64,000 nucleotides of DNA, taken from the NCBI RefSeq assembly GCF_000027125.1, contig NC_017626.1. One strand, written 5' to 3'. Below the pieces are notes generated by a model. The model did no database searches and had not been told where the DNA came from. It saw nothing but the letters and a program-made list of their open reading frames with translations. Origin of the DNA: Escherichia coli 042. Lineage in GTDB: Bacteria > Pseudomonadota > Gammaproteobacteria > Enterobacterales > Enterobacteriaceae. Positions 1 through 64,000 of the stretch are shown piece by piece. Made by a program: the position numbers and the translations under genes. How positions within the stretch are numbered: position 1 is the first letter of the stretch; every line of letters begins with the position of its first letter.

Positions 1-985
1 GCGTTTTGCTTTTCTGACTCAGGGCGGAGCGGCACCAGAAACGCCAAATCCGCGCCTGCCACCACTCGATTCCGGCATTCTTGGCGGCTACATTGCGCCC
101 GATAATCTCACCATAACGTTATCGGTGGGCCACTCATTGTTTGATGAGCGCTTTGGCCTTGCGCCACAGATGCCGAAAAAGTTGCAGAAGATGACGCGTT
201 TCCCCAACGACTCGCTAGATGCAGCGTTATGTCATGGTGATGTGTTGCTACAAATTTGCGCCAACACCCAGGATACGGTGATCCATGCGCTGCGCGATAT
301 CATCAAACACACGCCGGATTTGCTCAGTGTGCGCTGGAAGCGGGAAGGGTTTATTTCCGATCACGCGGCGCGTAGTAAAGGCAAAGAGACGCCGATAAAT
401 TTGCTGGGTTTCAAAGACGGCACTGCCAATCCCGATAGCCAGAATGATAAGTTGATGCAACAAGTGGTGTGGGTGACGGCAGATCAGCAGGAGCCTGCGT
501 GGGCTATCGGCGGCAGCTACCAGGCGGTGCGGTTGATTCAGTTTCGGGTGGAATTTTGGGACAGAACGCCGCTGAAAGAACAGCAGACGATATTTGGGCG
601 TGATAAGCAAACCGGCGCGCCGCTGGGAATGCAGCATGAGCATGATGTGCCTGATTACGCCAGCGATCCGGAGGGGAAGGTGATCGCGCTGGACAGCCAT
701 ATCCGGCTGGCGAATCCCCGCACGGCGGAGAGTGAGTCCAGCCTGATGCTGCGTCGTGGCTACAGTTATTCACTGGGCGTCACCAACTCCGGACAACTGG
801 ATATGGGGCTACTGTTTGTCTGCTATCAACACGATCTGGAAAAAGGCTTCCTGACAGTACAAAAAAGGCTCAATGGCGAAGCGCTGGAGGAATACGTTAA
901 ACCTATCGGCGGCGGTTATTTTTTTGCGCTGCCGGGGGTGAAGGACACGAACGATTATCTCGGAAGCGCGTTATTGCGGGTTTAA
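1..985 (+). CDS. efeB: Dyp-type peroxidase EfeB, 5'-truncated by window edge (C-terminal ~328 codons present)
   Basis: Reading frame is open from position 2 to the stop at 985; the ORF-track M at 125 is internal. Translation matches the Dyp-peroxidase family. Confidence 0.85.
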
Positions 986-994
986 TGTTTTCAG

Positions 995-1125
995 GCGGAT
1001 AAGGCGTTCGTGCCGCACCAGGCGTTCGTGCGCTGATGCGACGCATGCGCGTCTTATCATGCCTACAATCGGTGCGGGTCGGTAGGCCGGATAAGGCGTT
1101 CACGCCGCATCCGGCAAGCTTTTAC
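995..1125. repeat. REP/BIME cluster (repetitive extragenic palindromes) in the efeB-phoH intergenic region
   Basis: Repeated GGATAAGGCGTTCGTGCCGCA / GCCGGATAAGGCGTTCACGCCGCATCCGGCA palindromic units. Confidence 0.8.
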
Positions 1126-1167
1126 CAGCCCTGCGAATCCTGCTGAAAGCACACAGTTTTTTTATCA

Positions 1168-1186
1168 CTGTCATCACTCTGTCATC
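1168..1186 (+). promoter_or_regulatory. Pho box (PhoB binding site) upstream of phoH
   Basis: Tandem CTGTCAT-N4-CTGTCAT direct repeat about 150 bp upstream of the phoH start. Confidence 0.7.
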
Positions 1187-1334
1187 TTTCCAGTAGAAAC
1201 TAATGTCACTGAAATGATGTTTTATAGTTAAATATAAGTGAATATAATGTTGCAATGAATGCGAGATCTGTTGTAATTATTAAGTAGCAGCGGAAGTTCC
1301 CGGCAGTGATAGTCAGTCACTATGGAGATCGCGG

Positions 1335-2399
1335 ATGGTAACGTCCTGTAGTGGACATGTTTTAGATAATCAACGCGCCACCACTCGCGGAGATTTCTCC
1401 TCCGGTAGTCATCTCGTCACTTTGCATTTTCAACCTCATCCTTTCTTTTCTTGTGTTACCGACGCCGTAAACGGTGCGCGTAGCCGTTTTTCGGCATTTT
1501 ATCCAAAAGCAAACTATGGCTTACAAGGAAGCCAACCCTCTGATGTTCGTGCGCATAATCGCGCTGCCAACGGCGCGTGTGATGAATACAAACAACTCAA
1601 GGTGCTCTCCATGGGAAGACAAAAAGTAGTGATCAAAGCTCGTCGCGAGGCAAAACGTGTGCTGAGACGGGATTCGCGCAGCCATAAGCAGCGTGAAGAA
1701 GAATCGGTCACCTCGCTTGTGCAGATGAGCGGCGTAGAAGCCATTGGTATGGCCCGCGACAGTCGCGATACCTCGCCCATCCTCGCGCGAAATGAAGCGC
1801 AATTGCACTATCTGAAGGCTATTGAGAGTAAGCAGCTGATATTCGCCACGGGCGAAGCCGGGTGCGGAAAAACCTGGATCAGCGCAGCAAAAGCGGCAGA
1901 GGCCCTGATACATAAGGATGTCGACAGGATTATCGTCACCCGTCCAGTTCTGCAAGCCGATGAAGATCTTGGCTTCTTACCTGGAGATATCGCAGAAAAG
2001 TTTGCTCCCTATTTTCGTCCGGTCTACGACGTGCTGGTCCGGCGCTTAGGGGCTTCTTTTATGCAGTACTGCCTGCGACCGGAAATAGGGAAGGTGGAAA
2101 TTGCGCCGTTCGCCTATATGCGTGGACGTACCTTTGAAAATGCAGTCGTCATTCTTGACGAGGCGCAGAATGTGACTGCCGCGCAAATGAAAATGTTTTT
2201 AACCCGCCTCGGGGAGAACGTGACGGTTATCGTCAACGGTGATATCACGCAATGCGATTTGCCTCGCGGCGTGTGCTCCGGATTAAGTGACGCGCTGGAA
2301 CGTTTCGAAGAAGATGAAATGGTCGGCATCGTCCGATTCGGTAAAGAGGATTGCGTACGTTCGGCACTTTGCCAACGTACGCTACATGCATACAGTTAA
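1335..2399 (+). CDS. phoH: PhoH, phosphate-starvation-inducible ATPase
   Basis: 354-aa ORF with Walker A motif GEAGCGKT; PhoH family. Confidence 0.9.
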   Translation: MVTSCSGHVLDNQRATTRGDFSSGSHLVTLHFQPHPFFSCVTDAVNGARSRFSAFYPKANYGLQGSQPSDVRAHNRAANGACDEYKQLKVLSMGRQKVVIKARREAKRVLRRDSRSHKQREEESVTSLVQMSGVEAIGMARDSRDTSPILARNEAQLHYLKAIESKQLIFATGEAGCGKTWISAAKAAEALIHKDVDRIIVTRPVLQADEDLGFLPGDIAEKFAPYFRPVYDVLVRRLGASFMQYCLRPEIGKVEIAPFAYMRGRTFENAVVILDEAQNVTAAQMKMFLTRLGENVTVIVNGDITQCDLPRGVCSGLSDALERFEEDEMVGIVRFGKEDCVRSALCQRTLHAYS

Positions 2400-2417
2400 G
2401 TGTATTATCGGCGCAGA

Positions 2418-2446
2418 GCCCGGGCGAACCGGGCTTTGTTTTATTT
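2418..2446 (+). terminator. Rho-independent terminator after phoH
   Basis: GCCCGGGCGAACCGGGC hairpin followed by a T-run. Confidence 0.7.
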
Positions 2447-2985
2447 CATTAACAGCAAAGACTTTCACTTCAGGTTAACGTTCAGGGGGGCGACTTTGAG
2501 CGTGTTGATAAGCTGAAATGAATTCTGGTTTAGATACTCTTACCAGGCATTTTTCGTCATAGCACCCGACCAGTGTAATGCCGCCAGCGCGGAGAGTTTT
2601 TCTTCCAGAAGCCCAAAAAGCGAGTATCTGCCTATCTTTTTCCAGCCATTCAACCTGTACAGGAGGTCTGGTGCCAATTTTGCGTATGAGGTTTAATCAA
2701 CAATGGGCCAAAATTTGACTGACTGATTAACACCGAATATATTCTCCTGATTTTTTTTAGGGATAATATTAAAAATATAAGGTTAATCTTAATTAATTTT
2801 TTGGCTAATATTGTGTGTTGTTATTTTTTGTGGACGGCAAGCCGCAATGGCAAAATAGGGATGGTTGTAATAATCAAAACATGATACTAACTATATATAG
2901 ATCGTTGAATTGTTGGCATGTAACTCGCTACAGCGAGTAGCGTTAGTAATGAAATATAATCAACATGGATAGGTGAAGATTAATT

Positions 2986-3672
2986 ATGAGCTTTATGGTT
3001 TTTGTAACTTGTTTGACAATTGCATTTGTCGCCGGTTTTGCTGTTGCCAGAAAATTGACACTCCGAAAAGTTGCCTCATCGGTAATCATCACTAAATCGC
3101 AACCAGTCCCTTCCTCTGCAACTTCCCCTGCTGCTAAGGCGTCGACAAGGAGCTATACACCGCAGAAAACCTATCGTGACTCTCGTTGGCAAGAACGAGA
3201 TGAGTTATTTCAGGGAATGGTTGCCGAAGGTATTTTATTGGAAGGAAAAGAGTGGTTAATTACGCGTTGTGAAAAAATCTATTTTGATAATCTGGAGAAA
3301 TGGTTTGGACATTATTGTCATATCCATTGCCAGGTCTCTCTGGGGCGCTTGATCAACTTTCCAGAACAACCCGAGTTTAGCGAAGAAGAAAGAAAGCGTT
3401 TCTTTGCAATTTATAATGGAATGGCAATGGATTATGTTCTGGTTTCAAAGAAGAACAACAAAATAGTCTGTGTTATTGAGCTGGATGATCCGAGTCATGA
3501 AAGGGCAGATCGCATTATTCGTGACCGTTGGTTGAATACGATTATGACTATTGCACGGGTGCCTTTTGTACGAGCTTCTGTCACTAAATTGGATGAAATC
3601 CCTCCGGTCTGGGATACCCGTGACAAAATTCGCCCATTAGCCGTGGCGACAAAGGGTGAACCGTTGCATTAA
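2986..3672 (+). CDS. Hypothetical membrane-anchored protein with a C-terminal DUF2726-like (PD-(D/E)xK nuclease-like) domain
   Basis: 228-aa ORF. N-terminal hydrophobic helix (FMVFVTCLTIAFVAGFAVA), then a Ser/Thr/Pro-rich linker, then a C-terminal domain with the motif VIELDDPSHERADRIIRDRW. Preceded by about 300 bp of AT-rich DNA. Family assignment is from motif recall only. Confidence 0.6.
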   Translation: MSFMVFVTCLTIAFVAGFAVARKLTLRKVASSVIITKSQPVPSSATSPAAKASTRSYTPQKTYRDSRWQERDELFQGMVAEGILLEGKEWLITRCEKIYFDNLEKWFGHYCHIHCQVSLGRLINFPEQPEFSEEERKRFFAIYNGMAMDYVLVSKKNNKIVCVIELDDPSHERADRIIRDRWLNTIMTIARVPFVRASVTKLDEIPPVWDTRDKIRPLAVATKGEPLH

Positions 3673-3765
3673 CTAATGTACCCCGGTCGGGGCTTCTCAT
3701 CCCCCCGGTGTGTGCAATATACGAAAAAAAAAGCCCGTACCTTCGTACGAGCTCTTCTTTAAAGA

Positions 3766-3853
3766 TGGCGGTGAGGGGGGGATTCGAACCCCCGATACGT
3801 TGCCGTATACACACTTTCCAGGCGTGCTCCTTCAGCCACTCGGACACCTCACC
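3766..3853 (-). tRNA. serX: tRNA-Ser (anticodon GGA)
   Basis: Minus-strand 88-nt sequence GGTGAGGTGTCCGAGTGGCTGAAGG...GGTTCGAATCCCCCCCTCACCGCCA, with long variable arm and CCA end. Confidence 0.9.
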
Positions 3854-4047
3854 AAATTGTCGTTCCTGTCTTGCTGGAACGGGCGCTAATTTAGGGAAAT
3901 CATGACCTGAGGTCAACAAACTTTTTTAAAAAATCGCGCGTTTATTCAAACTTCAATCAATATGCAGTTTTAATAAGCGAAATCTGCTTTTTTTGCCACC
4001 GACCACGGATTTGTTATGCTGGTGGTCTTTGTAGATCATAACGATAA

Positions 4048-5025
<978 letters not shown>

Positions 5026-5079
5026 TAAAGCATCAGGTTTCCTGCTATCCTTGGCGGGAATTGAATACAGGAGAGAGTT

Positions 5080-5817
5080 ATGTATCCCGTCGACCTTCAT
5101 ATGCATACCGTTGCCAGCACGCATGCATATAGCACATTGAGTGATTACATTGCCCAGGCCAAACAAAAGGGCATTAAACTTTTTGCGATCACCGATCATG
5201 GCCCGGATATGGAAGATGCGCCGCATCACTGGCACTTCATTAACATGCGTATCTGGCCGCGAGTGGTTGATGGGGTTGGGATCCTGCGCGGCATCGAAGC
5301 TAACATTAAAAATGTTGACGGTGAAATTGACTGCAGTGGCAAAATGTTTGATTCGCTGGATCTGATTATTGCCGGTTTTCATGAGCCGGTGTTTGCGCCG
5401 CATGACAAAGCGACTAATACGCAAGCGATGATCGCCACTATCGCCAGCGGCAATGTGCATATAATAAGCCATCCCGGAAATCCGAAATATGAAATAGATG
5501 TTAAAGCCGTTGCTGAAGCAGCTGCGAAACATCAGGTGGCGCTGGAAATCAATAATTCCTCATTTTTACACTCACGTAAGGGCAGTGAAGACAACTGTCG
5601 TGCGGTAGCCGCAGCGGTACGTGACGCTGGAGGTTGGGTGGCATTAGGTTCGGATTCTCACACCGCGTTTACCATGGGTGAATTTGAAGAGTGTCTTAAA
5701 ATCCTCGACGCGGTAGATTTTCCGCCAGAGCGCATTTTGAATGTTTCTCCGCGCCGCTTACTGAACTTCCTTGAATCTCGCGGTATGGCACCGATTGCGG
5801 AATTTGCAGACCTTTAA
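5080..5817 (+). CDS. ycdX: PHP-family phosphatase YcdX
   Basis: 245 aa, HMHT metal-binding motif typical of the PHP domain. Confidence 0.88.
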
Positions 5818-5840
5818 TTACTAGTAATGGAAATATATTA

Positions 5841-6395
5841 ATGAACGAGTTTTCTATCCTCTGTCGTGTGCTGGGTTCGCTCTATTACCGCCAACCGCAA
5901 GATCCTTTACTGGTGCCGCTGTTTACCCTGATTCGTGAGGGGAAACTGGCTGCGAACTGGCCACTGGAGCAGGATGAGTTACTGACGCGTTTACAGAAAA
6001 GCTGTGATATGGCGCAAGTCTCTGCCGATTACAATGCGTTGTTTATCGGCGATGAATGTGCTGTGCCGCCATATCGTAGCGCATGGGTTGAGGGCGCGAC
6101 GGAAGCGGAAGTGCGCGCTTTTCTTTCCGAACGGGGGATGCCATTAGCGGATACGCCAGCCGATCACATCGGCACATTGCTGCTCGCGGCTTCCTGGCTG
6201 GAAGATCAGTCAACGGAAGATGAGAGCGAAGCACTGGAAACACTGTTCAGTGAGTATCTGTTACCCTGGTGTGGTGCGTTCCTTGGCAAAGTGGAGGCCC
6301 ATGCAACTACGCCTTTCTGGCGCACCATGGCACCGCTAACCCGCGATGCTATTAGTGCAATGTGGGACGAGCTGGAAGAAGATTCTGAAGAGTAA
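5841..6395 (+). CDS. ycdY: Chaperone-like protein YcdY (TorD family)
   Basis: 184 aa, immediately downstream of ycdX. Confidence 0.85.
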   Translation: MNEFSILCRVLGSLYYRQPQDPLLVPLFTLIREGKLAANWPLEQDELLTRLQKSCDMAQVSADYNALFIGDECAVPPYRSAWVEGATEAEVRAFLSERGMPLADTPADHIGTLLLAASWLEDQSTEDESEALETLFSEYLLPWCGAFLGKVEAHATTPFWRTMAPLTRDAISAMWDELEEDSEE

Positions 6396-6496
6396 ATGTG
6401 ATCTGTATCACTCATAACTGCAACAGATAATTTGTTGTTGCATAAAATGTGTGCTCGATCTCATTCATGGCCGCGTTTTCTGCTATCATGCGCGGC

Positions 6497-6988
6497 ATGA
6501 ACATACTTCTCTCTATTGCAATCACAACAGGCATTCTCTCCGGTATCTGGGGATGGGTGGCTGTTTCCCTGGGCTTACTAAGCTGGGCGGGCTTCCTGGG
6601 CTGTACGGCCTACTTTGCCTGCCCGCAAGGTGGGCTGAAAGGGCTGGCGATCTCCGCTGCAACCCTGCTTAGTGGCGTGGTGTGGGCGATGGTCATTATT
6701 TACGGTAGTGCACTGGCACCACATCTGGAAATTCTCGGTTATGTCATAACCGGTATTGTCGCGTTTCTGATGTGTATTCAGGCGAAACAGCTGCTGCTTT
6801 CATTTGTTCCGGGGACGTTTATAGGCGCATGCGCGACGTTTGCCGGGCAGGGTGACTGGAAACTGGTGTTACCTTCGCTGGCGCTTGGACTGGTATTTGG
6901 TTACGCAATGAAAAACAGCGGCCTGTGGCTGGCGGCGCGTAGTACGAAGACCGCTCACCGTGAGCAGCAAATCAAAAATAAAGCGTGA
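6497..6988 (+). CDS. ycdZ: Inner-membrane protein YcdZ (DUF1097)
   Basis: Polytopic hydrophobic ORF; start trimmed to MNILLSIAITTG. Confidence 0.8.
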   Translation: MNILLSIAITTGILSGIWGWVAVSLGLLSWAGFLGCTAYFACPQGGLKGLAISAATLLSGVVWAMVIIYGSALAPHLEILGYVITGIVAFLMCIQAKQLLLSFVPGTFIGACATFAGQGDWKLVLPSLALGLVFGYAMKNSGLWLAARSTKTAHREQQIKNKA

Positions 6989-7051
6989 GGGGCACTCACG
7001 CTTTCGCTTAAACAGTAAAATGCCGGATGATAATTCCGGCATTTTTATCTA

Positions 7052-7885
7052 TCAGGATTCCGGTGGAACCGACATATGGCGGTATTTCACCAGAATGTCA
7101 TTCTGCCGTTCTGCTTTATTTTGCAAATCCCACAGACCACGGTCGATACCATCATTAATCAGGAAAATGACCCCTGTTTCGATAGCCGACATCAGGCACA
7201 GCATCACGGGTTCGTTCGAGGTGTAACCCACTTCCCCTTCCAGCAAGCGCTGATAGTCAATAAAGCGGAAAACCCCGGCCTGAACTTCATAGGAAAGTAT
7301 CGTCTTACTGGTGTTCACCGAGGAGAGGATCTCACCGGTACTCACATTGACGACGCGCAGGTTCACGGCAATCTGATCGAGCTGGTATTGCGTGTCGGCA
7401 CCGATCCCAAAATATCTTGCCCCAACACCGCCCGATTTAACGTTGCTTTCATAACCGATAATCGAACCTTCAACCATGATATTTGCCGCCGTTAAAGATT
7501 GCAGCGGGATTCGGTTATTAATGGCAACCGTGCCGTTTTCTTGTGCCGCACGAATAATCTTGCGCTCGTTAAGCAGGTTTTGTAAGCCCTGGCGCTCCAG
7601 CGGTATAAACCAGCGAGAATCTTTCAATGCCGTGACCAGCATTGCCGTGGCGCTTTGCGGAACAGCAGTGGAGAAGTTACTTGCCGGGTAAGGTTTAAAT
7701 TGCCCGGTTTCGTCCTGAATGTTGTATACCGAAACAAAGATCTTACCCGTCGGCGCTGGCAGATGGGTCAAATCTTTGTAGCTCTGAGCACGAGGCATTA
7801 ATGTCGGTCTGGCGGCTTCTTTAGGCGGGGCGGTTAAGCATCCGCTCAGTAACATGACGGCAACCAAAAGAAATAAGCGCTGCAT
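7052..7885 (-). CDS. csgG: Curli secretion channel lipoprotein CsgG
   Basis: 277 aa, lipoprotein signal (LLSGC), last gene of csgDEFG. Confidence 0.92.
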   Translation of the reverse strand: MQRLFLLVAVMLLSGCLTAPPKEAARPTLMPRAQSYKDLTHLPAPTGKIFVSVYNIQDETGQFKPYPASNFSTAVPQSATAMLVTALKDSRWFIPLERQGLQNLLNERKIIRAAQENGTVAINNRIPLQSLTAANIMVEGSIIGYESNVKSGGVGARYFGIGADTQYQLDQIAVNLRVVNVSTGEILSSVNTSKTILSYEVQAGVFRFIDYQRLLEGEVGYTSNEPVMLCLMSAIETGVIFLINDGIDRGLWDLQNKAERQNDILVKYRHMSVPPES

Positions 7886-7911
7886 GATTATTTTCCTTAT
7901 GAAGCTGGGGC

Positions 7912-8328
7912 TTAAAAATCGGTTGAGTTATTTTGTAAACCCGAAACCTGGATGGTCGAGGTTTGTCCGGTTTTACGATCTGTCACGTTCAACTGCAATT
8001 GACCATCGCGGTTAGCAATATCAACAATATAATCGTTGGTCACCATGCGGCCCGGTTTACCGGTATTAATATTCGACAGTAGCCCACCTAAAATTTGTGA
8101 CTGGATGGCCTGAGTAAAGTTATCTAACGCTGAGGGTGTTTCAATACCATAGTCATCGTTATAGCTCGGATCTTTATACGAGTTTTGTGCCTGGGCGCTA
8201 TTTAATAAAAAAGCGCCATTATTTGGGTTACCACCAAAGTTTGGATTACGGAACTGAAAAGTCATGGTTCCAGCCCAACTTAATGGCGAAATAAGCATGA
8301 GTAGAACTACTGCATGTTTGACACGCAT
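7912..8328 (-). CDS. csgF: Curli assembly protein CsgF
   Basis: 138 aa with signal peptide. Confidence 0.92.
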
Positions 8329-8352
8329 TGCAGCCTCCGAACAATTTTTTAT

Positions 8353-8742
8353 TTAGAATTCATCATGCGCCAAATCGCCCGTACTTAATAACGCCTGATT
8401 TATCTGGCGACGATTTAGTGCTTCTTCAGTTTGAATCAGTGCAAAGACGACAGTTTTTTCGAAGTCTCTTTTCAACGGGAATAAAAAAGTCTGGAAAATA
8501 ACGTCCTGATTGACCGTTATAGTGATCCAGCTTCCCCATCGTGCACTGGGCCTTTCATTAATCGTTAAGTTACCCGTATAGTCACTTTCCCATTTATCAC
8601 TAAAGGCTCGGTAAAAATCATGGCCAATAGATGAAACAGTATGGTCAGTTAACAATCCCGGGACTTCTACCTCAACGGCGTGAAGATTCCCTGCGGCGAA
8701 CAGAAATTCTGCCGCCACAATCCAGCGTAAATAACGTTTCAT
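8353..8742 (-). CDS. csgE: Curli secretion specificity factor CsgE
   Basis: 129 aa with signal peptide. Confidence 0.92.
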
Positions 8743-8746
8743 GGCT

Positions 8747-9397
<651 letters not shown>

Positions 9398-10151
9398 GAT
9401 GAAACCCCGCTTTTTTTATTGATCGCACACCTGACAGCTGCCTCTAAAATAGAAGCACCAGAAGTACTGACAGATGTTGCACTGCTGTGTGTAGTAATAA
9501 ATCAGCCCTAAATGGGTAAAATATAAAACTAATGGATTACATCTGATTTCAATCTAGCCATTACAAATCTTAAATCAAGTGTTAAACATGTAACTAAATG
9601 TAACTCGTTATATTAAAATGTTAAACTTAAGGTTTTATTAAGTTTAGAAATGATAGAAAAGTTGTACATTTGGTTTTTATTGCACAATTTTAAAAAATCA
9701 TACAAATGGTGCTAACTTACTAATAATGCATATAAAAAATATTTCGGTGTAGTCCTTTCGTCATGTAAAACGTTCTTGTTTTTTCTTCACACCTCCGTGG
9801 ACAATTTTTTACTGCAAAAAGACGAGGTTTGTCACGGCTTGTGCGCAAGACATATCGCAGCAATCAGCGACGGGCAAGAAGAATGGCTGTCTGGTGATTT
9901 TTGATTGCGGAAAACGGAGATTTAAAAGAAAACAAAATATTTTTTTGCGTAGATAACAGCGTATTTACGTGGGTTTTAATACTTTGGTATGAACAAAAAA
10001 AGAAAAATACAACGCGCGGGTGAGTTATTAAAAATATTTCCGCAGACATACTTTCCATCGTAACGCAGCGTTAACAAAATACAGGTTGCGTTAACAACCA
10101 AGTTGAAATGATTTAATTTCTTAAGTGTACGACCAGGTCCAGGGTGACAAC
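9398..10151. promoter_or_regulatory. csgD–csgB divergent intergenic regulatory region (csgDEFG and csgBAC promoters, long csgD 5' UTR)
   Basis: About 750 bp of AT-rich non-coding DNA between divergent operons. Established knowledge: one of the most heavily regulated E. coli promoter regions (OmpR, CpxR, IHF, H-NS, RpoS; several sRNAs target the csgD leader). Confidence 0.8.
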
Positions 10152-10607
10152 ATGAAAAACAAATTGTTATTTATGATGTTAACAATACTGGGTGCGCCTG
10201 GGATTGCAGCCGCAGCAGGTTATGATTTAGCTAATTCAGAATATAACTTCGCGGTAAATGAATTGAGTAAGTCTTCATTTAATCAGGCAGCCATAATTGG
10301 TCAAGCTGGGACTAATAATAGTGCTCAGTTACGGCAGGGAGGCTCAAAACTTTTGGCGGTTGTTGCGCAAGAAGGTAGTAGCAATCGGGCAAAGATTGAC
10401 CAGACAGGAGATTATAACCTTGCATATATTGATCAGGCGGGCAGTGCCAACGATGCCAGTATTTCGCAAGGTGCTTATGGTAATACTGCGATGATTATCC
10501 AGAAAGGTTCTGGTAATAAAGCAAATATTACACAGTATGGTACTCAAAAAACGGCAATTGTAGTGCAGAGACAGTCGCAAATGGCAATTCGCGTGACACA
10601 ACGTTAA
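10152..10607 (+). CDS. csgB: Minor curlin / nucleator CsgB
   Basis: 151 aa; start trimmed to MKNKLLFMMLTILG; imperfect amyloid repeats. Confidence 0.92.
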   Translation: MKNKLLFMMLTILGAPGIAAAAGYDLANSEYNFAVNELSKSSFNQAAIIGQAGTNNSAQLRQGGSKLLAVVAQEGSSNRAKIDQTGDYNLAYIDQAGSANDASISQGAYGNTAMIIQKGSGNKANITQYGTQKTAIVVQRQSQMAIRVTQR

Positions 10608-10647
10608 TTACTATTCGACTTTTAAATCAATCCGATGGGGGTTTTAC

Positions 10648-11103
10648 ATGAAACTTTTAAAAGTAGCAGCAATTGCAGCAATCGTATTCTCCGGTAGCGC
10701 TCTGGCAGGTGTTGTTCCTCAGTACGGCGGCGGCGGTAACCACGGTGGTGGCGGTAATAATAGCGGCCCAAATTCAGAGCTGAACATTTACCAGTACGGT
10801 GGCGGTAACTCTGCACTTGCTCTGCAAGCTGACGCCCGTAACTCTGATCTGACCATTACCCAGCACGGCGGCGGTAACGGCGCAGATGTTGGCCAAGGTT
10901 CTGATGACAGCTCAATCGATCTGACTCAGCGTGGCTTCGGTAACAGCGCTACTCTTGATCAGTGGAATGGTAAAGATTCTACTATGACTGTTAAACAGTT
11001 CGGTGGCGGTAACGGTGCTGCTGTTGACCAGACTGCATCTAACTCCAGCGTTAACGTCACTCAGGTTGGCTTTGGTAACAACGCGACCGCTCATCAGTAC
11101 TAA
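10648..11103 (+). CDS. csgA: Major curlin subunit CsgA
   Basis: 151 aa, signal peptide plus five imperfect Q/N-rich repeats (S-x5-Q-x-G-x-G-N-x-A). Confidence 0.95.
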   Translation: MKLLKVAAIAAIVFSGSALAGVVPQYGGGGNHGGGGNNSGPNSELNIYQYGGGNSALALQADARNSDLTITQHGGGNGADVGQGSDDSSIDLTQRGFGNSATLDQWNGKDSTMTVKQFGGGNGAAVDQTASNSSVNVTQVGFGNNATAHQY

Positions 11104-11124
11104 TACATCCTCTGTATTAAAGAA

Positions 11125-11149
11125 ACAGGGCGCAAGCCCTGTTTTTTTT
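11125..11149 (+). terminator. Rho-independent terminator after csgA
   Basis: CAGGGCGCAAGCCCTG hairpin followed by T8. Confidence 0.75.
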
Positions 11150-11161
11150 CGGGAGAAGAAT

Positions 11162-11545
<384 letters not shown>

Positions 11546-11546
11546 G

Positions 11547-11926
<380 letters not shown>

Positions 11927-12020
11927 GTTTCTGAACAACTCACCTTGCTGAGCAGAAAAATGCGATTTAACCAAAAAGCCTGCTGTACACTTAAGAAACA
12001 AGAAGGTGTAAGGAGGCGTT

Positions 12021-12554
12021 ATGAAAACGCGTATTCATGTTGTGCAGGGTGATATTACCAAACTGGCCGTTGATGTGATTGTGAATGCGGCTAATCCGTC
12101 ATTAATGGGAGGCGGCGGCGTCGATGGGGCCATTCATCGCGCAGCGGGTCCGGCTCTGCTGGATGCCTGTTTAAAAGTCAGGCAACAGCAGGGCGATTGC
12201 CCTACGGGGCATGCCGTTATTACGCTTGCAGGCGATCTTTCCGCTAAAGCCGTAGTGCACACCGTCGGGCCAGTCTGGCGTGGTGGTGAACAAAACGAAG
12301 ACCAGCTTTTGCAGGATGCCTATCTCAATAGTCTGCGACTGGTGGCGGCAAACAGCTATACGTCAGTGGCATTTCCTGCAATCAGTACTGGGGTTTATGG
12401 TTACCCTCGTGCGGCAGCGGCTGAAATCGCAGTAAAAACCGTTTCAGAATTTATTACCCGTCACGCTTTACCCGAACAGGTATACTTTGTCTGTTATGAT
12501 GAAGAAAACACCCACCTCTACGAAAGACTCCTTACCCAACAAGGAGATGAATGA
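12021..12554 (+). CDS. ymdB: Macrodomain O-acetyl-ADP-ribose deacetylase YmdB
   Basis: 177 aa, macro-domain motifs ([23 protein letters not shown]). Confidence 0.9.
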
Positions 12555-13977
12555 TTTGCCCCGGCTGGCGAGCGCGGTGCTGCCACTGTGTTCGCAACAT
12601 CCCGGTCAGTGTGGCCTTTTTCCTCTGGAGAAAAGTCTGGATGCGTTTGCCGCCCGGTATCGTCTGGCCGAAATGGCAGAGCATACGCTGGATGTTCAGT
12701 ATTACATCTGGCAGGACGATATGTCGGGTCGGTTACTCTTTTCCGCCCTGTTAGCCGCAGCAAAGCGTGGCGTTCGCGTCCGTTTGTTGCTGGACGACAA
12801 CAATACGCCCGGACTTGACGACATTTTACGCTTGCTTGACAGTCATCCCCGCATTGAAGTCCGGCTTTTTAATCCTTTCTCGTTTCGCTTGCTACGTCCG
12901 CTTGGTTATATCACCGACTTTTCCCGTCTCAATCGCCGTATGCACAATAAAAGTTTCACTGTCGATGGCGTGGTGACGCTGGTAGGGGGGCGAAATATTG
13001 GTGATGCCTATTTTGGGGCAGGGGAAGAGCCACTTTTTTCGGATTTAGATGTCATGGCAATAGGACCAGTTGTAGAGGACGTTGCCGATGATTTCGCCCG
13101 CTACTGGTATTGCAAATCGGTTTCACCCTTACAGCAGGTGCTGGATGTCCCGGAAGGTGAAATGGCGGATCGCATCGAGTTACCAGCATCCTGGCACAAC
13201 GATGCCATGACGCATCGTTATTTACGCAAAATGGAATCCAGCCCGTTTATAAATCATCTGGTTGATGGAACGTTGCCGCTTATCTGGGCGAAAACACGTT
13301 TATTAAGTGATGATCCGGCGAAAGGGGAAGGCAAGGCAAAACGGCATTCACTGTTACCGCAGCGCCTGTTCGATATCATGGGCTCACCCAGTGAACGCAT
13401 CGATATTATCTCTTCCTATTTTGTACCGACACGCGCAGGTGTGGCGCAACTCTTACGGATGGTGAGAAAAGGGGTAAAGATTGCGATCCTAACCAATTCT
13501 CTTGCCGCTAACGATGTTGCTGTCGTCCATGCCGGATACGCACGCTGGCGCAAAAAATTGCTCCGCTACGGCGTGGAATTATATGAACTCAAGCCGACGC
13601 GTGAACAAAGTAGTACGTTACACGATCGCGGCATAACCGGTAATTCCGGTGCCAGCCTGCATGCTAAAACCTTTAGCATCGATGGTAAAACGGTGTTTAT
13701 CGGCTCTTTCAATTTCGATCCGCGTTCGACATTGCTCAATACTGAAATGGGGTTCGTGATAGAGAGCGAAACGCTGGCACAGTTAATTGATAAACGCTTT
13801 ATTCAGAGCCAGTATGATGCGGCCTGGCAGCTCCGTCTGGACAGGTGGGGACGGATCAACTGGGTTGATCGTCATGCAAAGAAAGAAATTGTTCTCAAAA
13901 AAGAACCCGCCACCAGTTTCTGGAAGCGGGTTATGGTCAGACTGGCATCGATATTGCCCGTGGAATGGTTATTATAA
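12547..13977 (+). CDS. clsC: Cardiolipin synthase C (phospholipase D family)
   Basis: Two HxK(x4)D motifs (HNKSFTVDG and HAKTFSIDG). Start set at the ATG overlapping the ymdB stop; exact start uncertain (ORF track starts at 12487). Confidence 0.85.
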
Positions 13978-13984
13978 ACGCGGC

Positions 13985-15142
13985 TTAACGGGCTGGTGCT
14001 TTATCGTTCTCACGCTTAACAACCGGTTTACCAGAGAACAAAAACTTCAGTAACGGGATGCGTAAATGAATTTCATACAGAATTATCGCAATCCCTACTA
14101 CGAATATCAGGCCACAGAGAAAACCAAGCCAGTTGGATGTGATGTGCGGTGTAATGTACGCGCCGAAAAACAGAGTTAACGGGTGGTGAACCAGATAGAT
14201 AAACAGCGATGCATTAACAAAGTAAGTCACCCGCGCTGACTGGAAGTTAAGCAAACGGTGGCCGAAGGAGAAGACCACATTCACCATCCACAGACCGAGG
14301 ACCATGGTGATCACCGACTCGGTTTCGTACATCCAGGCATCGCCACTGCCATAGCGCTGGTTGAGTAAGTAAGCGACAAATGCCAATGCTGCTGCAAGGG
14401 TACAGCCACGAGACGGCGTGGTAAACAAGGTTTTAAGATGAGGGAAAATGAAAGCCAGTGCGCCGAGGATAAAGAACGGCAAATAAAATAGCGTTTGCAT
14501 GACAATAAAATTGAACATGCCGTTACTCAGAATGGGCGGATACACAATAAAAATCGTTCTTCTTATTACCGCATAGCCGATGCCGAGGCACAAAAAAATC
14601 ACCGATAGTTTTACCATCGAGAATTTTTTATTCGTTTTATCAGAATTTTCTAAATTATTTCTGATGCGTTTAAATATCCATACGCACAGCGTCGTCATGA
14701 CTACTAACACCAGTAAAAACCACAGGTGTGATATTAATTCCCAGGCCAACGTATTATATTTGTCATACAATGACAGGCCAGGCCAACTTTCCGCTTTCCC
14801 TTTGACGTATTGCAGCATAATAAATTGCGGTAATGTCAGTAGGGGGATGGCTGTTAACATCGGGATACCTACACGTTCGACACGTACTTTCCACCATTTT
14901 TTCAAGGGATAGCGTAAAAAAAGCATGTAGGAAAAGTACCCGGATATAACGAAAAATACCTGCATGCGGAACGAGTGGATGAAGTCATTAAAAAGGGTCA
15001 GCCACAATGACGGTTCGGCGCTATTCACATGCCATGTATGGCTCGAATAGATTAAAGAAATATGAAAAGGGATCCCTAACAACATCAGCCAGGCGCGGAT
15101 GGAGTCGAGGAAATATTCACGTTGCGCGGGTACTGGATTCAT
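13985..15142 (-). CDS. opgC: OPG (glucan) succinyltransferase OpgC
   Basis: 385-aa polytopic membrane acyltransferase-3 family protein. Confidence 0.88.
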
Positions 15143-15424
15143 ATATGGTTAACTAATCTCGGATTTTTCGTCTTATCCCTGTCGGGTTATGCCTTTAGGC
15201 TTGTTGCCATAGCGACACCGACCTGACCGCGCCAGGCGCAGGCTTCAAGGTTTTTATGCATAGCATCATCGCTACCACTAACCAGAATGGAAGCGTCTGT
15301 AAGACGGTTGATAAATAAATTTGCTGGCAAACCCTACACGAAGTCGATGCTTCTGTCTTTAGGAGAAGCACGGAAAGTGAAAACGGTTGCAATCAGGTGC
15401 TTAATCCATGAGCCAGCGTGCTGA

Positions 15425-19607
<4,183 letters not shown>

Positions 19608-19614
19608 AAACGTA

Positions 19615-19720
19615 GTTGCCTGATGCACTACGCTTATCGGGCCTACATCGCTCCTGCAATGTGTTGATTTTGCAAGATTTTGTAGGTCGGATAAGGCGTT
19701 CACGCCACATCTGGCAAAAA
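19615..19720. repeat. REP/BIME elements in the opgH–yceK intergenic region
   Basis: GCCTGATGCACTACGCTTATCGGGCCTAC and GTAGGTCGGATAAGGCGTTCACGCCACATCTGGCA palindromic units. Confidence 0.75.
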
Positions 19721-19779
19721 CAACGAGCCAATAAAAATACCGGCGTTATGCCGGTATTTTTTTACGGAAGAGGTATCAA

Positions 19780-20007
19780 ATGCGTTTAATTGTGGTGAGC
19801 ATCATGGTGACCTTGCTGAGTGGCTGTGGCAGCATTATTAGTCGCACTATACCGGGGCAGGGGCATGGCAACCAATCTTATCCCGGTGTGCAATGGGATG
19901 TGCGTGACTCCGCCTGGCGTTATGTCACGATCCTTGATCTGCCATTCTCCCTGGTTTTTGATACTTTACTGCTGCCGATCGACATTCATCATGGCCCGTA
20001 TGAGTGA
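19780..20007 (+). CDS. yceK: Lipoprotein YceK
   Basis: 75 aa with lipobox LLSGC. Confidence 0.85.
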   Translation: MRLIVVSIMVTLLSGCGSIISRTIPGQGHGNQSYPGVQWDVRDSAWRYVTILDLPFSLVFDTLLLPIDIHHGPYE

Positions 20008-20382
20008 TTAACGTTCATCCCACTCATCAGCTGCTGCGCGTCCTTCCTCGGTATCCAGCGGTGGCTCAAGCTGAAATTCCCCCTCGTCCCATTCATGTAA
20101 TGTATTCTCTTCCTGCCACTCCTGGCGGATCTCTATCTCATCATAGTCGCCATCAAAAACACTTTGCGCGGCTTCACCGCTAAGCATAGGTAAACATTCA
20201 CCTTCTTCCCCTTCGTCGGCAAAAAACTCAACTTGCCACATGATGTCGCCGTCCTGCAAAACGTATTTTTGGGCATTGAACTGTTGCACATTCGCATTTT
20301 CGGCGTCGATGCCGGGGTTGTCTGCAAGAAATTCTTCGCGTGCAGCGTCAATGGCTTCTTCAAGCGTTGCGTACATGGTCAT
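20008..20382 (-). CDS. msyB: Acidic protein MsyB
   Basis: Highly acidic 124–125 aa ORF. Confidence 0.88.
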   Translation of the reverse strand: MTMYATLEEAIDAAREEFLADNPGIDAENANVQQFNAQKYVLQDGDIMWQVEFFADEGEEGECLPMLSGEAAQSVFDGDYDEIEIRQEWQEENTLHEWDEGEFQLEPPLDTEEGRAAADEWDER

Positions 20383-20464
20383 CACGATTCTCCCTTTGAG
20401 TTGATGAGGTTTCAGGGAAAAGGATAGCTGATTCTCCGCTTTTGCAAGTATGAAAGGCGAAAAA

Positions 20465-21691
20465 TCAGTTCGATACCTGGGGTATTCGACGACGACGTAG
20501 ACTGTTCCATGAATAGACTGCGTTGAATAACACTACGCCAGCGGTGACGAGAAATACCGCTCTGAAACCGTAGTTCGCTGAAATCGCGGCTCCCATCAAT
20601 GGTCCGGTAACGTTTCCAATATCACGAAACGACTGGTTATAGCTGAAGATACGCCCGGCGATTTGGTTGCTCGAGTTGTAAACCAACAGTGTCTGTACGG
20701 CGGGGAGTAGTGCACCATCGGCGGCACCGAGCAAAAAACGTAAAATCCCAAGTTGTAATGGCGTCTGAACGTAAGACATTGGGATCAATAGCAGTACAGA
20801 AAAGATCAGCGCCGTAATCAGGATCTTTTCGGGTCCGATTCGATCGCCAAGTTTGCCGAGTCGTGGTGCACTCAGCAGAGCCGCCACGCCTGGCACCGAG
20901 GCGATCATGCCACTGATAAAGGCGACGTTACTGACGTTACCCGCCAGTTCGCGGACATACAGCGTCAGAATGGGGGCAATTGAGCCCGTCGCCACCTGGA
21001 TGATTAACGTAGTGACAAACAGGCTGAGTACCAGTTTCGGTTTTTTAAGTGATGTCACCACTTCCCGCATGTGCAGCATCTCTTTTTTGCTGACCGGCTG
21101 GAATTTTTCTCTGATGCAAAACAGGGTGACGAAAAAGCAGAGTATGAGCACACTGGCGGTAATAAAGAATACCGGACGTAAGCCGTAGCTATCGGCAAGC
21201 AAACCGCCAGCCATTGGGCCGAGCAACGCACCGCTAACGCCGCCTGTGGAAAGCGTCCCCAGCGCCCAGCCGCTTTTATTACGTGGTACTTGTGTGGCGA
21301 TAAGAGCATTAGCGTTGGGGACAAATCCGCCAAGTAACCCAAGAAGCGCCCGTAGGATCAAAAACTGCCAGATATTTTGTGCCAGCCCCATCAACACCAT
21401 CACGATGCCCATGCCGAGGGCAGAGCGTAATAGCATGAGTTTTCGGCCTTTACGGTCGGCGAGTCCACCCCAAAACGGTGAGGCGATGGCCGAAAATAAA
21501 AATGTAATGCTGAAGACAATACCGGACCACATATTCAAGGCGGAGTGGCCCGTAACGCCAAGCTGCTCAACGTAGAGGGGTAAGAAGGGCATTACCAGGC
21601 TGAAGGCGGCACCCGTAAGAAAACAGCCTAGCCAGGCGACGATCAGGTTTCGTTTCCAGTTTATAGGGGTGTCATTTTCACAGGGTGACAT
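20465..21691 (-). CDS. mdtG: MFS multidrug efflux transporter MdtG
   Basis: 408 aa, 12-TM MFS. Confidence 0.9.
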
Positions 21692-21862
21692 AGCAATCCG
21701 CTGTTGGTGCGCCAGGCGCGGTGAACATAAGAAGAAAAGATAAGCACACTAATTATGCGCCCGACTTCCAGGGGGCGCAATCCAGAGAGCTTTTATCGCT
21801 AAATCAGGGGGATTTGCTGTGGTAATGCCGGATACCCTTCTGAAGCATCCGGCATGGGAGAT

Positions 21863-22783
21863 TTAATAGCGTGAAGGAACGCCTTCCGGGCGTGTTTTAA
21901 AGCGACGGTGTAACCACATATACTGCTCTGGTGCCATCATGATGCATTTTTCGACCACTTTGTTCATCCACGCGGCGGTGGTTTCGGCATCATCCAGCGG
22001 CGGAGAACACTCTGGCGGCAGCATAATCAACTGATACCCTTTGCCATCTGGCTTACGGCGTGGAACGAAGGGCACCAGACATGCGCCGGACATCCGTGCC
22101 AGCATCCAGGTTCCGGTCGTGGTCGCAGCCTGCTCAACGGCAAACAACGGGACGAAAACGCTTGAGCGCGGGCCGTAATCATGATCCGGTGCGTACCAGA
22201 CCACTTCGCCTTTTTTCAGGGCTTTAATCATGCCTTTTAAATCTTTGCGGTCGAGCATCGATTTATTTGAGCGCAAACGGCCCCAGGTTTGTAGCCAGTC
22301 AATCAGTGGATTATCGTTCGGGCGGTAAACGCCAATCCCCGGTTCCTGCATACCAAACTGCCGCGCACCCAGCTCCAGTGTCAGAAAATGGATGCCAACT
22401 AACAGGATGCCGCGTTTTTGCGCCTGCACGTCACGAATGTGTTCCATGCCGATCACTTCCGTCCAGCGGGCGATTCTGCGGTCCGGCCAGAACCACGCCA
22501 TGCCAGTTTCCATCAGTCCCATGCCAACGGATTCGAAATTCTTCACCACCATTTTACGGCGTTCTTGTTCGCTCATTTCCGGGAAGCACAGTTCCAGGTT
22601 GCGATGCACAATTTTTGCGCGTCGTTTCATAAAACGTAACGCCAGTTTTCCTAATCCACAACCGAGGCGGTAGATAACCGGGTAGGGCAATTGCACGACT
22701 AACCAAAGTACGCCAATACCCAACCAGGTTAACCAATAACGCGGATGAAGCAGTGCGGTGGAGAACTTGGGTAGATTCGTCAT
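21863..22783 (-). CDS. lpxL: Lipid A biosynthesis lauroyltransferase LpxL
   Basis: Start trimmed to [17 protein letters not shown] (306 aa); lipid A acyltransferase family. Confidence 0.9.
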
Positions 22784-23007
22784 ATCAATCCTGTTTTTCA
22801 ACCTATACGGGCAATTGTATGTATTGTCGCATTTTTTCGCCCGCAACCAAAATTTGTGGCTGAAGACTGGGCGAAATTGCCGCGCTTGTAAATAACAAAT
22901 AATTTTTAATGCGCAAATGTAGCGTAAAATGTGTGGATGTTAATTATCGATAATTGCTATATCATGCCGCGGATTTTTACTTTCCCATCTCGCAGGAACC
23001 GTACACC

Positions 23008-24060
23008 ATGCCAGTGTTACACAACCGCATTTCCAACGACGCGTTAAAAGCCAAAATGTTGGCTGAGAGCGAACCGCGAACCACCATTTCGTTTTACAAG
23101 TATTTCCACATCGCCGATCCTAAGGCGACCCGTGACGCTTTATATCAGCTGTTTACCGCGCTGGATGTTTTTGGGCGAGTGTATCTGGCGCATGAGGGCA
23201 TTAACGCGCAAATCAGCGTACCTGCGAGCAATGTTGAAACATTTCGCGCGCAGCTTTATGCCTTCGACCCGGCTTTAGAGGGCTTACGCCTGAATATCGC
23301 GTTGGATGATGACGGGAAATCCTTCTGGGTACTGCGCATGAAGGTCCGTGATCGTATCGTTGCCGACGGTATTGACGATCCTCACTTCGATGCCAGCAAT
23401 GTGGGTGAGTATCTGCAAGCGGCGGAAGTGAACGCCATGCTTGACGATCCCGATGCATTGTTTATCGACATGCGTAACCACTATGAGTATGAAGTGGGGC
23501 ACTTTGAAAACGCGCTGGAAATTCCGGCAGATACCTTCCGTGAGCAGTTGCCAAAAGCAGTCGAGATGATGCAGGCACATAAAGATAAAAAAATCGTCAT
23601 GTACTGCACCGGCGGCATTCGTTGTGAAAAAGCCAGTGCCTGGATGAAACATAACGGATTCAATAAAGTCTGGCATATCGAGGGCGGAATTATTGAATAC
23701 GCCCGCAAGGCGCGCGAGCAGGGTTTACCGGTACGTTTTATTGGCAAAAATTTTGTTTTTGACGAGCGGATGGGCGAACGTATATCTGATGAGATTATCG
23801 CGCATTGCCACCAGTGCGGTGCGCCGTGCGACAGCCATACCAACTGTAAAAATGATGGCTGCCACCTGCTTTTTATTCAGTGTCCAGTATGTGCGGAAAA
23901 ATACAAAGGTTGTTGTAGTGAGATTTGCTGCGAAGAAAGCGCGTTACCGCCTGAAGAACAGCGACGCCGTCGGGCAGGACGTGAAAATGGCAATAAGATC
24001 TTTAATAAGTCTCGTGGACGTCTGAATACAACACTGGGCATTCCTGATCCAACAGAATAA
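23008..24060 (+). CDS. trhO: tRNA uridine(34) hydroxylase TrhO (rhodanese domain, YceA)
   Basis: Start at [10 protein letters not shown] (350 aa); rhodanese active-site Cys (CTGGIRC) and C-terminal Cys-rich tail. Confidence 0.88.
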
Positions 24061-24101
24061 ATATCATTGCCGGATGCGTGCCATCCGGCAACATTTCACG
24101 C

Positions 24102-24677
24102 TTACTTCTGCTGTACGCCTTCCACTGAAATAATCAGATCCACTTCCTGAGAAGCTGGACCTAAATCTGTTTTGATATTGAAGTCCTTGAGCTTAATTTT
24201 GCCTTCGGCCTCGAAGCCTGCACGTTTACCACCCCACGGGTCGTCGCCTTGACCAATTAATTTCGCTTCCAGCGTGACGGGTTTGGTTACGCCATTCAGC
24301 GTCAGATCGCCGGTAATATCCAGGTCGTCACCGTCTTTCTTCACGCTGGTGGAGGTGAATGTTGCCAGTGGATATTTTGCAGTATTGAGGAAATCTGCAC
24401 TGCGAAGATGTTTATCGCGTTCGGCGTGATTAGTATCGACGCTGGTGGTGTTAATTGTCACATTCACTTTATCGGCAGCCGGATTTTTTTCATCAAAGGT
24501 AAAAGTACCGTCGAAATCTTTAAAGGTGCCATATAACCAGCTATAGCCAAGATGCTGGATGCGAAAGTTAACAAAGGCGTGCTGACCTTCTTTGTCAATT
24601 TTGTAATCGGCGGCAACCGCTGAACCGGCAGAGAACATCAGGGAAGCGAAGGTTAAACCAAGCAGGCTTTTTTTCAT
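24102..24677 (-). CDS. yceI: Periplasmic polyisoprenoid-binding protein YceI
   Basis: 191 aa with signal peptide. Confidence 0.9.
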
Positions 24678-24680
24678 TTT

Positions 24681-25247
24681 TTATACTCCATAGTCAGATG
24701 ACGACTTTCCCAGCATGCGCTTCAGAGTGTCGTCTTTATCGATGAAATGATGCTTCAGGGCCATAAATCCATGCATAACGGACAGTACTACGACGTTCCA
24801 CGCGAGCCAAAAATGCAGGGCACCGGCGAAGTCAGCCTGTGCGCCAGCGTCGGCGAGGGTCGCGGGGACGTCAAACCAGCCAAAAACGCTGATCGGTTTA
24901 CCATCGGCAGTTGAGATCAGATAGCCGCTGATGCCGATGGCGAACAGCAATAAGTACAATGCGAGATGTCCAGCCTTTGCGCCAAGACGAGTCATGGGCG
25001 AATAACTCTGCAGCGGACCCGGCGGTGGAGATATGACGCGCCACAGAACGCGAATAACCAGCCCCATCATTAACAAAATACCGATGCTTTTATGCAGTTC
25101 GGGTGCTTTGTGATACCAGCCATCGTAATAACTGAGCGTGACCATCCACAGACCTAAAGCAAACATGCCGTAGACAATAATTGCGCTTAGCCAATGGAAG
25201 GCCGCAGATATAACACCATAGCGTTCAGGGGTATTTGTGAATGACAT
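24681..25247 (-). CDS. yceJ: Cytochrome b561 homolog YceJ
   Basis: Start trimmed to MSFTNTPERYGV (188 aa); 4-TM haem-binding cytochrome b561 family. Confidence 0.85.
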   Translation of the reverse strand: MSFTNTPERYGVISAAFHWLSAIIVYGMFALGLWMVTLSYYDGWYHKAPELHKSIGILLMMGLVIRVLWRVISPPPGPLQSYSPMTRLGAKAGHLALYLLLFAIGISGYLISTADGKPISVFGWFDVPATLADAGAQADFAGALHFWLAWNVVVLSVMHGFMALKHHFIDKDDTLKRMLGKSSSDYGV

Positions 25248-25507
25248 AAGTGCATCCAAAACGAATTTGCGAGAGAAAGAAAATGGCGTGTCGGAGAATG
25301 AATTGCAACACAAAAATAACAAATTGAATGATATTTATTTTTATTTCAATAATTTTGAATTAATAATGAAAGAATCTTCATAAGTTTAGTGGGTTCAGCA
25401 TCAGAGATGTCTGGTGAGTGCTGTAGAAGCAGGAATAATCTCATTCAATTTTTCACGCTAAATGAAAGGGAGATTAAATATTTGTCAGTTTATGTCAGTG
25501 CGGAAAA

Positions 25508-25648
25508 CTAAAAATAAAACACATAGATCAGATCCATAATTGCCAACAATCCCCAGAGAAAAAGATAAAGCATCAGATGCTCGCGAATATTATTGATGAG
25601 ATAGTGCAACAGCCGACGCATTAAATACTCCTGTAAAAACGGCCTCAT
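25508..25648 (-). CDS. yceO: Small membrane protein YceO (46 aa)
   Basis: Minus-strand small [49 protein letters not shown], below the 60-aa ORF-track cutoff; read directly from the sequence. Confidence 0.65.
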
Positions 25649-25668
25649 TCTGGAGGCCGTAATGATGA

Positions 25669-26787
25669 TTATTGGAAGCGGGAAAGCCTGAATGGCGTCA
25701 AATCAAAATCGCTTTTTTTGTCTTGCGCAAAATCGGCAGCTATTTCCCCTAAAACTGACGCAAATTTAAAACCGTGCCCACTCAGGCCGGTAATGAGCAG
25801 TGTATTATCGTGGTCGGGTAGGGTATCGATAATAAAATCTTCGTCAGGCGAATTATCATAGGTGCAGGCAGCGCCGTACAGGCAGCAACCGATACCCGGC
25901 AATACATTGCGCAAGAACGGGAAGGCTTCCGAACCATCGCTGACCACTTCCGCAAACGGAACACGTTCATCCGCTGAATGGATAACCTGGCCTCCGTTAT
26001 GTTTGCCAATCTTCAACGCGTCGTTTTCTGCCGGAAAACCATAATATTGATCGCCATTGGGCAGTTCACCGGTAAACGCCGGGAATTTATTCTTCACGCT
26101 ATAGCGACCATCGGCCTGATACCAGGCAAATACTTTGCGTACGGGCTGGACAGGCAGCTCCGGGAGCAGGTCTTTTACCCATGTTCCCGCGCAGACAATC
26201 GCTTTTTTCGCCTGATAATCACCGTCAGCCGTTTCAATAGTTACGCCATCATCGTCATGACGAATTGCGGTGACCGGGCAGTTGAACAGCTGCGCACAGC
26301 CCGCTTCCTTCGCCAGTTGGATCCAGGTTTTAATCGCCAGTTCGCTGCGCAAAAAACCGGAATCAGTCTCAAATAAGCCGATGTAGTTGTCCGGGACGCG
26401 TATTTCCGGCCAGCGGGCCATAATCCCTTGCGCATCGAGCTTTTCAACGTTGAGTTGCCATTGTTCGGCGCTGTGGGCGACGTTGGCGAGAAATGTGGAA
26501 TCAGCCGGGCCAAGGTTAATGACGCCAGAGCGTACAAAAATGGGATCTTCTTCGTTGTGGCGGGAGAGTTCATCCCACAGCGTTTGCGCGCGGAGAACCA
26601 GCGGGACATACTTTTCGCCTTCACCATAAGCATGGCGAATTAATCGCGTATCGCCGTGGTGGCTGCCGTGTTGATGTGGTGGCATATGGGCGTCGGTCAT
26701 TAGCACGTTTAAACCGGCACGGGTTGCATAATACCCGGCGGCAGCGCCTACGGAACCGCTGCCAATAATGATGAGATCGTATTTCAT
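25669..26787 (-). CDS. solA: N-methyl-L-tryptophan oxidase SolA
   Basis: 372 aa, N-terminal FAD-binding [12 protein letters not shown] motif. Confidence 0.92.
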
Positions 26788-26901
26788 TTTTTTCTCTCTG
26801 CTCTCATGGTTTAAGCAGAGTAATTAACTGAATGCAGATATACAACCCAGAAATGGTAAAGGCACCGGTGAGGTGCCTTTTGGGTGGATGGTCATGTCAT
26901 G

Positions 26902-27156
26902 TTAATGACGCCGATACTCGTTTACCGGGAAATCACCGGATTCAATTTTGGCGATTCCTGCTTCTAATATCGAAATAAATTGTCTGGCAACATCAGTGGT
27001 TAACCAGAGCGTCTGACCAACTTCAGTCCCTTCCTGCTCGGACTTATTTGGGGTCTGGTAGTGCAAACGCAACATCAGCGCATCATAGCTATCAACGGTG
27101 CTGATGTCCCACCCTACGAGCGGATGAGTCTGAATGACTTCATTATTTTTTTCCAT
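26902..27156 (-). CDS. bssS: Biofilm regulator BssS
   Basis: 84–85 aa ORF. Confidence 0.88.
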   Translation of the reverse strand: MEKNNEVIQTHPLVGWDISTVDSYDALMLRLHYQTPNKSEQEGTEVGQTLWLTTDVARQFISILEAGIAKIESGDFPVNEYRRH

Positions 27157-27445
27157 CATGGCCCCCTAATTCGTGTTACTAGACAACGTTATTCGAGGTT
27201 CAATGCGTTTTTATCTGAAGCAACTTCAGTATACCAATAAGTAAGGGTATTCACCGAATTTTTAAAGGGGGGAACAGATAAATTTCTGCTTTTAAGATTT
27301 ATATGAACAATAAAACAGCATGTCATTCATATTTTTTTAGCATATTGTGCAATTATTTTGAGGAAGTGTAGAAATTTTGTACTCAAAATTTGTAAGTAAA
27401 ATAAAAAAGCCGGGGCGACCCGGCAAAAACAAAAATCACTGCATA

Positions 27446-27691
27446 TTATTCGCTGACAAACCAGTCATCGGCGCTTTCCCACGTTTCCTGGAGAATTTCG
27501 CTAATGCGCTGTTTATCTTCTTTTGTTGCGCCAATAACCGATAAATTATTCGCTGCGGCATAACGTACCGATACGTGGCCTTCATTATCAGGAAACGCAT
27601 ACTGAATACGGCGGGAAAGTTCGCCAGCCAGGGCGTCAATAGCCCCAGCTGGCAATGGAGAAGTTTTCGCTATGGTGACTTCAATTCGCAT
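27446..27691 (-). CDS. dinI: DNA damage-inducible protein DinI
   Basis: 81 aa starting MRIEVTIAK; the 125-aa ORF-track extension is upstream read-through. Confidence 0.9.
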   Translation of the reverse strand: MRIEVTIAKTSPLPAGAIDALAGELSRRIQYAFPDNEGHVSVRYAAANNLSVIGATKEDKQRISEILQETWESADDWFVSE

Positions 27692-27710
27692 AATAGCCCC
27701 CTGTTGAATA

Positions 27711-27730
27711 TACTGGTTATTTATACAGGT
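27711..27730. promoter_or_regulatory. LexA box (SOS operator) of dinI
   Basis: TACTGGTTATTTATACAGGT, matching the CTG-N10-CAG LexA consensus about 20 bp upstream of the dinI start. Confidence 0.75.
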
Positions 27731-27764
27731 AAAATAACCTAATGACAACAGGAAGCTAGGATTT

Positions 27765-28811
27765 TTATTGTTTAACGGACCAGCGTACCGTTTCCCCGGC
27801 GAGGAATGGCACCAGTGTGTCATCAGTCAATGCGATGCTTTCAGCAACCTGTTGCTCTTCGCGGACCAGTTCGATGAATGTGTCGTTGACCGGCAAGCCA
27901 TAGAACTGCGGGCCGTTTACAGAACAGAATGCTTCAAAGTGCTGCAGAGCATTCATCTCTTCAAAGACGGTAGCGTAACTGCCCAGCGCGGTGGGGGCGT
28001 TGAAGCAGCCCGCGCAGCCGCAGCTGCTCTCTTTGCGATGACGTGCATGCGGCGCAGAATCCGTACCGAGGAATACGCGATTAAAACCGCTGGCGACCAG
28101 TTCACGCAGTGCCTGTTGGTGAATATTGCGTTTGAGGATGGGTAGACAATACAGGTGTGGACGCACGCCACCAACCAGCATATGGTTGCGGTTAAACATC
28201 AGATGCTGCGGAGTGATGGTGGCAGCCAGCCGTTCATTTCCGTTACGGACATAGTCGGCAGCATCTTTGGTGGTGATGTGCTCAAAAACGACTTTCAGCG
28301 CAGTCAGGCGCTGGCGCAGCGGTTCCATCACGCTTTCAATAAAGCGCGCTTCACGATCAAAAATGTCGATATCTGCATGTGTCACTTCACCATGCACCAG
28401 TAACGGCATACCGATTTTTTCCATGCGCTCAAGTACCGGCATGATTGCGTCAACTGACGTCACGCCGTGACTGGAGTTAGTGGTTGCGTTTGCCGGGTAA
28501 AGTTTGGCAGCGGTGAACACGCCTTCGTTAAATCCACGCTCAAGCTCATTAGGGTCTAGTGAATCTGTCAAATAACAGGTCATCAGCGGGCTGAAATCGT
28601 GCCCGGCAGGTACGGCGTCAAGAATACGCTGGCGATAAGCCACGGCAGCCTCAACGGTGGTCACGGGCGGAGCCAGATTGGGCATTACGATAGCCCGTCC
28701 ATAAATTTCGCTGGTATACGGCACGACAGTTTTTAACATGTCGCCATCGCGGAGGTGAAGGTGCCAGTCGTCTGGGCGGCGGATCTTTAATACCTGGGAT
28801 GGTGCAGTCAT
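27765..28811 (-). CDS. pyrC: Dihydroorotase PyrC
   Basis: 348 aa, HxH zinc motif ([10 protein letters not shown]). Confidence 0.93.
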
Positions 28812-28916
28812 TAATCTCTATGCTCCGGCTGAAGGGATGTTTTTGCCGGACACAAAGGATAAGCGGAAACGTTTTCCTTTGCACGAAAAATAAAGGGCGC
28901 GAATGCGCCCTCGTGA

Positions 28917-29477
28917 TTAATCAGTAAACGGAATGACAATTTCGCCTGGCTTCACTTCAATGCCTTTCGCCAGTTTCTTCGCCATTGCTTCGCCCTGGCT
29001 GCCATCTTCGCGCAGGACGTAAGCTGGTTGCTGGTTAAAGTAATTGCGTAATGCCTGGTTCAAATAGGGGAGCAACGTTTGCATCACCGTTTGCATTTTT
29101 TCCGGTTGTACCGTCGCATCGACCACTTCCATCTCTTTCAGGAAGATCGCACCTTTTTCTTTATCAAACACGGGCAGCGCTTTCAGCTTCAGTTTCATGG
29201 TCGCTTTCTGGCTACCGAACAGGGAGTTCATGTCCAGATTGGCGTCTCCGGTTAGGGTAACCTTATTCGGCTCTTCGCGACCAATTTGGCTGGTCAGGTT
29301 TGTCAGAACAATATGGGCGTCAGCCACGCCGGGTAAACCGATATCTTTTGAGAAATTATTATGTTTCGCAAGCGACTGGTTAATTTCTTGTTCGGTGATG
29401 GTGTATTGGGTGAGTTGATTACAGCCAACGAGCAGGCCACTGACGATCAATGCAGCGGCAAATAAAAACTTGTTCAT
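28917..29477 (-). CDS. yceB: Lipoprotein YceB (DUF1439)
   Basis: Start trimmed to MNKFLFAAALIVSGLLVGC (186 aa, lipobox). Confidence 0.85.
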   Translation of the reverse strand: MNKFLFAAALIVSGLLVGCNQLTQYTITEQEINQSLAKHNNFSKDIGLPGVADAHIVLTNLTSQIGREEPNKVTLTGDANLDMNSLFGSQKATMKLKLKALPVFDKEKGAIFLKEMEVVDATVQPEKMQTVMQTLLPYLNQALRNYFNQQPAYVLREDGSQGEAMAKKLAKGIEVKPGEIVIPFTD

Positions 29478-29610
29478 GGTAGTCCTCGACATGAAATCTG
29501 CGTCAATATCCTGACACAACGCAGCATGTGTCACCAGCGATAAACGCGCCAGCAGAAAAAACTGAAAACGGCGGCAACCCGCGAATACAGGCTGCCGCGG
29601 CGGGTCAGGA

Positions 29611-30258
29611 TTAAATCGCCATTGATGATAACAAATTGATTTGTGTCTGTTTCGCCATATTATCGCGGTAATCAGCAACGCGGCTTGGCCAGTTGATTCC
29701 GGCTACCAGCGTCAGATTACGCAGGAGCGGAAATAGCTGAATATCATCTTCCGAAAGTTCGCCATTCACGGCGTTCGGTTTGACGATCAGTTTGTCCAGC
29801 GCACGTAAATCATCGCTGATATTCTTAATCAGACCGTCAGAGTGGGCCAGCAGGTCGGCAAAATTACCCGCGCTGGCCTCTTTCTTGTCGACGAAATATT
29901 TGCGCGCGGCGGGAGTAGAAAACTCATCAAATGCCGATTTGGCAAAACGCGGCAACAGCAGTTTGTTGGCGTAGCCATTGACCTTGCGCAGCCACTCTTC
30001 AATGGCAGGGGAACGTTTGCCGGTCAGTAACGGTTTGCCGTCGAGTTTATCGACATAGTGAACGATGTCCATGCTTTCTGGCATATAGCGGCTGTCATCT
30101 TTTTGCAGAATGGGAACCTGTTTTTGACCGACCATCCGGGTGGGTGTTTCTGCGTCGTCGTTGAGCAGAACATGTAATTCGACGGGGATATTTTTCAGGC
30201 CGAAAATCATGCGGGCTTTGAGGCAGTAAGGGCAGTGATCGTAAATGTATAGCTTCAC
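29611..30258 (-). CDS. grxB: Glutaredoxin 2
   Basis: 215 aa, CPYC active site. Confidence 0.92.
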   Translation of the reverse strand: MKLYIYDHCPYCLKARMIFGLKNIPVELHVLLNDDAETPTRMVGQKQVPILQKDDSRYMPESMDIVHYVDKLDGKPLLTGKRSPAIEEWLRKVNGYANKLLLPRFAKSAFDEFSTPAARKYFVDKKEASAGNFADLLAHSDGLIKNISDDLRALDKLIVKPNAVNGELSEDDIQLFPLLRNLTLVAGINWPSRVADYRDNMAKQTQINLLSSMAI

Positions 30259-30321
30259 GTGACTCCTCCATTTGGCTGTCAGTTCACTTTCAGTATGGAG
30301 GAGTCAGGGGGGAGTATCAAA

Positions 30322-31530
30322 TCAGGCGTCGCGTTCAAGCAAACGACGCGCGGCGCGTTTCTGGCTAAACTGCCAACCCAGCGCAAGGAAAGTGAAGATG
30401 CCAATAATGCCCAGCATCATCCACGGAAGCTCTGGCTGGTGCGCCGATTTGCCCAGGTCAAACAGCCAGCCGCCACCGATATAACCAATAGCGCCGCCAA
30501 TCGCCAGACCCAGACGGCTAAACCCCATATAGCTGCCGCGAGCTCTTGCGTCTGCCAGCGAAGCACTTAAGGTTTCACGCGCAGGCTCGGCAATGATCGA
30601 CCCGATATAAAACAGACAAATCAGGGTGAAAAGTTGTTGCAGGCCGCTGACCATGCCCACTGGCATCATGCTTAATGACATTATCAACAGCCCAGCCATC
30701 AACCGATGTTCCAGACGAAAATGCTTTTCACTCCAGCGGGCGATAGGATAGAGCAACGTTAACGACAGACACGCTTCAATGGCATACATCCATTTAACGG
30801 CAGAGGGCGCGCCCGCCACGTCGTTGACCATAATTGGCAGCATCAGCATCACTTGTACAGCCAGCATGTAGTAACCCGCCAGCGTCAGGACATAGGTGAC
30901 AAAACGCTTGTCGCGCATCACGCGGGTCATGCCTTCGCGAACGGGCGTGCGTACGGTGGAGAGTTTCCATGCCGGTAACAACCACGCATTGAACGCTGCA
31001 CACAGCACAAACAAAACTGCCCCTGTGGCGCAGACCAGGCGAAAGTCGTATTGCAACAGCCAGCTCCCCAACAATGCGCCAATGACCGCACCGGCACTGT
31101 CCTGCATCATCAACAGCGAGAAAAAACGACCACGCTGCTGTGGACGGATTAATTTCACCACCAGCGCCGAACGCGGCGGATCAAACAACGTGCCGCCGAG
31201 TCCCGAAAGCAGGCATGAAAACCACAGTAGCCACGGTTCGTGGGCGATACCCATTGTGGCGAATCCGGCGGCACGCATCAGCATACCGGTAACAATCATC
31301 GGTTTGGCACCAAAGCGGTCGGCAATTGCTCCGCCGAAAATACCCAGACCTTGCTGAATAAACTGGCGTAGGCCGAGGGCAATACCGACCATGACGGCGG
31401 CCCAGCCCATTTGATCAACGAAGCGGATAGAGATCAGCGGGAAGACAACAAAGAACCCCAGCACGACCAGCATATTATCGATGAGCAGGAAATATTTACC
31501 CAGGTTCCTCGCCTGCGACACGCGGGACAT
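30322..31530 (-). CDS. mdtH: MFS transporter MdtH
   Basis: Start at [14 protein letters not shown] (402 aa). Confidence 0.9.
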
Positions 31531-31765
31531 TTCCCCTCCCGGGAAATAAAAGATGAGCACTTTCTATTCTGCATTGCCGCTAAGACTTTTCCCATCACTT
31601 CGGGGACAATATTTTTTTATCAAAACGTCGCTTTGATAGAGAGTTTTTATCAAATATGTGAATAATGCAGAAAATGGCATTCTGGACTTTTCACAGGGTC
31701 TGGTTGCGCAGGTATAGTAATACTTACAGCGTATTAAAGACGTTACGGGAAGGAGTAGGTATAGA

Positions 31766-33008
<1,243 letters not shown>

Positions 33009-33009
33009 A

Positions 33010-33933
33010 GTGAAAAAATTACGTATCGGCGTAGTGGGATTAGGCGGCATTGCGCAAAAAGCGTGGTTACCGGTGCTGGCGGCAGCGTCTGACTGGATGT
33101 TACAAGGAGCCTGGTCGCCTACGCGCGCGAAAGCCCTGCCAATTTGTGAAAGCTGGCGCATTCCTTATGCCGATTCGTTATCCAGCCTTGCCGCCAGTTG
33201 CGATGCGGTTTTTGTGCATTCCAGCACCGCCAGCCACTTTGACGTGGTCAGTACGTTACTCAATGCGGGGGTACATGTCTGTGTCGATAAACCGCTGGCA
33301 GAAAATCTGCGCGATGCTGAACGGCTGGTGGAACTGGCGGCGCGGAAAAAACTGACGTTGATGGTCGGTTTTAACCGTCGTTTCGCACCACTCTACGGTG
33401 AGCTAAAAAAGCAACTCGCCACCGCAGCCTCGCTAAGAATGGATAAACATCGTAGCAATAGCGTCGGGCCACACGATCTTTATTTCACGTTGCTGGATGA
33501 TTATCTGCATGTGGTGGATACCGCGCTGTGGTTGTCGGGCGGCAAAGCCTCTCTGGATGGCGGTACGCTACTGACTAATGACGCTGGCGAAATGCTGTTT
33601 GCCGAGCACCATTTTTCGGCCGGTCCTTTGCAGATCACCACCTGTATGCATCGCCGTGCCGGAAGTCAGCGTGAAACCGTGCAGGCCGTGACTGACGGTG
33701 CGCTCATCGACATTACGGATATGCGCGAATGGCGTGAGGAGCGTGGGCAGGGTGTAGTGAATAAACCGATTCCTGGTTGGCAGAGTACGCTTGAGCAACG
33801 TGGATTTGTCGGCTGTGCGCGGCACTTCATTGAATGCGTGCAAAATCAGACAGTTCCGCAAACCGCCGGCGAACAGGCAGTGCTGGCGCAACGTATCGTT
33901 GACAAGATCTGGCGCGATGCGATGAGTGAATAA
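33010..33933 (+). CDS. yceM: Gfo/Idh/MocA-family oxidoreductase YceM (MviM)
   Basis: GTG start at 33010 (VKKLRIGVVGLGGIAQKAW, Rossmann motif); abuts the yceH stop. Confidence 0.85.
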   Translation: MKKLRIGVVGLGGIAQKAWLPVLAAASDWMLQGAWSPTRAKALPICESWRIPYADSLSSLAASCDAVFVHSSTASHFDVVSTLLNAGVHVCVDKPLAENLRDAERLVELAARKKLTLMVGFNRRFAPLYGELKKQLATAASLRMDKHRSNSVGPHDLYFTLLDDYLHVVDTALWLSGGKASLDGGTLLTNDAGEMLFAEHHFSAGPLQITTCMHRRAGSQRETVQAVTDGALIDITDMREWREERGQGVVNKPIPGWQSTLEQRGFVGCARHFIECVQNQTVPQTAGEQAVLAQRIVDKIWRDAMSE

Positions 33934-33955
33934 ACCCTGTAACATCTGGCGGTAG

Positions 33956-35578
<1,623 letters not shown>

Positions 35579-35617
35579 CAATGTATTCCGGCCTGCAGTG
35601 CAGGCCGGAGATAATCT

Positions 35618-36034
35618 TCAGATCGAAATCTTTTTACTGCCGCGATGGGTTGTTGAGGTCTGACCGTTCGCTCCATATAGCGTCGGTTCCTGATGCGGTT
35701 TCAACATTTCCAGCGCCTGTTGATTGCGCTCAATCTGTCCTTCCAGTAACCAGCCGTTATGTTGATTCATTTGGCGTAGTTGCTGCGTTTTCACAGTAAT
35801 TTCCTGCCAGCGTTGACTAATATCAACGCTATTTGCTGCATTGGGTTCTTTCCTGCGTAACTGTTCGAGGTAATCCAGCGTCGCCAGCAGAGAGCTTTTT
35901 TGTTCTGTAATCCATTGCAACTGGCTGCCGTTGATCTGCCCCATAGAGAGATGTTGCTGCTCTTGATCCATTACCGTTTTGAGATCGTTAAGCACAGCGG
36001 ACATCTGGTCGAGGATCTCTGCAAGACGCGTCAT
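35618..36034 (-). CDS. flgN: Flagellar export chaperone FlgN
   Basis: 138 aa. Confidence 0.92.
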   Translation of the reverse strand: MTRLAEILDQMSAVLNDLKTVMDQEQQHLSMGQINGSQLQWITEQKSSLLATLDYLEQLRRKEPNAANSVDISQRWQEITVKTQQLRQMNQHNGWLLEGQIERNQQALEMLKPHQEPTLYGANGQTSTTHRGSKKISI

Positions 36035-36038
36035 ACGA

Positions 36039-36332
36039 TCAGTTACTCTGCAAGTCTTGCTGCGCTTCGTTGATCAGCGCATCGGCAATTTTGCCGGTGT
36101 CCATTTTTAGTTCACCGTTACGAATCGCCAGTTTTAACGCTTCGACACGTTCAAGATTGATATCACTGCTGCCGGGTTGCATCAGTTTTGCTTGCGCGTC
36201 GCTTAACGTCACACTGGTGCTGGTGGAGGCGGTTGTTTTTGCCGCCCGGGTGTTCGTTACCGGCGCGTCAGTGTTTTCGCGCGGTTGAACGGTGCTTACG
36301 GGCTTCAGAGGCGAAGTGCGATCAATACTCAT
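36039..36332 (-). CDS. flgM: Anti-sigma-28 factor FlgM
   Basis: 97 aa. Confidence 0.92.
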
Positions 36333-36407
36333 GGTTTATTCCTCATTGAGGGCGCTTTTATCATGTGTTGCTTATTTATCGGCAAGGGACGGGTAATCTT
36401 TAACAGC

Positions 36408-37067
36408 TTACAGGTTTATAAGAATATTCCCATCTGCATCAACAACGCCGCTGACCACCTGTCCCGATACCATGCGCACCCGCGCATTCTGTGCGACGGC
36501 TGCATTGTTCAGCGCCTGACCTTCTGCGTTGGCGCTAAACCCATCACCACTGGCGATCACGTTGACGCGTTGTCCCGCTTTTACCCGCCATGCCTGGCGA
36601 AACTGGGTTAACTGGATAGGTTGATCGGGTGATAGATCGCGCAGGCTAACGGCATCAACAAGTTGATTGATATCCAGCACCGTACGCGGTGGCAAGGTGT
36701 CCAGCCGTCCGCGTTTCAGTTTGACATTGCCAGCTTCCAGCTTTCCTCCCCGCACAATGGGCATTGCGGCAACCACATAATTTCCTGTGGCCTGCACATT
36801 AACCTGTAAATATCGTTTGTCGTTACCGCAGCGTGCCAACACATTCACATTGCCCCACAGGCGGGAATTATTGCTCATCGAAAGCAATGGCTGCTCGCAC
36901 GGCGGTAGTAGATTGGGCGCTGTACGAATAGAAACACGAACCTCATCACTTACCCCCGCGAGCTGGGCGCTAAAAAAGGTGTGCAATTGCGATGTGAGAT
37001 TGCTCGCCGCACTTAACGGACTGAACAGTATCGCGATGATCGCCACGCTACGTTTTATTGCCAGCAT
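36408..37067 (-). CDS. flgA: Flagellar P-ring assembly chaperone FlgA
   Basis: Start trimmed to MLAIKRSVAIIAILFSPLSAA (219 aa). Confidence 0.9.
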   Translation of the reverse strand: MLAIKRSVAIIAILFSPLSAASNLTSQLHTFFSAQLAGVSDEVRVSIRTAPNLLPPCEQPLLSMSNNSRLWGNVNVLARCGNDKRYLQVNVQATGNYVVAAMPIVRGGKLEAGNVKLKRGRLDTLPPRTVLDINQLVDAVSLRDLSPDQPIQLTQFRQAWRVKAGQRVNVIASGDGFSANAEGQALNNAAVAQNARVRMVSGQVVSGVVDADGNILINL

Positions 37068-37222
37068 TTTCGCCCCCCAGCCATATCTACAACGTGAATT
37101 GTACCTGTCCGCAATGACCATCAACGGCATAAATAGCGACCCATTTTGCGTTTATTCCGCCGATAACGCGCGCGTAAAGGCATTTAAGCTGATGGCAGAA
37201 TTTTGATACCTGCGGAGGAGAT
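37068..37222. promoter_or_regulatory. Divergent flgAMN / flgB-operon class 2 flagellar promoter region
   Basis: Intergenic region between divergent flagellar operons; FlhDC-dependent promoters are expected from established knowledge, motifs not individually resolved. Confidence 0.5.
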
Positions 37223-37639
37223 ATGCTCGATAAGCTCGACGCCGCCTTACGTTTTCAACAAGAGGCGCTCAATCTGCGCGCCCAGCGTCAGGAAGTGCTG
37301 GCAGCAAACATCGCCAATGCCGATACCCCTGGTTATCAGGCGCGCGATATCGATTTTGCCAGTGAACTTAAAAAAGTCATGCAACGTGGACGGGATGCAA
37401 CAAGCGTGGTTGCACTGACGATGACCTCAACGCAACACATTCCGGCGCAGGCGCTGACACCTCCTACCGCAGAACTGCAATACCGTATTCCGGACCAGCC
37501 TTCGCTTGACGGTAATACCGTCGATATGGATCGCGAACGCACCCAGTTTGCCGATAACAGCCTGCAATACCAGATGAGCCTTAGCGCGTTGAGCGGGCAA
37601 ATCAAAGGCATGATGAACGTTTTACAGAGCGGAAATTAA
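37223..37639 (+). CDS. flgB: Flagellar proximal rod protein FlgB
   Basis: 138 aa. Confidence 0.93.
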
Positions 37640-37642
37640 CGG

Positions 37643-38047
37643 ATGGCACTGCTGAATATTTTTGATATCGCCGGGTCGGCGTTAACTGCTCAGTCCCAGC
37701 GCCTGAACGTGGCGGCCAGTAATCTGGCGAATGCTGATAGCGTGACCGGTCCCGATGGACAGCCATATCGGGCAAAACAGGTGGTATTTCAGGTTAACGC
37801 TGCGCCAGGTGCTGCGACAGGCGGCGTAAAAGTTGCCGATGTTATAGAAAGTCAGGCCCCGGACAAACTGGTTTATGAACCGGGTAATCCGCTGGCGGAT
37901 GCAAAGGGCTACGTGAAAATGCCAAACGTTGATGTCGTCGGGGAGATGGTTAACACCATGTCGGCGTCACGCAGCTATCAGGCCAATGTTGAAGTGCTCA
38001 ACACGGTGAAAAGCATGATGCTGAAAACCCTTACGCTCGGTCAATAA
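37643..38047 (+). CDS. flgC: Flagellar proximal rod protein FlgC
   Basis: 134 aa. Confidence 0.93.
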
Positions 38048-38058
38048 AGGAGAAAGCT

Positions 38059-38754
38059 ATGTCCATTGCGGTAACCACCACCGATCCGACAAATACCGGC
38101 GTCAGCACCACCAGTAGTAGTTCGCTCACGGGCAGCAACGCCGCAGATTTACAAAGCAGTTTTCTGACTTTGTTGGTGGCGCAGCTGAAAAACCAGGACC
38201 CGACCAATCCAATGGAAAACAACGAGCTGACGTCGCAACTGGCACAAATCAGCACGGTCAGCGGGATTGAAAAACTCAATACCACGCTCGGATCTATTTC
38301 CGGACAGATTGATAACAGCCAGTCGTTACAGGCCAGTAACCTGATCGGTCACGGCGTGATGATCCCCGGCACCACTGTTCTTGCGGGAACAGGCAGTGAA
38401 GAAGGGGCTGTGACCACGACCACGCCGTTTGGTGTTGAGCTGCAACAGGCGGCAGACAAAGTGACGGCCACCATCACCGATAAAAACGGTGCGGTTGTCC
38501 GTACCATTGATATCGGTGAACTGACTGCCGGAGTCCACAGTTTCACCTGGGACGGTACGTTGACTGACGGCAGCACTGCGCCGAACGGTTCTTACAATGT
38601 AGCGATTAGCGCCAGTAACGGTGGTACACAACTGGTTGCCCAGCCGCTGCAGTTTGCTCTGGTGCAGGGTGTGATCCGCGGCAACAACGGTAATACGCTG
38701 GATCTCGGCACTTACGGCACCACCACCCTCGACGAAGTACGGCAGATAATTTAA
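38059..38754 (+). CDS. flgD: Flagellar hook cap protein FlgD
   Basis: 231 aa. Confidence 0.93.
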   Translation: MSIAVTTTDPTNTGVSTTSSSSLTGSNAADLQSSFLTLLVAQLKNQDPTNPMENNELTSQLAQISTVSGIEKLNTTLGSISGQIDNSQSLQASNLIGHGVMIPGTTVLAGTGSEEGAVTTTTPFGVELQQAADKVTATITDKNGAVVRTIDIGELTAGVHSFTWDGTLTDGSTAPNGSYNVAISASNGGTQLVAQPLQFALVQGVIRGNNGNTLDLGTYGTTTLDEVRQII

Positions 38755-38778
38755 GCCTTCACATTTCAGGAGTCAGTC

Positions 38779-39987
38779 ATGGCCTTTTCTCAAGCGGTTA
38801 GCGGATTAAACGCTGCCGCCACCAACCTCGATGTTATTGGCAACAATATCGCCAACTCCGCCACCTACGGCTTTAAATCAGGCACGGCCTCTTTTGCCGA
38901 TATGTTTGCCGGTTCGAAAGTGGGACTGGGGGTAAAAGTTGCCGGTATCACTCAGGACTTTACCGATGGCACGACCACCAACACCGGGCGAGGTCTGGAC
39001 GTTGCTATCAGCCAGAACGGTTTTTTCCGTCTGGTGGACAGCAACGGTTCGGTGTTCTACAGCCGTAACGGACAATTTAAGCTGGATGAAAACCGTAACC
39101 TGGTGAATATGCAAGGTTTACAGCTGACGGGTTACCCGGCAACCGGTACGCCGCCGACTATTCAGCAAGGGGCGAATCCGACCAATATTTCGATCCCGAA
39201 TACCCTGATGGCAGCGAAAGCTACCACCACGGCGTCGATGCAGATCAACCTGAATTCCAGTGATCCGCTTCCTACTGTTACGCCATTCAGCGCCAGCAAT
39301 GCGGATAGCTATAACAAAAAAGGTTCGGTGACTGTTTTCGACAGTCAGGGTAATGCTCATGACATGAGCGTGTACTTTGTGAAGACCGGGGATAATAACT
39401 GGCAGGTCTACACCCAGGATAGCAGTGATCCAAACAGCATTGCGAAGACAGCGACAACACTGGAATTTAATGCTAATGGCACATTAGTGGATGGTGCGAT
39501 GGCGAATAATATCGCAACCGGCGCAATTAACGGCGCAGACCCCGCCACGTTTAGCCTGAGCTTCCTCAACTCCATGCAGCAAAATACCGGCGCTAACAAC
39601 ATTGTGGCAACCACCCAGAACGGCTATAAACCGGGCGATCTGGTGAGTTATCAAATCAATGATGACGGTACGGTTGTCGGCAACTATTCCAACGAACAAA
39701 CCCAACTGCTGGGGCAGATTGTACTGGCGAACTTTGCCAACAACGAAGGTCTGGCATCCGAAGGCGACAACGTCTGGTCCGCTACGCAATCTTCTGGCGT
39801 GGCGCTGTTAGGGACAGCCGGGACGGGCAACTTTGGCACCCTGACCAACGGTGCGCTGGAAGCGTCCAACGTCGATCTCAGTAAAGAACTGGTCAATATG
39901 ATCGTTGCCCAGCGTAACTATCAGTCTAACGCCCAGACCATCAAAACCCAGGACCAGATCCTCAACACGCTGGTTAACTTACGCTAA
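38779..39987 (+). CDS. flgE: Flagellar hook protein FlgE
   Basis: 402 aa. Confidence 0.93.
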   Translation: MAFSQAVSGLNAAATNLDVIGNNIANSATYGFKSGTASFADMFAGSKVGLGVKVAGITQDFTDGTTTNTGRGLDVAISQNGFFRLVDSNGSVFYSRNGQFKLDENRNLVNMQGLQLTGYPATGTPPTIQQGANPTNISIPNTLMAAKATTTASMQINLNSSDPLPTVTPFSASNADSYNKKGSVTVFDSQGNAHDMSVYFVKTGDNNWQVYTQDSSDPNSIAKTATTLEFNANGTLVDGAMANNIATGAINGADPATFSLSFLNSMQQNTGANNIVATTQNGYKPGDLVSYQINDDGTVVGNYSNEQTQLLGQIVLANFANNEGLASEGDNVWSATQSSGVALLGTAGTGNFGTLTNGALEASNVDLSKELVNMIVAQRNYQSNAQTIKTQDQILNTLVNLR

Positions 39988-40006
39988 TCGCTGACGGGAT
40001 AGCTCA

Positions 40007-40762
40007 ATGGATCACGCAATTTATACCGCGATGGGAGCAGCCAGCCAGACGCTGAATCAACAGGCGGTAACTGCCAGTAATCTGGCCAATGCCTCAACGC
40101 CCGGTTTTCGCGCGCAGTTAAACGCCTTGCGCGCAGTGCCGGTGGAAGGGCTTTCACTGCCTACGCGCACGCTGGTAACGGCGTCAACGCCGGGTGCAGA
40201 CATGACGCCCGGCAAGATGGATTACACCTCGCGCCCGCTGGACGTTGCGTTGCAGCAGGATGGCTGGCTGGCCGTGCAGACCGCTGACGGTAGCGAAGGG
40301 TATACGCGTAATGGCAGCATTCAGGTTGATCCCACCGGGCAACTGATAATTCAGGGGCATCCGGTGATAGGCGAGGCGGGGCCAATTGCTGTGCCGGAAG
40401 GGGCGGAAATCACTATTGCTGCCGATGGCACAATCTCGGCGCTGAATCCGGGCGATCCGGCAAATACGGTTGCGCCAGTGGGGCGTCTGAAACTGGTGAA
40501 AGCCACGGGCAGCGAAGTGCAGCGCGGTGACGACGGCATTTTTCGTTTAAGCGCGGAAAGCCAGGCCACGCGTGGGCCGGTACTGCAGGCAGATCCAACC
40601 TTGCGTGTGATGTCGGGAGTTCTGGAAGGCAGTAACGTCAATGCCGTTGCGGCAATGAGCGACATGATTGCCAGCGCGCGGCGTTTTGAAATGCAGATGA
40701 AGGTGATCAGCAGCGTCGATGATAACGCAGGCCGTGCCAACCAACTGCTGTCGATGAGTTAA
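40007..40762 (+). CDS. flgF: Flagellar proximal rod protein FlgF
   Basis: 251 aa. Confidence 0.93.
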   Translation: MDHAIYTAMGAASQTLNQQAVTASNLANASTPGFRAQLNALRAVPVEGLSLPTRTLVTASTPGADMTPGKMDYTSRPLDVALQQDGWLAVQTADGSEGYTRNGSIQVDPTGQLIIQGHPVIGEAGPIAVPEGAEITIAADGTISALNPGDPANTVAPVGRLKLVKATGSEVQRGDDGIFRLSAESQATRGPVLQADPTLRVMSGVLEGSNVNAVAAMSDMIASARRFEMQMKVISSVDDNAGRANQLLSMS

Positions 40763-40880
40763 TTGAACGATTGATGACATTGCAATAAAAGCGCGCGGAC
40801 TATTCTCTCGCCTATTTTGGGAGAGGTTAGGGTGAGGGGAAATTCGCACCGTCGCGTGCTTCTGCTTTGCTTGTCACTAA

Positions 40881-41681
<801 letters not shown>

Positions 41682-41733
41682 GGCATAACCGGTGGCAGAT
41701 TCACCGGTTTACTGATTTTTGAAGATAATAGCC

Positions 41734-42432
41734 ATGCAAAAAAACGCTGCGCATACTTATGCCATTTCCAGCTTGTTGGTGCTTTCACTAACCGGCTGCG
41801 CCTGGATACCCTCCACGCCGCTGGTACAGGGGGCGACTAGTGCACAACCGGTTCCCGGTCCGACGCCCGTCGCCAACGGTTCTATTTTCCAGTCTGCTCA
41901 GCCGATTAACTATGGCTATCAACCGCTGTTTGAAGATCGTCGACCACGCAATATTGGCGATACGCTGACCATCGTGTTGCAGGAGAACGTCAGCGCCAGC
42001 AAAAGCTCCTCTGCGAATGCCAGCCGTGACGGTAAAACTAATTTTGGCTTTGATACTGTGCCGCGCTATTTGCAGGGGCTGTTTGGTAACGCTCGTGCCG
42101 ATGTCGAAGCCTCCGGTGGTAACACGTTCAACGGAAAAGGCGGGGCCAATGCCAGCAATACCTTTAGCGGCACGTTGACGGTGACGGTTGACCAGGTACT
42201 GGCCAACGGCAACCTGCATGTGGTGGGTGAAAAACAGATCGCCATTAATCAGGGTACCGAATTTATTCGCTTCTCTGGCGTGGTTAATCCTCGCACCATC
42301 AGCGGCAGCAATACCGTACCGTCTACTCAGGTGGCGGATGCACGTATTGAATACGTAGGCAATGGCTACATTAACGAAGCGCAAAATATGGGCTGGTTGC
42401 AGCGTTTCTTCCTTAACCTGTCGCCAATGTAA
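41734..42432 (+). CDS. flgH: Flagellar L-ring lipoprotein FlgH
   Basis: Start at [22 protein letters not shown] (232 aa). Confidence 0.92.
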
Positions 42433-42443
42433 GTGAGGCTGTG

Positions 42444-43541
42444 GTGATTAAATTTCTCTCTGCATTAATTCTTCTACTGGTTACCACGGTGGCTCAGGCT
42501 GAGCGTATTCGCGATCTCACCAGTGTTCAGGGGGTAAGGCAAAACTCACTGATTGGCTATGGCCTGGTGGTGGGGCTTGATGGTACAGGTGACCAGACAA
42601 CTCAGACGCCGTTTACCACACAAACGCTTAATAACATGCTCTCACAGCTGGGAATTACCGTTCCGACGGGCACTAATATGCAGCTAAAAAACGTCGCTGC
42701 GGTTATGGTGACAGCGTCACTTCCACCGTTTGGACGTCAGGGGCAAACCATCGATGTGGTCGTTTCTTCCATGGGTAATGCCAAAAGCTTGCGTGGAGGT
42801 ACGTTGTTGATGACACCGCTTAAGGGCGTTGACAGTCAGGTGTATGCGTTGGCGCAGGGCAATATTCTGGTTGGCGGCGCAGGAGCCTCCGCTGGCGGTA
42901 GCAGTGTTCAGGTGAACCAACTGAACGGTGGACGGATCACCAATGGTGCGGTTATTGAACGTGAATTGCCCAGCCAGTTTGGCGTCGGGAATACCCTTAA
43001 TTTGCAACTTAACGACGAAGATTTCAGCATGGCGCAGCAAATCGCTGACACCATCAACCGAGTGCGTGGATATGGCAGCGCCACCGCGTTGGATGCGCGG
43101 ACTATTCAGGTGCGCGTACCAAGTGGCAACAGTTCCCAGGTCCGTTTCCTTGCAGATATCCAGAATATGCAGGTTAATGTCACCCCGCAGGACGCTAAAG
43201 TAGTGATTAACTCGCGCACCGGTTCGGTGGTGATGAATCGTGAAGTGACCCTCGACAGCTGCGCGGTAGCGCAGGGGAATCTCTCAGTTACAGTTAATCG
43301 TCAGGCCAATGTCAGCCAGCCAGATACACCGTTTGGTGGCGGGCAGACTGTGGTTACTCCACAAACGCAGATCGATTTACGCCAGAGCGGCGGTTCGCTG
43401 CAAAGCGTACGTTCCAGCGCCAGCCTCAATAACGTGGTGCGTGCGCTCAATGCGCTGGGCGCTACGCCGATGGATCTGATGTCCATACTGCAATCAATGC
43501 AAAGTGCGGGATGTCTGCGGGCAAAACTGGAAATCATCTGA
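42444..43541 (+). CDS. flgI: Flagellar P-ring protein FlgI
   Basis: GTG start, 365 aa with signal peptide. Confidence 0.92.
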
Positions 43542-44482
43542 TGATCAGCGACAGCAAACTACTGGCAAGTGCGGCCTGGGATGCACAATCGCTCAACGAA
43601 CTTAAGGCGAAAGCGGGCGAAGATCCGGCGGCAAATATCCGTCCGGTGGCCCGCCAGGTGGAAGGGATGTTCGTGCAGATGATGTTGAAAAGCATGCGCG
43701 ACGCTTTACCAAAAGATGGCCTGTTCAGCAGCGAGCACACTCGCCTGTATACCAGTATGTATGACCAGCAGATTGCCCAACAGATGACGGCGGGCAAAGG
43801 TCTGGGGCTTGCAGAGATGATGGTTAAACAGATGACGCCAGAACAACCATTGCCAGAGGAGCCCACGCCAGCAGCACCGATGAAATTCCCGCTCGAAACT
43901 GTGGTGCGTTATCAAAATCAGACGCTTTCGCAGCTGGTGCAAAAGGCCGTACCACGTAACTACGATGATTCGCTGCCGGGTGACAGTAAAGCATTCCTCG
44001 CGCAACTCTCGTTGCCCGCCCAACTGGCAAGCCAGCAAAGCGGTGTGCCACATCATTTGATCCTCGCTCAGGCGGCGCTGGAATCTGGCTGGGGACAACG
44101 GCAAATCCGCCGTGAAAACGGCGAGCCGAGCTATAACCTGTTTGGCGTCAAAGCCTCTGGCAACTGGAAAGGGCCAGTCACTGAAATCACCACGACTGAA
44201 TATGAAAATGGCGAAGCGAAGAAAGTAAAAGCGAAGTTTCGGGTCTACAGCTCGTATCTGGAAGCATTGTCGGATTACGTTGGGCTGTTAACGCGTAACC
44301 CGCGCTACGCCGCCGTGACGACCGCCGCGAGTGCGGAGCAGGGGGCGCAGGCCCTACAGGACGCGGGCTATGCCACCGATCCTCACTATGCCCGCAAACT
44401 CACCAGCATGATTCAGCAGATGAAATCGATAAGCGACAAGGTGAGCAAAACTTACAGCATGAACATTGATAATCTGTTCTGA
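43541..44482 (+). CDS. flgJ: Flagellar rod-assembly protein / peptidoglycan hydrolase FlgJ
   Basis: Start at MISDSKLL overlapping the flgI stop by 1 bp (313 aa). Confidence 0.92.
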   Translation: MISDSKLLASAAWDAQSLNELKAKAGEDPAANIRPVARQVEGMFVQMMLKSMRDALPKDGLFSSEHTRLYTSMYDQQIAQQMTAGKGLGLAEMMVKQMTPEQPLPEEPTPAAPMKFPLETVVRYQNQTLSQLVQKAVPRNYDDSLPGDSKAFLAQLSLPAQLASQQSGVPHHLILAQAALESGWGQRQIRRENGEPSYNLFGVKASGNWKGPVTEITTTEYENGEAKKVKAKFRVYSSYLEALSDYVGLLTRNPRYAAVTTAASAEQGAQALQDAGYATDPHYARKLTSMIQQMKSISDKVSKTYSMNIDNLF

Positions 44483-44547
44483 ATAACTCAAGTCCGGCGG
44501 GTCGCTGCCGATAATACTCTGTAATTGAAGGCTTATAAGGAACCTCC

Positions 44548-46191
44548 ATGTCCAGCTTGATCAATAACGCCATGAGCGGACTGAACGCGGCCCAGGCGGC
44601 GTTAAATACGGCAAGTAATAATATCTCCAGCTATAACGTTGCCGGATATACCCGCCAAACCACTATTATGGCGCAGGCCAATAGCACGTTGGGCACTGGC
44701 GGCTGGGTTGGCAATGGCGTCTACGTTTCTGGTGTGCAGCGTGAGTATGATGCGTTTATTACCAACCAGTTACGTGCTGCGCAGACGCAAAGTAGCGGCC
44801 TGACTGCCCGCTATGAGCAGATGTCGAAAATCGACAATATGCTCTCCACCAGTACCTCTTCGCTGGCAACACAGATGCAGGATTTCTTCACCAGCCTGCA
44901 AACGCTGGTGAGTAACGCGGAAGATCCGGCAGCGCGCCAGGCGCTGATTGGGAAATCAGAAGGGTTGGTGAATCAGTTTAAAACCACCGATCAATATCTG
45001 CGCGACCAGGACAAACAGGTCAATATCGCGATAGGTGCCAGCGTTGATCAGATCAACAATTACGCTAAACAAATTGCCAGCCTGAACGATCAAATCTCGC
45101 GCCTGACAGGCGTGGGGGCAGGGGCGTCACCTAACAATCTGCTGGATCAACGCGATCAACTGGTGAGCGAATTAAACCAGATTGTTGGTGTAGAAGTCAG
45201 CGTTCAGGATGGTGGCACTTATAACATCACGATGGCCAATGGTTACTCACTGGTTCAGGGAAGTACGGCTCGGCAACTGGCGGCAGTTCCTTCCAGCGCT
45301 GACCCTTCTCGTACGACTGTCGCTTATGTTGATGGGACGGCAGGCAATATTGAGATCCCGGAGAAATTACTGAATACCGGGTCGCTGGGCGGCATTCTGA
45401 CATTCCGTTCTCAGGATCTTGACCAGACGCGTAATACGCTTGGACAACTGGCGCTGGCATTTGCCGAGGCTTTCAACACCCAACACAAAGCCGGATTTGA
45501 TGCTAACGGCGATGCCGGTGAAGATTTCTTTGCTATCGGTAAGCCCGCGGTACTGCAAAACACGAAAAACAAAGGTGACGTTGCGATCGGTGCCACGGTA
45601 ACTGATGCCTCCGCGGTACTGGCGACAGATTACAAAATCTCGTTCGATAATAATCAGTGGCAGGTCACCCGCCTTGCCAGCAATACCACTTTTACGGTGA
45701 CGCCGGATGCCAACGGTAAAGTGGCATTTGATGGTCTGGAGTTGACGTTTACAGGAACGCCTGCCGTTAACGATAGCTTCACGCTGAAACCGGTAAGTGA
45801 CGCCATCGTCAACATGGATGTATTAATCACCGACGAAGCGAAAATCGCCATGGCGAGCGCAGAAGATGCGGGTGATAGCGACAACCGCAACGGTCAGGCC
45901 CTGCTCGATCTGCAAAGTAACAGTAAAACGGTGGGCGGTGCGAAATCCTTTAACGACGCTTATGCCTCGTTAGTGAGTGATATCGGTAATAAAACCGCGA
46001 CGTTGAAAACCAGTAGCACCACGCAAGGTAATGTGGTGACGCAGCTTTCCAATCAGCAGCAGTCGATTTCCGGTGTCAATCTCGATGAGGAGTACGGAAA
46101 TCTGCAACGTTTTCAGCAGTATTACCTCGCGAATGCGCAGGTTCTGCAGACGGCAAACGCGATTTTTGATGCGCTGATTAACATTCGCTAA
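44548..46191 (+). CDS. flgK: Hook-filament junction protein 1 FlgK
   Basis: 547 aa. Confidence 0.93.
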   Translation: MSSLINNAMSGLNAAQAALNTASNNISSYNVAGYTRQTTIMAQANSTLGTGGWVGNGVYVSGVQREYDAFITNQLRAAQTQSSGLTARYEQMSKIDNMLSTSTSSLATQMQDFFTSLQTLVSNAEDPAARQALIGKSEGLVNQFKTTDQYLRDQDKQVNIAIGASVDQINNYAKQIASLNDQISRLTGVGAGASPNNLLDQRDQLVSELNQIVGVEVSVQDGGTYNITMANGYSLVQGSTARQLAAVPSSADPSRTTVAYVDGTAGNIEIPEKLLNTGSLGGILTFRSQDLDQTRNTLGQLALAFAEAFNTQHKAGFDANGDAGEDFFAIGKPAVLQNTKNKGDVAIGATVTDASAVLATDYKISFDNNQWQVTRLASNTTFTVTPDANGKVAFDGLELTFTGTPAVNDSFTLKPVSDAIVNMDVLITDEAKIAMASAEDAGDSDNRNGQALLDLQSNSKTVGGAKSFNDAYASLVSDIGNKTATLKTSSTTQGNVVTQLSNQQQSISGVNLDEEYGNLQRFQQYYLANAQVLQTANAIFDALINIR

Positions 46192-46202
46192 GGGGAGATA
46201 AA

Positions 46203-47156
46203 ATGCGTTTCAGTACCCAGATGATGTACCAGCAAAACATGCGCGGCATCACCAACTCTCAGGCAGAATGGATGAAGTACGGCGAACAGATGTCGACGGG
46301 TAAGCGAGTCGTTAACCCTTCAGATGATCCCATTGCTGCATCACAAGCTGTTGTTCTCTCCCAGGCACAGGCGCAAAACAGCCAGTACACGCTGGCGCGT
46401 ACTTTCGCCACTCAAAAAGTGTCACTGGAAGAGAGTGTACTTAGCCAGGTCACCACCGCTATCCAGAATGCTCAGGAAAAAATTGTCTACGCCAGCAATG
46501 GCACCTTGAGTGACGATGACCGGGCCTCGCTGGCTACGGATATTCAGGGGCTTCGTGACCAGTTGCTGAATCTGGCGAACACCACTGACGGTAACGGGCG
46601 CTACATTTTTGCCGGTTATAAAACAGAATCCGCACCGTTTAGCGAGGCGGATGGCAAATACGAAGGCGGAGCAGAAAGTATTAAACAACAGGTCGATGCT
46701 TCGCGTTCGATGGTGATAGGGCACACGGGTGACAAAATTTTCGACAGTATTACCAGCAACGCGGTAGCGGAACCAGACGGTAGCGCTTCTGAAACCAATC
46801 TTTTTGCCATGCTGGATAGCGCCATCGCAGCCCTGAAAACGCCGGTCGCGGATAGCGAAGCGGATAAAGAAACCGCCGCTGCGGCGTTAGATAAAACCAA
46901 CCGCGGACTGAAAAACTCGCTGAACAATGTCCTGACCGTTCGCGCGGAATTAGGCACGCAGCTGAACGAACTGGAGTCGCTGGATTCATTAGGTAGCGAT
47001 CGCGCATTAGGGCAAACGCAGCAGATGAGCGATCTGGTTGATGTGGACTGGAATGCAACTATTTCATCTTACATCATGCAGCAAACGGCATTGCAGGCAT
47101 CGTATAAAGCATTTACCGATATGCAGGGATTGTCGCTCTTCCAGCTCAACAAATAA
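46203..47156 (+). CDS. flgL: Hook-filament junction protein 3 FlgL
   Basis: 317 aa. Confidence 0.93.
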   Translation: MRFSTQMMYQQNMRGITNSQAEWMKYGEQMSTGKRVVNPSDDPIAASQAVVLSQAQAQNSQYTLARTFATQKVSLEESVLSQVTTAIQNAQEKIVYASNGTLSDDDRASLATDIQGLRDQLLNLANTTDGNGRYIFAGYKTESAPFSEADGKYEGGAESIKQQVDASRSMVIGHTGDKIFDSITSNAVAEPDGSASETNLFAMLDSAIAALKTPVADSEADKETAAAALDKTNRGLKNSLNNVLTVRAELGTQLNELESLDSLGSDRALGQTQQMSDLVDVDWNATISSYIMQQTALQASYKAFTDMQGLSLFQLNK

Positions 47157-47249
47157 GCTCGCTTTAAAACATATCATGAAACTGGGTATGTTTTCTCTGC
47201 CTGCTCTGGGATCGCCGGGGCGGGCATTTTTTGCATGAGACATAACGAA

Positions 47250-48034
<785 letters not shown>

Positions 48035-48120
48035 AAATATATCCTTCGGCTTTGCATGGATGATAATTATACAGCGCATGTAACGCTAATGTCATTACAA
48101 CAAAGATGCTACCCTGAAAT

Positions 48121-48150
48121 AAAAAAGCCCTGGCAGTTACCAGGGCTTGA
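48121..48150 (-). terminator. Rho-independent terminator downstream of rne
   Basis: AGCCCTGGCAGTTACCAGGGCT hairpin followed by a T-run on the minus strand. Confidence 0.7.
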
Positions 48151-48166
48151 TTGCTTGAGCTAATTA

Positions 48167-51100
48167 TTACTCAACAGGTTGCGGACGCGCAGGAGCGGCA
48201 GAGGCATGATGCGTTGCCGTATGACCACCTGCGGCACCTTTGCCTTCGAAGGCAAAAGTAGGGCGCTGCCAGTCACTGTGACGCGGTGCCTCCGGAACAT
48301 ATTCCGGTGCCGGAGCGCGCGTCATTGGCGCGGTAGCGTGGTTATGCTCAACGGTGACCTCAGGTTTAACCGCGGCTACCGTTTCAACTTCTGCTGCGAC
48401 TTCAGCGACGACAGGCGCGGCAGGTTGAGCAACAACTTCAGGTTCAGCAACCACAACCTCAGCAGTTTCGGCAACTTCTTCAATATCTGCCGTCTCTTCC
48501 TGCGGTTCAACCACCGGTTCTGCGTGTTCTGCAACTTCCTGGGCTACGGCAACATCAGTCTCGGTAATCACCTGCGGCTGTTCAGTTACCGCGGCGGCAA
48601 TCACTTCAGGATGCGTCGTTTCAACCACTTCCGGTTGCGGTTCGGCAACCTGAACGGGGGCTTCTACAACTTCAGCCACTTCTTCAACAACCGGTGCGCT
48701 AACAACAGGTTCGACAGCGGCGGCGACAGGGACCTCAGTCACCATCGGCTGCACTTGTACTTCTTCCTGTTCGCGCTGCTCTTCGACCTGTACATCTTGC
48801 GGACGTACAATTGGATAGCGGATCCAGACTTTGCCAGAGGCCAGTTCCGGAGATGCGCACGCTACGGTCAACGGCATTGGCGATTGGGTTGGATAACGCT
48901 CGTCACGATAGCGACGACGACGCTGACCACTCACGCGCAGGTGACGAGGCGAGCGGCGAGAACGACGCGGCATGCCACCGTTGTCACGGTTATCGGCATT
49001 GTTCTCTTCTTGCTGTTCTGGTGCAGCTTGCGCTACGACTGGCAGCGGGACTTTCACCAGTTCTGTGCGTGGAGCTGGCGCTTCCTGAACAATTGGTTCG
49101 GCAGCGACAGTTTCTTCAACCACCGGTGCGACTACCGCTTCTTCGGCTACGCTTTGCTCGTAACGCACTTTCTGATTGAGCTGACGCTGTTTACGACGCG
49201 GCTGAACCGGACGTACACGTTCTTCCTGTTCGGTTTCCTGAACAGATTGCTCTTCAACATTCAGCGCCTTCGCTTCTTGTTGCGCCTGACGTTTATCATC
49301 GTTACGGCGGCGGCTACGTTCACGACGCGGCGCTTGCTGCTCGTCGGTGGTACGCGCTTTTTCCGTTACCTCAGCCTGCTGACGGCTCTCACGCGTCTCG
49401 GCAGTCTGCTGCTGTGCCTGGCGACGATTACGACGGTTTTCTTCGCGATTATCGCTGCCTTCTGTACGTTCACTACGGGTATCGCGGCGCTCATTACGGT
49501 CACGGCGGTTGTTCTGACGAGGCTTGCGACGATCCTGTTGACGTTCCGGTTTCGCTTCTGCTTTCGGTGCTGGTTGCTCGGTCGGTTTGGTTTCTTCACC
49601 ACCGCTGAACAGCGCTTTCAGTGCGCCGAAGAAGCGGCTTAACAGCCCAGGTTGTGCAGGAGCTGCTGGTGTTGCCGGTGCAGCTTTAGGTGCTGGGGCT
49701 ACGACAGGCGCGGCAGGTTCAGCTGGGGTTGGTGCTGGCGGCACATCCGGCATGGCAAAGGTAGCCAGCGCAGGTTGTTCCGGACGCTTACGTTCAGCGA
49801 ACTCTTCTTCAGACGGCAGCGCCATCGCTTCTTCATGCAGCTTCGGCAGCATGTAGCTTAAGGTTGGGGTTTCTTCCCCTTTGCGCACGCGCAGCACATG
49901 GTAGTGCGGGGTTTCCATCTGATCGTTTGGCACAATCACACAGCGCACGCCGTCCTGACGAGTTTCAATCGCATTCACTGCAGAACGTTTTTCATTCAGC
50001 AGATAAGAAGCGATTGGCACAGGAACAATGGCGTGAACTTCCTGGGTGTTCTCTTTCAGCGCTTCTTCTTCGATCAGACGCAGAATAGAGAGCGACAGCG
50101 ATTCGTTGTCACGCACGGTACCGGTACCGGAGCAGCGCGGGCAGACGTGATGGCTGGATTCACCCAATGATGGGCTCAGGCGCTGACGGGACATTTCCAG
50201 CAGGCCAAAGCGAGAAATATGGCTGATTTGAATACGCGCACGGTCCTGACGCACCGCTTCACGCAGACGGTTTTCTACCGCACGCTGGTGGCGTACTGGC
50301 GTCATGTCGATGAAGTCGATAACAATCAGGCCGCCGAGGTCACGCAGGCGCAGCTGACGAGCAATCTCATCGGCAGCTTCGAGGTTGGTGTTAAACGCGG
50401 TTTCTTCGATATCGCCGCCGCGGGTCGCGCGTGCGGAGTTGATGTCGATGGCCGTTAACGCTTCGGTGCTGTCGATAACAATGGAACCACCAGACGGCAG
50501 ACGAACTTCACGCTGGAAGGCGGACTCAATCTGTGACTCGATCTGGTAGTGGCTGAACAGCGGGATCTCGCCGGTGTACAGTTTGATTTTGCTGCTGAAA
50601 TCCGGGCGACCTAATGCAGCGATATGCTGACGTGCCAGTTCGAGCACTTTCGGGTTATCGATAAGGATTTCGCCGATGTCCTGACGTAAGTAATCGCGGA
50701 ATGCGCGAACGATGACGTTGCTCTCCTGATGAATCAGGAACGGAGCCGGGCGGCTTTCAGCGGCTTTTTTGATGGCTTCCCAGTGTTTCAGACGGAAGCT
50801 TAAATCCCATTGCAGCGCCTCAGCAGATTTGCCGACGCCAGCGGTGCGCACGATTAGCCCCATGCCTTCCGGCAGTTCAAGGCTTGCCAGTGCTTCTTTT
50901 AATTCGGTACGGTCGTCGCCTTCGATACGACGAGAAATGCCACCCGCGCGCGGGTTGTTCGGCATCAGAACCAGATAGCTACCCGCCAGACTGATAAAGG
51001 TGGTTAATGCCGCGCCTTTGTTGCCGCGCTCTTCTTTATCGATCTGAACAATGACTTCCTGACCTTCACGCAACACATCTTTAATGTTGGGACGACCATG

Positions 51101-51352
51101 TGCACTGTAGTTAGCAGGGAAATATTCGCGGGCAATTTCTTTTAGTGGGAGGAAACCGTGACGTTCAGCGCCGTAATCAACAAAAGCAGCTTCCAGACTC
51201 GGTTCAATGCGGGTGATTTTACCTTTGTAGATGTTTGCCTTTTTCTGCTCGTGCCCTGGACTTTCGATATCCAGGTCATACAGACGCTGCCCATCTACAA
51301 GGGCAACGCGCAACTCTTCCTGCTGAGTTGCGTTGATTAACATTCTTTTCAT
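48167..51352 (-). CDS. rne: Ribonuclease E
   Basis: 1061 aa; conserved N-terminal catalytic half plus Arg/Pro/Glu-rich low-complexity C-terminal scaffold. Confidence 0.95.
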
Positions 51353-51715
51353 CGTAACTTACTCATTATTCTTACATTGACGACTAAGCTGCGGGCAAAG
51401 TAACGCCTTTCCGGGTGTGAACCGATGGCCTCGTGTCTAGTCGCGTCGCCAACCTCACGGTTATCGTTAGCTCAAAGAGGCGCAGAGTGTCGGTTGCCCG
51501 TTTTTCATGCGGAAAAACAGCGCAATTATCAAAGAAACAGACTGGGTATTACTCTCCAGAAATATTTCCATCTACCGGTAAGGACTGCAACCCGCAGCCC
51601 GCTAACTGCCTGAAAGATCAATACGTCTTACGCCATTGCTGCGTGGATGATCGGTCGGGCAAAATGGGTTATTCCGTAAAATTTCTTGTTTTAACAAGGA
51701 TGGACACGGAAACGG
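51353..51715 (-). promoter_or_regulatory. rne 5' leader (autoregulatory long 5' UTR)
   Basis: Long non-coding region upstream of rne. Established knowledge: a ~360-nt structured leader mediates RNase E autoregulation. Boundaries approximate. Confidence 0.5.
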
Positions 51716-51924
51716 CCTCATTATTCCACTGCAAGCCTTGTTATAGCAAGATGACTTTTACCATTTATCACCCGCTTACTCACAGTTTTTTCACTTCTTG
51801 CTGGTGATTGGTTTAATAACCATCAATAAAGTGATCACGTAGTGAAGTAATAAGGTGCAAAACTAAATATAAGCATAGAAAAATGAGTGGCGCGAATCCT
51901 GTTGGCTAATTAGAATCGCCCACC

Positions 51925-52884
51925 ATGAAAACAGAGACTCCATCCGTAAAAATTGTTGCTATCACCGCTGACGAAGCGGGGCAACGTATCGATAACTTTT
52001 TGCGTACCCAATTGAAAGGCGTACCAAAAAGTATGATTTACCGTATTTTGCGTAAAGGCGAAGTGCGGGTGAACAAAAAACGTATTAAGCCTGAATATAA
52101 ACTCGAAGCGGGTGATGAGGTGCGTATCCCACCGGTTCGCGTTGCTGAACGGGAAGAAGAGGCGGTTTCGCCACATCTGCAAAAGGTGGCAGCGCTGGCG
52201 GACGTCATCTTATATGAAGATGACCATATCCTGGTGCTGAATAAACCTTCCGGTACGGCGGTACATGGCGGCAGTGGTTTAAGCTTCGGCGTTATCGAAG
52301 GTTTGCGGGCGTTGCGCCCGGAAGCGCGGTTCCTTGAACTGGTTCATCGTCTCGACCGGGACACTTCAGGTGTGTTGCTGGTAGCGAAAAAACGCTCGGC
52401 GTTGCGTTCTCTGCATGAGCAATTACGTGAAAAAGGGATGCAAAAAGATTACCTGGTGCTGGTGCGCGGTCAGTGGCAGTCGCATGTGAAGAGCGTTCAA
52501 GCGCCGTTGCTGAAAAATATTCTGCAAAGCGGCGAACGTATCGTGCGTGTGAGTCAGGAAGGCAAACCGTCGGAAACACGCTTTAAAGTGGAAGAACGCT
52601 ATGCTTTTGCCACCCTGGTGCGTTGTAGCCCGGTAACAGGGCGTACTCATCAGATCCGTGTTCATACACAGTATGCGGGTCATCCGATTGCCTTTGACGA
52701 TCGCTACGGTGACCGTGAATTTGACAGACAGCTCACTGAAGCCGGCACGGGATTAAATCGTCTGTTCCTGCACGCCGCAGCGTTGAAGTTTACCCATCCG
52801 GGGACCGGTGAGGTGATGCGTATCGAAGCGCCGATGGATGATGGTTTGAAGCGTTGTTTGCAAAAACTGCGTAACGCGCGCTAA
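51925..52884 (+). CDS. rluC: 23S rRNA pseudouridine synthase RluC
   Basis: 319 aa, S4 domain plus RluA-family catalytic motif (HRLDRDTSG). Confidence 0.92.
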   Translation: MKTETPSVKIVAITADEAGQRIDNFLRTQLKGVPKSMIYRILRKGEVRVNKKRIKPEYKLEAGDEVRIPPVRVAEREEEAVSPHLQKVAALADVILYEDDHILVLNKPSGTAVHGGSGLSFGVIEGLRALRPEARFLELVHRLDRDTSGVLLVAKKRSALRSLHEQLREKGMQKDYLVLVRGQWQSHVKSVQAPLLKNILQSGERIVRVSQEGKPSETRFKVEERYAFATLVRCSPVTGRTHQIRVHTQYAGHPIAFDDRYGDREFDRQLTEAGTGLNRLFLHAAALKFTHPGTGEVMRIEAPMDDGLKRCLQKLRNAR

Positions 52885-52932
52885 TACGAGCATATAAGCA
52901 TGATAATGGGCGGTTGGCCTGATAAGGCGTTT

Positions 52933-53687
<755 letters not shown>

Positions 53688-53791
53688 ATCAGCATACTTG
53701 TCCTTAGCCTTCTGCAGTGACAGCTGGTAGTACAGCGTGCTTCTGGCCAGCCCTGCAGCCTTTAACAGGTCAGACTGGCAGTGTCCGCACC

Positions 53792-54322
53792 TCAGGCTCC
53801 GGATGACTTTCGTTTTTTCTCCAGCTCCTGGCGCTTTTTTTCCAGGAGATGCTCCTGCATGGCTTTCAGATATGCATTTTCTGCGCGAAGATAACGCAGC
53901 TCATTCTTCATCTCTTCCGGCGTCATGTTTGCCTCGTTTTCATGGGTATCATCAGAACGGGTCATGCTTTTCTCCTTCCTGCGCCTGATAAAGGCCTCAT
54001 TACCAGATTTGCGGTAGCCTTTTATCCAGTTTTTAACCGTGTTGTGGCTGGGAATGTTAAACCGGGCAGCTACCCGGGGTAGAGACTCAGAATGCCCGAG
54101 AGCATAAAGAACCACGCAAAGTTTATCTTCAGGAGAATAGCTACGCTTGTGTCTGCAATCCAGTGCCCGAGGACCGTGAAGAAGAAAAAGATTAATCCAG
54201 TGTGAGAGGCTGGTGTGAGAAAGTTGAAAGAGTTTTGCCGTAGAAATGATGCCTGCATGACCAGCCAGGTAATGATTTACAGCGGCAAGTTTTACTTCAA
54301 ATGAATGTTTCATAAACTGCAC
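53792..54322 (-). CDS. IS3-family transposase OrfA (HTH DNA-binding subunit)
   Basis: 176 aa with a leucine-zipper-like C-terminus; slippery A AAA AAG near the 3' end for a -1 frameshift into orfB. Confidence 0.85.
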   Translation of the reverse strand: MQFMKHSFEVKLAAVNHYLAGHAGIISTAKLFQLSHTSLSHWINLFLLHGPRALDCRHKRSYSPEDKLCVVLYALGHSESLPRVAARFNIPSHNTVKNWIKGYRKSGNEAFIRRRKEKSMTRSDDTHENEANMTPEEMKNELRYLRAENAYLKAMQEHLLEKKRQELEKKRKSSGA

Positions 54323-54364
54323 CTTCAGATGTCAGATTATGTCCAACATTTGGGGTGCAGTTCA

Positions 54365-54425
54365 GTTTACGCCGCATCAGGCTGCCAGCACCGATTGCCG
54401 GATGCGACGTAAACGCATCCGGCGC
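54365..54425. repeat. REP palindromic units flanking (and split by) the IS
   Basis: GTTTACGCCGCATCAGGC pairs with GCCTGATAAGGCGTTT on the other side of the IS; a second unit GCCGGATGCGACGTAAACGCATCCGGC follows. Confidence 0.8.
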
Positions 54426-54431
54426 AGAAAA

Positions 54432-55016
54432 CTATCCCATCAGCGGGTTTTTCCCTTCCCGACGTAACATCTGACACAGCGCGATTAGCGGTAAACCAAC
54501 CAGCGTGTTAGGATCACGCCCCTCTAAACGCTCAAACAGCGTAATGCCAAATCCTTCACTCTTAAAGCTACCCGCGCAGTGCAGGGGATGCTCTTTACGC
54601 ACGTAATTATCAATCTCCGCCTCGCTCAGGTGACGGAAATGGACGTCAAAAGGCTCCACTTCTGTTTGCAGATGCCCATTCGCCGAATTAAACAACGCCA
54701 GCCCAGTATAGAAGGTGACGATATTGCCGCTGGCTTTGCGTAATTGCAGACGGGCATTTTCTTCCGTTAACGGTTTACCGGTGATTTCGCCATCAAGAAC
54801 ACATACCTGGTCTGAACCAATAATTAAATGATCCGGATAACGTGACGCCAGAGATTGCGCTTTTTCTTGTGCCAGTCGAAGCACCAACTGTCGCGGTGAT
54901 TCGTCGCCGCGTGGGGTTTCGTCGACCTCGGGTGCTGCACATTCAAAAGAGATTTGCAGTTTTTCCAGAAGAGCGCGACGCCAGGGCGAGGTGGAGGCTA
55001 AAATAAGTTTAGGCAT
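54432..55016 (-). CDS. yceF: Maf-like nucleotide pyrophosphatase YceF
   Basis: Start trimmed to [14 protein letters not shown] (194 aa). Confidence 0.88.
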
Positions 55017-55029
55017 ATTTTTTTCCATC

Positions 55030-55736
<707 letters not shown>

Positions 55737-55775
55737 TTGGTGCTCCCCGTTGGATCGGGGATAAACCGTAATTGA

Positions 55776-55961
<186 letters not shown>

Positions 55962-56041
55962 TCACGCGTCTGCGTGATGAAGCTTAGTGAGGATTTTCCC
56001 CAGGCAACTGGGGAAAGACCAAACCGGGCGGCGACGATACC

Positions 56042-57112
56042 TTGACACGTCTAACCCTGGCGTTAGATGTCATGGGAGGGGATTTTGGCCCTTCCGTGAC
56101 AGTGCCTGCAGCATTGCAGGCACTGAATTCTAATTCGCAACTCACTCTTCTTTTAGTCGGCAATCCCGACGCCATCACGCCATTACTTGCTAAAGCTGAC
56201 TTTGAACAACGTTCGCGTCTGCAGATTATTCCTGCGCAGTCAGTTATCGCCAGTGATGCCCGGCCTTCGCAAGCTATCCGCGCCAGTCGTGGGAGTTCAA
56301 TGCGCGTGGCCCTGGAGCTGGTGAAAGAAGGTCGAGCGCAAGCCTGTGTCAGTGCCGGTAATACCGGGGCGCTGATGGGGCTGGCAAAATTATTACTCAA
56401 GCCCCTGGAGGGGATTGAGCGTCCGGCGCTGGTGACGGTATTACCGCATCAGCAAAAGGGCAAAACGGTGGTCCTCGATTTAGGGGCCAACGTCGATTGT
56501 GACAGCACAATGTTGGTGCAATTTGCCATTATGGGCTCAGTCCTGGCTGAAGAGGTGGTGGAAATTCCCAATCCTCGCGTGGCGTTGCTCAATATTGGTG
56601 AAGAAGAAGTAAAGGGTCTCGACAGTATTCGAGATGCCTCAGCGGTGCTTAAAACAATCCCTTCTATCAATTATATCGGCTATCTTGAAGCCAATGAGTT
56701 GTTAACTGGCAAGACAGATGTGCTGGTTTGTGATGGCTTTACAGGAAATGTCACATTAAAGACGATGGAAGGTGTTGTCAGGATGTTTCTTTCTCTGCTG
56801 AAATCTCAGGGTGAAGGGAAAAAACGGTCGTGGTGGCTACTGTTATTAAAGCGTTGGCTACAAAAGAGCCTGACGAGGCGATTCAGTCACCTCAACCCCG
56901 ACCAGTATAACGGCGCCTGTCTGTTAGGATTGCGCGGCACGGTGATAAAAAGTCATGGTGCAGCCAATCAGCGAGCTTTTGCGGTCGCGATTGAACAGGC
57001 AGTGCAGGCGGTGCAGCGACAAGTTCCTCAGCGAATTGCCGCTCGCCTGGAATCTGTATACCCAGCTGGTTTTGAGCTGCTGGACGGTGGCAAAAGCGGA
57101 ACTCTGCGGTAG
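56042..57112 (+). CDS. plsX: Phosphate acyltransferase PlsX
   Basis: 356 aa with apparent TTG start. Confidence 0.9.
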
Positions 57113-57179
57113 CAGGACGCTGCCAGCGAACTCGCAGTTTGCAAGTGACGGTATATAACCGAAAAGTGACTGAGCGTAC

Positions 57180-58133
57180 ATGTATACGAAGATTATTGGT
57201 ACTGGCAGCTATCTGCCCGAACAAGTGCGGACAAACGCCGATTTGGAAAAAATGGTGGACACCTCTGACGAGTGGATTGTCACTCGTACCGGTATCCGCG
57301 AACGCCACATTGCCGCGCCAAACGAAACCGTTTCAACCATGGGCTTTGAAGCGGCGACACGCGCAATTGAGATGGCGGGCATTGAGAAAGACCAGATTGG
57401 CCTGATCGTTGTGGCAACGACTTCTGCTACGCACGCTTTCCCGAGCGCAGCTTGTCAGATTCAAAGCATGCTGGGCATTAAAGGTTGCCCGGCATTTGAC
57501 GTTGCAGCAGCCTGCGCAGGTTTCACCTATGCATTAAGCGTAGCCGATCAATACGTGAAATCTGGGGCGGTGAAGTATGCTCTGGTCGTCGGTTCCGATG
57601 TACTGGCGCGCACCTGCGATCCAACCGATCGTGGGACTATTATTATTTTTGGCGATGGCGCGGGCGCTGCGGTGCTGGCTGCCTCTGAAGAACCGGGAAT
57701 CATCTCCACCCATCTGCATGCCGACGGTAGCTATGGTGAGTTGCTGACGCTGCCTAATGCTGACCGTGTGAATCCAGAGAATTCAATTCATCTGACGATG
57801 GCGGGCAACGAAGTCTTCAAGGTTGCGGTAACAGAACTGGCGCACATCGTAGATGAGACGCTGACGGCGAATAATCTTGACCGTTCTCAACTGGACTGGC
57901 TGGTTCCGCATCAGGCTAACCTGCGTATTATCAGTGCAACAGCGAAAAAACTCGGCATGTCGATGGACAATGTCGTGGTGACGCTGGATCGCCACGGTAA
58001 TACCTCTGCGGCCTCTGTCCCGTGCGCGCTGGATGAAGCTGTACGCGACGGGCGCATTAAGCCGGGGCAGTTGGTTCTGCTTGAAGCCTTTGGCGGTGGA
58101 TTCACCTGGGGCTCCGCGCTGGTTCGTTTCTAG
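57180..58133 (+). CDS. fabH: 3-oxoacyl-ACP synthase III FabH
   Basis: 317 aa. Confidence 0.95.
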
Positions 58134-58148
58134 GATAAGGATTAAAAC

Positions 58149-59078
58149 ATGACGCAATTTGCATTTGTGTTCCCTGGACAGGGTTCTCAAACCGTTGGAA
58201 TGCTGGCTGATATGGCGGCGAGCTATCCAATTGTCGAAGAAACGTTTGCTGAAGCTTCTGCGGCGCTGGGCTACGACCTGTGGGCGCTGACCCAGCAGGG
58301 GCCAGCTGAAGAACTGAATAAAACCTGGCAAACCCAGCCAGCGCTGTTGACTGCATCTGTTGCGCTGTATCGCGTATGGCAGCAGCAGGGCGGTAAAGCA
58401 CCGGCAATGATGGCCGGTCACAGCTTGGGGGAATACTCCGCGCTGGTTTGCGCTGGTGTGATTGATTTCGCTGATGCGGTGCGTCTGGTTGAGATGCGCG
58501 GTAAGTTTATGCAGGAAGCCGTACCGGAAGGAACGGGTGCTATGGCGGCAATCATCGGTCTGGATGATGCGTCTATTGCGAAAGCGTGTGAAGAAGCTGC
58601 AGAAGGTCAGGTCGTTTCTCCGGTAAACTTTAACTCTCCGGGACAGGTGGTTATTGCCGGTCATAAAGAAGCAGTTGAGCGTGCTGGCGTTGCCTGTAAA
58701 GCTGCGGGCGCAAAACGCGCTCTGCCGTTACCAGTGAGCGTACCGTCTCACTGTGCGCTGATGAAACCAGCAGCCGACAAACTGGCAGTAGAATTAGCGA
58801 AAATCACCTTTAACGCATCAACAGTTCCTGTTGTGAATAACGTTGATGTGAAATGCGAAACCAATGGTGATGCCATCCGTGACGCACTGGTACGTCAGTT
58901 GTATAACCCGGTTCAGTGGACGAAGTCTGTTGAATACATGGCAGCGCAAGGCGTAGAACATCTCTATGAAGTCGGCCCGGGCAAAGTGCTTACTGGCCTG
59001 ACGAAACGCATTGTCGACACCCTGACCGCCTCGGCGCTGAACGAACCTTCAGCGATGGCAGCGGCGCTCGAGCTTTAA
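58149..59078 (+). CDS. fabD: Malonyl-CoA:ACP transacylase FabD
   Basis: 309 aa, GHSLGE active site. Confidence 0.95.
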   Translation: MTQFAFVFPGQGSQTVGMLADMAASYPIVEETFAEASAALGYDLWALTQQGPAEELNKTWQTQPALLTASVALYRVWQQQGGKAPAMMAGHSLGEYSALVCAGVIDFADAVRLVEMRGKFMQEAVPEGTGAMAAIIGLDDASIAKACEEAAEGQVVSPVNFNSPGQVVIAGHKEAVERAGVACKAAGAKRALPLPVSVPSHCALMKPAADKLAVELAKITFNASTVPVVNNVDVKCETNGDAIRDALVRQLYNPVQWTKSVEYMAAQGVEHLYEVGPGKVLTGLTKRIVDTLTASALNEPSAMAAALEL

Positions 59079-59090
59079 AAGAGGAAAATC

Positions 59091-59825
59091 ATGAGTTTTG
59101 AAGGAAAAATCGCACTGGTAACCGGTGCAAGCCGCGGAATTGGCCGCGCAATTGCTGAAACGCTCGCAGCCCGTGGCGCGAAAGTTATTGGCACTGCGAC
59201 CAGTGAAAATGGCGCTCAGGCGATCAGTGATTATTTAGGTGCCAACGGCAAAGGTCTGATGTTGAATGTGACCGACCCGGCATCTATCGAATCTGTTCTG
59301 GAAAAAATTCGCGCAGAATTTGGTGAAGTGGATATCCTGGTCAATAATGCCGGTATCACTCGTGATAACCTGTTAATGCGAATGAAAGATGAAGAGTGGA
59401 ACGATATTATCGAAACCAACCTTTCATCTGTTTTCCGTCTGTCAAAAGCGGTAATGCGCGCTATGATGAAAAAGCGTCATGGTCGTATTATCACTATCGG
59501 TTCTGTGGTTGGTACCATGGGAAATGGCGGTCAGGCCAACTACGCTGCGGCGAAAGCGGGCTTGATCGGCTTCAGTAAATCACTGGCGCGCGAAGTTGCG
59601 TCACGCGGTATTACTGTAAACGTTGTTGCTCCGGGCTTTATTGAAACGGACATGACACGTGCGCTGAGCGATGACCAGCGTGCGGGTATCCTGGCGCAGG
59701 TTCCTGCGGGGCGCCTCGGCGGCGCACAGGAAATCGCCAACGCGGTTGCATTCCTGGCATCCGACGAAGCAGCTTACATCACGGGTGAAACTTTGCATGT
59801 GAACGGCGGGATGTACATGGTCTGA
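59091..59825 (+). CDS. fabG: 3-oxoacyl-ACP reductase FabG
   Basis: 244 aa SDR, TGASRGIG motif. Confidence 0.95.
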   Translation: MSFEGKIALVTGASRGIGRAIAETLAARGAKVIGTATSENGAQAISDYLGANGKGLMLNVTDPASIESVLEKIRAEFGEVDILVNNAGITRDNLLMRMKDEEWNDIIETNLSSVFRLSKAVMRAMMKKRHGRIITIGSVVGTMGNGGQANYAAAKAGLIGFSKSLAREVASRGITVNVVAPGFIETDMTRALSDDQRAGILAQVPAGRLGGAQEIANAVAFLASDEAAYITGETLHVNGGMYMV

Positions 59826-60035
59826 CCGCGATTTGCACAAAATGCTCATGTTGCGCGCAGTCTGCGTGGTTATGAGTAATAATTAGTGCAAAATGATTTG
59901 CGTTATTGGGGGGTAAGGCCTCAAAATAACGTAAAATCGTGGTAAGACCTGCCGGGATTTAGTTGCAAATTTTTCAACATTTTATACACTACGAAAACCA
60001 TCGCGAAAGCGAGTTTTGATAGGAAATTTAAGAGT

Positions 60036-60272
60036 ATGAGCACTATCGAAGAACGCGTTAAGAAAATTATCGGCGAACAGCTGGGCGTTAAGCAGGAAGA
60101 AGTTACCAACAATGCTTCTTTCGTTGAAGACCTGGGCGCGGATTCTCTTGACACCGTTGAGCTGGTAATGGCTCTGGAAGAAGAGTTTGATACTGAGATT
60201 CCGGACGAAGAAGCTGAGAAAATCACCACCGTTCAGGCTGCCATTGATTACATCAACGGCCACCAGGCGTAA
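60036..60272 (+). CDS. acpP: Acyl carrier protein
   Basis: 78 aa, DSLD phosphopantetheine attachment site. Confidence 0.97.
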
Positions 60273-60283
60273 GTGAACATCTC

Positions 60284-61602
<1,319 letters not shown>

Positions 61603-61721
61603 GTTGTCATTTCCCACCCTTATAAAAGGTCCGCTTGCGGGCCTTTTTTCTTAGCTTTTATTCTGACTTGTTCCGTAGTGAACATGCTGCCACACTAACA
61701 ATTCTCTGATAAGGAGCCGGT

Positions 61722-62531
61722 ATGTTCTTAATTAACGGTCATAAGCAGGAATCGCTGGCAGTAAGCGATCGGGCAACGCAGTTTGGTGATGGTTGTTTTA
61801 CCACCGCCAGAGTTATCGACGGTAAAGTCAGTTTGTTATCGGCGCATATCCAGCGACTACAGGATGCTTGTCAGCGGTTGATGATTTCCTGTGACTTCTG
61901 GCCTCAGCTTGAACTAGAGATGAAAACGCTGGCAGCAGAACAGCAAAATGGTGTGCTGAAAGTGGTGATCAGTCGCGGTAGTGGCGGGCGAGGATACAGC
62001 ACATTGAACAGCGGACCGGCAACGCGGATTCTCTCCGTTACGGCTTATCCTGCACATTACGACCGTTTGCGTAACGAGGGGATGACGTTGGCGCTAAGCC
62101 CGGTGCGGCTGGGGCGCAATCCTCATCTTGCAGGTATTAAACATCTTAATCGGCTTGAGCAAGTATTGATCCGCTCTCATCTTGAGCAGACAAACGCTGA
62201 TGAGGCGCTGGTCCTTGACAGCGAAGGGTGGGTTACGGAATGCTGTGCGGCTAATTTGTTCTGGCGGAAGGGCAACGTAGTTTATACGCCGCGACTGGAT
62301 CAGGCAGGTGTTAACGGCATTATGCGACAATTCTGTATCCGTTTACTGGCACAATCCTCTTATCAGCTTGTCGAAGTGCAAGCCTCGCTGGAGGAGGCGT
62401 TGCAGGCAGATGAGATGGTTATTTGCAATGCGTTAATGCCAGTGATGCCCGTACGTGCCTGTGGCGATGTCTCCTTTTCGTCAGCAACGTTATATGAATA
62501 TTTAGCCCCACTTTGTGAGCGCCCGAATTAG
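61722..62531 (+). CDS. pabC: Aminodeoxychorismate lyase PabC
   Basis: 269 aa, class IV aminotransferase fold. Confidence 0.9.
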
Positions 62532-62533
62532 TC

Positions 62534-63556
62534 ATGAAAAAAGTGTTATTGATTATCTTGTTATTGCTGGTGGTACTGGGTATCGCCGCTGGTGTGGGCG
62601 TCTGGAAGGTTCGCCATCTTGCCGACAGCAAATTGCTTATCAAAGAAGAGACGATATTTACCCTGAAGCCAGGGACCGGACGTCTGGCGCTTGGTGAACA
62701 GCTTTATGCCGATAAGATCATCAATCGCCCACGGGTTTTTCAATGGTTGCTGCGTATCGAACCGGATCTTTCTCACTTTAAAGCCGGGACTTACCGCTTT
62801 ACACCGCAGATGACCGTGCGCGAGATGCTGAAATTGCTGGAAAGCGGTAAAGAAGCACAGTTCCCTCTGCGACTGGTAGAAGGGATGCGTCTGAGCGATT
62901 ACCTCAAGCAATTGCGTGAGGCTCCGTATATCAAGCACACGCTGAGCGACGATAAGTACGCCACCGTAGCGCAGGCACTTGAACTGGAAAACCCAGAGTG
63001 GATTGAAGGTTGGTTCTGGCCAGACACCTGGATGTATACCGCCAATACCACCGATGTCGCGTTACTCAAGCGAGCGCACAAGAAAATGGTGAAAGCGGTC
63101 GATAGCGCCTGGGAAGGGCGTGCGGACGGTCTGCCCTATAAAGATAAAAACCAGCTGATGACGATGGCATCAATTATCGAAAAAGAAACCGCCGTTGCCA
63201 GTGAACGCGATCAGGTTGCCTCGGTATTTATCAACCGGTTACGCATTGGTATGCGCCTGCAGACCGACCCGACCGTGATTTACGGGATGGGAGAGCGTTA
63301 TAATGGCAAACTTTCTCGTGCAGACCTGGAAACGCCGACAGCGTATAACACCTATACCATTACCGGTTTGCCGCCAGGTGCAATAGCTACGCCGGGGGCG
63401 GATTCGCTGAAGGCTGCTGCGCATCCGGCAAAAACGCCGTATCTCTATTTTGTGGCCGATGGTAAAGGTGGTCACACGTTTAATACCAATCTTGCCAGTC
63501 ATAACAAGTCTGTGCAGGATTATCTGAAAGTGCTTAAGGAAAAAAATGCGCAGTAA
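62534..63556 (+). CDS. mltG: Endolytic murein transglycosylase MltG (YceG)
   Basis: 340 aa with N-terminal TM anchor. Confidence 0.9.
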
Positions 63557-64000
63557 GTATATCGTCATTGAGGGGCTGGAAGGCGCAGGCAAAACTACCG
63601 CGCGTAATGTGGTGGTTGAGACGCTCGAGCAACTGGGTATCCGCGACATGGTTTTCACTCGGGAACCTGGCGGTACGCAACTTGCCGAAAAGTTAAGAAG
63701 CCTGGTGCTGGATATCAAATCGGTAGGCGATGAAGTCATTACCGATAAAGCCGAAGTTCTGATGTTTTATGCCGCGCGCGTTCAACTGGTAGAAACGGTC
63801 ATCAAACCTGCGCTGGCTAACGGCACCTGGGTGATTGGCGATCGCCACGATCTCTCCACTCAGGCGTATCAGGGCGGCGGACGTGGTATTGACCAACATA
63901 TGCTGGCAACATTGCGTGATGCTGTTCTCGGGGATTTTCGCCCCGACTTAACGCTCTATCTCGATGTTACCCCGGAAGTTGGCTTAAAACGTGCGCGTGC
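63546..64000 (+). CDS. tmk: Thymidylate kinase, 3'-truncated by window edge
   Basis: P-loop GLEGAGKTT; start overlaps the mltG stop by 11 bp. Confidence 0.9.

Follow-up and report, generated by a model that had tools for sequence, protein, structure and literature searches.

The REPs of Escherichia coli are imperfect palindromes of 30-40 nt that carry an internal stem mismatch and a GTAG at their foot, and 584 of them have been reported for strain K-12 (PMC3333891). BIMEs are built from such units: BIME-1 joins a z1 and a y unit in opposite orientation across a long linker that often holds an IHF site, and in BIME-2, z2 and y units follow one another in tandem across short linkers, their number being variable (PMC3333891). 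Among the Z units, Z2 is the long form (PMC2817692). An influence of REPs in general on mRNA stability is established (PMC1525189, PMC3333891, PMC3184786), and binding and cleavage by DNA gyrase is described in the literature as a property of BIME-2 (PMC3333891, PMC2817692, PMC3184786). Moreover, REPs are targets of mobile elements. IS1397, an IS3-family element of natural E. coli isolates, is reported from experiments to insert specifically into REPs, and its transposase is what sets the specificity (PMC1525189, PMC3184786). IS621, of the IS110 family, likewise targets E. coli REPs (PMC1525189, PMC3184786), but its insertions fall beyond the inverted repeat, at the 3′ side of the element (PMC3184786).

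Here, we analysed a stretch of 64,000 nucleotides (the window), which is a segment of the E. coli chromosome running from efeB to fabF. Its gene order is shared with K-12 from opgG to fabF, and several RefSeq genomes match its first 4 kb at 100% identity. The original prediction had placed palindromic REP units in the efeB–phoH, opgH–yceK and rluC–yceF spacers (sites 1, 2 and 3), one unit being split by an IS. We are nearly certain that all three sites consist of ordinary REP clusters of E. coli arranged as BIMEs, and that the Y unit at site 3 carries an intact IS1397 in its loop. They share with the known Y, Z1 and Z2 REPs the same consensus, the GTAG head, the mismatched palindrome, the extragenic 3′ position, the alternating orientation and the linker types, and with known E. 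coli BIMEs the high copy number and the strain-variable number of units. Nothing essential sets them apart from typical REPs and BIMEs; the particularities are two degraded units (993-1025 and 54396-54423) and the Y/Y pairing at site 3.

To locate the units, a REP profile HMM was built from six REPs of other loci and other genomes, which are the targets of other IS1397 copies; sequences of the window were kept out of the training because circularity had to be avoided. The scan revealed seven REP units in the window, one of them as two halves, and no match with E<0.1 fell outside efeB–phoH (993-1116), opgH–yceK (19617-19716) and rluC–yceF (52913-54423). The next-best match in the scan of the 64-kb window had an E of 0.26. 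The REP head motif GTAGGCCKGATAAG, with at most one mismatch, was found five times against 0.02 expected (0/100 shuffles reached five), and all five matches fall within the three sites. For the 13-mer given in the original prediction, allowing at most two mismatches, the window held 7 matches, where 1.87 were expected. When hairpin folding was compared with shuffles, six of the seven units passed (z -2.5 to -5.8), the failing one being 990-1027 (z 0.04), and the Y units folded with a 2-nt AA/GC internal loop in the stem. An exact GTAG stands in four units (at 1082, at 19682, and as the reverse complements of 1063-1066 and 19643-19646); it is missing from units 993-1025 and 54396-54423 and from the split Y (52913/54382), which reads GTTG, as it does in K-12. 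All seven units are extragenic, lying between annotated genes at gene 3′ ends. The K-12 RefSeq record lists no curated REP features for this region.

The palindromic REP units are thus present in the three spacers for which they had been claimed and nowhere else in the window, with none overlooked, and the gene names given there (efeB/phoH, opgH/yceK, rluC/yceF) were right. Several lines of evidence back their identity as REP/BIME: the statistics of the motif, the folding, the alignment to the consensus, the extragenic position and the copy number across the genome. Careful alignment, which had been set beforehand as the refuting test, upheld the palindromic consensus, since all seven units align in a common orientation with the published K-12 Y and Z2 consensus (PMC2817692). 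The consensus wording of the original prediction fits the Y-type units only and not the inverted units 1033-1068 (Z2) and 19617-19646 (Z1).

At site 1, the spacer between efeB and phoH holds the following features.

983-985: stop codon of efeB
993-1025, + strand: decayed Y-type REP (unit a), 7 nt past the efeB stop codon
1033-1068, - strand: inverted Z2-type REP (unit b), with CTAC at 1063-1066 as read on the + strand
1067-1081: head-to-head linker between Z2 and Y, 15 nt, read from the sequence
1082-1116, + strand: canonical Y-type REP (unit c), with a GTAG head and an AA/GC internal stem mismatch
1335: start of phoH

Unit a is 72% identical to the unit at 1082 and scored 18 bits with the HMM (E 1.4e-4); according to the folding model, its REP hairpin is no longer formed in this strain. 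Unit b has one mismatch to the head motif, fits the Z2 consensus and folds into a hairpin of -17.3 kcal/mol (HMM E 1.5e-6; z -2.85). Unit c matches the head motif without mismatch (HMM E 1.1e-8), and its hairpin reaches -21.3 kcal/mol (z -4.27). The 140 nt of the site have a median of at least 39 matching places per genome, with at least 40 in 2801 records, and the locus itself is present in 5350 of the 5426 genomes.

REP copy number at this site, which the original prediction had proposed to compare across strains, differs between them. In ESBLEC_HM24 a single Y unit is left and a 92-nt deletion corresponds to the spacing of two direct Y units; SCU-152 retains nothing but a remnant; strain E1 has an intact orthologue of unit 993-1025; and in K-12 the first unit is more decayed and a partial fourth unit is added. 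This variation in unit number is consistent with recombination between direct units or with the gain of tandem units, and the claim that such sites are hotspots of recombination and copy-number change gains support at site 1 from the one strain whose 92-nt deletion runs exactly between two direct Y units. Z2 and Y units, short linkers and a unit number that varies between strains are all found here, and the site is BIME-2-like, in the order decayed Y, inverted Z2, Y.

Site 2, between opgH and yceK, is laid out differently:

19605-19607: stop codon of opgH
19617-19646, - strand: short, inverted Z1-type REP (unit a), which begins 10 nt past the opgH stop codon
19647-19681: long head-to-head linker of the L type, 35 nt
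19682-19716, + strand: Y-type REP (unit b); the HMM span starts at 19680
19733-19763: terminator-like hairpin whose 12-bp stem is preceded by an A-run and followed by a T-run (fold of 19600-19775)
19780: start of yceK

The inverted unit, 19617-19646, has one mismatch to the head motif, an HMM E of 0.059 and a hairpin z of -2.48. We take it to be a Z1, by elimination together with the Z1 consensus. In the K-12 orthologue of the site, the layout is the same and the Z1 palindrome is cleaner. The elimination is possible because Z2 is the long form (PMC2817692). Unit 19682-19716 likewise has one mismatch to the head motif (HMM E 4.6e-7), and its hairpin of -15 kcal/mol has a z of -3.85. In the linker, a pattern match to the IHF consensus AATCAACACATTG lies at 19657-19669 on the - strand. 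There are 6 such matches in the window against 2.6 expected, a number equalled by 7/100 shuffles; with no significant enrichment in the window, the IHF consensus was dropped as stand-alone evidence. Judged by its sequence, site 2 fits a BIME-1 in single copy, composed of an inverted Z1, a long linker with a putative IHF consensus, and a Y.

The same linker gave a match to the Rfam family ES036/CssrF (RF02751), at 19639-19681 on the - strand, with 41.5 bits, above the gathering score of 37.6. Since the consensus of the ES036 model is a linker of the site-2, BIME-1 type followed by a REP head, this 'sRNA family' appears to describe the long linker repeat of BIME-1, and the likeness of the site-2 linker to it is one of sequence only. 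A literature search on ES036/CssrF found only unrelated papers. Per genome, this linker is found at a median of 2 places and at 7 at most. Megablast with site 2 alone gave about 1 place per genome, a low count that is no argument against repeat status, because point changes break the 28-nt words.

The hairpin at 19733-19763, between the site-2 BIME and yceK, looks in the folding model like a bidirectional intrinsic terminator. A simple terminator scan flagged only its - strand version; the + strand version was missed, and we suspect that the A/T extension of the scan had consumed the T tail. A separate terminator-like hairpin downstream of the BIME would place the BIME inside the 3′ untranslated region of opgGH.

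At site 3, between rluC and yceF, the IS lies within a REP unit:

52882-52884: stop codon of rluC
52913-52932, + strand: left half of a Y-type REP (unit a), in which GTTG replaces GTAG
52929-52932, + strand: left copy of the target duplication, GTTT, the last 4 nt of the left half
52933-54364, - strand: IS1397 of the IS3 family, 1432 bp long; its ends read TG...CA and its terminal inverted repeats are imperfect
54365-54368, + strand: right copy of the target duplication, GTTT, the first 4 nt of the right half
54365-54382, + strand: right half of the Y-type REP (unit a); the HMM span is 54366-54382
54396-54423, - strand: inverted Y-derived REP (unit b), 8 nt past the stop codon of yceF
54432-54434, - strand: stop codon of yceF

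K-12 carries an intact palindrome, GCCTGATAAGGCGTTTACGCCGCATCAGGC, where the window carries the IS, and the REP unit predicted to be split between rluC and yceF is indeed unbroken in K-12 at that place. Because GTTT stands on both sides of the element and the K-12 palindrome is unbroken, the insertion can be assigned to the apical loop of the Y unit, with a duplication of 4 bp. The neighbouring unit, 54396-54423, is without TAAG and without the GTAG head, and a near-perfect palindrome remains (HMM E 0.0012; hairpin -20.5 kcal/mol, z -5.78). The layout of the site is thus a Y and an inverted Y-derived unit, tail to tail, and having two Y-type units instead of a Y with a Z makes it an 'atypical' BIME. 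The coding sequences of rluC and yceF are both uninterrupted by IS1397; we infer that rluC of this strain has lost its downstream Y hairpin and that yceF keeps its own.

The transposase of the element is encoded on the - strand, with orfA starting at 54313, a -1 frameshift at AAAAAAAG into orfB, and the coding end at 52965. Pfam domains were found in orfA (HTH_28/HTH_Tnp_1) and in orfB (rve/rve_2/rve_3), both frames are open, and the element reads as intact and is probably functional. Matching elements are named in RefSeq 'IS3-like element IS1397 family transposase, programmed frameshift'. Compared with five full-length (1432-bp) copies that RefSeq assigns to IS1397 or the IS3 family, the element shows 96.9-99.9% identity (98-99.9% to those annotated as IS1397), and it is 1 nt apart from one annotated copy; the name IS1397 is taken here from these RefSeq-annotated copies. 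It has in common with the known IS1397 the same orfA, the -1 frameshift, the rve orfB, the insertion into a REP loop and the 3-4 bp duplication. IS621 differs from it on two counts: it belongs to another family, whereas the element of the window carries an IS3-type DDE transposase, and it inserts outside the inverted repeat, whereas our IS1397 lies in the loop.

About 1706 of the 5426 complete genomes carry IS1397. The load is uneven, with a median of 2 matching places per genome, 24 in JNE12-007 and at least 40 in one record, which suggests recent bursts in a few lineages. Downstream of rrf in APEC E18055 and in UPEC132, IS1397 copies adjoin IS110-family elements or are interrupted by them, a frameshifted IS110-family transposase in the first case and ISEc21 in the second. 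Such neighbours may be pile-ups at the same repeats, because targeting of REPs has been reported for some members of the IS110 family, IS621 among them.

We then considered the target choice of IS1397. Nine further copies were examined, and all of them lie in REP loops (9/9; 10/10 with the copy in the window). The ten copies sit at the centre of the REP palindrome within about 2 nt and are flanked by duplications of 3-4 bp, which for the nine other copies read GTCA, GTGA, ACA, GCA, ATTT, TCAA, TTAC and, twice, AAAC. Six of the copies are at other loci (ssuB-pepN, yfiE-srmB, znuB-ruvB, downstream of rrf, yghU-hybG and ygcQ-ygcP), where each lies in a Y or Z2 loop, and both orientations of the REP occur.

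In the rluC–yceF spacer itself, four genomes among the 5426 carry IS1397, none of them with the event of the window. For example, O78 strain 3 has the element 2 nt further along the same site-3 loop, with a TTAC duplication, and in JNE12-007 and HCP5S3_I2 it is the neighbouring unit (the equivalent of 54396-54423) whose loop holds the element, with an AAAC duplication. Among the five carriers, window included, this BIME has been struck at three distinct positions, and the orientation of the IS is identical in all. Compared with known IS1397 insertions, the exact event of the window (unit 3a, GTTT duplication) is strain-specific, being absent from the 5426 complete E. coli genomes (0/5426). The earlier claim that REPs served as the IS target is strongly borne out by the hairpin-loop position, the 4-bp duplication and the nine other copies in REP loops. 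There is also a slim chance that the rluC–yceF BIME is a preferred landing site of IS1397 beyond the general specificity for REPs. If so, something in the local context, for instance convergent transcription or supercoiling, could render certain REPs much better targets than the rest.

Two other explanations of these sites have to be weighed against the REP reading. The palindromes lie at gene 3′ ends and have stable folds, as would be expected were they locus-specific intrinsic terminators or chance hairpins outside the REP family. We find this scarcely credible, however: no unit has a T-run after it, the terminator scan called no terminator at site 1, and at site 2 a separate terminator hairpin comes after the BIME. 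Moreover, a profile built from other loci detects the units, which share sequence with each other, with the published consensus and with dozens of places per genome. Similarly, there is just one insertion in the window, and by itself it might be a coincidence, so that the IS might adjoin a REP by chance and the REP have had no role in the choice of target. This too we regard as extremely improbable, given that 10/10 copies are centred, within about 2 nt, on a REP palindrome and have duplications of 3-4 bp, and that REPs make up only ~0.4% of the genome (584 K-12 REPs, PMC3333891, of roughly 35 nt each). The experiments reported in PMC1525189 and PMC3184786, which show specificity for REPs, also speak against it. 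We therefore retain the reading of the three sites as REP clusters, one of which was the target of IS1397.

As to what these BIMEs may do, the three sites lie just past stop codons, where two of them separate genes of the same direction and the third separates convergent genes; they would be transcribed into 3′ untranslated regions. In such regions, REP transcripts can fold into GC-rich hairpins, and published work suggests that, as RNA, these hairpins would slow the 3′-to-5′ decay of the upstream message. As DNA, by the same kind of published work, a BIME-1 may bind IHF and a BIME-2 may bind gyrase. The spread of REPs would have proceeded via a REP-associated Y1 transposase, and REPs would be recognised by the IS1397 transposase itself, as published work proposes. 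At site 3, an intact IS1397 entered the Y unit at its apical loop, and 4 bp (GTTT) were duplicated. The position of the three sites at 3′ ends is consistent with a role in mRNA stability, as far as this analysis goes.

Besides mRNA stability, the BIMEs could act in two further ways. It is unlikely, in our view, that they are sources of sRNAs, be it ES036/CssrF-type RNAs from the site-2 linker or naRNA4-like nucleoid-associated RNAs from Y-Z2 pairs. The idea draws on the Rfam match of ES036 above its gathering score at 19639-19681 (-) and on the scores of the naRNA4 model, 42.8 bits at site 1 and 54.3 bits at the intact K-12 site 3. The family naRNA4 (RF02564) describes a transcript of a Y REP, a linker and a Z2 iREP, and its model aligns to the Y-Z2 pair of site 1 as well as to site 3 in its intact form. 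The matches to this family (CssrE) are:

993-1063, in the window: sub-threshold naRNA4 match
1085-1119, in the window: sub-threshold naRNA4 match
19685-19764, in the window: sub-threshold naRNA4 match
35932-36004, in the comparison segment L002: sub-threshold naRNA4 match

None reaches the gathering score of 59.5 bits (42.8, 39.5 and 34.7 in the window; 54.3 at K-12 site 3), and they reflect merely shared REP sequence, the matches of the window being relatives of naRNA4 via the repeat and not that locus. Against an sRNA source at site 2 stand, in addition, that no promoter-like site was found there and that no paper on ES036 was found; furthermore, a match to a family concerns sequence and is no guide to expression. 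Somewhat more plausible, if still doubtful, is that REPs close to stop codons stall ribosomes during termination and so reduce expression of the gene upstream, a model that Liang, Rudd and Deutscher are said to have put forward in 2015. The distance from stop codon to hairpin is short (10 nt for opgH, 8 nt for yceF and 7 nt for efeB), and the hairpins next to opgH and yceF are stable, but the unit next to efeB is decayed in this strain. A literature search on stop-codon-proximal REPs and trans-translation found nothing.

It should be noted that the surroundings of the sites also vary between strains. Positions 1-4000 of the window were matched over at least 80% in only 1039 of the 5426 genomes. 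In the window, the interval from phoH to tRNA-Ser holds a DUF2726-domain gene, at about 2400-3900; in K-12, the same interval spans about 11 kb with pgaABCD, dgcT, IS3D, ymdE and ycdU. The poly-N-acetylglucosamine biofilm operon seems missing from the phoH–tRNA-Ser position in this strain. At 2201-2394 on the - strand, antisense to the 3′ end of phoH, the Rfam family Ysr251, a Yersinia antisense sRNA, matched with 191 bits. Direct repeats with GGCGGCGGTAAC, of a period of about 69-135 nt, lie at 10728-11030, at the position of csgB/csgA in K-12; they are presumably known curlin repeat units, and by gene order we take the region to be csgB/csgA. Other Rfam elements were found in their usual places:

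9453-9544: ES056
28812-28861: pyrC leader
51377-51713: rne 5′ UTR
55010-55178: SraB

Taken as a whole, the finding of REPs and BIMEs with an IS1397 inserted is already known in kind and matches long-published biology. The new facts are at the level of strains only, namely an insertion absent from 5426 complete genomes and a BIME that was targeted independently in other strains. For annotation, the three spacers can be labelled as REP/BIME and the mobile element as IS1397, with rluC and yceF undisrupted; otherwise the finding is of little import. The window nevertheless offers a clean example of the published rule that insertion of IS1397 is confined to the loops of REP hairpins, and the number of BIME units and the occupancy by IS at these loci can act as strain markers.

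Follow-up and report, generated by a model that had tools for sequence, protein, structure and literature searches.

Does the tandem CTGTCAT repeat between efeB and phoH serve as the Pho box of a PhoB-dependent phoH promoter, and how large a share of phoH control does it hold? The window analyzed here, the whole 64-kb stretch of DNA, is a piece of E. coli chromosome that is about 99.3% identical to strain 118UI along its length and carries, in this order, efeB (125-985), REP elements, phoH, a DUF2726 gene, tRNA-Ser, ghrA, ycdXYZ, csg, opg/mdo, the flg operons, rne, and the fab cluster. We identified the open reading frame 3' of the repeat as phoH by its matches to Pfam PhoH (PF02562, 3.5e-76), which spans residues 149-353 of the 354-aa frame, and to the NCBIfam PhoH equivalog (NF007827, 8.7e-154), which spans residues 101-353; the RefSeq annotation agrees. 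The end of efeB lies 183 bp upstream of the repeat on the same strand, so that no gene diverges from the repeat, and phoH is therefore its sole candidate target.

The Pho box and its conservation

The following features, all on the plus strand, make up the box, the promoter assigned to it, and the conserved part of the gene.

1168 to 1174, plus strand: promoter-distal Pho half-site CTGTCAT, read directly
1179 to 1185, plus strand: promoter-proximal Pho half-site CTGTCAT, read directly
1168 to 1185, plus strand: whole 18-bp Pho box, the site for one PhoB~P dimer, assigned by exact match, matrix score, and identity with K-12
1196 to 1201, plus strand: putative -10 hexamer of promoter P1, GAAACT, weak, exactly 10 bp past the box
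1611 to 2399, plus strand: phoH core coding sequence, 262 aa, a PhoH-family ATPase (Pfam, NCBIfam)

Read directly, positions 1168 to 1185 are CTGTCATCACTCTGTCAT, in which an exact CTGTCAT occurs twice, with starts 11 bp apart and the spacer CACT in between. The marks of a Pho box, namely, two 7-bp direct repeats near CTGTCAT with an 11-bp period in an 18-bp unit, are thus all present, and both heptamers are exact. A preliminary description of this DNA had noted tandem CTGTCAT copies spaced 11 bp apart, and these were borne out at 1168-1174 and 1179-1185. Its span of 1168-1186 takes in two registers, the classical box at 1168-1185 and the published ChIP-seq motif TGTCATCACTCTGTCATC at 1169-1186, whose 18-mer is closed by base 1186, a C.

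When both strands of the 64-kb window were searched for CTGTCATNNNNCTGTCAT at 0 mismatches, we obtained a single match, and none of 100 dinucleotide-preserving shuffles contained one. With 3 mismatches allowed, 8 matches were found versus 4.3 expected, which is not above chance, and for this reason only the exact site is remarkable. We also scored the window with a log-odds PhoB matrix, for which Table 1 of Fitzgerald et al. 2023 supplied 58 ChIP-seq sites, phoH being left out. On this leave-one-out matrix, the box reached 18.6 bits and ranked first in the window over both strands, ahead of matches at 16.1 and 14.7 bits. A score of 18.6 bits would place the phoH box 6th among the 58 training sites and was attained in 1 of 200 first-order Markov simulated windows. 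The box therefore scores highly on a matrix made from independent in vivo sites, and the PhoB recognition pattern that the preliminary description had seen in the repeats, with a PhoB matrix scan proposed as the check, was recovered by that scan.

The 18-mer is identical to positions 1084825-1084842 of K-12 MG1655 (NC_000913.3), and in its vicinity, the window and K-12 differ only by a 1-base change in a T run on its 5' side and a few substitutions on its 3' side. Fitzgerald et al. 2023 (PMC10294691) reported a PhoB-FLAG ChIP-seq peak in K-12 with its center at 1084845, a ChIP score of 11, and the motif TGTCATCACTCTGTCATC; the peak center is 11 bp off the center of the box. By its identity with this ChIP-seq-bound site, the box is expected to be occupied by PhoB in vivo, and the strain from which the window derives would behave like K-12. 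In low phosphate, phoH RNA measured 37,076 in the wild type versus 13,375 in a phoB deletion mutant, a significant, 2.8-fold difference, and sigma70 occupancy at phoH was >2-fold lower in the phoB deletion mutant (PMC10294691). A phoH promoter-GFP reporter was induced on phosphate depletion, with a leaky, high basal level that its authors ascribed to the presence of one inducible and one constitutive promoter (bioRxiv 10.1101/2020.01.26.920280). The preliminary description had taken phoH to be inducible by phosphate starvation and had named a reporter under phosphate limitation as the check; the published K-12 reporter, RNA, and occupancy data all support this. The analysis thus confirms that the assignment is correct and that the site was already known: it is the PhoB box of phoH, a textbook example from the pho regulon. 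The box itself adds nothing new, as both binding and regulation have been shown in K-12, and it serves here as a positive control: a real transcription-factor site that was recognized from sequence alone.

Within the species, the 216-bp phoH promoter region was found in 5,417 of 5,426 complete E. coli genomes, and 5,381 of these genomes matched at least 80% of a 53-bp probe over the box (1160-1212). In the divergent E. coli strain YZ22PE165, similarity to the window starts exactly at the Pho box. To extend the comparison beyond E. coli, one genome per species was scanned, which gave 80 phoH loci, 70 of them evaluable for the box, from more than 15 genera of Enterobacteriaceae (Escherichia, Citrobacter, Enterobacter, Lelliottia, Kosakonia, Pluralibacter, Yokenella, Trabulsiella, Phytobacter, Raoultella, Klebsiella, Kluyvera, Pseudocitrobacter, and others). 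In 63 of the 70 loci, the best PhoB-matrix match (9.4-18.8 bits) preceded the conserved ATG by 159-170 bp; in six of the seven exceptional loci, the matrix had picked a repeat pair displaced by one 11-bp unit. The hexamer pattern NANNCT followed 10 bp past the box in 63 of the 70 Enterobacteriaceae loci.

Among 27 distinct orthologous boxes, the T, G, T, and final T of the proximal half-site never varied, and the penultimate A differed in one, giving TGT(C/A)AT. An alignment of 17 genera likewise showed the proximal TGT and A to be invariant, together with the A, C, and T of the -10 hexamer, while the distal half-site varied more between genera than the proximal one. No alignment between genera could be made 5' of the box, in contrast to the TGT..AT cores and the hexamer, which were kept. 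The box is thus retained in orthologous promoters whose flanks have diverged, and its conservation has also been reported by Fitzgerald et al. 2023 (PMC10294691). In E. albertii NBRC 107761 (locus positions 1330-1350) and Escherichia sp. MOD1-EC7003, the distal CTGTCAT is lost and the proximal copy alone remains, and the best PhoB-matrix scores in the 500 bp upstream were 3.7 bits and 5.8 bits, respectively. The E. albertii box looks like the product of a deletion of one 11-bp repeat unit, and PhoB control of phoH is predicted to be weak or lost in both lineages.

Promoter layout upstream of phoH

The box lies on the phoH strand, and its distance of 10 bp to the hexamer GAAACT recurs at phoA (TATAGT), phoB (CATAAT), and the promoter-proximal pstS box (TATTTT) in NC_000913.3. 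All four hexamers share A as their second base and T as their sixth. From this layout of box, 10-bp gap, and hexamer, it follows that the Pho box takes the position of a -35 element. Judged by spacing, by conservation, and by the coordinates of Park et al. 2013, the P1 start would be near 1208, with the box at about -41 to -24 relative to it.

The phoH promoter has a history in K-12. In 1993, Kim et al. reportedly used S1 nuclease to map two phoH starts, footprinted PhoB on the P1 box, and saw transcription from P2 that did not depend on PhoB. Park et al. 2013 cite this original description of the promoter (J Bacteriol 175:1316). This K-12 P1/P2 tandem promoter is the same locus as the one analyzed here, and its box is identical.

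RNA polymerase is recruited to PhoB promoters by a head-to-tail PhoB~P dimer that makes contact with sigma70 region 4. At phoH, a shortage of phosphate would lead PhoR to phosphorylate PhoB, and a head-to-tail PhoB~P dimer would then settle on the two CTGTCAT copies, with one monomer per 11-bp turn. In this position, it would take the -35 place 10 bp upstream of the poor -10 hexamer GAAACT, recruit sigma70-RNA polymerase, by analogy through contact with sigma70 region 4, and so start transcription from around 1208 (about 1207-1209). We consider it almost certain that 1168-1185 is the Pho box of the PhoB-dependent phoH promoter P1, at which a PhoB~P dimer recruits sigma70-RNA polymerase in the -35 place.

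In its main traits, the phoH box resembles those of pstS, phoA, and phoB: it is an 18-bp unit of 7-bp repeats with an 11-bp period on the coding strand, bound by PhoB in vivo and PhoB dependent. It differs from them in its spacer, CACT, compared to the A/T-rich AAAG, AAAT, or AAAA; in its weaker -10 hexamer; in having one box versus two at pstS; in its ChIP score of 11 versus 38 for pstS and 20 for phoA; and in the effect of a phoB deletion, which is 2.8-fold at phoH versus roughly 200- to 900-fold in the pstS/phoA/phoB class. Three of these traits speak against the P1 assignment, namely, a spacer that is not A/T rich as in the strongest boxes, the weak hexamer, and an effect of PhoB on RNA that is just 2.8-fold. 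The modest induction is accounted for by what lies immediately downstream, a second promoter, P2 (start at about 1283), and an ArcA-P operator (1203-1256).

A different mechanism at the same box would be that PhoB binds it yet mainly relieves silencing, for example, by H-NS, rather than recruiting polymerase directly. Shimada et al. 2014 marked the efeB-phoH spacer “HNS,” and in an hns deletion background, no difference in sigma70 of >1.5-fold was found at phoH between phoB+ and phoB deletion strains (PMC10294691). The authors of that study, Fitzgerald et al. 2023, put the hns deletion result down to reduced sensitivity, however, and the phoH site is not flagged as H-NS bound in their Table 1 (PMC10294691). 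In addition, the spacing from box to -10 is that of PhoB promoters with direct recruitment, and this geometry is conserved. We therefore regard relief of silencing as improbable and retain direct recruitment at P1.

The region downstream of P1 contains three further elements on the plus strand, two of which are alternative assignments of the constitutive promoter.

1203 to 1256, plus strand: ArcA-P operator, with GTCAC at 1205, a 22-bp gap, and repeats at 1227, 1238, and 1249, 11 bp apart
1250 to 1277, plus strand: candidate P2, with a -35 element TTGCAA at 1250-1255, a 16-bp spacer, and a -10 element TGTAAT at 1272-1277
1221 to 1248, plus strand: promoter-like TTTATA-16-TATAAT, the alternative constitutive promoter, with 10 of 12 consensus matches

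Table S4 of Park et al. 2013 gives the K-12 ArcA site as ATGTCACTGAAATGGTG...TTGCAAT, and 3 of the operator's 54 positions read differently in the window. ArcA-P protected -80 to -21 relative to P2 in a DNase footprint, and phoH was derepressed 25-fold in an arcA deletion mutant (Park et al. 2013). Back-calculated from the footprint coordinates, the P2 start would fall near 1283, which fits TTGCAA-16-TGTAAT, and the TTGC and TGTAnT of this candidate are invariant in 17 genera. TTGCAA-16-TGTAAT (1250-1277), overlapped by the ArcA operator, is a likely candidate for the constitutive promoter. The other candidate for this role is TTTATA-16-TATAAT (1221-1248). It was the only strong match in a consensus promoter scan, and Shimada et al. 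2014 listed TTTATA-16-TATATT in the efeB-phoH spacer as a promoter used by RpoD holoenzyme alone; the -10 element is a perfect TATAAT in the window (1243-1248) compared to TATATT in K-12.

ArcA-P operators are built like Pho boxes, in that a regulator of the OmpR/PhoB family reads direct repeats that recur every 11 bp, and one such operator lies in the phoH promoter region. The repeats at 1168-1185 might accordingly be an operator chiefly for another member of that family, such as ArcA, which also uses TGT-type repeats 11 bp apart. ArcA-P footprints 60 bp of the region, the 25-fold rise of phoH in the arcA deletion mutant would suit such a reading, and the orthologous box in other genera, TGTTATATTTCTGTAATA, resembles ArcA repeats. 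This explanation is excluded, however, by the published footprint, which like the published site begins at ATGTCAC (1203), downstream of the Pho box. Moreover, PhoB itself was cross-linked at the box in vivo in the K-12 ChIP-seq experiment, and the E. coli half-sites carry TGTCA, the PhoB core, not TGTTA. The ArcA-P operator of phoH is instead a separate, repressive site with TGTTA-type repeats, and the Pho box lies beyond its footprint; we hold it very improbable that the box belongs chiefly to ArcA or a relative. Finally, although 3-mismatch matches are no commoner in the window than expected and PMC10294691 describes most E. coli PhoB ChIP sites as inert, the chance that the box is a fortuitous match or one of many transcriptionally inert PhoB sites is close to nil, as its exact sequence is unique and absent from all 100 shuffles, it is intergenic, correctly oriented and spaced to the -10 hexamer, and conserved across genera, and significant PhoB-dependent changes in RNA and sigma70 have been published (PMC10294691).

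The Pho box of P1 is one input among several. PhoB changes phoH expression about 3-fold, compared to about 25-fold for ArcA. This refines the earlier reading: the share of phoH control that falls to PhoB is modest, given the constitutive promoter, the repression by ArcA, and the long leader that come between the box and the conserved part of the gene. The distance from the box to the start of the conserved PhoH core is 443 bp, and the leader in front of the core carries conserved RNA structure.

The phoH leader

Two start sites, the frame between them, and two hairpins describe this leader, again on the plus strand.

1324 to 1337, plus strand: Shine-Dalgarno sequence GGAGA (1324-1328) and ATG (1335-1337) of the K-12-style 354-aa frame
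1335 to 1610, plus strand: translated leader or “N-terminal extension,” 276 nt, 92 codons, an open frame without a coding substitution pattern
1599 to 1613, plus strand: Shine-Dalgarno sequence AAGGTG (1599-1604) and ATG (1611-1613) of the conserved PhoH core, the PGAP start
1518 to 1533, plus strand: hairpin 1, GGCUU-ACAAGG-AAGCC, from RNAalifold and pair counts, invariant in 65 distinct sequences
1560 to 1577, plus strand: hairpin 2, CGCGCUG-CCAA-CGGCGCG, with a variable loop, from RNAalifold and pair counts

In NC_000913.3, phoH is annotated as 354 aa from the ATG that corresponds to 1335, whereas PGAP gives 262 aa from 1611 in all other genomes inspected. Both starts are conserved: GGAGATCGC with its ATG (1324-1337) is invariant across genera, and AAGGTG with the core ATG is invariant in 65 sequences. 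We compared the substitution patterns on the two sides of the core start in 73 loci. Codon-position variability in three segments of 1335-1610 was 0.23/0.30/0.28, 0.33/0.26/0.31, and 0.086/0.080/0.088, compared to 0.002/0.002/0.127 from 1611 on, where three-base periodicity starts. Pairwise comparisons showed the same contrast, for instance 0.27/0.27/0.34 in the extension versus 0.07/0.03/0.42 in the core for Enterobacter, and the PhoH core has 92-95% amino-acid identity across genera.

The frame that opens at 1335 contained 0 stop codons in all 73 loci, while the other two frames contained 0-7 and 1-11 stops. It was fused in frame to the core in 48 of the 73 loci. In the remaining 25, which include Citrobacter, Kluyvera, and several Escherichia lineages, among them E. 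albertii, E. whittamii, and E. coli E69, the leader was out of frame by 1 nt and ran to a stop codon 22 nt past the core ATG, counted from its first base. As the loci were chosen with the 354-aa query, the sample could be biased slightly toward open frames, but loci with partial matches behaved alike. Eight further loci comprised one fusion, two with a stop at +22, four whose stop precedes the core ATG by 23 nt, and one without upstream sequence; the upstream ATG was present in seven of the eight, and all seven fit the same open-frame pattern. An ordinary coding sequence is ruled out for the extension by its nonperiodic substitutions and the 25 frameshifted loci, and plain noncoding DNA is ruled out by a frame that is never interrupted.

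In the last 96 nt of the leader (1515-1610), conservation exceeds that at synonymous sites of the core, and both hairpins lie inside this part. For hairpin 2, we found compensatory changes in 5 of 7 pairs, with 97.8% of cells paired. None of 500 shuffles attained any of five measures, and slid controls were 20-51% paired. A lower stem of hairpin 2 that had come from single-sequence folding was dropped, as the alignment gives it no support. Hairpin 1 gives no covariation signal for or against pairing because no position varies. Its ACAAGG loop presumably resembles a CsrA site. The single-sequence fold of 1500-1640 was no more stable than shuffles (z = -1.1), and a scan of 950-4000 at E <= 1 assigned the phoH leader to no Rfam family. 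A search of the literature on phoH together with CsrA, a UTR or sRNA, or an upstream open reading frame returned nothing relevant. On the minus strand (1534-1517), hairpin 1 also drew a terminator-like call. A paper on NAD capping confirmed that the phoH transcript carries an NAD cap.

We tentatively propose, as a serious candidate that may well prove wrong, that the act of translating the leader, and not its peptide, controls initiation at the core start. By this proposal, the ~400-nt stretch would be an undescribed regulatory leader, and the 354-aa PhoH of K-12 would be a lineage-specific fusion. The route could be translational coupling, unmasking of the core ribosome-binding site, or protection of the transcript from Rho, and the roughly 400-nt leader would ride on both PhoB-driven and P2-driven phoH transcripts. 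If the leader is regulatory, it would explain the disagreement between the 354-aa and 262-aa annotations, the leaky and context-dependent reporter, and posttranscriptional tuning of PhoH, a protein of still unknown function.

Other PhoB-matrix matches and neighboring features

The second-best PhoB-matrix match in the window, TGTAACGCTAATGTCATT at 48079-48096 (16.1 bits), lies between rne and a pair of genes that resembles a toxin-antitoxin pair, consisting of a GNAT acetyltransferase and a DUF1778 protein at ~47250-48100, between flgL and rne. We rejected this match as a Pho box, as it points away from both neighbors and is without ChIP support. It is more likely an operator of the GNAT/DUF1778 pair, because it lies within the inverted repeat TGTAA...TTACA. 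The next match, at 7085-7102 (14.7 bits), was likewise rejected as a Pho box, being inside the 3' end of csgG and without ChIP support. A weak intragenic PhoB ChIP-seq site of K-12 in yceA/trhO (GATAAAAAAATCGTCATG, ChIP score of 1) is unchanged in the window at 23584-23601.

Several features flank phoH itself. REP-type palindromic repeats occupy 986-1124, between efeB and phoH, and a query that contained them gave a median of 35 matches per E. coli genome versus 1 for the promoter alone; Rfam naRNA4 gave two subthreshold matches here, at 993-1063 and 1085-1119. Antisense to the 3' end of phoH, at 2201-2394 on the minus strand, RF02855 (Ysr251, a Yersinia antisense sRNA) scored 191 bits relative to a gathering score of 100, a match that probably reflects the conserved phoH coding sequence rather than an sRNA here. 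The region that follows phoH (2400-3860) holds the DUF2726 gene (2986-3672) and, directly after it, tRNA-Ser (3766-3853, minus strand). In K-12, pgaD comes right after phoH, while the window has no pga genes between phoH and ghrA.

Relative to strain 118UI, the IS200 between fabF and pabC (~61650) is missing from the window, and a 1.43-kb insertion is present between rluC and yceF (52933-54364). The insertion carries two overlapping minus-strand open reading frames of 176 aa and 240 aa, an arrangement that, judged by layout alone, is reminiscent of an IS3-family element.

Follow-up and report, generated by a model that had tools for sequence, protein, structure and literature searches.

A two-state locus between phoH and serX in Escherichia coli: a DUF2726 gene cassette as the probable ancestral alternative to the pga block

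Introduction

In Escherichia coli K-12, the interval between phoH and serX holds the pga operon and its neighbours. In E. coli 042, the same interval holds a short AT-rich segment with one ORF. This raises the question of which arrangement is the older one, and what the ORF encodes.

The presence/absence difference at pga, including the pga-free state, is already known in substance. According to the passages of two papers that concern this locus, strains Tob1, Fec101 and B-8638 possess no pga, no ycdT and no IS between phoH and serX (Cimdins et al. 2017, PMC5635171), and pga-ycdT-IS-ymdE-ycdU forms a "genome island" that 10-20% of phylogroup A lacks (Goldstone et al. 2016, PMC4951805). In the passages of these papers on pga, ycdT, phoH and serX, no description of the occupant of the pga-less site was found. 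The ORF itself is annotated in public genomes.

We analyzed a 64,000-nucleotide stretch of E. coli 042 (contig NC_017626.1), which is called the window below. An earlier interpretation made from its letters alone (the sequence-only reading) had attributed the AT-rich segment to horizontal acquisition at the serX hotspot.

Results

The interval in the window and in K-12

The window starts inside efeB, and this gene is followed by phoH, a spacer, an ORF of 228 amino acids, serX, ghrA, ycdX, ycdY, ycdZ and csgGFED (Table 1). It is thus an example of the published pga-absent state, with the same locus and the same flanks (efeB/phoH on one side and serX/ghrA/ycdXYZ on the other). By blastn against MG1655, both flanks were colinear with K-12, with 96.4% identity over positions 1-2442 and 97.7% over 3680-6000. 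The left breakpoint was found at 2442/2443, where the phoH terminator has its T run, and the right breakpoint at 3679/3680, 7 bp past the ORF stop, where the serX-downstream DNA starts. The DNA unique to the window is therefore a cassette of 1,237 bp (2443-3679). Its ORF stop (3672) lies 94 bp from the serX 3' end (3766).

Table 1. Features around the cassette in the window
Feature	Position	Strand	Remarks
phoH	1335..2399	+	ORF list; stop at 2399; conserved left flank
phoH, RefSeq version	start 1611		262 aa; RefSeq annotation of an identical genome
phoH intrinsic terminator	2413..2449	+	11-bp stem, then T run; terminator scan
Spacer between phoH and ORF	2400-2985		586 bp
Cassette, left non-coding part	2443..2700	.	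44.6% GC; kept in Escherichia, no Salmonella counterpart
AT-rich region 5' of ORF	2701..2985	+	31.2% GC
DUF2726 ORF	2986..3672	+	228 aa
serX-downstream conserved DNA	3680..3765	-	includes serX terminator hairpin and T run at about 3724-3752 (minus-strand reading)
serX, tRNA-Ser(GGA)	3766..3853	-	ARAGORN; Rfam tRNA match; 3' end faces the cassette

Between the equivalent points, K-12 possesses 11,380 bp (positions 2601-13980 of the K-12 locus sequence, L001) with pgaD, pgaC, pgaB, pgaA, dgcT (ycdT), IS3D, ymdE, ycdU and 3.4 copies of a 181-bp tandem repeat. No similarity between the 1,237-bp segment and the K-12 locus was detected, and no remnant of the cassette was found in the K-12 locus. When the whole 64 kb was searched with the K-12 pga region by blastn and tblastx, no pga sequence was detected, and the K-12-specific DNA had no counterpart except the repeat unit. 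A tblastx match at about 53 kb was considered as a paralogue of DgcT and turned out to be an IS3-family transposase.

The sequence-only reading had described an AT-rich segment with one ORF in the place of pga-ycdT-IS3-ycdU, and had given the K-12 interval as about 11 kb including the PGA operon. Gene order and alignment agree with both statements. It had named two findings that would speak against it, namely pga genes lying just outside the interval and the same ORF occurring in K-12-like genomes; there is no pga sequence anywhere in the 64 kb, and the MG1655 interval contains the pga block and lacks the cassette. Of the limits that it gave to the segment, the start at 2447 lies within 5 bp of the left breakpoint, whereas the end at 3766 is the serX 3' end and has to be moved back to 3679, where the unique DNA stops.

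Distribution of the two states in E. coli

The two states were counted in 5,426 complete E. coli genomes, and the cassette was scored as present at a coverage of at least 80%. It was detected in 1,043 genomes. The K-12-type phoH-pgaD junction was detected in 4,381, and one further genome, strain E8, possesses a chimeric junction. These three classes account for 5,425 of the 5,426 genomes. pgaC was found in 4,382 genomes, which is the number of genomes with the pga junction plus E8. Therefore, the locus is a clean dimorphism, and the genomes with the cassette do not carry pga elsewhere.

In strain E8, only the 2443-2700 part of the cassette is kept, and it is fused to pgaD. This hybrid was considered as an intermediate of the original replacement. 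Since it occurs in a single genome, it is better regarded as the product of a one-off illegitimate recombination.

Haplotypes at least 99% identical to the window were found in 174 genomes, among them strains with the names O17 and UPEC69. The 95-99% class comprised 201 genomes, including APEC strains, PCN033 and EPEC E2348/69, and the 90-95% class comprised 676 genomes, including O111:H8, ETEC and many animal isolates. Thus, both states are spread over deep lineages. The left junction is identical in all pga-type genomes, and this shared junction indicates that one founding replacement event would have given rise to them.

Since a genome contains one version or the other, the strain analyzed here is predicted to be without PGA. 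The sequence-only reading had made the same prediction, and it is well supported by the absence of pga from the 64 kb and by the complementary occurrence of the cassette and pgaC across the 5,426 genomes.

Polarity of the two states

The window and the E. albertii type strain are collinear over this locus (efeB-phoH-spacer-ORF-serX-ghrA), and the E. albertii ORF shows 88% amino-acid identity. In an Escherichia sp. genome, phoH is likewise followed by the ORF, with 94% identity. In Salmonella enterica, the orthologue has 219 amino acids and lies directly downstream of phoH; its identity is 72% overall and much higher in the domain. The order in S. enterica is putA-putP-phoH-ORF-(IS or island)-serX-ghrA-ycdX-ycdY-ycdZ-csgG.

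In its synonymous divergence, the ORF is in line with phoH, ghrA and ycdX. Against E. albertii, dS was 0.37 for the ORF, 0.34 for phoH, 0.67 for ghrA and 0.70 for ycdX. Against Salmonella, the values were about 3.5 (saturated), 2.0, saturated and 3.7, respectively. The GC content at third codon positions of the ORF (GC3) was 37-41% in all three taxa compared. Thus, the AT-richness is old, and is not a sign of recent arrival.

Neither an integrase nor another mobility gene was found in 2443-3679, where the DUF2726 gene is the only ORF with coding support. A second copy of the 24-nucleotide serX 3' end was not detected in the window, even when three mismatches were allowed, and the best direct repeat was a weak one of 12 nucleotides with 10/12 positions matching. 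Integrase-bearing islands are present in E2348/69 and O111:H8, and they are located between the ORF and serX. Thus, the ORF is on the backbone side of the attachment site.

As for the alternative state, the PgaD homologues with at least 72% identity were all from E. coli, among those with a named source. The next named relative is from Citrobacter, with 56% identity and in an unrelated context. The surroundings of pgaD in Citrobacter sp. NCU1, the closest one outside E. coli, gave no clue to a donor arrangement.

On the basis of outgroup synteny and divergence, the cassette would be the ancestral backbone, and the pga-dgcT-ycdU block an acquired replacement. The sequence-only reading had assumed the opposite, namely that pga is normally there and that the segment had taken its place. 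We reverse this polarity because of the synteny, the dS values, the lack of an integrase and of att repeats, the position of the islands and the confinement of close PgaD homologues, where the source is named, to E. coli.

In a scan with one genome per species, no Salmonella locus was found. This suggests that the gene has been lost in Salmonella too, and that it is not fixed there. The Salmonella interval is also a hotspot, with, for example, the STM1127-1131 ManNAc island (PMC11745405). STM1127 was examined as a candidate for the present gene and was rejected, as it is the MurR-type repressor of that different island in the same hotspot. Close orthologues of the ORF were found only in Escherichia and Salmonella. 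For the other enterics, this means either loss there or acquisition in the Escherichia/Salmonella lineage.

Base composition and non-coding DNA of the cassette

The GC content of 2443-3679 is 40.5%, as compared with 50.5% in the window, and falls in the lowest 2% of segments of the same size. The sequence-only reading had called the spacer of about 600 bp strongly AT-rich; this holds for 2701-2985 (31.2%), but not for 2443-2700 (44.6%). The ORF has 42.9%. The GC content of the K-12 pga block is also low (33-48%). The composition thus cannot tell the two states of the locus apart, because the K-12 alternative is AT-rich too. In a scan for the high-affinity H-NS motif, no enrichment was found (22 matches against 17.6 expected), and one site with one mismatch is in the cassette; this speaks neither for nor against H-NS silencing.

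In the alignment of the intergenic DNA, 2443-2700 differs between Escherichia species by indels whose lengths are not divisible by 3. The short ORFs of 41-46 amino acids in 2443-2940 are not conserved. The possibility that 2443-2700 is a diverged 3' end of pgaD or another gene remnant was rejected on account of these indels, the lack of tblastn similarity to PgaD and the lack of a cassette remnant in K-12.

A TATAAT (-10-like) is located at 2955-2960, and an AGGTGA (Shine-Dalgarno-like) at 2971-2976. In the intergenic alignment, the only block of the spacer that is kept into Salmonella lies around this TATAAT and the start codon. TATAAT 2955-2960 is a putative promoter element of the ORF. A generic promoter scan listed sites other than this one. 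An Rfam search over 2300-4100 gave the tRNA and otherwise sub-threshold matches only, and no RtT or other sRNA was detected in the cassette.

The DUF2726 protein

In RefSeq, the ORF is a DUF2726 domain-containing protein (WP_001305896.1). The Pfam PF10881 match covers residues 90-205 (E = 2.8e-18; profile positions 3-116 of 126). The protein consists of a transmembrane anchor (residues ~3-24, with a strong hydrophobic window of 19 residues from residue 3), a disordered linker rich in Ser, Thr and Pro (~27-60) and the DUF2726 domain (~65-228). In the AlphaFold2 model, residues 3-30 form a helix, 27-56 are disordered, and the alpha/beta domain is predicted with confidence (pLDDT ~90). This model and the matches to the fold assign the domain to the restriction-endonuclease-like alpha/beta fold. 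In the subfamily alignment, nearly all members possess an N-terminal hydrophobic helix, then basic residues, and then a variable linker rich in Ser, Thr and Pro. By the positive-inside rule, the domain would be cytoplasmic and tethered to the inner membrane.

Among 18 subfamily members, no variation was seen at E96, W106, E165, D168, H171, R176, R179 and D180, and D149 is nearly invariant. D149, E165, D168, H171 and D180 would be equivalent to the catalytic residues of Vsr/EDxHD enzymes. The dN/dS against E. albertii was 0.16 overall and 0.07 in the domain, and against Salmonella it was 0.05. The ORF is full-length and intact in every allele inspected from all three taxa. As judged from these sequence comparisons, the gene is real and under selection.

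Within the PD-(D/E)XK phosphodiesterase superfamily, DUF2726 (PF10881) is placed in the Vsr/DUF559 group (Steczkiewicz et al. 2012, PMC3424549). Structural relatives are Vsr (1cw0), the homing endonuclease I-Bth0305I (3r3p) and NGO0050 (3hrl). Unlike the soluble Vsr and homing endonucleases, the subfamily of the ORF possesses a membrane anchor at the N terminus as well as a disordered linker. Furthermore, the ORF has neither a partner methyltransferase nor an intron context, in contrast to these enzymes.

The close subfamily comprises 25 clusters (E <= 1e-30), and DUF2726 as a whole comprises 5,658. In ICE-like regions of Dickeya and E. coli, homologues with 37-50% identity have TraG_N on one side and a recombinase on the other, and one of the same identity class, from Erwinia, adjoins VgrG in a T6SS-adjacent context. 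These contexts are hints to a role in DNA traffic or conflict and to an ancient mobile origin. The search of PADLOC-DB v2 with the ORF gave 0 families at E <= 1, the NCBIfam search gave no match, and neither did the profile search against PDB sequences. In PHROGs, the ORF matched only a family of unknown function. A demonstrated function for any DUF2726 member was not found in the searchable literature. Considering the fold, the residues, the architecture and the contexts of the relatives, we propose, with low to moderate confidence, that the protein may be a metal-dependent nuclease or nickase that is tethered to the membrane and acts at its inner face.

Discussion

We consider it probable (about 0.8) that the window represents the ancestral state of a two-state locus, with a history and an ORF role as follows. 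The common ancestor of Escherichia and Salmonella would have possessed phoH, then a gene for a small membrane-anchored DUF2726 protein, and then serX. Early in E. coli, a single event would have swapped the stretch from the phoH terminator to the DNA downstream of serX for the pgaABCD-dgcT-ymdE-ycdU block, and the DUF2726 gene would have been deleted by this replacement. Since they share their conserved flanks, both versions would then have persisted across the phylogroups, passed on vertically and probably also exchanged through homologous recombination in these flanks. The dimorphism, the synteny and the divergence pattern are results of the comparisons; the single replacement and the recombinational spread are inferred. 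The product of the ORF is predicted to be anchored in the inner membrane and to expose only 2 residues on the outer side, and a flexible linker would connect the anchor to a cytoplasmic Vsr/EDxHD-like PD-(D/E)XK nuclease domain with intact catalytic-type residues. Most likely, the protein would cleave or nick nucleic acid in an Mg-dependent manner where the membrane faces the cytoplasm, and possible substrates are DNAs that enter by conjugation, transformation or infection.

Following the sequence-only reading, the segment would be a recent, H-NS-silenced AT-rich islet that had integrated at the serX 3' end and displaced the pga region. The low GC content (40.5% against 50.5%), the proximity (within 94 bp) to a proven integration hotspot, namely a tRNA 3' end, and the relatives of the ORF in ICE-like elements are in its favour. 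However, the cassette contains no integrase or other mobility gene, there is no second serX 3' end beyond the weak 12-nucleotide similarity (10/12), and where genuine islands are present at serX, they lie between it and the ORF. Moreover, syntenic orthologues exist in E. albertii and Salmonella with the dS of the flanking core genes, and the pga alternative is AT-rich as well and restricted to E. coli. As far as a recent event is concerned, this reading is thus largely refuted, and we regard it as very improbable. Scarcely more probable is that the ORF is a decaying, functionless remnant and the cassette what was left where no island landed. The gene has no known function and no NCBIfam or PADLOC match, 81% of E. 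coli genomes have dispensed with it at no obvious cost, and it is apparently absent from Salmonella in the one-genome-per-species collection. Against this stand the dN/dS of 0.05-0.16 (at most 0.07 in the domain), the intact full length of every inspected allele, the invariance of the catalytic-type residues across the subfamily, and the conservation of the start region and the -10-like element into Salmonella.

It is possible, albeit on the unlikely side, that the ORF is an ancient relic, that is, the last cargo gene of an ICE or island that occupied serX before the divergence of Escherichia and Salmonella and has since been domesticated. The AT-richness is stable (GC3 37-41% in all three taxa), homologues of 37-50% identity are found in the ICE-like regions of Dickeya and E. 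coli and beside VgrG in Erwinia, close orthologues are confined to Escherichia and Salmonella, and the cassette adjoins the tRNA hotspot. Remnants of other element genes or of att sites are lacking, however, 2443-2700 has no coding signal, and simple vertical ancestry fits the present data equally. An ancient mobile origin of the ORF is plausible, and it is compatible with the ancestral-state explanation as its deeper history. A more far-reaching suggestion is that the protein acts as a membrane-tethered nuclease against incoming conjugative, transforming or phage DNA, that it has been selected since before the Escherichia–Salmonella split, and that the two states correspond to two lifestyles rather than to neutral variants. 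We regard this as doubtful. If it were true, most E. coli would have given up the DUF2726 protein when the PGA operon replaced it.

PAI-CFT073-serX and SpLE1 of O157 Sakai are serX-linked genomic islands. The serX islands of E2348/69 and O111:H8 resemble the cassette in that both adjoin the serX 3' end and have a GC content below that of the genome. The cassette differs from them in having no integrase and no att repeats and in not being sporadic at this locus across genera, and it is outside these islands, beyond the point at which they insert. With regard to the usual marks of an island, adjacency to a tRNA 3' end and atypical composition were found for the cassette, but an integrase, att repeats, and absence from outgroups or discordant divergence were not.

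What the present analysis adds to the known pga-free state is that the alternative is a defined cassette of 1,237 bp with a conserved gene, that E. albertii and Salmonella possess the orthologous arrangement, that the partition into two states is near-perfect (5,425/5,426 genomes), and that the polarity of the locus probably has to be corrected. About 19% of complete E. coli genomes, including ST69-like strains, APEC, E2348/69 and many A/B1 strains, are predicted to be genetically unable to make PGA/PNAG, and they are without the diguanylate cyclase DgcT. This is relevant to biofilm studies and to vaccines or antibodies that target PNAG. The locus also suggests that the content of K-12 is not always ancestral and that AT-rich DNA flanking a tRNA gene is not always incoming. 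The gene for an uncharacterised, membrane-anchored, nuclease-like protein is strongly conserved and missing from K-12; it would have escaped study because K-12 lacks it. In our view, this protein is the only route to something new at the locus.

A minor observation concerns the DNA at the right edge of the cassette. Tandem repeats of the RtT type downstream of tRNA genes are known from the tyrT locus. Positions 3680-3784 of the window (105 bp) correspond to that part of the 181-bp RtT-type unit in which the serX 3' end and the DNA downstream of it are located. The window possesses a single copy and no array, whereas 3.4 copies are present in K-12, about 3 in E. albertii and 2 in APEC17 and O111:H8. 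In other strains, PGAP annotates an "RtT sRNA" downstream of serX.

Islands and repeats at the serX attachment site

In E. coli strains of the cassette type, tyrosine-recombinase islands sit between the DUF2726 gene and serX, as found in E2348/69 (L013 6472-7689) and in O111:H8 (L019 4844-6046). Thus, the serX attachment site is actively used in cassette-type strains. The content of the DUF2726-serX interval also differs among the Salmonella enterica strains compared (L006-L011); an rve-type transposase and a T6SS-related block (ImpA_N/VasL) are among the elements found there. Although the DUF2726 ORF of these Salmonella loci is often called as a 151-aa product, the full frame of 219 aa is intact.

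On the downstream side of serX, strains other than that of the window carry a 181-bp unit in 2-3.4 tandem copies, to which PGAP gives the label "RtT sRNA". The unit combines 86 bp from downstream of serX with the final 19 nt of the gene itself and a 76-bp spacer. The window possesses a single copy of the unit (3680-3784) and no array.

Cassette sequences in other contexts

A unique chimera of the cassette and pgaD was detected in E. coli E8 (NZ_CP104526.1, L012 9001-9481). Here, the cassette is represented by its initial 240 bp, corresponding to window positions 2443-2682, which are joined to pgaD after codon 81; this is followed by an IS1-mediated deletion from pgaC to ycdU. This junction was present only in E8 among the 5,426 complete E. 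coli genomes (1/5,426).

The 1,450-bp contig JAIJJM010000775.1 (L003), which is filed under a Collinsella sp. metagenome-assembled genome, is 99.9% identical to window positions 2225-3674. This contig is almost certainly E. coli DNA that was placed in the wrong genome bin.

Other differences between the window and K-12

Comparison with K-12 revealed extra DNA in two intervals of the window. The flgL-rne gap is 882 bp (47233-48114), versus 66 bp in K-12, and contains two ORFs, a TacA-like antitoxin and a GNAT acetyltransferase, that look like a toxin-antitoxin pair of the TacAT/AtaRT type. In the rluC-yceF interval, there is a 1.43-kb insertion sequence of the IS3 family (52933-54364), which K-12 does not possess.

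Coordinates of the ORFs in the flgL-rne and rluC-yceF intervals and of the 181-bp tandem arrays
Feature	Locus	Coordinates	Strand	Remarks
TacA-like antitoxin	Window	47741-48079	minus	Pfam PF08681, E = 2.4e-26
GNAT acetyltransferase ORF	Window	47250-47759	minus	Overlaps the TacA-like antitoxin ORF
orfA of the rluC-yceF IS3-family element	Window	53792-54322	minus	
orfB of the rluC-yceF IS3-family element	Window	52965-53687	minus	
181-bp tandem array	K-12 (L001)	13462-14084		Arrays also in L019 (O111:H8) and L020
181-bp tandem array	E. albertii (L005)	8694-9164		

A small length change was observed in the flgF-flgG intergenic region (window 40780-40870), which is 91 bp, versus about 125 bp in K-12.

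Follow-up and report, generated by a model that had tools for sequence, protein, structure and literature searches.

In the standard SOS mechanism, a LexA dimer occludes the promoter of a damage-inducible gene until RecA filaments assembled on single-stranded DNA bring about LexA self-cleavage and thereby derepression (PMC6590174). The gene dinI has been listed among those with a known SOS box (PMC6590174), a compilation that was built on Fernandez De Henestrosa et al. 2000 and Courcelle et al. 2001. Its regulation has been documented in several enteric bacteria. In Escherichia coli K-12, dinI was induced 49-fold by AZT, with a 39-fold dependence on cleavable LexA as judged by comparison with lexA3 (PMC11228462), and tiling arrays placed it among the most prominent UV-induced genes (PMC3009722). 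Treatment of Salmonella with nalidixic acid led to a 22.8-fold rise in dinI (PMC8072944). In Klebsiella pneumoniae, mitomycin C induced the dinI mRNA and the LexA ChIP signal at the promoter fell (PMC10907235); the orthologous LexA box in this species overlaps the mapped dinI start site (PMC10907235).

We examined the dinI locus in a 64-kb stretch of the E. coli chromosome, referred to as the window throughout. The minus-strand genes, in the order of transcription and as taken from the list of open reading frames, are yceB, pyrC, dinI, bssS, and solA. The dinI coding sequence occupies 27446-27691 (minus strand; 81 amino acids plus stop), with the RefSeq start codon ATG at 27691 and the stop codon at 27448-27446. 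Its upstream neighbour, pyrC (dihydroorotase), was found by the open reading frame list and by annotation at 27765-28811 on the same strand, with its TAA stop codon at 27767-27765. RefSeq records "dinI: DNA damage-inducible protein I" adjoining "pyrC: dihydroorotase" at matching coordinates in both E. coli 118UI and K-12. The identity of the product was clear from a Pfam match to the DinI family (PF06183) that spans all 63 profile positions (1-63) and, at 102.1 bits, lies above the curated cut-off of 24.2, and from identity at 81 of 81 residues with the solved structures PDB 1GHH and 7YWA.

The 451-bp stretch at 27380-27830 was found in 5,425 of 5,426 complete E. coli genomes, and at least 80% of it was present in 5,413 of them. 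Downstream of dinI, the terminator scan identified an intrinsic terminator at 27424-27409 on the minus strand, consisting of a hairpin with a T-run (GCCGGGTCGCCCCGGC then TTTTTTATTT), which leaves a 3' UTR of approximately 40 nt from the stop at 27446. A search of 27300-27900 against Rfam returned a single RyhB-like match, whose 19 bits fall short of the gathering score of 55. This match lies at 27401-27446 on the minus strand, in the dinI 3' UTR and terminator, and was judged to be due to chance (E = 0.65).

The sequence-only reading of this locus had placed an SOS operator upstream of dinI at 27703-27730, on the strength of a match to the LexA motif CTG-N10-CAG. We found this motif as described, with CTG at 27713-27715 and CAG at 27726-27728, so that it spans 27713-27728 of the plus-strand sequence TACTGGTTATTTATACAGGT. 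The interval itself was drawn too wide: the operator is the 20-bp imperfect palindrome at 27711-27730 (minus-strand ACCTGTATAAATAACCAGTA), which lies 19 bp before the annotated start codon of dinI at 27691, and the eight bases on the dinI side (27703-27710) fall outside it.

One alternative is that an AT-rich palindrome has arisen here by chance within a promoter region and has no LexA function. Two observations lend it some colour. The bare CTG-N10-CAG motif occurs 27 times in the window against an expectation of 13.7 ± 3.7 from dinucleotide-preserving shuffles (only 1 of 100 shuffles reached 27), and is therefore too unspecific to carry a LexA claim. In addition, the dinI site lies five mismatches away from the perfect palindrome TACTG(TA)5CAGTA. 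A consensus search with TACTGTATATATATACAGTA, permitting three mismatches or fewer, gave no match, because this tolerance misses a site with five mismatches. Apart from the dinI site, the matches to the bare motif are all poor as LexA boxes; the roughly twofold excess of the motif over the shuffles in the window as a whole perhaps reflects codon usage.

Since consensus matching was too strict, a weight matrix was used instead. This was a symmetric log-odds matrix derived from 17 published E. coli LexA boxes (PMC3009722 Table 4), with dinI left out, and it was used to scan the whole 64-kb window together with 200 first-order Markov simulations of 64 kb. The dinI box scored 21.0 bits on this dinI-excluded matrix and was the best site in the window by 10 bits, while the simulations peaked at 20.0 bits, such that none of the 200 reached the dinI value. 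A scan of this kind had been named in advance as a check on the operator, and the site passed it. The 17 boxes of the matrix, which are its own training set, scored 13.8-28.2 bits, with polB the weakest at 13.8, and the dinI site thus combines a palindrome carrying CTG and CAG 10 bp apart with a score inside the range of published boxes. The runner-up sites, at 15131-15150 (11.0 bits) and 63706-63725 (10.9 bits), both scored below the weakest published box, and no second SOS box was found in the 64-kb window. On the matrix the dinI box ranked approximately 11th of 18, and a heterology index of 4.8 puts it in the stronger half (PMC11228462). It is a mid-strength box and not a top one.

The chance reading fares no better against evidence from outside the window. 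The 20-mer is the same as that of K-12 MG1655 and as the published dinI LexA box (PMC3009722 Table 4), so that the site is one which has been studied experimentally, and LexA-dependent induction of dinI is documented (PMC8072944, PMC11228462, PMC10907235). It was also noted that all 80 species loci keep the box, next to a spacer that has been randomised, as described below. With a full-site score 10 bits above every other position and no simulation to match it, we consider a functionless palindrome to be effectively refuted and assign it only a negligible probability.

We conclude that 27711-27730 is, almost beyond doubt, the LexA operator (SOS box) of the chromosomal E. coli dinI gene. The original assignment of an SOS operator upstream of dinI is thus borne out by identity with the published site, matrix score, conservation, and LexA-dependent induction in the literature, and the analysis turned up no evidence to the contrary. 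LexA occupancy of the operator and its induction by damage are supported by published work on K-12, whose promoter is identical, and on orthologues. The 101-bp interval bounded by the end of pyrC and the dinI start departs from K-12 MG1655 at a single base, 27759, and this base lies outside every element described here. A CCTA/TAGG pairing between pyrC and dinI, picked out by eye, was discarded as it is not conserved and K-12 differs there. The pyrC protein of the window also appears to differ from that of K-12 at a few residues. The dinI operator is an already known, textbook element, and the value of the present analysis for annotation lies in setting the dinI start at 27691, rejecting a 125-amino-acid open reading frame, and marking the sole SOS operator of the 64-kb window.

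The position of the operator relative to the promoter was then considered from hexamers read from the minus-strand sequence. A predicted -35 element, TTGTCA (27748-27743; five of six positions to consensus), is followed by a 17-bp spacer (27742-27726) and a predicted -10 element, TATAAA (27725-27720; also five of six), which falls within the left half of the LexA box. An alternative -10 register, ATAAAT at 27724-27719, would form an extended -10 together with the TG at 27727-26. The LexA box covers the predicted -10 and the likely start site (~27713). It does not reach the predicted -35, which sits 12 bp upstream of it. The earlier statement that the operator overlaps the -10/-35 region is accordingly right only for the predicted -10. 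A Shine-Dalgarno sequence, AGGGGG, is located at 27702-27697, 5 nt before the dinI ATG.

A generic promoter scan did not call the minus-strand dinI promoter, because TATAAA lacks the final T which that scan requires; it returned two plus-strand matches against 1.4 expected, a yield no better than chance. A mapped start site for E. coli dinI was not found in the literature searched. The E. coli -10, -35, and start-site positions given here are predictions, drawn from hexamers read by eye, from the conservation footprint, and from the Klebsiella orthologue.

From this arrangement, regulation of the locus would follow the established SOS scheme. In an undamaged cell, a LexA dimer would sit on 27711-27730 and bar RNA polymerase from initiating at the sigma-70 promoter (TTGTCA, 17 bp, TATAAA), since both the predicted -10 hexamer and the probable start site fall within the box. 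Upon DNA damage, RecA filaments on single-stranded DNA would trigger LexA self-cleavage, and the vacated operator would permit strong dinI transcription. The 81-amino-acid DinI would then bind and modulate the RecA filaments.

We assessed the conservation of these elements in 80 loci, taken from one genome per species, whose DinI proteins showed 73-99% identity. The set comprised approximately 20 genera of Enterobacteriaceae, including Escherichia, Citrobacter, Salmonella, Enterobacter, Lelliottia, Kosakonia, Kluyvera, Buttiauxella, Atlantibacter, Cedecea, and others. All 80 carried a box upstream of dinI that scored 19.4 bits or more. For 76 of them, the best matrix match within 150 bp scored 19.4-29.3 bits and ended 18-21 bp before the ATG, and in 65 of the 80 the distance was exactly 19 bp, as in the window. 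In the other four loci the box is intact, with 22-25 bits, but an insertion in the 5' leader has moved it further from the ATG.

These four displaced boxes belong to two genera. In two Trabulsiella loci (L034 and L035; ~1140-1200), an insertion of approximately 42 bp has left the box 60-62 bp from the dinI ATG, with the original G-rich, Shine-Dalgarno-like run still beside the box and a new GGA-containing stretch before the ATG. In Buttiauxella gaviniae and B. brennerae (L063 and L081; ~1060-1185), an element of approximately 126 bp (gaatcccgatgagcttacataggtaagtgattcgggtgagtg...) lies between the box (1036-1055) and the dinI Shine-Dalgarno. This element resembles an ERIC repeat, to judge by the ERIC primer sequences. 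A third Buttiauxella (L054) is without the insertion and has the usual 19-bp spacing.

A column-by-column footprint across 76 distinct species sequences resolved the conserved positions further. The sequence TGTTG at 27750-27746, in the -35 region, was 92-100% conserved, and the spacer at 27742-27732 was essentially random across genera. Within the box, CTGTATAAATA and CAGTA were 91-100% conserved; positions 27728-27718 and 27715-27711 were nearly invariant, and the centre at 27717-27716 was variable, as the LexA motif allows. The -10 hexamer was 93-100% conserved (27721 at 93%, the others invariant). The Shine-Dalgarno region CAGGGGGC at 27703-27696 was conserved at 88-100% across genera.

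A further alternative concerns the reading frame of dinI. An open reading frame of 125 amino acids is present as listed at 27446-27823 on the minus strand, and if it encoded a real, N-terminally extended DinI, the putative operator would lie within coding sequence. The frame is indeed open and begins with an ATG in the window strain, K-12, and E. albertii. Against this, the Pfam DinI domain begins only at residue 58 of the 125, and residues 45-125 are identical at 81 of 81 positions to the solved 81-amino-acid protein. The RefSeq start is the ATG at 27691, and the conserved Shine-Dalgarno stands 5 nt ahead of that codon. In 76 of the 80 species loci the frame meets a stop 4-42 codons ahead of the dinI ATG, and it remains open for 45 codons in Escherichia loci only. 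Among the 80 species loci the upstream ATG was seen in E. albertii alone, and it is absent from two loci labelled E. coli and from E. whittamii.

The origin of the upstream ATG also speaks against its use. It is formed by the pyrC codons GAT-GAC, in a 59-nt overlap with that gene, and the predicted transcription start lies downstream of it. The footprint gave no coding-like conservation over the extension. The 125-amino-acid frame is the spurious product of a mechanical 5' extension, which crosses the promoter and enters the end of pyrC, and it does not code for protein, given the annotated and solved 81-amino-acid product, the conserved Shine-Dalgarno, the upstream stops, and an ATG that lies inside pyrC. 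We find an extended DinI exceedingly improbable. The sequence-only reading had dismissed the extension too, with the argument that it reads through the operator; that conclusion was right, while the argument for it is suggestive and not conclusive.

We also surveyed dinI paralogues carried by prophages, which share 49-56% identity. In 58 of 62 distinct prophage upstream regions, a box of 21.5-29.5 bits was located 14-22 bp from the ATG. Four viral contigs (L107, L108, L109, and L158; ~560-600) carry DinI-like genes without a LexA box within 100 bp. In these, the apparent start precedes the tblastn match by a few bases and follows directly on another open reading frame, with an overlapping or abutting ATG, and the four are probably inner genes of operons. 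It was also noted that a group of prophage loci (L084, L090, L095-L100, L110, and L127; ~510-535) possesses a strong intrinsic terminator, for example gccccgataggggcttttctttt, directly upstream of the -35 element TTGCAA. A terminator placed before a LexA-controlled prophage promoter is a different way to insulate dinI from upstream transcription.

The interval between pyrC and dinI is short, with only 16 bp from the pyrC stop to the dinI -35. The terminator scan found no terminator between the two genes, and the sole minus-strand terminator-like site in 27250-27950 follows dinI. Because of this, transcripts of pyrC may run into dinI. We considered an addition to the operator, not a replacement for it, in which a C-rich arm 5' of the -35 would pair with the dinI Shine-Dalgarno in pyrC read-through RNA and block its translation. 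This hypothetical anti-Shine-Dalgarno arm, the upstream half of a conserved inverted repeat, lies at 27746-27758 on the minus strand (UAGCUUCCUGUUG in E. coli, with the consensus core GCCCCCUGU), where it abuts and overlaps the -35. As the predicted start site lies downstream of the arm, the arm would be carried only by RNA initiated externally. DinI would then be made only from transcripts of the LexA-controlled promoter, which lack the arm, and box-bound LexA might serve as a roadblock as well.

Several folding results are in keeping with such an arm. A 13-bp stem is predicted between UAGCUUCCUGUUG (27758-27746) and CAACAGGGGGCUA in the Shine-Dalgarno region (27706-27694), and the read-through RNA folds at -29.4 kcal/mol (z = -3.7; 1 of 200 shuffles as good). 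The cross-genus consensus of the arm, GCCCCCTGT / GCCCCCUGT, is the exact complement of ACAGGGGGC, the dinI Shine-Dalgarno, and the nine core pairs are formed in 75-97% of 75 distinct sequences. Partition-function folding of each species gave a median of approximately 1.0 for pairing of the Shine-Dalgarno G-run with sequence 5' of -40 in the read-through RNA, with 57 of 76 species above 0.8, compared to a mean of 0.41 in shuffled-upstream controls and a total pairing of approximately 0.5 in a leader of native length (start at -22). The prophage copies of dinI are without the C-run, and the one group noted above has a true terminator there instead. This substitution is in line with a need to shield dinI from transcription arriving from upstream, although it is no test of such a need.

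Other observations weigh against the pairing. Its Shine-Dalgarno side is invariant, and so there is no compensatory covariation; the substitutions in the arm are approximately 61% C-to-T, which is no more than transition bias. RNAalifold, run on a 77-sequence alignment, did not return the stem, and the C-run is absent from six loci of the Citrobacter freundii group. Half-pairing is predicted for the native leader too. In the literature searched, a pyrC-dinI read-through RNA is undocumented, and Northern blots in Klebsiella report a dinI mRNA of approximately 350 nt. The idea was also formed post hoc. On balance we regard the fold-back arm as a tentative and somewhat doubtful proposal.

If such an arm did operate, dinI would possess a second, RNA-level safeguard, and DinI synthesis would strictly need LexA-controlled initiation. 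A tightly repressed modulator of RecA would in this way be shielded, with no terminator in between, from transcription of a biosynthetic gene that lies upstream and is expressed constitutively. It would offer a chromosomal example of a mechanism known mainly from insertion sequences, and its importance would be modest. The conserved C-rich arm is the only thing near the operator that is possibly new.

The closest relative of the locus is dinI of K-12 itself, where the 20-mer of the LexA box, the promoter, the Shine-Dalgarno, the start codon, and the pyrC-dinI-bssS order are all identical to the window. There is no difference of substance between the two, and the window simply represents another E. 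coli strain. Salmonella enterica dinI and the dinI of its Gifsy prophages also have boxes 19 bp from the ATG, as in the window, and are damage-induced (PMC8072944); the prophage set surveyed here shows an architecture like theirs. The Salmonella and prophage boxes are nearer to the consensus, at 26-29 bits compared to 21 in the window on the same matrix. Unlike the window, the prophage copies stand in other contexts and have no C-rich arm upstream of the -35.

The dinI-DinR locus of K. pneumoniae differs at the 3' end of the transcript. The 3' part of its mRNA is processed to an Hfq-dependent sRNA, DinR, which represses ftsZ and has been described as Klebsiella-specific (PMC10907235). Set against that locus, dinI in the window has only its short 3' UTR of about 40 nt. 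For the arm alone, the nearest likeness is to IS10 and IS50, in which Davis, Simons and Kleckner in 1985 reportedly found fold-back inhibition of transposase translation in read-through transcripts. There too, sequence upstream of the native promoter complements the ribosome-binding site, and only external transcripts sequester it. Unlike those elements, the gene in the window is a chromosomal SOS gene behind a biosynthetic gene, and the resemblance is one of proposed mechanism and not of family membership.

Follow-up and report, generated by a model that had tools for sequence, protein, structure and literature searches.

The long open reading frame opposite the RNase E scaffold region of Escherichia coli 042 is very probably a by-product of rne composition and codon usage

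The window analysed here, a 64-kb stretch of the Escherichia coli 042 chromosome, carries on its minus strand the gene rne (48167..51352, with the stop codon at 48167-48169), which encodes ribonuclease E (RNase E), a protein of 1061 residues. The assignment rests on the order of the Pfam domains in the translation, in which an S1 domain (PF00575, residues 36-117, E = 9.7e-13) is followed by the RNase E/G catalytic domain (PF10150 RNase_E_G, residues 121-391, E = 1.1e-98) and by the small thioredoxin-like domain (PF20833 RNase_E_G_Thio, residues 403-488, E = 1.8e-31), all three above the Pfam cut-off; on a long non-catalytic C-terminal half with microdomains for enolase and PNPase; and on the genomic context. 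Downstream of the 3' end of rne are flgK and flgL, upstream of the gene is an ORF for an rluC-like pseudouridine synthase, and this arrangement matches other E. coli genomes. The 5' UTR contains the autoregulatory element rne5 (51377..51713, minus strand; Rfam RF00040, 259.8 bits, E = 1.6e-81), and 19 nt downstream of the rne stop there is a hairpin of 10 pairs followed by a T run, which resembles an intrinsic terminator (48125..48148, minus strand). Of 5426 complete E. coli genomes, 5425 gave a match to rne in a DNA search; among the matches listed, the entries from complete E. coli genomes are labelled 'rne: ribonuclease E'. The identity to rne of essentially all complete E. coli genomes is 97-99.5% at the DNA level, and the other alleles that we examined differ from that of 042 by allelic substitutions only, at a few per cent of the sites in the tail.

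The C-terminal scaffold half of RNase E comprises residues 530-1061 (48170..49765, minus strand), and is characterized below by amino-acid composition, GC content at the first codon position, codon log-odds and dN/dS. With respect to the scaffold of E. coli K-12 Rne (residues about 530-1061), the gene, the length of 1061 residues and the domain set are the same, as are the enolase site (823-850) and the PNPase site (1021-1061), both of which are matched by solved peptide structures. The PNPase-binding microdomain (residues 1021-1061; 48170..48292, minus strand) is recognized by PF12111 PNPase_C (residues 1022-1058, E = 1.9e-17) and by the peptides of PDB entries 3gcm_D and 9qh0_D, which align with residues 1004-1061; the peptides 5ohg_C, 5ohg_J and 3h8a_E align with residues 813-850 (positions 284-321 of the 530-1061 fragment used as query), which include the end of the Arg-rich AR2 region and the enolase-binding microdomain (48803..48916, minus strand). 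Farther upstream, the motif [16 protein letters not shown] in the translation marks the amphipathic helix 'segment A' (residues about 565-582; 49607..49660, minus strand), which, from established knowledge of RNase E, we take to be the membrane anchor of the enzyme.

A reading of this DNA made from the sequence alone had described the 3' half of rne as low-complexity and rich in Arg, Pro, Glu, Ala and Val, and the composition of residues 530-1061 agrees with that description (A 15.0, E 14.1, V 12.6, P 11.3, R 10.2, Q 8.5%); the string it quoted, [14 protein letters not shown], is present in the translation. Its mention of EVAE/PVVE repeats holds only as a statement on composition, as Tandem Repeats Finder detects no tandem array in that region, and its sole match in the interval is a two-copy 12-mer at 49528..49551. 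In the interval proposed, 48167-49900, the first three bases are the rne stop codon, and the scaffold half begins at about residue 530, i.e., at 49765 rather than at 49900. Two residues are particularly scarce in the tail, Leu (2.1% versus 10.2% in the N-terminal half) and Ser (3.2% versus 6.6%). At the DNA level, the GC fraction is 0.55-0.61 over 48150-49950, compared to 0.46-0.53 toward flgL and over the initial ~400 bases of rne with its leader; it likewise reaches 0.55-0.59 in the part of rne that encodes the catalytic domain (50100-51000). The AT skew of the plus strand falls to -0.41 over the tail, and the GC content at the first codon position of the tail is 0.80, versus 0.58 in the other genes of the window.

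Opposite this tail, on the plus strand, is the 487-aa ORF that the sequence-only reading had singled out (48179..49642; TTG start, first ATG at 48206, open from stop to stop over 48161..49640). It is the longest overlapping ORF in the window, and it is in phase 0 with rne (the 'frame -1'), so that its codons are aligned with, and antisense to, rne codons 571-1058. Because of this register, a stop can occur in it only opposite the rne codons TTA, CTA or TCA. Codons of this type are found in rne at positions 5, 70, 116 and so on up to 498 and 571, and there are none after 571: the last 490 codons (572-1061) include 9 Leu and 17 Ser codons, none of which is TTA, CTA or TCA. The limits of the ORF are thus set by the sense codons, and its stop is the complement of the TTA codon of Leu571, a residue of segment A. 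Of the 11 other alleles examined, 9 have no stop-generating codon at position 571. The same register recurs elsewhere in the window: of the eight overlapping ORFs that follow this one in length, four (293, 216, 198 and 166 aa) share the codon alignment and the antisense orientation.

The reading also mentioned several other ORFs of 60–120 aa, and the plus strand does contain ORFs of 122, 64, 89 and 69 aa. The first two are in the second frame, at 48811..49179 and 49414..49608 (the latter in an open stretch from 49177 to 49606), and the third is in the third frame, at 49587..49856. As evaluated by codon shuffling, the lengths of the longest ORFs in these two non-aligned frames are ordinary (P = 0.23 for the 122-aa ORF and P = 0.36 for the 89-aa ORF), and the second frame does not hold an unusual count of ORFs of 60 aa or more (P = 0.56); neither the 122-aa nor the 89-aa ORF matches a Pfam family. 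All three are best regarded as chance ORFs. The 69-aa ORF (49652..49861, plus strand) instead belongs to the codon-aligned frame and is flanked by the antisense stops of rne codons 571 and 498; in most E. coli alleles it is joined to the long ORF, which then reaches 560 aa.

The length of the 487-aa ORF was evaluated against a null model in which the RNase E protein is held fixed, synonymous codons are resampled, and the longest antisense run is scored. The median of the longest run in these samples is 249-291 codons; runs of at least 200 codons appear in 90-98% of them, and runs of at least 490 codons in 2.3-10% (P = 0.02-0.10). Shuffling of rne codons 485-1061 gives a similar picture, with a median run of 323 and P = 0.048 for a run of at least 487. 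At the average rate of 0.027 stop-generating codons per codon, on the other hand, an open run of 490 codons has P = 1.4e-6, and therefore the composition accounts for about four orders of magnitude. When the protein-fixed null is applied to all 52 genes of the window, rne ranks fourth (P = 0.031), and 5 of the 52 genes have P values of 0.05 or less; thus, the antisense run of rne is not exceptional in length for a gene of this window. The 560-aa form, which is the commoner one and occurs in a K-12-like strain, yields P = 0.004-0.015 under the resampling null; we do not consider these values significant, because the locus was chosen post hoc from among thousands of genes. Overall, the length of the ORF is far above what is expected opposite a gene of average composition, yet it is within what is predicted from the RNase E protein sequence, such that the amino-acid and codon usage of the sense gene account for it.

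Comparison with related species indicates that the antisense frame is not conserved. In E. albertii, whose tail is 90% identical, there are three antisense stops within codons 572-1061, two of which arise from changes that are synonymous in rne (L725 CTC>CTA, L828 TTG>TTA). The tail contains 2 such stops in Citrobacter, 2-6 in three Enterobacter genomes, 5 in Superficieibacter and 10 in Klebsiella; hence, the frame is broken in all seven close relatives examined, often through rne-silent changes. In these seven relatives the stop-generating codons observed in the tail are at least as many as expected from the codon usage of the N-terminal domain, and over the entire set of 80 species the observed numbers lie both above and below that expectation. 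In the same 80 species the longest antisense run follows genomic GC: it is 41-130 codons long where GC is <0.42, and in Pseudomonas it spans the whole gene (1030-1099 codons). Within E. coli, we compared 12 alleles, drawn from outside the most divergent lineages (ten genomes at 90-95% identity): the ORF varies in length from 464 to 560 aa, and ends opposite rne codon 498, 554, 571 or 594.

Polymorphism within the species identifies rne as the frame under selection. The variable sites of the tail are distributed as 34/12/79 over rne codon positions 1/2/3, and dN/dS is 0.19 in the rne frame versus 0.74 in the antisense frame. Among rne-silent changes there is no difference between those that are nonsynonymous and those that are synonymous in the antisense frame (SN/SS ratio 0.69, P = 0.36). 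Polymorphisms that are nonsynonymous in rne less often alter the antisense product as well than leave it unchanged (NN/NS ratio 0.31, P = 2e-4; 0.45, P = 0.03, with transitions only). We considered the antisense dN/dS of 0.74 and this NN/NS ratio as possible signs of selection on the antisense product and rejected both, as they reduce to a comparison of rne position 1 with rne position 2. In particular, the NN/NS ratio is confounded because the contrast is essentially one of rne position 2 versus position 1, and changes at position 2 are more radical in any protein. As a control, flgL, which has 9 antisense stops and therefore no such ORF, gives an NN/NS ratio of 0.58 that leans in the same direction as that of rne, but is not significant and, with too few changes, has little power. 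The codon-usage comparison of the two strands that the sequence-only reading had proposed favours the rne frame: the codon log-odds are 0.387 bits per codon for the rne tail versus 0.015 for the 487-aa ORF, while the average is 0.274 ± 0.113 for the genes of the window and -0.175 ± 0.187 for their antisense frames. The ORF would encode a product whose composition mirrors that of the rne tail (R 13.8, F 13.8, L 13.1, C 3.9, E 1.0, K 0.2, P 0.4%), and neither this composition nor the codon usage is gene-like.

The 487-aa ORF has no Pfam family, and a search of 5.8 billion proteins returned five relatives; four of these are close, and each is a translation of this locus. We traced three of the database entries, and in each of the source assemblies rne is disrupted, whether by indels, an N-gap or a fold-back join; the product that was mis-called is either a hypothetical protein of 343-416 aa or a fusion with RNase E. 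No RefSeq feature other than rne lies under the interval among the 80 matches listed, and there is no plus-strand CDS in the 11 genomic regions inspected.

These results can be related to what is known of antisense ORFs. Long antisense ORFs in frame -1, or shadow ORFs, have been explained chiefly by the codons that the annotated gene uses (Mir et al. 2012, PMC3454372, and, cited therein, Merino et al. 1994 and Silke 1997). The rne ORF shares with them the codon-aligned antisense register, the restriction of stops to positions opposite TTA, CTA and TCA, the dependence of length on the amino-acid and codon usage of the sense gene, and the recurrence of the register in several other long ORFs of the window. 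It differs in being unusually long for a genome of 51% GC (487 aa, rising to 560 aa in the majority of E. coli alleles), because the sense protein is of low complexity and nearly devoid of Leu and Ser. A different comparison is with the antisense genes proposed in E. coli O157:H7, namely pop versus ompA (PMC7103648), ano (PMC5960689) and three further ones (PMC9927249), for which support from RNA-seq, ribosome profiling, promoter assays and phenotypes is reported. Like them, the rne ORF is wholly embedded antisense in an annotated E. coli gene; unlike for them, support of that kind did not emerge for it here. It also fails the tests of conservation and codon usage, and its length is several times that of each of these genes.

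This comparison bears on one alternative, according to which the ORF of 487-560 aa is a young overlapping gene restricted to E. coli, analogous to pop/ompA, asa and ano as proposed for EHEC, and translated at a low level from an antisense transcript starting in the rne 3' region. It would then lie within the essential rne and be longer than any embedded antisense gene so far reported from an enterobacterium. All 12 E. coli alleles do leave the frame open over rne codons 595-1058, although this is expected by descent alone within a species whose members differ by 2-3%, and the end of the ORF shifts by up to 96 codons among the alleles; already in the sister species E. albertii the frame is broken silently with respect to rne, as it is broken in every other close enterobacterial relative examined. 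In length the ORF ranks among the upper values under synonymous resampling (P = 0.004-0.10), but rne does not stand out among the genes of the window; the low NN/NS ratio is confounded by rne codon position, and the clean, rne-silent contrast gives a null result. An AGGAG motif precedes the in-frame ATG at 48206 by 10 nt, but a consensus scan finds no promoter-like site before the start of the ORF, whose codon usage and composition are those of non-genic sequence. Antisense overlapping genes of E. coli have been surveyed by ribosome profiling, with the mother genes listed by product name, and in the text searched none of these is called ribonuclease E; the supplements of the E. coli preprint on such genes contain no entry for rne, ribonuclease E, b1084, Z1722 or ECs1462. 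Altogether, we regard a young gene at this locus as very improbable.

Antisense transcription is widespread in E. coli, and one may ask whether the plus strand gives rise to a functional non-coding RNA that regulates rne, in which case the ORFs would be irrelevant. The scan of the plus strand for promoters and terminators finds nothing above the expectation from shuffled sequences: there is a single weak internal promoter-like site (48783-48811, 9 of 12 positions matched), and the count of such sites, 2 versus a shuffle mean of 1.0 ± 1.2, is at chance frequency. Rfam recognizes only rne5 in the region 47000-52500, there is no pattern of conservation beyond that of the rne frame, and the known autoregulation of rne works via the 5' UTR, which is present here. 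We regard a regulatory antisense RNA, too, as very improbable.

Register, null models, non-conservation, codon usage, homology and annotation all support what the sequence-only reading had proposed, that the plus-strand ORFs are artefacts of composition and not a new gene, and we are highly confident that they are by-products of the composition of the rne tail and of its codon usage. The interval is simply the 3' half of rne, coding for a degradosome-scaffold tail of intrinsically low complexity. Like other well-adapted E. coli genes, rne shuns the rare codons TTA, CTA and TCA; there is no antisense stop from Leu571 to the end of rne because the tail is nearly without Leu and Ser and these rare codons are avoided. 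The shorter ORFs in the other two plus-strand frames are those that arise ordinarily by chance at such a composition. As the long ORF is a by-product of the make-up of the tail, the original observation was correct and ordinary. We infer that the plus strand is not expressed; it would encode nothing, and its sole practical effect would be that gene callers take the shadow ORF when rne is disrupted in an assembly of poor quality.

The caution on automated annotation that accompanied the original observation is justified by the entries deposited from assemblies of this kind, in which the mis-call follows from the splitting of rne by sequencing indels, by a scaffold gap in the low-complexity region or by a fold-back join. 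The relevance of the finding is that of an annotation note only. The locus also serves as a worked example that length alone is no evidence of an overlapping gene, and that the right null is one in which the sense protein is held fixed.

The gene at 48167..51352 (- strand, an ORF of 1061 aa) is E. coli rne, because the Pfam domains of RNase E (S1, RNase_E_G, RNase_E_G_Thio and the C-terminal, PNPase-binding PNPase_C) score far over their curated cut-offs, the 1,734-base interval of its 3' half (48167-49900) is matched in 5,425 of 5,426 complete E. coli genomes (90-99.5% identity, one copy per genome) with 'rne: ribonuclease E' as the sole feature annotated beneath it among the 80 matches listed, the rne5 5' UTR element of Rfam lies directly upstream (51377-51713, - strand), and a terminator-like hairpin lies directly beyond the stop (48125-48148, - strand). 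The interval is the well-known degradosome scaffold of RNase E, and the tail bears the known functional microdomains: RNase E peptides solved in complexes with enolase and PNPase align to residues 813-850 and 1004-1061. In some E. coli genomes (matches H34 and H39) the query of 1,734 bases aligns to 1,722, which suggests that the RNase E tail is polymorphic in length, by 12 bases and in frame.

Residues 530-1061 consist of 15.0% Ala, 14.1% Glu, 12.6% Val, 11.3% Pro, 10.2% Arg and 8.5% Gln; Leu (2.1%) and Ser (3.2%) are scarce there, versus 10.2% and 6.6% in the catalytic half. The GC fraction is 0.55-0.61 across 48150-49950, higher than the 0.46-0.53 seen towards flgL and at the start of rne (its first ~400 bases and the leader); it likewise rises to 0.55-0.59 in the catalytic-domain part of the gene (50100-51000). 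Within 48150-49950 the AT skew of the + strand falls to -0.41, and in the tail the first position of rne codons has a GC fraction of 0.80. The sequence-only reading of this region as compositionally extreme therefore holds, and the 14-residue peptide quoted in it is found in the rne translation; its 'EVAE/PVVE repeats' stand as a description of composition, but not as tandem DNA repeats.

Two features flanking rne can be recorded here. Between flgL and rne there is a two-gene toxin-antitoxin module (47250..48079, - strand), consisting of a GNAT acetyltransferase toxin (47250..47759, - strand; best solved relative 7ak7_A, E = 3.7e-76, with TacT 5fvj also matched) and a TacA-like DUF1778 antitoxin (47741..48079, - strand; PF08681 match). 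This accessory insert measures some 815 bp and is present in only 1 of the 11 other E. coli strains opened (locus L082); in a K-12-like strain without it the flgL-rne spacing is 195 bp. At the other end of the gene, a 124-aa ORF antisense to the rne5 element (51433..51807, + strand) is probably another spurious ORF; at the equivalent place of an NCBI assembly (contig L094, 3546..3866) a 106-aa gene without a Pfam family is called. In K-12 an ORF at this place has been annotated as yceQ.

The + strand ORFs reported opposite the tail all exist: one of 487 aa (48179..49642) and smaller ones of 122, 64, 89 and 69 aa. The codons of the 487-aa ORF line up with those of rne on the opposite strand (phase 0, codon-aligned antisense), and in this register a stop (TAA, TAG or TGA) is possible only opposite an rne TTA, CTA or TCA codon. 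There are 13 such codons in rne, 12 of them within the first 498 codons and the last at Leu571 (TTA), in a 13-residue membrane-anchor motif; codons 572-1061 have none, as their 9 Leu codons are all CTG, CTC or TTG and their 17 Ser codons AGC, AGT, TCT or TCG. Stop to stop, the open stretch spans 48161..49640 (492 codons), while the remaining two + frames of the same region contain 44 and 55 stops, with a longest open stretch of 158 codons.

If TTA, CTA and TCA occurred at their mean rate in the other 51 window genes, which is 0.027 per codon, a stop-free run of 490 codons would have P = 1.4e-6. The proper null is one in which the RNase E protein is fixed and synonymous codons are redrawn from the usage of the window genes, of whole rne or of its N-terminal part. 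Under this null the median longest antisense run is 249-291 codons, runs of at least 200 occur in 90-98% of samples, and runs of at least 490 in 2.3% (window genes), 10.4% (whole rne) and 6.1% (N-terminal part). If the codons that rne has at 485-1061 are shuffled instead, the median becomes 323 and P = 0.048; under such a shuffle neither of the remaining + frames holds an exceptional ORF (P = 0.36 and 0.23). When the resampling test is run on all window genes, rne ranks 4th of 52, with 5 at or below 0.05. The null probability is 0.004-0.015 for a 560-aa allele, as found in a K-12-like strain. The length of the ORF derives mostly from amino-acid composition and, for part of the remainder, from gene-wide avoidance of the three rare codons; what is left is a mild upper-tail outcome, picked post hoc.

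The codon-aligned register is also that of four of the eight next longest overlapping window ORFs (293, 216, 198 and 166 aa, at 57783..58664, 4882..5532, 41788..42384 and 63239..63739, all - strand), each opposite a longer ORF. In 5 of the 52 window genes the aligned antisense run exceeds 95% of the gene's own synonymous resamplings, a mild general excess.

We have compared rne across 80 species. The E. albertii tail, at 90% identity, has three antisense stops within 572-1061, two of them synonymous in rne (L725 CTC>CTA, L828 TTG>TTA) and one from P594S; the longest open antisense run in that species is 242 codons. The tail has 2 antisense stops in Citrobacter werkmanii, 2-6 in three Enterobacter genomes, 5 in Superficieibacter and 10 in Klebsiella, many of them at serines encoded by TCT or TCG in E. 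coli. Stop-generating tail codons are at or above the expectation from N-terminal usage in seven close relatives (E. albertii to Klebsiella), and lie both above and below it across all 80 species. The length of the longest open run simply follows GC: AT-rich genomes have 41-130 codons, and in Pseudomonas the run covers all of rne (1030-1099 codons). The rne genes of Pseudomonas and other high-GC bacteria (L035, L038, L040, L041, L045 and L076; GC ~0.60-0.66) have zero aligned antisense stops, and their shadow ORFs have twice the length of the E. coli one. Within E. coli, codons 595-1058 are open in all 12 alleles, which is expected at 2-3% divergence; the ORF stop lies opposite rne codon 498, 554, 571 or 594, yielding 560, 504, 487 or 464 aa.

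That the ORF might instead be a young, E. coli-specific overlapping gene is very improbable. In 11 E. coli alleles the variable sites of the tail fall 34/12/79 at rne codon positions 1/2/3, and dN/dS of the rne frame is 0.19, that of the antisense frame 0.74. Among rne-silent changes, antisense-nonsynonymous and -synonymous rates are alike (ratio 0.69, P = 0.36; 0.87 for transitions only). Some weak counter-evidence in favor of a young gene comes from the rne-nonsynonymous changes, with a ratio of 0.31 (P = 2e-4). The 'antisense-synonymous' changes of this register, however, are those at rne position 1 and 'antisense-nonsynonymous' ones mostly those at position 2, so that the ratio reflects second-position changes being more radical in RNase E itself; the flgL control (nine antisense stops) gives 0.58, in the same direction, though its 17 changes are too few to be decisive. 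The codon usage of the two strands, proposed earlier as a check, also sets them apart: read in the rne frame, the tail scores a log-odds of 0.387 per codon, and the ORF scores 0.015, as compared to 0.274 +/- 0.113 for window genes and -0.175 +/- 0.187 for their aligned antisense frames. The ORF product (Phe 13.8%, Arg 13.8%, Leu 13.1%, Cys 3.9%, Glu 1.0%, Pro 0.4%, Lys 0.2%) has the composition of a complement image of the Glu/Ala/Val/Arg/Pro-rich tail, and a Pfam search assigns it to no family. A promoter scan finds no sigma-70-like site upstream of the ORF and one weak internal + strand site, at shuffle frequency. An AGGAG 10 nt ahead of an in-frame ATG at 48206 coincides with codons that encode the PNPase-binding segment and may be there by chance. 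Embedded antisense genes of EHEC, BL21 and other strains have been surveyed by ribosome profiling; the survey lists mother genes by product, and its available portion contains no 'ribonuclease E'.

Five relatives of the ORF product were found among the 5.8 billion proteins searched. Four are close (87-98% identity) and translate the same E. coli locus, as contig tracing confirmed for three; the fifth, 40% identical, has no origin on record. All three traced entries come from defective assemblies. P0001 derives from an NCBI assembly (L081) with 11 indels in rne (L081 3962..7142). The neighbouring flgJ-type Rod-binding/Glucosaminidase and pseudouridine synthase genes are also called there as split fragments. 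P0002, a cluster of 268 sequences, comes from a metagenome scaffold (L093) in which a 100-N gap (3815..3914) lies in the low-complexity part of rne, its ends duplicated (rne bases 2774-2828). Assembly is prone to fail in this EVAE/PVVE part of rne. P0004 (L094 4001..6282; on record in 4 samples), named 'ribonuclease E, partial', fuses RNase E residues 1-576 to the antisense translation; the contig end carries rne bases 1-1728 followed by inverted bases 2218-1652, joined in a short shared stretch that reads RFFG on both strands, and the chimera looks like a fold-back assembly artefact. In the curated annotation of RefSeq, none of the 11 complete genomes opened has a + strand CDS opposite the tail.

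Overall, the nulls, the broken frame in relatives and the non-genic codon usage bear out the earlier view of the opposite-strand ORFs as artefacts. The long ORF antisense to E. coli rne, unlike pop, asa and ano, overlapping genes proposed in EHEC, fails the tests for such candidate status. It is a frame -1 shadow ORF of the textbook kind, a class put down chiefly to codon usage (Merino 1994 and Silke 1997, as cited in PMC3454372), and is exceptionally long because the sense protein is Leu/Ser-poor and of low complexity. The caution for automated annotation is real, as the ORF has been deposited as a protein from defective rne assemblies.

Follow-up and report, generated by a model that had tools for sequence, protein, structure and literature searches.

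The sequence A AAA AAG at 53840..53834 on the minus strand, near the end of orfA in a complete copy of IS1397, is very probably the place where some ribosomes pass from orfA into orfB. We put at about 0.9 the probability that two tRNA-Lys slip there in tandem by one base in the -1 direction, giving OrfA and OrfAB, with the help of SD-like pairing and a hairpin. The copy lies in a stretch of 64,000 nucleotides from contig NC_017626.1 of Escherichia coli 042 (the window in what follows, meaning the whole of the DNA analysed). The -1 frameshift site of IS1397 is already known and publicly annotated; for this copy, the occurrence and efficiency of slippage and its stimulation by the SD-like element and the hairpin are what we infer from the sequence.

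The element occupies 52933..54364 (minus strand, 1432 bp) and is 99.9% identical in nucleotides to E. coli copies annotated as IS1397, over all 1432 bp. PGAP labels near-identical copies 'IS3-like element IS1397 family transposase' and joins them from two pieces, noting 'programmed frameshift'. By the ISfinder convention, elements are the same IS above ~95% amino acid or ~90% nucleotide identity; here the nucleotide identity to PGAP-named IS1397 is accompanied by an exact match between the predicted fusion protein and an NCBI IS1397 family transposase. The ends are terminal inverted repeats of 25 nt, the left one at 54340..54364 (minus strand; 5'-TGAACTGCACCCCAAATGTTGGACA on the IS strand) and the right one at 52933..52957 (minus strand; IS strand end ...CAGTTCA-3'). 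These repeats are imperfect (84% complementary over 25 nt, TGAACTG.../...CAGTTCA), and the element starts with TG and ends with CA. Along with TG/CA inverted repeats and a 3-4 bp duplication, the copy has the other traits of the IS3 family, namely an orfB that overlaps orfA in the -1 frame, and HTH domains followed by a DDE core. The family assignment made in the original prediction is therefore correct, and the element, which belongs to the IS150 group, is on its sequence an intact IS1397 that is probably mobile.

Nothing within the element distinguishes it from IS1397 itself: its 449-aa fusion protein does not differ, it is inserted at the centre of a REP/PU palindrome and the duplication is of 4 bp. 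Compared with other IS1397 copies, its sole peculiarity is its insertion site in the rluC-yceF spacer. Of 5426 complete E. coli genomes, 3496 match the query, and in 1707 of these one copy covers 80% of it or more. One IS1397 copy, in E. coli strain SCPM-O-B-8794 (L034:1482-2430), has suffered an internal deletion that joins ...MKNEL straight to DKYADVKQ... and takes out the entire frameshift window, which leaves orfA in frame with a truncated orfB.

IS1397 is said to have been described in E. coli, together with its REP/PU-specific insertion, by Bachellier et al. in 1997 and Clement et al. in 1999. In the window, the element splits a REP/PU palindrome at its centre, leaving the left half GCCTGATAAGGCGTTT at 52917..52932 and the right half GTTTACGCCGCATCAGGC at 54365..54382. 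This palindrome belongs to a BIME with two PUs in the rluC-yceF spacer, the second PU being at 54397..54423. Comparison of the flanking sequences and reconstruction of the empty site identify the target-site duplication as GTTT, with copies at 52929..52932 and 54365..54368. When the IS and one GTTT were deleted in silico and the result was compared with complete E. coli genomes, the reconstructed rluC-yceF spacer was found uninterrupted in 5419/5426 of them, so the insertion at this site is rare and looks recent or strain-specific. REP sequences are reported to be the specific insertion target of IS1397 (PMC1525189), and the target at this locus is of just that type, the middle of a REP/PU palindrome within a BIME. 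The REP pair adjoining the IS also gives a match to the Rfam family naRNA4 (54370..54424, minus strand) that stays below threshold, at 23.2 bits where the gathering score is 59.5. This weak match fits the REP-derived nature of naRNA4, and no assignment was made.

The first open reading frame, orfA (53792..54313, minus strand), encodes 173 aa from an ATG at 54313 to a TGA at 53794..53792 and carries HTH domains (Pfam HTH_28 at 9e-18, HTH_Tnp_1, HTH_29 and HTH_23). The orfB frame (52965..53900, minus strand), -1 relative to orfA, is open from 53900 to 52968 and ends in a stop at 52967..52965; its Pfam matches are HTH_21, rve (the DDE integrase core, 1.3e-21), rve_2 and rve_3. Codons begin at positions with a remainder of 1 modulo 3 in orfA and of 2 in orfB, and the two frames overlap by 106 nt. 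The earliest ATG, GTG or TTG of the orfB frame is a GTG at 53687 and the earliest ATG is at 53567. As the original prediction held, the orfB frame is thus already open upstream of its first ATG, and no stop lies between the heptamer and the first methionine of orfB.

That prediction had also placed A AAA AAG on the minus strand near the 3' end of orfA, and it is indeed found there, in phase, within the flagged region 53826..53850 (minus-strand GGAAAAAAAGCGCC at 53843..53830). Across this region and on to the stop, orfA reads ATG CAG GAG CAT CTC CTG GAA AAA AAG CGC CAG GAG CTG GAG AAA AAA CGA AAG TCA TCC GGA GCC TGA. Since orfA codons begin at positions with a remainder of 1 modulo 3, the heptamer is divided as GA[A AAA AAG], which is the X XXY YYZ phase. 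It lies 60 nt into the 106-nt overlap, its end being 39 nt ahead of the orfA stop. AAAAAAG is over-represented in the window (29 copies where shuffles lead one to expect 16.7, with 0/100 shuffles reaching 29), so the motif alone proves nothing, and its support comes from phase, context and conservation. We estimate the chance of an in-phase AAAAAAG among the ~35 in-phase positions of the overlap at <1%, from an observed rate of ~2.3e-4 per position. There is another AAAAAAG within orfB (53038..53032), out of X XXY YYZ phase.

Under tandem slippage, most ribosomes on orfA would read on to the TGA and make OrfA, a DNA-binding HTH protein. A minority would pause with tRNA-Lys on AAA in the P site and on AAG in the A site; both tRNAs would slip back by one base onto AAA AAA, and translation would resume at GCG in the orfB frame. 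The product would be an OrfAB transposase of 449 aa, ...LLEKK-APGAGEKTKV... (the hyphen marks the junction), that combines the HTH region of OrfA with HTH_21 and the DDE/rve core. Pairing of AGGAG with the ribosome's anti-SD during translation would be one stimulus, and a 38-nt hairpin a second. In E. coli, A_AA.A_AA.G is among the most efficient -1 motifs, and A_AA.A_AA.G or A_AA.A_AA.A makes up 72% of the heptamers in elements of the IS1 and IS3 families (PMC4066793). The same paper puts background frameshifting at roughly 0.04-0.07%.

Two candidate fusion proteins were built, one for a slip at the heptamer and one for a slip at a second run of A's further downstream, the predicted junction peptides being LLEKKAPGAGEK and ELEKKTK respectively, and both proteins were matched against a protein collection. 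The fusion made at the heptamer, ...MQEHLLEKK-APGAGEKTKVIRSL..., is exactly the NCBI 'IS3-like element IS1397 family transposase' found on 81 contigs, such entries being conceptual translations that show only where public annotation puts the shift. This lends support to the view that the heptamer is the site producing OrfAB, as had been proposed. From the heptamer, the -1 frame stays open into a conserved domain, and the predicted product is collinear with its homologues in a gapless alignment. Public IS1397 translations differ at the junction, KK-APG in P0001 and KK-PPG in P0136, with identical DNA at the site (L084:684-860); the PGAP join in P0136 is placed one base further along, which accounts for the difference.

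Slippage could in principle be transcriptional, RNA polymerase losing one A of the A7 run at 53841..53835 in some mRNAs, which would then encode OrfAB directly. The run does have seven A's, and many IS clusters may use transcriptional realignment (PMC4066793). Assemblies short of one base in the run exist as well (P0159, P0187), though they resemble sequencing errors, since they lose one A in both A runs, as is typical of homopolymer reads. Most of the relatives described below have A6 followed by G, and 63/66 of them keep the X XXY YYZ phase, which such slippage would not require; GGAG, a stimulator specific to ribosomes, is moreover conserved with a constant spacing of 11 nt. Bacteria use runs of ~8-9 or more for programmed transcriptional realignment, a further point against A7, and we regard this explanation as very unlikely. 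The second A run of the overlap, GAG AAA AAA CGA (53813..53818, minus strand), is out of X XXY YYZ phase, and we judge that it is not the shift site. A shift there (53818..53813) would give ...ELEKK-TKVIRS..., and the run does lie where the -1 frame is open, perfect re-pairing (A AAA) would be possible at its Lys codon in the A site, and a similar out-of-phase run occurs in one relative (L064). However, it offers no in-phase X XXY YYZ heptamer, P-site re-pairing would be from AAA to GAA, no SD-like element stands at the right distance, and the run falls in the loop of the predicted hairpin. The fusion built on it was absent from the protein collection, in which no protein on record has that junction. 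In a common variant subfamily of IS1397, the second run reads A5G while the upstream heptamer is identical, which argues against a shift at this run, and we find such a shift extremely improbable.

Finally, the heptamer could be a coincidence of Lys-Lys coding, with OrfB translated on its own, whether from GTG 53687 or by coupling, and with no functional fusion. The abundance of AAAAAAG in the window and an AAGGA upstream of that GTG would suit this explanation. It must nevertheless contend with the 49 open codons of the orfB frame, none of them a start, that separate the heptamer from the GTG, with a type of signal that is conserved across phyla, and with single-ORF relatives that are collinear with the fusion. 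In IS3, IS911 and IS150, the active transposase is the fused OrfAB, which also counts against an independent OrfB, and we give this explanation hardly any credence.

For tandem slippage on the heptamer, two putative stimulators can be recognized in IS1397. Upstream, the SD-like AGGAG (53852..53856, minus strand) lies 11 nt before the heptamer and 12 nt before its second base. Proven SD-like stimulators have spacings of 6-17 nt (PMC4066793), and AGGAG, being of the GAGG/GGAG/AGGA... type, falls in this range. Downstream, a hairpin of 38 nt is predicted at 53793..53830 (minus strand), starting at +4 from the heptamer, with an energy of -12.4 kcal/mol (0.33 kcal/mol per nt). Its arms are CAGG..CUGGAGA and UC.UCCGG..CCUG, the opening pairs being C-G, A-U, G-C and G-C, and it ranks within the best 2.7% of the 38-nt windows in the IS. 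Hairpins that stimulate frameshifting are expected to span 17-140 nt, to start 4-10 nt after the motif with G-C or C-G and at least 3 further pairs, and to have an unfolding energy of at least 7.6 kcal/mol (PMC4066793). The values of the IS1397 hairpin agree with this rule, yet its z-scores against shuffled sequences are only -1.28 to -1.88 (the latter for a 50-nt segment). The hairpin thus beats shuffles only modestly, and its support is weaker than that of the stem found in the relatives. When 94-111 nt around the site were folded, z-scores were unremarkable, only the delimited hairpin standing out. A scan of Rfam with E-values up to 10 found no frameshift-element family (e.g. IS1222, dnaX) and four weak unrelated matches.

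Because IS1397 copies are nearly identical, covariation cannot lend the hairpin its support. The variant subfamily (98% aa identity; L084, L085) has three differences in this stretch, none of which breaks the hairpin: one turns U.G into a U-A pair, one is in the internal loop and one in the hairpin loop. These substitutions are weakly consistent with the hairpin. On either side of the heptamer (53822..53862, minus strand) are three blocks that can pair with one another, CAGGAG / CUCCUGG / CCAGGAG. A competing hairpin formed by CUCCUGG/CCAGGAG, which encloses the heptamer in its loop, is nearly as stable (-11.0 kcal/mol) as the 38-nt hairpin, and an alternative upstream hairpin of -8.0 kcal/mol, which also competes with the downstream one, would sequester the SD-like element. 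As modelled, AGGAG and the downstream hairpin probably stimulate the slip.

To place the signal of IS1397 among those of related elements, species-representative genomes were scanned once, which gave 80 loci from Bacillota, Pseudomonadota and Bacteroidota with 39-58% aa identity; a search for protein homologues returned near-identical IS1397 proteins only. At 66 of the 80 loci there are two ORFs, orfB being in the -1 frame, and in 63/66 the overlap contains A AAA AAG or A AAA AAA in phase. In two of the three that lack a heptamer, the tetramer A AAG persists in phase at the corresponding place. In L064 and L071 (Pseudomonas endophytica and P. saliphila), only A AAG (CTA AAG GAG) is present at the ancestral site, with the upstream GGAG kept, and this A AAG is possibly a -1 signal of the tetramer type.

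Upstream of the heptamer, 41/56 distinct frameshift windows (counting that of IS1397) have GGAG at exactly 11 nt, and within 30 nt upstream none of the 56 has GGAG at any other spacing. The Glu codon that forms GGAG is GAG in 43/55 cases, compared with 37% GAG in these genes (binomial p = 8e-10, uncorrected for relatedness), a conservation partly confounded by conserved Met-Glu-Asn coding and shared ancestry. Downstream, GCCTTAGTTCA, six nt past the heptamer, pairs with TGAACTAAGGC ~60 nt further on. In a 55-sequence alignment that includes IS150, 91.4% of the cells of this stem are paired and compensatory changes occur in 7/11 pairs; 0/500 shuffles reached the observed values, a slid partner gave at most 48% pairing, and RNAalifold recovered the core 7 pairs independently. 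Six relatives have a single fused ORF, four from Pseudomonas asuensis (L002, L003, L005 and L014) and two from the P. oryzihabitans group (L039 and L043), and these natural fusions read like the -1-frame product after the ancestral heptamer. Together, the heptamer, GGAG, stem and natural fusions clearly point to -1 frameshifting as the expression strategy of the family.

The position of the site in IS1397 differs from that in its relatives. IS150, like every relative with a heptamer that was aligned or inspected, has it at the KK codons of ...ENAYLKK (MYLKK in IS150). At the homologous position, IS1397 has ENAYLKA (CTG AAA GCC), with neither heptamer nor GGAG, and its own heptamer and GGAG (53834..53867, minus strand) are found 9 codons downstream of the ENAYLKK position of IS150 and ~60 relatives. 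In a gapless alignment of the fusions, 18 residues separate ENAY from K(T/A)KVI in IS1397, in the two-ORF relatives and in the natural fusions alike, only the junction being shifted. When read codon for codon, the old 5' arm of the stem in IS1397 (now GAGCATCTCCT) no longer pairs with the position of the old 3' arm. It therefore seems likely, from this alignment, that the signal (GGAG at 11 nt, A AAA AAG and hairpin) was rebuilt in the IS1397 lineage 27 nt downstream of the ancestral site of the IS150 group, in the overlap and with the linker kept. As the heptamer of IS1397 is off the position it has in the relatives, their conservation backs the kind of signal rather than the exact site. We know of no description of this displacement, but surveys of IS3 frameshift signals based on ISfinder may well record it.

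Intermediates with 60-95% identity, such as ISKpn1, were sought to date the move. A tblastn search against plasmids found none between 46% and 95%, and a library of proteins clustered at 50% held only the IS1397 cluster (98%), the next being at 43% or lower, with no intermediate. P0159 and P0187, which at first sight match at 76% and 92%, were rejected as intermediates: their apparent fused ORFs, which read ...LLEKSARSWRKTKVIQ..., come from IS1397 copies short of one A per A run, most likely through homopolymer sequencing errors.

One of the closest known systems is IS150, for which frameshifting at A AAA AAG with a downstream stem-loop has been shown experimentally (Vogele et al. 1991, as cited in PMC4066793). 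IS1397 has 42% aa identity to it and belongs to the same group; both elements have the same heptamer in phase where orfA ends, an orfB in the -1 frame and a downstream stem-loop, predicted in IS1397. The two differ in that the site of IS150 is at ...MYLKK, 9 codons upstream of where IS1397 has it. The stem of IS150 is of the long-range GCCTTAGCTC/GAGCTAAGGC type and starts from +6, whereas IS1397 lacks that pairing and has a shorter local hairpin from +4; conversely, IS1397 has GGAG at -11 and IS150 does not. In the -1 frameshift cassettes of IS911 and dnaX, A AAA AAG is preceded by an SD-like stimulator and followed by a structure (Larsen et al. 1994 and Prere et al. 2011, as cited in PMC4066793). 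IS1397 resembles them in having an SD-like element (10-14 nt upstream in this comparison), A AAA AAG and a predicted downstream hairpin, but the sequences are unrelated and the downstream structure is a three-way junction in IS911 and a simple stem-loop in dnaX.

IS3-family elements are textbook cases of expression by -1 frameshifting at A AAA AAG, which the NCBI pipeline already annotates in IS1397. The heptamer accounts for the ability of this IS1397 copy to produce its transposase, and has little import beyond correct annotation. The more instructive point is an evolutionary one, the displacement of the site. With the junction displaced, OrfAB of IS1397 shares with OrfA 9 more residues, from a C-terminal segment resembling a coiled coil, than the fusions of the relatives do, and if the displacement is real these additional residues could alter the multimerisation of OrfA and OrfAB. 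It would also mean that the overlap must contain a frameshift but need not have it at any particular codon, and that a recoding signal in a dual-coding overlap can apparently move, with its SD spacing preserved and a different hairpin.
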